Below, one piece after another: positions 1-11,632 of a stretch of DNA of 11,632 nucleotides. The notes beneath the pieces are model-generated. The model worked only from the letters and a program-made list of their open reading frames with translations, was not told the origin of the DNA and did no database searches. The position numbers and the translations under genes were made by a program. Position 1 is the stretch's first letter; each line of letters opens with the position of its first letter. Source of the DNA: an uncultured Deinococcales bacterium. GTDB taxonomy: Bacteria; Deinococcota; Deinococci; Deinococcales; JAAFIG01. The stretch is taken from positions 1 to 11,632 of the forward strand of contig CAXTKV010000173.1 of the NCBI GenBank assembly GCA_964244895.1. Reading direction: 5' to 3'.

Positions 1-30
1 TTGCGTAATTCACGTGAAATGGGCCACCGG

Positions 31-73
31 GGCTCTCCCGCAGTTCGCGTGCAACCCGCTTGAAATCACCCGT
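31..73 (+). repeat. ISL3 terminal inverted repeat at the transposase 3' end
   Basis: GGCTCTCCCGCAGTTCGCGTGCAACCCGCTTGAAATCACCCGT is the exact reverse complement of 1794-1836. Confidence 0.95.
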
Positions 74-1773
74 CAAGCCATTAGAACTCGAGCCCGTAAC
101 AAATCAAATTTCGCTCGACCAAAGCCAATCCGTTTGATCAACTTCAACCGAGTCACCTGGCCTTCCACCTGGCCGTTACTCCATTCCAAAGTCATGCTCG
201 CCAGCACCGCCGCCTGATCGTTCACCACGCCATCCGCAAACCGACGTACCTCCGCGATGCCACACGCTCGAGCCTCCACAATCCAAGCCTCAAGTGCAGT
301 CGCTGAACTCAGGCTTCGATCACGCAATAAACGAGCGAACCCCTGCACCATCGCATACAGCGTTTTTGCCTCTGGAACTTCACGTTCTAACTCGGCCAGT
401 CGTTCTGGCTCTCCAGATTCAAGTTTTTCCGGTTTTCGCACGAACATCCAGACACCCTCTCGAGGTGAGTACCGGGCCTGAGATTCGAAATTCAAGGTTG
501 CCGGATCAACGAACAGTCCGGCCCGCAACCGGGCGACCAGTGCGTAAACGGAACTCAACGATCCCTCGTAACCACGACCCAGTAATTCCCAGTACATCTG
601 TTTGGTCGCCACCTCTGGCACATCAATCCGCTGCTTGACGTACTCGAAATGTGGCAGCAACCATTTGCGTCCAGGGTTGACCCGTCGATTCGGGACGATG
701 CCTTTGACTCGCCAACGGTGCGGTAGTCCTCGAGTGAACCAATTGCCAATCGATGTTCTGGACTTCCCGAGTGTCCGGGCCACGCTTCGGGCACTGAATC
801 CCTGCTCGCGTAACTGAATGGCTTTCTCGAAAACCTCGAGTTTCTTGACACGATTTTCGGCGGCATTCTGGTACGCCTGCAAGTACGAGTTTTTTCTTGA
901 GGTTCGGTTTCGTCGAGGACCAATCGGTTTGGCTTGCTCGCGGTCAGCCTCGAGTTCAGTCACCGCGTCCGCAACCACGTCAGGCACGGCGTATGAAGCC
1001 ATCTGAATGTTGGTTACTGGATCTTTCAAGTGTTTCAAATGCCTGCGTAACCAGTTCTCAACCGCCTCAGCCAGGTTCCGCAAGAGATGCCAACGATCTG
1101 CGACCTGCACCGCGCTTGGCGCTCCATCGGTTGCTCCCTGTGCATAAATCTGTCCACGATCCCGACTGATGATTTCCACACCCGGATGCACTTTCAACCA
1201 GGCTGTGAACGAGGTGGAATCTCGATCCGCCAGCACATCAACAACTTGATGTTTCTCGAGATCCACGAGAATCGTGCCGAAAACTCGGCCACGCCGGAAC
1301 GAAAAGTCATCCACGCCGAGCACCCGTGGTGTGTCTGGCAGCGCGATTGGAAAGGCTCGCGTTAAACGCAGCAGCGTATCGGCGCTCGTACTGGCGTGCA
1401 ATTTTTGTAGGAGTCTTACTCCAGCCTCCGCACCAACGGCGAGACTGATTTGGAGTTGCACGTTTTGCAATCGATTGGTGCGACGTGCTCGAGTGGCAAT
1501 CAAATCCGGGAAGGTTTCAGCGAACGTAACTCGAGCGCAATCAGGATTTCGGCATCGGTAGCGGCGAACCCGTAAGTGCAGGGTCACGGATTTCTCGGCG
1601 ATGGCGAGATCATCGGGTGCTCGAGCGTACCGGCTGTGCAAACTTTGGCTGGGTTGACCGCAGGCTGGACAGGTTGCAGTTTGGCTGATGCTGCCCGCGT
1701 GAATGATCATATGCTCTGGTTGCTCGAGAATCGTTTCGATTTCGAGGGTGGCTGGGAGGAGACTGATTTCCAT
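73..1773 (-). CDS. ISL3-family DDE transposase
   Basis: N-terminal zinc finger (CPACG...HSRY...RRYRCRNPDC), VLGVDDFSFRRG, ISRDRG, QVADRWHLLRNL, and WSNGQVEGQVTRLKLIKR..FGRAKFDLLRARVL are all typical ISL3 motifs. Start is ATG at 1773, with an alternative TTG at 1779. Confidence 0.96.
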   Translation of the reverse strand: MEISLLPATLEIETILEQPEHMIIHAGSISQTATCPACGQPSQSLHSRYARAPDDLAIAEKSVTLHLRVRRYRCRNPDCARVTFAETFPDLIATRARRTNRLQNVQLQISLAVGAEAGVRLLQKLHASTSADTLLRLTRAFPIALPDTPRVLGVDDFSFRRGRVFGTILVDLEKHQVVDVLADRDSTSFTAWLKVHPGVEIISRDRGQIYAQGATDGAPSAVQVADRWHLLRNLAEAVENWLRRHLKHLKDPVTNIQMASYAVPDVVADAVTELEADREQAKPIGPRRNRTSRKNSYLQAYQNAAENRVKKLEVFEKAIQLREQGFSARSVARTLGKSRTSIGNWFTRGLPHRWRVKGIVPNRRVNPGRKWLLPHFEYVKQRIDVPEVATKQMYWELLGRGYEGSLSSVYALVARLRAGLFVDPATLNFESQARYSPREGVWMFVRKPEKLESGEPERLAELEREVPEAKTLYAMVQGFARLLRDRSLSSATALEAWIVEARACGIAEVRRFADGVVNDQAAVLASMTLEWSNGQVEGQVTRLKLIKRIGFGRAKFDLLRARVLMA

Positions 1774-1793
1774 CGCCAAGTTTGGGTGATTTA

Positions 1794-1836
1794 ACGGGTG
1801 ATTTCAAGCGGGTTGCACGCGAACTGCGGGAGAGCC
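1794..1836 (-). repeat. ISL3 terminal inverted repeat at the transposase 5' end
   Basis: ACGGGTGATTTCAAGCGGGTTGCACGCGAACTGCGGGAGAGCC, the reverse complement of 31-73. Confidence 0.95.
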
Positions 1837-1948
1837 GTTACCGGCCCAAATCAACGAAATACGCAACGATTGCCAGCGTTGTGCTCTCGCCATCTAACGG
1901 TCTTCAAAGCATTGAGGCAGACATCGTTTCATTCAGGGAGGTTGATGT

Positions 1949-2791
1949 GTGATCAAGCTCTTCGGCGACGTATCGGGACTGCGCAGGGACGTTCAAGTGG
2001 GCTCCGATAGGACACCGCTGGTGGTGGCCGTCCACGGCGGTTCGTACACATCGGCTTATTTTGACCTGCCAGGTCACTCTCTATTGGATCGTGCAGCCGT
2101 CAATCACATCCCAATCATCGCTCTTGATCGACCAGGCTATGGCAGCACGCCAATCCTTGCGACGGGCGAGTCCGGGATTTGGGGACAGGCGCGGTATCTT
2201 ACGCACGCATTGAAGGGAGTCTGGACGGACTATGGGGCGGGCACGCGCGGCATTGTTCTCATCGGTCACTCGATTGGCGGTGCCATCGCGGCAGCAATTG
2301 CAAGTGAACCCGACGGTCTTCCACTCCTGGGCGTGGCGGTGTCTGGGGTCGGTTTACGGACGCCAACCGAGCACGGTCCGATGTGGAATGCACTGCCAAA
2401 TCTTGCGCAAGTTGACTTGGCTGCCGAGATCAAGAATAACGTCATGTTCGGTCCAGAGGGGAGCTTTGATCCCGAGATGAAGGCGATGAGCCACCGTGCC
2501 GACGCACCAGCCGTGCGCGCGGAACTCATCGATATTGTTGGAGGCTGGCAGGATCGCGTCAACACGGTGCTCGCAAAGATCACGGTGCCCTTCCATTACC
2601 GTCAAGCCGATACGGACCACCTCTGGATCGTTGATGAGCACGAGGTTCAAGCATTTGCCCGTGCGCTGGCAAACTCGCCGCTCGTGGACGCAGCCATCGT
2701 GCCACATACGGGACACTGCATGGACCTTCACCACGTTGGCAGTGCATTACAGCTACAGCATCTCGGGTTTGCGATGCAGTGTGCCAGTTAG
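1949..2791 (+). CDS. Alpha/beta-fold hydrolase (esterase/thioesterase-like, substrate unknown)
   Basis: VAVHGG oxyanion loop, ALDRPGYG, GHSIGG nucleophile elbow, and a C-terminal His in HTGHCMD. SD GGAGG at 1937-1941 precedes the GTG start. Confidence 0.92.
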   Translation: MIKLFGDVSGLRRDVQVGSDRTPLVVAVHGGSYTSAYFDLPGHSLLDRAAVNHIPIIALDRPGYGSTPILATGESGIWGQARYLTHALKGVWTDYGAGTRGIVLIGHSIGGAIAAAIASEPDGLPLLGVAVSGVGLRTPTEHGPMWNALPNLAQVDLAAEIKNNVMFGPEGSFDPEMKAMSHRADAPAVRAELIDIVGGWQDRVNTVLAKITVPFHYRQADTDHLWIVDEHEVQAFARALANSPLVDAAIVPHTGHCMDLHHVGSALQLQHLGFAMQCAS

Positions 2792-2864
2792 AAGCTGGTT
2801 TGAAGGGAGGGCAGGGGGTATGGATCGAAGTGGTTCTGTCCAGATTTTGATACCGCTAGTTTAC

Positions 2865-3140
2865 TCAAGCAGCCTGCCGCAAGAGGCGCTCGAATGCCGC
2901 CATCCTCGTCACCGCCCGAGCCCGCCCAGCCAGATGATCCGCCACCCGCACCAAGTTCGAGGCCGAAGCCGTCGCCACATGCTGCAACCGCGTTTTCTCG
3001 AGACCCAAGTACCTCGAGCGTCTCACGACGAATGAGCGAACGCCGACAGATACGGTTCCCTCGATCCCAGCGCGCTTCACGTACAACGCCCTGAACTCGT
3101 CCGTTCTCTCGCGAGCCCGCGCCGCCTCGAGCGCCTCGAG
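2865..3140 (-). pseudogene. IS1182-family transposase C-terminal remnant
   Basis: Reads LEALEAARARERTDEFRALYVKRAGIEGTVSVGVRSFVVRRSRYLGLEKTRLQHVATASASNLVR, the typical IS1182 DDE C-terminus (Y..RAGIEGT...RRSRY.GL.KT.LQH). The N-terminal part is absent. A probable element end lies just past the stop, near 2849 (GATACCGCTAG). Confidence 0.82.
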
Positions 3141-3488
3141 CGGGGTTGCCTAGTCGTGATCCAGGCTCGGGATTTGGCCTTGCGGTTCGCAGGCAGTCTG
3201 CGCGATCGGCAACCGAAGGTACTTGTGCCCTGGCTGCTTGCGGCTCAAACCAGCGGGATTCCCGCGTTGAAGGAGTTCGCGGTGGGGCTCGAGCGTGAGA
3301 TCGCGGCGATCAAGGCGGCGTTCGCGCTGGAATGGTCGAACGGGCAGGTGGAGGGCGTGGTGAACTGGATCCAGCTCATCAAGCGGCAGATGTTCGGAAG
3401 ATCAGGGTTCGAACTTTTGAGACGGAGGGTGTTACTAGCCGCGTGGCGACCTCGTGCATCAAACTTCGGTCAGAGCCGGTTCGCTTGA
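3135..3488 (+). pseudogene. ISL3-family transposase C-terminal remnant with terminal inverted repeat ending at 3477
   Basis: WSNGQVEGVVNWIQLIKRQMFGRSGFELLRRRVLLAA aligns with the C-terminus of the intact ISL3 transposase. The expected stop after LLAA is TGG. TGCATCAAACTTCGGTCAGAGCC (3455-3477) resembles the ISL3 end TGCACGCGAACTGCGGGAGAGCC. Confidence 0.9.
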
Positions 3489-3684
3489 CGGCCCCGCGGA
3501 ACTCCGCCTCGAGTGCGTGGCGGTGCGCTCGGCCAACGCTCGCGTCCTCGAGGTCGCGCTCGCGCAACACGGCGTGAACCGGGGCGAGCCTGGCTCGAAC
3601 CTTATCCTGCGCCACGGCGGCGGTTGACTGGCGGGGCGCGGTCGGCGGTGCCGCAAGGGTGGCGGTGCCGTCTGGCACGTTCAA
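3478..3684 (-). pseudogene. Possible truncated fifth gene of the Ubl operon, function unknown
   Basis: TTG at 3684 overlaps the E1 stop (TTGA), with an alternative GTG at 3678. The frame stays open for 69 codons with coding-like usage until it meets the ISL3 end at 3477. No recognisable motif. Confidence 0.4.
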
Positions 3685-5219
3685 CCCATTCCCCAACGGC
3701 CCCGAAACGCCTTGACGAACAGTGGGTCGCCGCAACGGCAGGATCGCGACTTGCGGCGTGGCTCGCGATCAAGACGGATCAGGTCGAAGGCATCCGCGAC
3801 CAGCACGTTCGAAGGCGCTCGCAGCGGGGCGTTCGCGAAGTGCCTGGCTTTGACGAGCTCGGCCACCATGAGCACCCCTGGCAGGAATGAAACGAAACCG
3901 ACCGTCGGCGTTGGCAGGTCCGGGCGCACGATCGCCTCCGAGCAGGCCACGCGCCGCGCTTCGGCGAAGGGCTTGCCGATCAGTTGCGCTGTGCGCTCCT
4001 CGGCCAGCACAGCGCGCCCGCGCGTGTGCATCGCCTCGGCGACCTCCTCGTCGAACACCCTCCGGCCCGAGAGCAGCTCGAGGGCCACGTCCTCGCCGAC
4101 GCCGAACTGCCGGACGACGTCGGATAGATCTGAGGTCGGCTCTGCGGGCTCAGGGTACAAACAGGCCGCGCATGGTCCCTCCTCGAAGCGGTGTTTGGAG
4201 ACCATGAAACCGCTGCCGCTCGTCCCGCCGTTGATCAGCTCGCGCGGCAGGGCGAACTGGAGGGCACGCCGGGATGCGCCCGAATCCGAGCCGCACAGCG
4301 CGATCTCGAAGGGGTCGTCGCGGCGGGGCCAGTCCTCGAACCTCACCGCCGACGCATGCACCTTGAGCGTCGGCGCGAGTGTGTTGAGAACGCTGCCCAC
4401 CTGCTCGACCTTGAGGCGGTGGACGTCGGCGCGGGCCGAGACGAAATGTCGCTCGACGTTCGAGTCGGAGAGAACGTCCGGATCGATGAGGTGCAGGCAC
4501 CCCCTGGGTCGCGGCAGGAGCGCGAGCGCGTAGGCCACCGCCGCCCCAATCGCGCCGAGCCCGAGGATCGGGACTTCGCCCAGGTCGAGTCCGGGCAGAC
4601 TGGGGTTCTGGTCGCGACCGTCGGAGTAATCGAAGGCCGACAGCCACGCCCCATCGGGCGGCCCAGGAAGCGCGTCGGGCCTGGGCACGAGGGGCCGGAA
4701 CAGCTCGGCGGCGACGAGGGCCGCGCCCCAGCCCGCGGCGAGCAGCGGCCCAAGGGGGTTGGGATCGTCCGGAGCACCGACGGCGGGCTCGAGGCCGGCA
4801 TAGGCTCGCCAGCGGTCGCTGGCGAGATGGATGACCCGTCCAGCCTCCACCTCTGCCCCACCGATCGACAGCGCGACATCGTAACCGTCACGGCGCGCTA
4901 CCGTTCCGTACTCGCCCTTGAAGCCTACCGGTGCGAGCGCCGATAACGAGGCTCCGACCGCCTCTCCGAGCAGTCGGCCCGGCTCGACCAGCGGCAGCCC
5001 CTTGCGGGCGGGAACCGGCGGGGCGAGGACGTCGAGCTGGGGGCAATAGCGAAAAAGCCGGGCGAGGACGTTCGTGCTGGCGGCGAGCATCACCTGACCG
5101 GCGAGCGAGGTCGCCCAGGCCGCTGAGACGCCGACTGCCACCCGCATTCCGCCGGGGCGGCCCTGGGTGGCCCCGAGGCTCTCGGCGAAGAGGTAGTTGC
5201 GGGACGGTTCGTCGTTCAC
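3681..5219 (-). CDS. Ubiquitin-activating E1 / ThiF-family adenylyltransferase (type II BilD-like: degenerate N-terminal adenylation-like domain, active domain, Cys domain)
   Basis: GLGAIG Rossmann motif, DPDVLSDSNVERH, RLKVE, GSDSGASR, zinc ligands GPCAAC and C-terminal SCRC, and a candidate catalytic Cys in RVACSEA. About 210 extra N-terminal residues. GTG start overlaps the JAB stop (GTGA, 5216-5219). Confidence 0.92.
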   Translation of the reverse strand: MNDEPSRNYLFAESLGATQGRPGGMRVAVGVSAAWATSLAGQVMLAASTNVLARLFRYCPQLDVLAPPVPARKGLPLVEPGRLLGEAVGASLSALAPVGFKGEYGTVARRDGYDVALSIGGAEVEAGRVIHLASDRWRAYAGLEPAVGAPDDPNPLGPLLAAGWGAALVAAELFRPLVPRPDALPGPPDGAWLSAFDYSDGRDQNPSLPGLDLGEVPILGLGAIGAAVAYALALLPRPRGCLHLIDPDVLSDSNVERHFVSARADVHRLKVEQVGSVLNTLAPTLKVHASAVRFEDWPRRDDPFEIALCGSDSGASRRALQFALPRELINGGTSGSGFMVSKHRFEEGPCAACLYPEPAEPTSDLSDVVRQFGVGEDVALELLSGRRVFDEEVAEAMHTRGRAVLAEERTAQLIGKPFAEARRVACSEAIVRPDLPTPTVGFVSFLPGVLMVAELVKARHFANAPLRAPSNVLVADAFDLIRLDREPRRKSRSCRCGDPLFVKAFRGRWGMG

Positions 5220-5803
5220 GGTAGCGCATCCTTTGCCTGAATCTCGAGGCGATGCGCCCGAACTTCGAGGCGCGCTCGGCGCTCAGCCCGATCCCACTCG
5301 CGCCAGCCGCCGCCCGTCAGCTCGAACGCGGCCCACTCGTCGGGGCCGTAGTCGCGGTCGGCGTAGTTGGGCACCACGATCGAGAGGAAGCCGGGGTCTC
5401 CGCAGATCGCCCCGGCGTCGTCGGTCTCGGAGTGAAATGCGTCGCGGGGGTGGCTGTGTACCTGGGCCAGCAGGTACTCGCCGCGCTCGGCGACAGCCTG
5501 GTTGAGGCGCTCCAACACCCCCTCGTCGCTGATTTCGACCCAGCCGAAGTTGTTGCGCGTACGTGGCAGGTAGAGGGTGGTGACGAGGCCCACGCCCTCA
5601 GCGGAGACGAGGCCGCCCCAGAAGGCCCCCTGCTCGCGCCGCCGCCGGCCCGCCTCGCGCAGGTGGGCGAGCGTCTCGAGGTGAACGGTTTGCGGCAGCA
5701 CCAGGTGCTCAAGCCGCTCCGGTCTGCGCCGCACCGAAAGGACGCGCACGACCGGCTCGGGCTCCGGGGCGCGGCGGCGGGCGAGCCGCTGGCGCAGGCT
5801 CAT
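5216..5803 (-). CDS. JAB/JAMM (MPN+) metallo-isopeptidase, Ubl-processing/deubiquitinase (BilC-like)
   Basis: Catalytic Glu in REQGAFWGG and JAMM motif AQVHSHPRDAFHSETDD (HxH-x-S-xx-D). ATG at 5803 overlaps the E2 stop (ATGA, 5800-5803) and is preferred over the track's 5875 start. Confidence 0.92.
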   Translation of the reverse strand: MSLRQRLARRRAPEPEPVVRVLSVRRRPERLEHLVLPQTVHLETLAHLREAGRRRREQGAFWGGLVSAEGVGLVTTLYLPRTRNNFGWVEISDEGVLERLNQAVAERGEYLLAQVHSHPRDAFHSETDDAGAICGDPGFLSIVVPNYADRDYGPDEWAAFELTGGGWREWDRAERRARLEVRAHRLEIQAKDALP

Positions 5804-6258
5804 CGGTTGTACCCCGCGTACTCCGGCGCATTCAGGCCCACCGCCACGGCGGTCAGCGCGTGCTCGAGTTGCCACTCGTCCGGCGTCGGGCGCGGGTGTC
5901 CGTGCGTCTGCCAGGCGAGGAACGGCGGGGCGCAGACGAAGGGCGGCATGTTGCCCGAGCGGAAGATCGACTGCGTCCAGCCCTGCCCGTCGAAGCGCTG
6001 GTAGTCGCGCGGCCAGGCCAAAGGCGAGGGGGTTTCCGTACTGGGGTCGAGAAATTCCGCGTCGGGCGCGCGCTCCGGGTAGCCGGTGCAGTCGAGACGC
6101 AAAAGGTAGTGGTCGGACACCTCACTTCGTTCACGGGCCAGCATCCAGGCCAAGACCAGGTGGCCCCGGCGCTCGATCCGGCTGACCCGCAGGTGGCCTG
6201 GATCCGGAAGCTGGGCGAGGTCGCGCTCGATGAAGTCCTCGGACAGCACGGCAAGCAT
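5800..6258 (-). CDS. Bacterial E2-like ubiquitin-conjugating enzyme (BilB-like), copy a
   Basis: UBC-like YLLRLDCTGYPERAPDAEFLDP, WP motif, candidate catalytic Cys in PFVCAPPF, then HGH...W. It sits between Ubl and JAB. SD GGAGG lies 7 nt upstream. Confidence 0.85.
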   Translation of the reverse strand: MLAVLSEDFIERDLAQLPDPGHLRVSRIERRGHLVLAWMLARERSEVSDHYLLRLDCTGYPERAPDAEFLDPSTETPSPLAWPRDYQRFDGQGWTQSIFRSGNMPPFVCAPPFLAWQTHGHPRPTPDEWQLEHALTAVAVGLNAPEYAGYNR

Positions 6259-6262
6259 GGCG

Positions 6263-6568
6263 TTACCTCCAGCCAGCGGCGTACTGCTTCACCAGACGCA
6301 TCTCGAGTTTGCGGGGGCGGCTCGGCTCACGCTCGGCCACCGCGCCCACTGCGTCCTCGGGCCGCAGCACCTCGCCGCGGTACATCAGATCCCAGCGGTC
6401 GCCGGGCTGCTCGACCACCCCTGCCGCTTGGAGCACCTGACGGATGACGGCGGCGATCTTGGCGGCGGGCTCGACCTCGAGTTCGACCTTGCCGCCGCCC
6501 TGGACGTGCACCTCGAGGGTGTAGGTGGCGGGTCGGGGGGACGGCTTCGTGTGTCCTGCGGTATCCAT
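6263..6568 (-). CDS. Ubiquitin-like beta-grasp protein (single-domain, BilA-like) with C-terminal AAG-WR tail
   Basis: Ubiquitin-fold pattern YTLEVHVQGGGKVELEVEPAAKIAAVIRQVL...WDLMYRGEVLRPEDAV...LEMRLV, comparable to ubiquitin LEVEP and LIFAGKQL. Gly lies two residues from the end. First gene of the E2-JAB-E1 operon; SD GGAGG at 6575-6579 (minus strand). Confidence 0.87.
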   Translation of the reverse strand: MDTAGHTKPSPRPATYTLEVHVQGGGKVELEVEPAAKIAAVIRQVLQAAGVVEQPGDRWDLMYRGEVLRPEDAVGAVAEREPSRPRKLEMRLVKQYAAGWR

Positions 6569-6587
6569 AATCTACCTCCGGGTGTCA

Positions 6588-6693
6588 CTTGCCAGAAACG
6601 TCAAGAGAATTATACATTGAATTGCCATTCCCGTCAAGTATGAAGGGCCGTAGTGGCAATAGCCGTGGCAAAATTCCTTGCCGCTGCGGTAAG
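6588..6693. promoter_or_regulatory. Putative operator array for the XRE repressor
   Basis: TTGCCA-N4-CGTCAAG occurs twice (6589-6605 and 6622-6638, both pseudo-palindromic). Related palindrome CTTGCCGCTGCGGTAAG at 6677-6693, and GTGGCAA half-sites at 6653 and 6665. Confidence 0.65.
6609..6637 (-). promoter_or_regulatory. Sigma70-type promoter of the Ubl-E2-JAB-E1 operon
   Basis: Minus strand reads TTGACG (6637-6632), 17 bp, TATAAT (6614-6609), about 40 nt upstream of the Ubl ATG, in an AT-rich island. Confidence 0.85.
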
Positions 6694-6728
6694 GTGGAGT
6701 CGATCCAAGACGGATCAAGGAGGACACC

Positions 6729-7145
6729 ATGCCGCAGGCTCCGCCCCGCTCGACCGCCCCGCCGACCGCCCAAAGCGGCGAGAAAACCCCAGACCTGTAC
6801 ATGCAGATCGGTCAGCGCCTCAAGCGCGCCCGCGAGGCCAAACGCCTCAGCCAGGACGAACTGGGCGCCTTGGTGGGCGAGGGCGCGATCGCCATCTCGC
6901 GCTGGGAAACGGCCAGCCGGAAGCCCAACGTCGAGGACCTCGCCAAGTTGGCCGCAGCGCTCGACCAGAGCATCCTCTACTTCGTGGAGGAGGTCATCCC
7001 GCAGGATAATTTTGTCGCCCGACTCAACCGTCTCGCCGGAGAACTCGACGAGACCGACCGCGAGGATCTGCTGGCCCTCGCCCGGTTCAAACACCAGCGC
7101 TACGTAGAGCGCCGACTCCAGGCCGAAGAGGAAAAGAAGGTTTGA
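6729..7145 (+). CDS. XRE/Cro-family HTH transcriptional repressor (ImmR/CapH/DdrO-like role)
   Basis: IGQRLKRAREAKRLSQDELGALVG...AISRWETASRKPNVEDLAKLAAALD, followed by a C-terminal helical segment (LDETDREDLLALARF). SD AGGAGG at 6718-6723. Confidence 0.95.
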   Translation: MPQAPPRSTAPPTAQSGEKTPDLYMQIGQRLKRAREAKRLSQDELGALVGEGAIAISRWETASRKPNVEDLAKLAAALDQSILYFVEEVIPQDNFVARLNRLAGELDETDREDLLALARFKHQRYVERRLQAEEEKKV

Positions 7146-7148
7146 GCC

Positions 7149-7856
7149 ATGGCCGAGCGCCAGACCTTCCTCGACATGAACCGTCTGGCGCTCGCGCTTC
7201 TCCGCGAGCACGGCGTCGCCGAGCCGCCGGTCAACATCTACCGGATCATCGAAGAGCGGAAAATCGAGTTGTTCTTTTGGCCGTTGACGCCCAAGCTCTC
7301 AGGCTTCTACGAGCACTGCCCGATCACGGGAAAAAGCATCACCATCAACCTCCGCGACGACCAGCGCAAGCAGCGCTTCACCGCCGGTCACGAGCTTAAA
7401 CACGCGATCTGCGAACCCGATAAGGATCACGCCGCGCTCGAGCAGGGCAAACTCCGTCAAGTCGAGCGCATGGCGAACGCGTTTTCGGCCCGACTCCTGC
7501 TGCCTGAAGCGATGGTCAGACGCGTGATGCGGTCGATGAGAGCAGAGGTGTGCGTGGGACTCTTGGCCGACGTCTTCGGGGTGCACACCAACGTGGCGGT
7601 CTTCAGGCTGCACAACCTCGGGATGATCGGTTCGGGCGAGCGCGATCGCATCCTGGCCGATCCCGCCCTGGACCACGAACGGTACACGCGCTTCCGGCAG
7701 GACGGCCTGCCTGGGCCTTCCAGCGGATTTACCGCCGTTGACCGGCTTTTGACTGGCCCGGCGCGCGGTTCGGGGCGCACCTGCCCCCACTGCACCAGCC
7801 CATGGGTCGAAGCCCGCGCAGCCGTCTGCTGGGCGTGCGGGCGACACCCCGTGTGA
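7149..7856 (+). CDS. ImmA/IrrE-family (peptidase M78) metallo-endopeptidase with C-terminal zinc ribbon
   Basis: PPVNI, RFTAGHELKH (HExxH), third ligand in VERMANAFSARLLLP, HTH-like LADVFGV....AVFRL, and C-terminal CPHC...CWAC. Starts 3 nt after the HTH stop. Confidence 0.93.
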   Translation: MAERQTFLDMNRLALALLREHGVAEPPVNIYRIIEERKIELFFWPLTPKLSGFYEHCPITGKSITINLRDDQRKQRFTAGHELKHAICEPDKDHAALEQGKLRQVERMANAFSARLLLPEAMVRRVMRSMRAEVCVGLLADVFGVHTNVAVFRLHNLGMIGSGERDRILADPALDHERYTRFRQDGLPGPSSGFTAVDRLLTGPARGSGRTCPHCTSPWVEARAAVCWACGRHPV

Positions 7857-7896
7857 GCCGAAAGGACGAACCTCGGACGGCTACAGGACTGTCCGT

Positions 7897-8355
7897 TCAG
7901 CCTGAGCGGTTGTAGCCCGAGTATTCCGGGCGGTTGATGCCGGTGGCGACCGCCGTCACCGCCTGCTCCAGGGTCCACTCCGCAGGGGTTGGGAACGCGT
8001 GCCCGCGCTCCCGCCAGGCGAGGAACGGCGGCGCACACACGAACGGAGGGAAGGCATCCGACCGGAAGATCGAACTGGCTCCGGACGGCAGGCGGTAGTC
8101 GCGCGGCCACCAGTTCGGGTCGTCCTGAAGCGTGACGGGGTTGAGAAAGCGCGCATCGGGCGGACGCTCCGGATACGAGCCGAGTTCCAGCCAAAGAAGG
8201 AATCGATCCGAACGCCGTTGGGCCGCGCCCCCGAGCATCCAGACGGCCACCGCGTCCCCTCGGCGCTCCACCCGCTCGAGGCGGAGGCCTGCCGCCAGTT
8301 CTAAGAGGTGTGTCACCTCGTTGTCCAGCAACTCGAACTTGAGCTGGCCTAGCAC
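7897..8355 (-). CDS. Bacterial E2-like conjugating enzyme, copy b (paralogue of 5800-6258)
   Basis: Roughly half identical to copy a by manual alignment, including ERRG, YPER.PDA.FL.P, WPRDY, SIFRS, PPFVCAPPFLAW and PEY.GYNR. GTG at 8355 gives 152 aa, the same length as copy a. The frame is open upstream to ATG 8373 and TTG 8466. Confidence 0.85.
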   Translation of the reverse strand: MLGQLKFELLDNEVTHLLELAAGLRLERVERRGDAVAVWMLGGAAQRRSDRFLLWLELGSYPERPPDARFLNPVTLQDDPNWWPRDYRLPSGASSIFRSDAFPPFVCAPPFLAWRERGHAFPTPAEWTLEQAVTAVATGINRPEYSGYNRSG

Positions 8356-8547
8356 CCGTGTCCACCCCTTCATCACCCTACACACATGCCAGCCATAAGT
8401 GGTGTTCGGACGCACGCGGCATAGGTGGATGCCACCCCCCACGATTATGGAATGAAACTCATCCAATTTTGGAAGGGGATCGGATCACGAATCTAGACGG
8501 ATTCGGAATTTTGTGAGAAACTACGGGGCAGGGCCGGGGAGGGTTTC

Positions 8548-8715
8548 GTGAGAGCGCTCACTTCGACACGTCCGATGACCTGCTGCGGGGGCGGCAAACC
8601 TGCCCGAATCCCGTGCGACAGGGGTCGTGAACCAGAGGCAGACGCGTGCCTGCCGGGCGTACGTTTGCCGAGCACAGAGCTTTTCGCCTCCCTCGCGGGG
8701 CATGGGGTTGGCTGA
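8548..8715 (+). CDS. Small 55-aa ORF, possible degenerate XRE-HTH remnant
   Basis: GGGAGG SD, GTG start, and TGATG overlap with the next gene. Segment RLPSTELFASLA matches RKPNVEDLAKLA of the HTH at 6/12 positions. Confidence 0.3.
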   Translation: MRALTSTRPMTCCGGGKPARIPCDRGREPEADACLPGVRLPSTELFASLAGHGVG

Positions 8716-9425
8716 TGTCGGCCCGCGAACACTCGACCGTCGTCGGGGCGAAGGCCCTGGCAGAACAACTGGTCTTCCATCTCGGCCTCGAGGCCGCGCC
8801 GGTCAACGTTTTTCACGCCCTCGAGCGCCGTGGCATCGACGTCAACCCCTTCCCGACCAAGGGAGAGAACATCCTCGGTGCGTACACCAACGAGGTGCCC
8901 TACGGCCCGACCTTGTCGCTGAGCAACCGGCTGGACAACGCCATGCGGAGGCTCATCGGTGCCGAGCTTCTCTACTACGACGTGGTCCCGAGACCGGCGG
9001 GGATAGTCACGGCGCGAGGTCGCTCGAGGCGGCTCCAACCTGTGGCTCGGGCCTTCGGCACCGCTTTCCTCATGCCAAGCCATCTGGTCCAGGAGATCGC
9101 GGAACTTGCGGATTCCAGGAACGCCGCCTTGTTTGCGGAAATTCTTGGCGTCCAGTACGACGTCGCCTGGCAGCGCCTGCGGTCGCTCGGTCTGCTTGCC
9201 GTGCATGCGCGTCCGCCGACACAAGGGCGTCGTCAGATCGACATTGACGCCCTGCGCGAGCGGCGCGTCCAGTTCGCCGCCAAGATCCGCGAGCGCATGC
9301 CCAGAGCCGCAAGGATTCTCGGGCCTCAGACGATGCCCGATTACTACGGATATTGCAGCACTTGCAGCCGCCCCAGGTTGGGTGACGGCCAGCCCTGGTG
9401 CTGGTCTTGTGGGGCGCGACTATAA
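8715..9425 (+). CDS. Predicted catalytically inactive ImmA/IrrE-family paralogue with C-terminal zinc ribbon
   Basis: Collinear with 7149-7856 (APVNVF, ARAF...FLMP, FAEILGV..DVAWQRL..LGL, CSTC...CWSC), but GHELKH is GAELLY and VERMANAF is LQPVARAF. ATG at 8715 gives 236 aa versus 235 aa. Confidence 0.85.
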   Translation: MSAREHSTVVGAKALAEQLVFHLGLEAAPVNVFHALERRGIDVNPFPTKGENILGAYTNEVPYGPTLSLSNRLDNAMRRLIGAELLYYDVVPRPAGIVTARGRSRRLQPVARAFGTAFLMPSHLVQEIAELADSRNAALFAEILGVQYDVAWQRLRSLGLLAVHARPPTQGRRQIDIDALRERRVQFAAKIRERMPRAARILGPQTMPDYYGYCSTCSRPRLGDGQPWCWSCGARL

Positions 9426-9667
9426 GGTAGCAGGCAGCAACCGGATGGCCAGTGCGGACCCCCAGCGCGAGGGTTTGGCACGGATCAAGCCATACAACCA
9501 AACTGAACGATGGCAATCGGTTCCGAATCTATTTGTTCGCCGTCTATGGTGGGTGTCATGAACAATCTCTACGAACGTGAGCGCGCGCCACGGTGCCGCC
9601 GCTTTCGGGCACATCTGAACAAGCCACAAGCCATCGTCCCATGCCCGGACAGAACGCGAGGTTGCAC

Positions 9668-10576
9668 ATGGATCTGTTGACGAACGCGATTGAATCAATC
9701 CAGGTCGGCGTGGGGACTTCCAGGACGGCTCGCGACCGCGCCTCCTCTCGGCGGTGCGCAACCTTCACGCCGGTATCCTTCTCCTGTACAAGGAGGCGCT
9801 CAGCCGAATGTCGCCCGCGGGGAACGGCGCGAGGTTCTGATCAAGGCGCGCACGAAGTGGGTGCGAGGGGCGAGCGGACGGCTCGAGTGCGTGGCGGATG
9901 GCCGGAACACGGTGGACATCCAGCAGATCAGGGCGCACTTCAAGAACCTGGGCGTGGGACGGACTGGCAGCGCTTCGACCGGATCACAGCCGTCAGGAAT
10001 GAGGTGGGACACTACTTCCCGGCGAACCCCAAGGCGATTACTGGGGTCGTCGCAGACGCCCTGACGATCATCCGGTCCTTCATCGCCGACGAACTCAACG
10101 ACGAGCCCCGAACACTGCTCGGCCAGGCGACCTGGTCCGCCATGCTCCAGGCGCAAGAGGTGTATAACGCCGAGAAGCTGGTCTGCAACGAGAGCTTCGT
10201 TAGCGTCAGCGAGCCATCGGAGGAGTTCTTGGACGCGGCGCGGTCGCTCGCGTGCCTGTCCTGCGGATCCGACCTGCTCGAGCTTCACGAGGCCACGCGA
10301 TCCCGCGAGGACTGGCGGCTGCGCTGCCGGGCCTGCGACGCAGAGGCCTGGGGCGCAGAGGTCTACGAGTCGGTCCAGAACGGCGGAGCGGTGCCGTACG
10401 TCGCCTACCCGGAATGCGGCACGGACGCATACGTGATGGAAGAGCACCGGTGCCTGTACTGCGGTCACGAGGCCGAACACGAGTGCAAGATGTGCGTTGC
10501 CGGGATACCCGCCGAGGAACTCGACCCCTCGCCGTACTGCGGGCACTACGCCTACATCATGGCCAAGGACGACTGA
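9668..10576 (+). pseudogene. Frameshifted HEPN-like (RNxxxH) protein with C-terminal zinc ribbons
   Basis: A coherent protein (MDLLTNAIESIQVGV/DFQDGSRPRLLSAVRNLHAGILLLYKEALSRMSP/EVLIKA...NTVDIQQIRAHFKNLGV/TDWQRFDRITAVRNEVGHY) is recovered only with frame changes near 9713, 9829 and 9957. CxxC motifs follow, two of them degraded (YPEC, CGHY). Confidence 0.7.
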
Positions 10577-10960
10577 CACCGTCCCGTCGAGCTGGACGCG
10601 GGAGCCCGCGCCGTAACGCCCGGACCTTTGACTTGGGTGTGGCGCAGGCCACCCGGACCTGCCCGCGACGCGAGCCTCACACTTGCCGCTGCGGCAGCGG
10701 CACTGGCCCTGCGCGGAACCTTTCGCCCGCCAACCGCGTATCGGTCGCGTGCCGAGCATTACCGATTGGATCGGCTCGCGAACCAGACGCGCTCGAGCGC
10801 GATACAGACCAGAACCCTAATCTGGAACAAGGGCCATGACAACCATGCGTGCGAAAAGTGCCACCCGTAGTCAATTCACTCCGTACCAGACGAACACTTC
10901 ACTTCAAGAAGCGTTTAACCTGAAGCGTAAACGCACTGGGATTGCGCGTTACACTCGCAG

Positions 10961-11605
10961 ATGCCCTACGAATTCCTCAACGACAACCACCTCGCCCAGT
11001 ACGGGCGATTCACCACCGACCCCACGCCCGACCAGTTGATCGACTGCTACCGCCTGACTAGCGAAGATCACAAACTCGCCCACGCGAAGCTTGAGGCCCA
11101 CAACCGACTCGGACTAGCCGTGCAACTCAAAACCGACGAGGCGATCAGGCTCGAGCGCGTCAATGGCATCCTCACCCCAGTAGTGACGTCGCTCGAGAGC
11201 CTGCCGGAATCCCCGAGCCTCACCAGCTTGGACGCGAACATGACCTCGCGCCTGCCGGAGATCGACCTGTCGGAGTTGCTTTTGGAGGTAAACGCGGCTA
11301 CCGGGTTCTGCGACGCGATGGTGCTGGCCAGCCAGGGGAATCCCAGGCTCGAGTACCACGCACAGGGCGTGTGTGCGGTGTTGGTGGCTCAGGCGTGCAA
11401 CATCGGCTTGAAGGCGGTTTCGCAGCCTGGGAATCCGGCGTTGAACCTGGGTAGGCTCGCTTGGGTACAGCAGAATTATGTGCGATCCGATACGATCCTC
11501 AACGCCAACGCCTGGCTGGTGGAGGCGCACTCGAAGCTCCCCATCGTGCAGCGCTGGGGTGGGGGCGAGGTCGCCAGCGGAGGGTATAGAACGAAGTGTG
11601 TCTAA
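10961..11605 (+). pseudogene. tnpA: Tn3-family transposase, internally deleted and 3'-truncated
   Basis: N-terminus MPYEFL....AQYGRF..DP...QL...HNRLGLAVQL is joined in frame near 11134 to the mid-protein block LPEIDLSELLLEVNAATGF...AVLVAQACNIGL...NYVR..T...ANA.LV...WGGGEVAS. Homology stops just before the expected ADG catalytic motif. Confidence 0.92.
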
Positions 11606-11632
11606 CGGTCATCCTGAACACCAGCCCAGGAG
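11580..11632 (+). mobile_element. Possible end of another IS (IS256-like terminus) interrupting tnpA
   Basis: Tn3 homology ends abruptly at GAGGGTATAGAACGAAGTGTGTCTAAC, whose TGTGT spacing resembles IS256-family ends. AGGAG at the window edge could be an SD. The partner end is not visible. Confidence 0.3.

What the first reader, a model, noticed from the sequence alone, without database searches (positions are those of the whole stretch)
3681..9425. Ubiquitination (Bil-like) defence locus with a protease-repressor switch plus an extra E2 and a dead protease paralogue
Seen: an eight-gene layout, [E1<JAB<E2a<Ubl] promoter/operators [HTH>IrrE-ZnR] [<E2b] [pseudo-IrrE-ZnR>], with all frames intact. 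Known: Ubl-E2-JAB-E1 with an IAD-AAD-Cys E1 is the type II BilABCD antiphage architecture, and HTH plus HExxH peptidase pairs (CapH/CapP, ImmR/ImmA, DdrO/IrrE) are stress-triggered derepression switches. Inference: this is an inducible bacterial ubiquitination system with two E2s sharing one E1/Ubl and a non-catalytic IrrE-like partner. I do not recognise that extended form as described.
Basis: partly seen in the sequence, partly recalled or inferred. Interest (0 to 1): 0.9.

Follow-up and report, generated by a model that had tools for sequence, protein, structure and literature searches.

The report
Bil ubiquitin locus with duplicated genes
This is an intact bacterial ubiquitin-like tagging operon with a repressor/protease switch, a known pairing that likely defends against phages, and its new feature is an old, still-intact extra copy of the carrier enzyme (E2) plus a copy of the switch protease that has lost its zinc-binding residues, both seen together in this one genome only.

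Summary
All eight genes are present and intact. Ubl-E2-JAB-E1 keeps every catalytic residue mapped in E. aridi BilABCD, but by profile score and tree it is a separate Bil branch, neither catalogued type I nor CEHH type II. Bil plus an HTH/peptidase switch is published (25 of 162 type II operons), and this scan has noted it on other DNA. The peptidase is not CapP: it has a zinc ribbon in place of the GAF domain, and its closest relative sits in a phage-satellite-like element. Two 16-bp operator-like palindromes overlap the divergent promoters. E2b is the sister of E2a (95/89), has the E2 fold, keeps its Cys, and has saturated silent sites, so it is an old copy under selection. The pseudo-IrrE has lost all three zinc ligands but keeps an open frame and its zinc ribbon. 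A second, independent E2 duplication occurs in one related locus (L007); the pseudo-peptidase was found nowhere else. E2b and the pseudo-peptidase lack the operator, so they are likely not co-induced. New variant of a known kind; interest 0.45, not 0.9.

The parts
3681..5219 (-). E1 (BilD-like), 512 aa, IAD-AAD-CYS
   Evidence: Best PDB hit is type II BilD 8tyz_A, E 9.8e-27. R257=R246, C426=catalytic C417, zinc C350/C353/C494/C496=C340/C343/C491/C493. All invariant in 6 of 6 close sequences. R7 as the IAD arginine is inferred.
5216..5803 (-). JAB/JAMM deubiquitinase (BilC-like), 195 aa; start overlaps the E2a stop, stop overlaps the E1 start
   Evidence: Prok-JAB 1.9e-6; PADLOC BilC 4e-16; H116, H118, S125 and D128 invariant in 7 of 7 rows
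5800..6258 (-). E2a (BilB-like), 152 aa, Cys109 and His121; no CEHH Glu or first His
   Evidence: DUF7665 7e-7; PADLOC BilB 1.3e-8; the Cys is the only invariant column across 12 E2s; a profile that includes CEHH-type rows hits 8tyz_C at 1e-12 with the Cys in register, the close-clade profile only at 0.035
6263..6568 (-). Ubl (BilA-like), single beta-grasp, conserved Gly99 followed by Trp-Arg
   Evidence: Weak DUF2604, ubiquitin and Rad60-SLD hits below cut-off; G99 invariant in 5 of 5 rows
6589..6637 (.). Divergent promoter region with two 16-bp operator-like palindromes (6589-6604, 6622-6637), each covering a -35 hexamer
   Evidence: repressor binding is inferred
6729..7145 (+). XRE-type HTH repressor, 138 aa
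   Evidence: HTH_3 6e-12; capH 3.5e-11; 52% identical to the HTH of an integrative element in G061
7149..7856 (+). IrrE/ImmA-like M78 peptidase with C-terminal zinc ribbon, 235 aa; H81-E82-x-x-H85 and E106 intact; no GAF domain
   Evidence: Peptidase_M78 4.5e-15; capP 61.5 bits over model 6-152 of 242 only, against 238.6 bits full-length for a true CapP; CxxC at 212 and 227
7897..8355 (-). E2b, 152 aa (158 from ATG 8373), Cys107 and His119; separate transcription unit
   Evidence: AlphaFold2 pLDDT 94; top fold match type II BilB 8tz0_C, prob 1.00, TM 0.55, E 4.6e-3; sister to E2a 95/89; pN 0.35, pS 0.57, four-fold sites at saturation
8715..9425 (+). Pseudo-IrrE-ZnR, 236 aa: peptidase fold without zinc ligands, zinc ribbon kept
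   Evidence: Only row of 25 without the two His and the Glu ligand; E106 to Q108; CxxC at 214 and 229; M78 E 0.023; Atlas neighbours are M78 clusters

Best explanation
This is an intact Ubl-E2-JAB-E1 operon of a divergent Bil branch that likely tags phage proteins, likely held off by the neighbouring repressor until the zinc peptidase cuts it, and an old local duplication likely left a second E2 and a metal-less peptidase copy that selection has kept. Steps: (1) the HTH likely binds the two palindromes and blocks both divergent promoters (sites shown, binding inferred). (2) On stress the HExxH peptidase likely cleaves it (active site shown; cleavage inferred from CapP/IrrE/ImmA; the trigger is uncertain because the GAF domain is absent). 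(3) JAB would trim Trp-Arg after Gly99, E1 would adenylate the Ubl and take it on Cys426, then pass it to E2a Cys109 for lysine conjugation (residues shown, chemistry inferred from E. aridi). (4) E2b, made from its own operator-less unit, likely takes Ubl from the same E1, the only BilD-like E1 found in the genome, and widens or shifts target choice, alone or as a heterodimer with E2a (about 0.6). (5) The pseudo-peptidase cannot hold the catalytic zinc and most likely damps the switch by binding repressor or activating signal without cutting (about 0.35; the weakest step).
For: Catalytic residues in register with 8tyz. Overlapping start/stop codons through E2a-JAB-E1. Promoter and operator sites. 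Published pairing of Bil with such switches and published anti-phage action of Bil. One E1 and two E2 matches in the genome. E2a+E2b sisters 95/89. Four-fold third positions 0.40 identical against 0.36 at saturation while 52% of residues are kept. E2b keeps 27 of 31 C-terminal and 6 of 11 N-terminal columns shared by three relatives (E2a 30 and 8). Neutral drift to the observed divergence left no stop in 39 of 500 (E2) and 2 of 300 (IrrE) runs. A neighbouring PDC-S64-like gene in the same island is frameshifted. BilB is a homodimer and its variable loop is proposed to pick targets. An independent E2 duplication exists in L007.
Against: One genome only: no locus of the five closest E1 relatives could be fetched, so conservation of the extra genes is untested where it matters. 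No pseudo-peptidase was seen in 16 fetched Bil-like loci, 4 plasmid loci or G061. E2b has a branch about three times longer than E2a (0.74 against 0.26) and the pseudo-peptidase about five times longer than IrrE (3.25 against 0.62), which also fits relaxed selection. The IrrE/pseudo-IrrE sister link is weak (88/73) and its NG86 values do not show dN well below dS (dN 1.08, dS 1.40). No Ubl or HTH remnant lies in the second spacer. Only weak promoter-like sites (8 of 12) face E2b and none face the pseudo-peptidase. The drift simulation has no indels and puts all change on one lineage, so it cannot exclude recent loss of function. Defence is inferred, and the nearest fetched relative (L007) has AAA ATPases and no switch.
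Confidence: 0.55

Rival explanations
1. Ordinary six-gene Bil-plus-switch locus; E2b and the pseudo-peptidase are leftovers of a partial duplication that no longer contribute.
For: Long branches for both copies; no operator and weak or no promoter in their spacer; the pseudo-peptidase was found at no other locus; transposon-rich island.
Against: Saturated silent sites with open frames; E2b keeps Cys, His and fold; the pseudo-peptidase keeps four zinc-ribbon cysteines; a real pseudogene next door carries frameshifts.
Confidence: 0.2
2. The branch serves stress signalling or protein turnover more than phage defence, the E2 copies choosing different host targets.
For: L007, the closest fetched locus (E1 36%), has an AAA ATPase, Ubl, JAB, E1, a DnaA-ATPase-E2 fusion and a second E2, with no switch. 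The type II paper shows conjugation to many E. coli proteins.
Against: The window lies in a mobile island beside a PDC-S64-like defence candidate; the E1 clade matched 0 of 363 other genomes of the phylum, a patchy spread typical of defence genes; such switches accompany immune operons.
Confidence: 0.13
3. E2b and the pseudo-peptidase form their own head-to-head module: the dead peptidase is an adaptor or sensor that brings E2b to a target, or E2b is a standing Ubl sink that restrains the induced pathway.
For: Head-to-head layout with a shared operator-less spacer; Bil has no E3; E2b differs most in its N-terminal part.
Against: No co-occurrence elsewhere; L007 has two E2s and no IrrE-like gene; the layout is simply explained by duplication.
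Confidence: 0.12

Closest known systems
Type II BilABCD (CEHH/6C), Ensifer aridi TW10, PDB 8TYZ/8TZ0; Chambers et al., 10.1101/2023.09.26.559546
   Same: Gene order; IAD-AAD-CYS E1 with all mapped catalytic and zinc residues; single-domain Ubl with a short tail after Gly; E2 fold with Cys and nearby His; 25 of 162 operons carry CapH/CapP.
   Different: E2s lack CEHH Glu and first His and are shorter (152 against about 205 aa); E1 and E2 fall outside the type II clade; no second E2 or dead peptidase is noted in the 162-operon Table S1, though it has only one E2 column.
Type I BilABCD (PADLOC PDLC03844-47; Hor et al., 10.1101/2023.09.04.556158)
   Same: Gene order; E2 without CEHH Glu and first His; weak hits to BilB, BilC and BilD models.
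   Different: Scores 33, 57 and 62 bits against 202, 210 and 548 for a true type I locus (L054); no BilA hit; single, not double, beta-grasp Ubl.
CapH/CapP (Lau et al., 10.1101/2022.04.27.489752; Calloji et al., 10.64898/2026.05.16.725639)
   Same: HTH followed by an HExxH M78 peptidase, divergent from a defence operon.
   Different: No GAF domain, which forms one side of the ssDNA groove in CapP; zinc ribbon instead; no cysteine-switch-length insertion evident; a dead paralogue nearby.
ImmR/ImmA-type switch of integrative elements (G061:C7, locus L048)
   Same: Same order and lengths; HTH 52% and peptidase 31-34% identical, including the zinc ribbon.
   Different: There it sits among integrase, primase, HNH and small-terminase genes, with no Bil genes and no dead copy.
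Bub operons (Ye et al., PMC11601596)
   Same: Ubl/E2/JAB/E1 set; 168 of 544 have CapH/CapP.
   Different: Bub uses fused genes, an E1 without the catalytic cysteine and a DUF6527 protein; here the genes are separate and both Cys residues are present.

Membership tests
Bil (either type) | Separate Ubl, E2, JAB, E1 in that order | tested here: met
Type II BilABCD | IAD-AAD-CYS E1 with adenylation Arg, catalytic Cys and four-Cys zinc site | tested here: met
   R257, C426, C350/353/494/496 in register with 8tyz
Type II BilABCD | CEHH motif in E2 (Pfam Metal_CEHH) | tested here: not met
   Cys and last His only; no PF14455 hit, while type II proxies L003/L004 score 1e-18 to 1e-20
Type II BilABCD | E1 and E2 group with catalogued type II sequences | tested here: not met
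   The NGR234 type II clade (E1 99, E2 97/94) excludes the window clade (E1 99, E2 100/98); E1 tree by the quick method, long branches present
Type II BilABCD | Ubl with conserved Gly followed by 0-9 residues | tested here: met
   G99 then Trp-Arg
Type I BilABCD | Double beta-grasp Ubl and family-level scores on BilA-D models | tested here: not met
   101-aa Ubl, no BilA hit; BilD 62 against 548 bits, BilB 33 against 202
Bil (either type) | Ubl conjugation to lysines and phage protection | not testable with these tools
   needs bench work
CapH/CapP | HExxH...E peptidase beside an HTH repressor | tested here: met
   H81, E82, H85, E106
CapH/CapP | C-terminal GAF domain | tested here: not met
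   capP match stops at model position 152 of 242; C-terminus is a CxxC..CxxC ribbon
CapH/CapP | ssDNA-stimulated cleavage of the repressor | not testable with these tools
   needs bench work
Active M78 peptidase (for the 8715-9425 gene) | Two His and one Glu zinc ligands | tested here: not met
   No His in the motif in either alignment register; E to Q. Whether the catalytic Glu survives depends on register
Bub | Cys-less E1, fused genes, DUF6527 partner | tested here: not met

The most novel reading that the evidence does not exclude
A third Bil branch that repeatedly duplicates its E2 to split target recognition, the first step toward a multi-E2 ubiquitin hierarchy in bacteria, here with a pseudo-peptidase that tunes the switch or acts as an adaptor for the second E2.
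Probability: 0.2. Interest if true: 0.8.

Novelty: new variant of a known kind. Interest (0 to 1): 0.45.

Why it matters
How Bil picks targets without an E3 is open; the type II paper proposes the E2 loop and E2 dimer. Two natural E2 paralogues served by one E1 and Ubl make that directly testable by deletion and loop swap. A pseudo-enzyme regulator of an IrrE/ImmA-type switch was not found in my literature searches. The branch also scores far below family level on current Bil models. All this rests on one genome plus one distant locus.

Full report
Observation. The window is a whole 11,632-bp contig of a 5.1-Mb, 328-contig assembly. All eight genes are open in the layout described. Starts were refined from GC3, SD-like sequence and database calls: JAB at 5803, E2b at 8355 or 8373, pseudo-IrrE at 8715. 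E2a, JAB and E1 overlap at start/stop codons, which suggests one transcript. The cluster is flanked by ISL3, IS5-type and Tn3 pieces and an alpha/beta hydrolase. A PDC-S64-like gene follows it and is split over three frames.

The core. The E1's best solved relative is type II BilD (E 9.8e-27), with the adenylation Arg, the catalytic Cys and the four zinc cysteines in register (residue roles from Chambers et al.). JAB keeps HSH...S..D. The Ubl ends in a conserved Gly plus two residues, the kind of tail that BilC trims. Both E2s keep the Cys that aligns to Cys138. An alignment-based model of E2b (20 rows, 7 of them CEHH-type; pLDDT 94) has type II BilB as top fold match, with no hit under E 0.001. 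So the core very likely works like Bil.

Which Bil. It is not type I: a true type I locus scores 548 and 202 bits on BilD and BilB, the window 62 and 33. It is not catalogued type II either: the E2s lack two CEHH residues, miss Metal_CEHH, and in trees of 20 E1s and 21 E2s the window clade lies outside the clade holding the S. fredii NGR234 operon (several long branches). The clade is rare. Five E1 clusters at 46-53% identity came up among 8000 scored candidates. An E2a search of 1.84 billion representatives gave 7 hits, 3 at 46-53%. The E1 profile matched 1 of 364 genomes of the phylum, the window's own.

The switch. Bil with CapH/CapP is published: 25 of 162 type II operons and 168 of 544 Bub operons. 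The same divergent six-gene layout is on a Ralstonia plasmid, and a co-oriented one is in L003. The window peptidase has an intact HExxH...E site but no GAF domain: it matches only the first 152 of 242 capP positions, whereas the Ralstonia CapP matches throughout. The GAF domain forms one wall of CapP's ssDNA groove, so the trigger here is uncertain. IrrE-like matches were found in 25 of 364 genomes; of 25 relatives examined, only that of G061 carries the zinc ribbon. There, with an HTH 52% identical, it lies among integrase, primase, HNH and small-terminase genes, without Bil. The switch was therefore likely recruited from an ImmR/ImmA-type mobile-element module. Two palindromes cover the -35 hexamers of the divergent promoters. 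The loose whole-window test was not significant; the spacer test, devised after seeing the sites, was (0 of 2000 shuffles; 15 of 3000 random genome windows).

The extra genes. E2a and E2b are sisters (95/89; unresolved in a smaller 9-row tree). Their four-fold sites are at saturation (0.40 against 0.36) while 52% of residues match, so the duplication is old and both copies were under selection. E2b has changed faster, most in its N-terminal third. The pseudo-peptidase is the only one of 25 aligned rows without the two His and the Glu ligand, yet its frame is open and both CxxC pairs remain. Substitution-only drift to 25% identity left an open frame in 2 of 300 runs, a one-sided test that cannot exclude recent loss of function. 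Its sister link to the window IrrE is weak (88/73, long branch). The arrangement [<E2b spacer pseudo-IrrE>] mirrors [<E2a <Ubl HTH> IrrE>] with the inner genes gone, but no remnant is detectable. The spacer has no operator (best 8 of 12) and only weak promoter-like sites toward E2b.

Recurrence. The 16 loci collapse to about 10 systems, 8 with a visible E2; four plasmid loci add 4 more (flanks only 3.5-4 kb). One of these 12 has two E2s: L007, the closest by E1, with an AAA ATPase, Ubl, JAB, E1, a DnaA-ATPase-E2 fusion and a second E2. Its two E2s are sisters (100/99), so this is an independent duplication. None showed a dead peptidase. The loci of the five closest relatives could not be fetched; matching contig lengths pair two of their E1s with an E2 each but say nothing on second copies. 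Table S1 of Chambers et al., read whole, notes fusions and losses but no second E2 or dead CapP.

Mechanism. Most likely a stress-inducible Bil-type defence in which E2b, made separately, is a second Ubl carrier with altered target range, and the pseudo-peptidase damps the switch. The gene set, residues, sites and selection signal are shown. Binding, cleavage, conjugation, defence and both accessory roles are inferred.

Papers seen. Chambers 10.1101/2023.09.26.559546: parts 1-3 of 7, Table S1 whole, first part of Table S4; its supplementary PDF with the type I/II comparison was not read. Gong PMC11601603: part 1 of 6. Calloji 10.64898/2026.05.16.725639: part 1 of 3. Lau 10.1101/2022.04.27.489752, Ye PMC11601596 and Iyer PMC1779556: passages. 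Hor 10.1101/2023.09.04.556158: abstract and discussion. The label phage-satellite-like for L048 is my reading of its gene content, from recall. The host lineage was not determined.

Verdict. Observation confirmed; interpretation partly supported. New variant of a known kind, interest 0.45. The six-gene core is ordinary. The divergent branch, the recurrent E2 duplication and the retained pseudo-peptidase are real and worth a bench test, but the eight-gene form is known from one genome.

Noticed in passing
L007:36-5255 (Ga0070699_100007491): Operon of AAA ATPase, Ubl, JAB, E1 with a very short CYS insertion, a DnaA-ATPase-domain protein fused to an E2, and a second E2. I found no description of a DnaA-E2 fusion in the papers read; possibly more novel than the window.
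   Followed up: partly
window 9668-10576: PDC-S64-like candidate defence gene (E 3e-21) whose N-terminal part is split over three frames, apparently a pseudogene.
   Followed up: partly
window 31-1836: Complete ISL3-family element with 46-bp inverted repeats and an intact 568-aa transposase; further ISL3, IS5-type and Tn3 fragments at 2865-3488 and 10961-11605.
   Followed up: no
window 1949-2791: Lone alpha/beta hydrolase with lower GC3 between IS pieces.
   Followed up: no
L048:4094-13854 (G061:C7): Integrative element (integrase, 924-aa primase protein, HNH, small terminase) with the closest HTH/IrrE-zinc-ribbon pair and a perfect 12-bp inverted repeat upstream of the HTH.
   Followed up: partly
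L003, L004, L009, L012, L017: CEHH-type Bil loci in which JAB lies downstream of E1 on the opposite strand, in some several kb away; L004 has a divergent MerR-type regulator instead of CapH/CapP.
   Followed up: no
L055:3232-5994 (NZ_CP084885.1): Ubl-E2-JAB-E1 operon on a haloarchaeal (Natrinema) plasmid.
   Followed up: no
P0018: Ubl-E2 fusion of the non-CEHH branch, with the Ubl Gly internal, so JAB cleavage would release the E2.
   Followed up: no
window 8462-8505: Two small palindromes in the AT-rich part of the E2b spacer, unlike the main operator; role unknown.
   Followed up: no

Follow-up and report, generated by a model that had tools for sequence, protein, structure and literature searches.

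In Bil immunity, a JAB peptidase trims the tail of the ubiquitin-like protein (Ubl) to its glycine, an E1 activates the Ubl and an E2 conjugates it without an E3. Type II Bil was defined by Chambers et al. (bioRxiv 10.1101/2023.09.26.559546); in the accessible part of that report, the BilABCD operon of Ensifer aridi TW10 (CEHH/6C operon; PDB 8TYZ/8TZ0) has the gene order Ubl-E2-JAB-E1, the Ubl carries a conserved Gly followed by up to nine residues, Cys138 and His151 are given as the conserved catalytic residues of the E2, the loop before the catalytic Cys is proposed as the target picker, and CapH/CapP lies beside 25 of 162 operons. The Type I Bil system of Collimonas sp. OK412 (Hoer et al., bioRxiv 10.1101/2023.09.04.556158) has four genes in the same order, with one E2 and a Ubl of two beta-grasp domains; as far as the accessible text goes, Type I Bil tags the phage central tail fibre, and in OK412 the E2 Cys is needed for defence and conjugation proceeds without an E3. 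CapH/CapP (bioRxiv 10.1101/2022.04.27.489752, accessible part) and ImmR/ImmA-type pairs consist of an XRE repressor and an HExxH peptidase of the Peptidase_M78 type, encoded divergently from a defence operon. Divergent HTH and ImmA genes are also found in the Bil loci of Ralstonia pickettii pRp12D0 and Sinorhizobium fredii GR64, with one E2 and one peptidase each.

The window (the whole stretch of DNA analysed) is an entire contig of 11,632 bp from a 5.1 Mb assembly of 328 contigs (91% complete), probably of a member of the Deinococcota. It holds a Bil locus (Table 1) flanked by an ISL3 transposase and a Tn3 fragment. The Bil operon itself is of an already known anti-phage type, but two genes here have no counterpart in the E. 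aridi Type II locus: an additional E2 gene and an additional peptidase gene whose product lacks the zinc ligands.

Table 1. Features of the Bil locus, with positions in the window.
Feature	Position	Strand	Basis or remark
E1 (BilD), 512 aa	3681..5219	-	BilD E 1e-17; family profile to 8TYZ_A E 5.9e-38
JAB peptidase (BilC)	5216..5803	-	Prok-JAB E 2.8e-6; BilC E 2.7e-16
E2a (BilB), 152 aa, Cys109/His121	5800..6258	-	Pfam DUF7665 E 7e-7; PADLOC BilB E 1.3e-8
Ubl (BilA), one predicted beta-grasp domain	6263..6568	-	DUF2604/ubiquitin matches weak, below cut-off; operon position; sequence
Divergent promoter region of the operon	6569..6728	.	promoter-like site scan
XRE HTH repressor, CapH/ImmR-like	6729..7145	+	HTH_3 E 6e-12; capH E 3.5e-11
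ImmA/CapP-like zinc peptidase, first copy	7149..7856	+	Peptidase_M78 E 4.5e-15; capP E 2e-17
E2b, second BilB-like E2, 152 aa (158 aa from ATG 8373)	7897..8355	-	Cys107, His119 and Trp127 kept; helix 1 diverged
Spacer between E2b and second peptidase copy, 359 bp	8356..8714	.	no remnant of Ubl or HTH recognised; promoter-like sites all weak
Second ImmA/IrrE-type peptidase copy, 236 aa	8715..9425	+	divergent from E2b; zinc ligands lost; ribbon kept

The ISL3-family element (31-1836) has an open frame for a 568-aa transposase, 46-nt terminal inverted repeats (98% matched) and a GC content of 55% (genome, 63%). An alpha/beta hydrolase gene of low GC3 (0.63) at 1949-2791 (+) lies between ISL3 sequences and had no other copy in the genome by tblastn, and a short ORF at 3379-3735 (-) overlaps the E1 end; as it is not rich in Cys or His, it is unlikely to be the fifth gene that follows E1 in other Type II loci. 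Rfam gave 0 matches.

The host operon and its regulator pair

By its genes and their order, the operon beside E2b is a diverged BilABCD operon of a Type II-like kind, accompanied by a CapH/CapP-like pair of HTH and ImmA-type genes. The Ubl, E2, JAB and E1 genes lie on one strand in the order seen in E. aridi and OK412, the JAB start overlapping the E2a stop (ATGA). Like E. aridi BilD, the E1 has an N-terminal domain, an adenylation domain, a Cys insertion and four zinc cysteines; a profile of six E1s matched the E. aridi protein over positions 74-516. Cys350, Cys353, Cys426, Cys494 and Cys496 were invariant in 6/6 close E1s, with the catalytic and zinc cysteines in register with BilD (Cys426 is matched to the region of the catalytic Cys in 8TYZ, and the four zinc Cys are kept). 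Identity to rhizobial BilD was about 28%, and the E1 tree placed this E1 family in a clade of its own, without resolution of the order relative to rhizobial BilD. The Ubl ends in AAG-WR (Gly and a two-residue tail), as expected of Type II, and has a single predicted domain as in E. aridi, in contrast to the two of OK412. The full CEHH motif (Cys, Glu+6, His+8, His+13) was found in neither E2: both have only the Cys and His+12, with Ala at +6 and Gln or Arg at +8, and thus differ from the E. aridi CEHH protein in lacking Glu144 and His146. Because the Glu and the first His are absent from both, the locus is called Type II-like and not a plain member. NGR234 BilB, which is nearly the same protein as 8TYZ_C, shares no more than about 17% identity with the window E2s; the E2s of pRp12D0 and GR64, 29-31% identical to E2b, have the Cys, His+12 and Trp+20 spacing of the window E2s.

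In the divergent promoter region, an 11-of-12 sigma-70-like site (6637-6609) is directed toward the Ubl gene and a 9-of-12 site toward the HTH gene. The divergent repressor and peptidase genes are arranged as in the described pairs, and the first peptidase copy has its HExxH motif (GHELKH) and third ligand intact. The capP model matched only residues 11-156 of this product, the tail being a short CxxC..CxxC zinc ribbon; both window copies (235-236 aa) end in such a ribbon, whereas described CapP has a C-terminal GAF domain (10.1101/2022.04.27.489752, accessible part). An HTH and zinc-ribbon ImmA pair was also seen in an integrated element with an integrase and a primase-like gene (L025 9201-10305; G061:C7), with no Bil genes detected nearby; its HTH and peptidase were 52% and 34% identical to those of the window. 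The regulator pair of the window may come from such elements. Separately, an ImmA-type frame of roughly 410 codons was observed beside the Bil operon in two kin loci, L017 (6876-8105) and L018 (10577-11818), the L018 frame also matching HTH (a fused regulator); the Bil locus of L017 (9274-11153; G097:C14) is possibly broken, since its E1 match stops after the N-terminal half, at a stop codon close to where the contig ends.

The second E2 gene and its product

E2b is a real open reading frame of 152 aa that starts at GTG 8355, with a Shine-Dalgarno-like AAGGGGTGG upstream; an in-frame ATG at 8373 gives the 158-aa form called in NCBI/ENA, and the Logan call is 152 aa. Likeness to E2a (5800-6258) is far above chance (tblastn E 1e-41 in the genome) at 52% identity, in agreement with the original prediction that about half of the residues differ. 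An assembly echo was ruled out as the source of E2b, the best DNA match between the copies being 72% over 176 nt. Of residues 1-15, 2 are identical, and from residue 91 on each block of 14-15 residues has 10-11 identical ones; the 12-residue block PPFVCAPPFLAW is the same in both proteins, and the contrasts ARERSEV/GGAAQRR and QTHGH/RERGH are as had been stated. The equal length, also pointed out beforehand, is correct but arises by chance from differences of +1, -3 and +2 residues that cancel out, and the GYNR taken as a retained C-terminus is present, but E2b continues to GYNRSG. The codon adaptation index (CAI) was 0.70 for E2b, lower than the 0.78 of E2a. Separate transcription, as originally proposed, is suggested by the gene layout; no promoter-like site passed the scan in 8356-8714 (8-of-12 sites only). 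From E2b to the operon, the minus strand showed no terminator-like site, so read-through antisense to the regulator genes is possible; in the gap between the peptidase and E2b, the fold was no better than that of shuffles (z -0.6 and -1.1).

E2b is, by sequence and predicted structure, an intact E2-fold protein of the BilB type. The top VIA rows for a model built from a seven-row alignment (pLDDT 71.6, low around the Cys) were nearly all E2-fold (Z 8-9.4, rmsd about 3 A, 110-124 residues aligned), and BilB 8TYZ_C gave Z 8.1, values of this size being middling. The E2a model (two rows, pLDDT 59.6) was left out of the results. The active site, which had been described as conserved, appears to be so at the level of sequence, with a putative catalytic Cys107 aligned to Cys138 and His119 at +12. 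Cys107 and Trp127 were common to 10/10 distant relatives, and a His at +12 or +13 from the Cys was read by eye in 12/13 rows. The curated BilB, DUF7665 and Metal_CEHH models of PADLOC, Pfam and NCBIfam gave no match to E2b and two to E2a, and E2b alone among 7 family members missed the PADLOC BilB model. Its Atlas features reached 0.96 to DUF7665/Metal_CEHH clusters with a low recognition value (2089), and a profile of the three close E2s matched NGR234 BilB weakly (probability 10.9%). Matches of E2a in a phage collection (E 0.1) and PDB sequence matches to FaeE (E 0.7) were set aside as chance.

Between E2b and E2a, codon positions 1, 2 and 3 were 66, 69 and 43% identical, with dN 0.48 and dS at least 1.02. 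Four-fold sites were saturated (20/50 identical vs 38% expected from composition), so the pairwise dN/dS of 0.47 is an upper bound. Private changes were counted with P0015 as the reference, a further close E2 relative on a 1416-bp contig (51% identical to E2a, 42% to E2b), and amounted to 25 in E2b vs 10 in E2a (p 0.017). Residues 1-60 held 15 of those in E2b, six of them in helix 1, and 2 of those in E2a, which bears out the concentration of divergence in the N-terminal helix that had been noticed at the outset; the pre-Cys loop of E2b differs from that of E2a by a three-residue deletion and many substitutions. In crude neutral simulations (four settings, 400 runs each), the average BLOSUM score of private changes was -0.8 to -0.9 (sd 0.2), compared with +0.21 for 24 private changes of E2b; an open frame with Cys, His and Trp was kept in 1-12/400 runs of neutral decay at 52% identity and in 19-38/400 at 68%. 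The mostly conservative nature of the changes argues against a long-dead gene. At family-conserved columns no depletion of E2b changes was found (Fisher p 0.14-0.56), 10/26 being changed, four of them radically (S6K, L35A, R55W, C58L). E2b looks maintained and was apparently shaped by purifying selection, in tests that a recent loss of function would escape.

The divergence of the N-terminus had been treated as harmless. Helix 1, however, is the main E1-specificity surface of eukaryotic E2s, in which two or three substitutions can switch the E1 (PMC12999496, accessible part); divergence at the main E1 contact argues against charging as much as for new targets. BilD is described as having no domain of the kind bound by helix 1 in eukaryotes, and its E2 binding as closely canonical-like (Chambers et al., 10.1101/2023.09.26.559546, accessible part). 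The assembly, at its 91% completeness, contains only one E1 and one Ubl of the family. Prediction of the E1-E2b complex gave 0.37 vs 0.00 in three controls, and at scores of 0.60 or under the mark was reached by 18/157 solved pairs and by both of the mismatches, out of 215, that passed; the runs agreed in at least 91% of contacts, with a partner pLDDT of at least 86. Since a similar complex has already been solved (8TYZ), the score shows likeness more than binding, and it lends weak support to the view that E2b may be charged by the E1 of the operon.

The second peptidase copy and the spacer

E2b and the zinc-less peptidase, a pairing absent from the original prediction, reproduce the arrangement of E2 and peptidase in the first block, with Ubl, HTH, JAB and E1 missing. 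Along its entire length the second peptidase copy shares 24% identity with the first, which is its only tblastn match in the genome. GHELKH is replaced by GAELLY, and HExxH with its third Glu is lacking: one His is changed to Ala, the other to Tyr, and the Glu is lost, all three being kept in four other aligned rows. The four cysteines of the C-terminal CxxC..CxxC zinc ribbon are retained. The second copy is probably catalytically inactive. With the G061 relative as the third row, 42 private changes were counted in the second copy vs 20 in the first (p 0.007), and the second copies of E2 and peptidase each have 2-2.5 times more private changes than the first copies.

No Ubl or HTH remnant was found in the spacer (8356-8714), where 42/300 (Ubl) and 284/300 (HTH) shuffles scored equally. 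Weak in-register DNA likeness extends beyond both ends of E2b, toward the places of Ubl and JAB (25/60 nt, p 0.006; 10/20 nt, p 0.02; windows chosen after the fact). On the far side of the peptidase, 9670-10576 (+) is a PDC-S64-like candidate defence gene (C-terminal part, PADLOC E 3e-21; Cys-rich tail) with three frameshifts within its first 100 codons; decay therefore occurs here and has spared the E2b and peptidase frames. A shared operator was rejected: the palindrome-like GAWYCWAGACGGAT occurs in the genome at 6702 and 8489 only, a pattern drawn from those two sites, 26/30 shuffles gave an equally good 14-mer, and hairpins were not unusual. Similar palindrome-like words (GATCC-AAGAC-GGATC) at 6700-6718 (before the HTH gene), 8487-8506 (second spacer) and 3766-3783 (3' end of the E1 gene) were not above chance.

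Distribution, origin and possible roles of the second block

The family profile detected one E2 in each of 10 other Bil loci (12-20 kb) and two in the window only. Among 363 other genomes of the phylum it matched four, once each, and in 21 distinct plasmid records (25 rows, four repeated) one place each was matched, by queries that see close copies best; none of the loci in these three counts is a close relative of the window locus. Six E1 relatives were 36-53% identical. No close E1 (E 1e-30) was found in the 363 kin genomes, no close E2 in 60 of the kin genomes searched, and no neighbourhood of a close relative among viral, metagenome and genome contigs. Further members of the E2 family may exist, the word-based protein search being insensitive (E2b alone as query missed E2a). 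With no second E2 in the 10 loci, the 21 plasmid records or the four kin genomes, the two-E2 layout is known from one genome, and its conservation is not supported. In listings and opening lines of abstracts from the accessible literature, which lacks most subscription journals, no Bil locus with two E2s and no inactive ImmA copy in a defence locus was found; the accessible text of Hoer et al. (10.1101/2023.09.04.556158) makes no mention of a second E2 or of E2 duplication.

E2a, E2b and P0015 formed one clade (support 95/98 and 99/98 in two trees). Within it, the pairings E2a+E2b, E2a+P0015 and the third were obtained in 504, 367 and 124 of 995 bootstraps with 13 rows, and in 211, 748 and 41 of 1000 with 8 rows; the two row sets thus give opposite majorities, and the AU test on the rooting of the three close E2s gave p 0.376. 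These trees do not discriminate between a duplication in place and an E2b acquired with a sister cassette. The original prediction of an old duplicate kept under selection is consequently upheld in its age (saturated four-fold sites) and in the selection, but not in the duplicate origin.

Three readings of the second block were weighed. The likeliest, held tentatively, is that E2b is an accessory E2 which the E1 of the operon also charges and whose choice of targets is shifted relative to E2a. At Cys107, E2b would receive the single Ubl of the operon from its single E1 and would transfer it to lysines on the shifted set of targets, while the HTH protein would repress the operon until the active peptidase cleaves it. 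With its remodelled pre-Cys loop and altered helix 1, E2b would act as a second carrier of lower priority, controlled from its own upstream region. It would have arisen in one block with the zinc-less peptidase copy, either when part of the locus was duplicated in tandem or when a sister cassette was captured; the block would later have lost its Ubl and HTH genes and kept the E2b and peptidase frames.

It is possible, though less probable, that E2b and the zinc-less peptidase are instead the remains of a second, related Bil cassette; helix 1 would then have co-evolved with a lost E1, the selection signal would be older, and the present E1 would charge E2b poorly or not at all, an outcome to which we give the same modest credence. 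The E2a-E2b path of about 1.0-1.1 changes per column, like the distance of this E1 to its nearest relative (0.95), is consistent with such remains, as are the position of E2b outside E2a+P0015 in the 8-row tree, the weak DNA likeness that continues on either side of E2b into the expected places of Ubl and JAB (in the post hoc windows given above), and the setting among transposases and beside a frameshifted gene. In the 13-row tree, however, E2a+E2b was the commonest pairing, and no protein-level trace of Ubl or HTH is left in the spacer, whereas the two frames, of 152 and 236 codons, are still open. Loss of three zinc ligands with retention of four ribbon cysteines is also easier to reconcile with prolonged selection for a non-catalytic function than with decay that began recently.

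Least likely of the three, and in our view improbable, is that the two proteins are look-alikes that tune or protect the system and do not add targets. E2b might draw E1~Ubl away from E2a, form pairs with E2a or soak up a phage inhibitor; the peptidase copy might protect the repressor, compete with the active peptidase for the activating signal or bind to that peptidase. The parallel excess of private changes in both second copies, their orientation away from one shared spacer and the clear pseudo-enzyme sequence of the peptidase copy speak for such a role; BilB of E. aridi forms dimers (Chambers et al., 10.1101/2023.09.26.559546, accessible part), so mixed E2a/E2b dimers are conceivable. A pure decoy would have no need of the whole catalytic block that E2b has kept.

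The weight of the observation is limited, since the layout is from one genome and is possibly a relic. If both E2s are charged, a single E1 would be supplying more than one E2 in a bacterium, for which no precedent in Bil was found in the literature covered. A more general proposal, to which we attach rather low confidence, is that one E1 serves two E2s in a eukaryote-like manner, a bolt-on, target-shifted E2 with a pseudo-peptidase regulator widening or re-timing Bil immunity without an E3. In E3-less Bil, the E2 is proposed as the target chooser, and a pair of E2s of 52% identity, with E1, Ubl and JAB in common, would provide a natural paired test of this proposal, which would also show which E2 surfaces set E1 specificity and which set target specificity.
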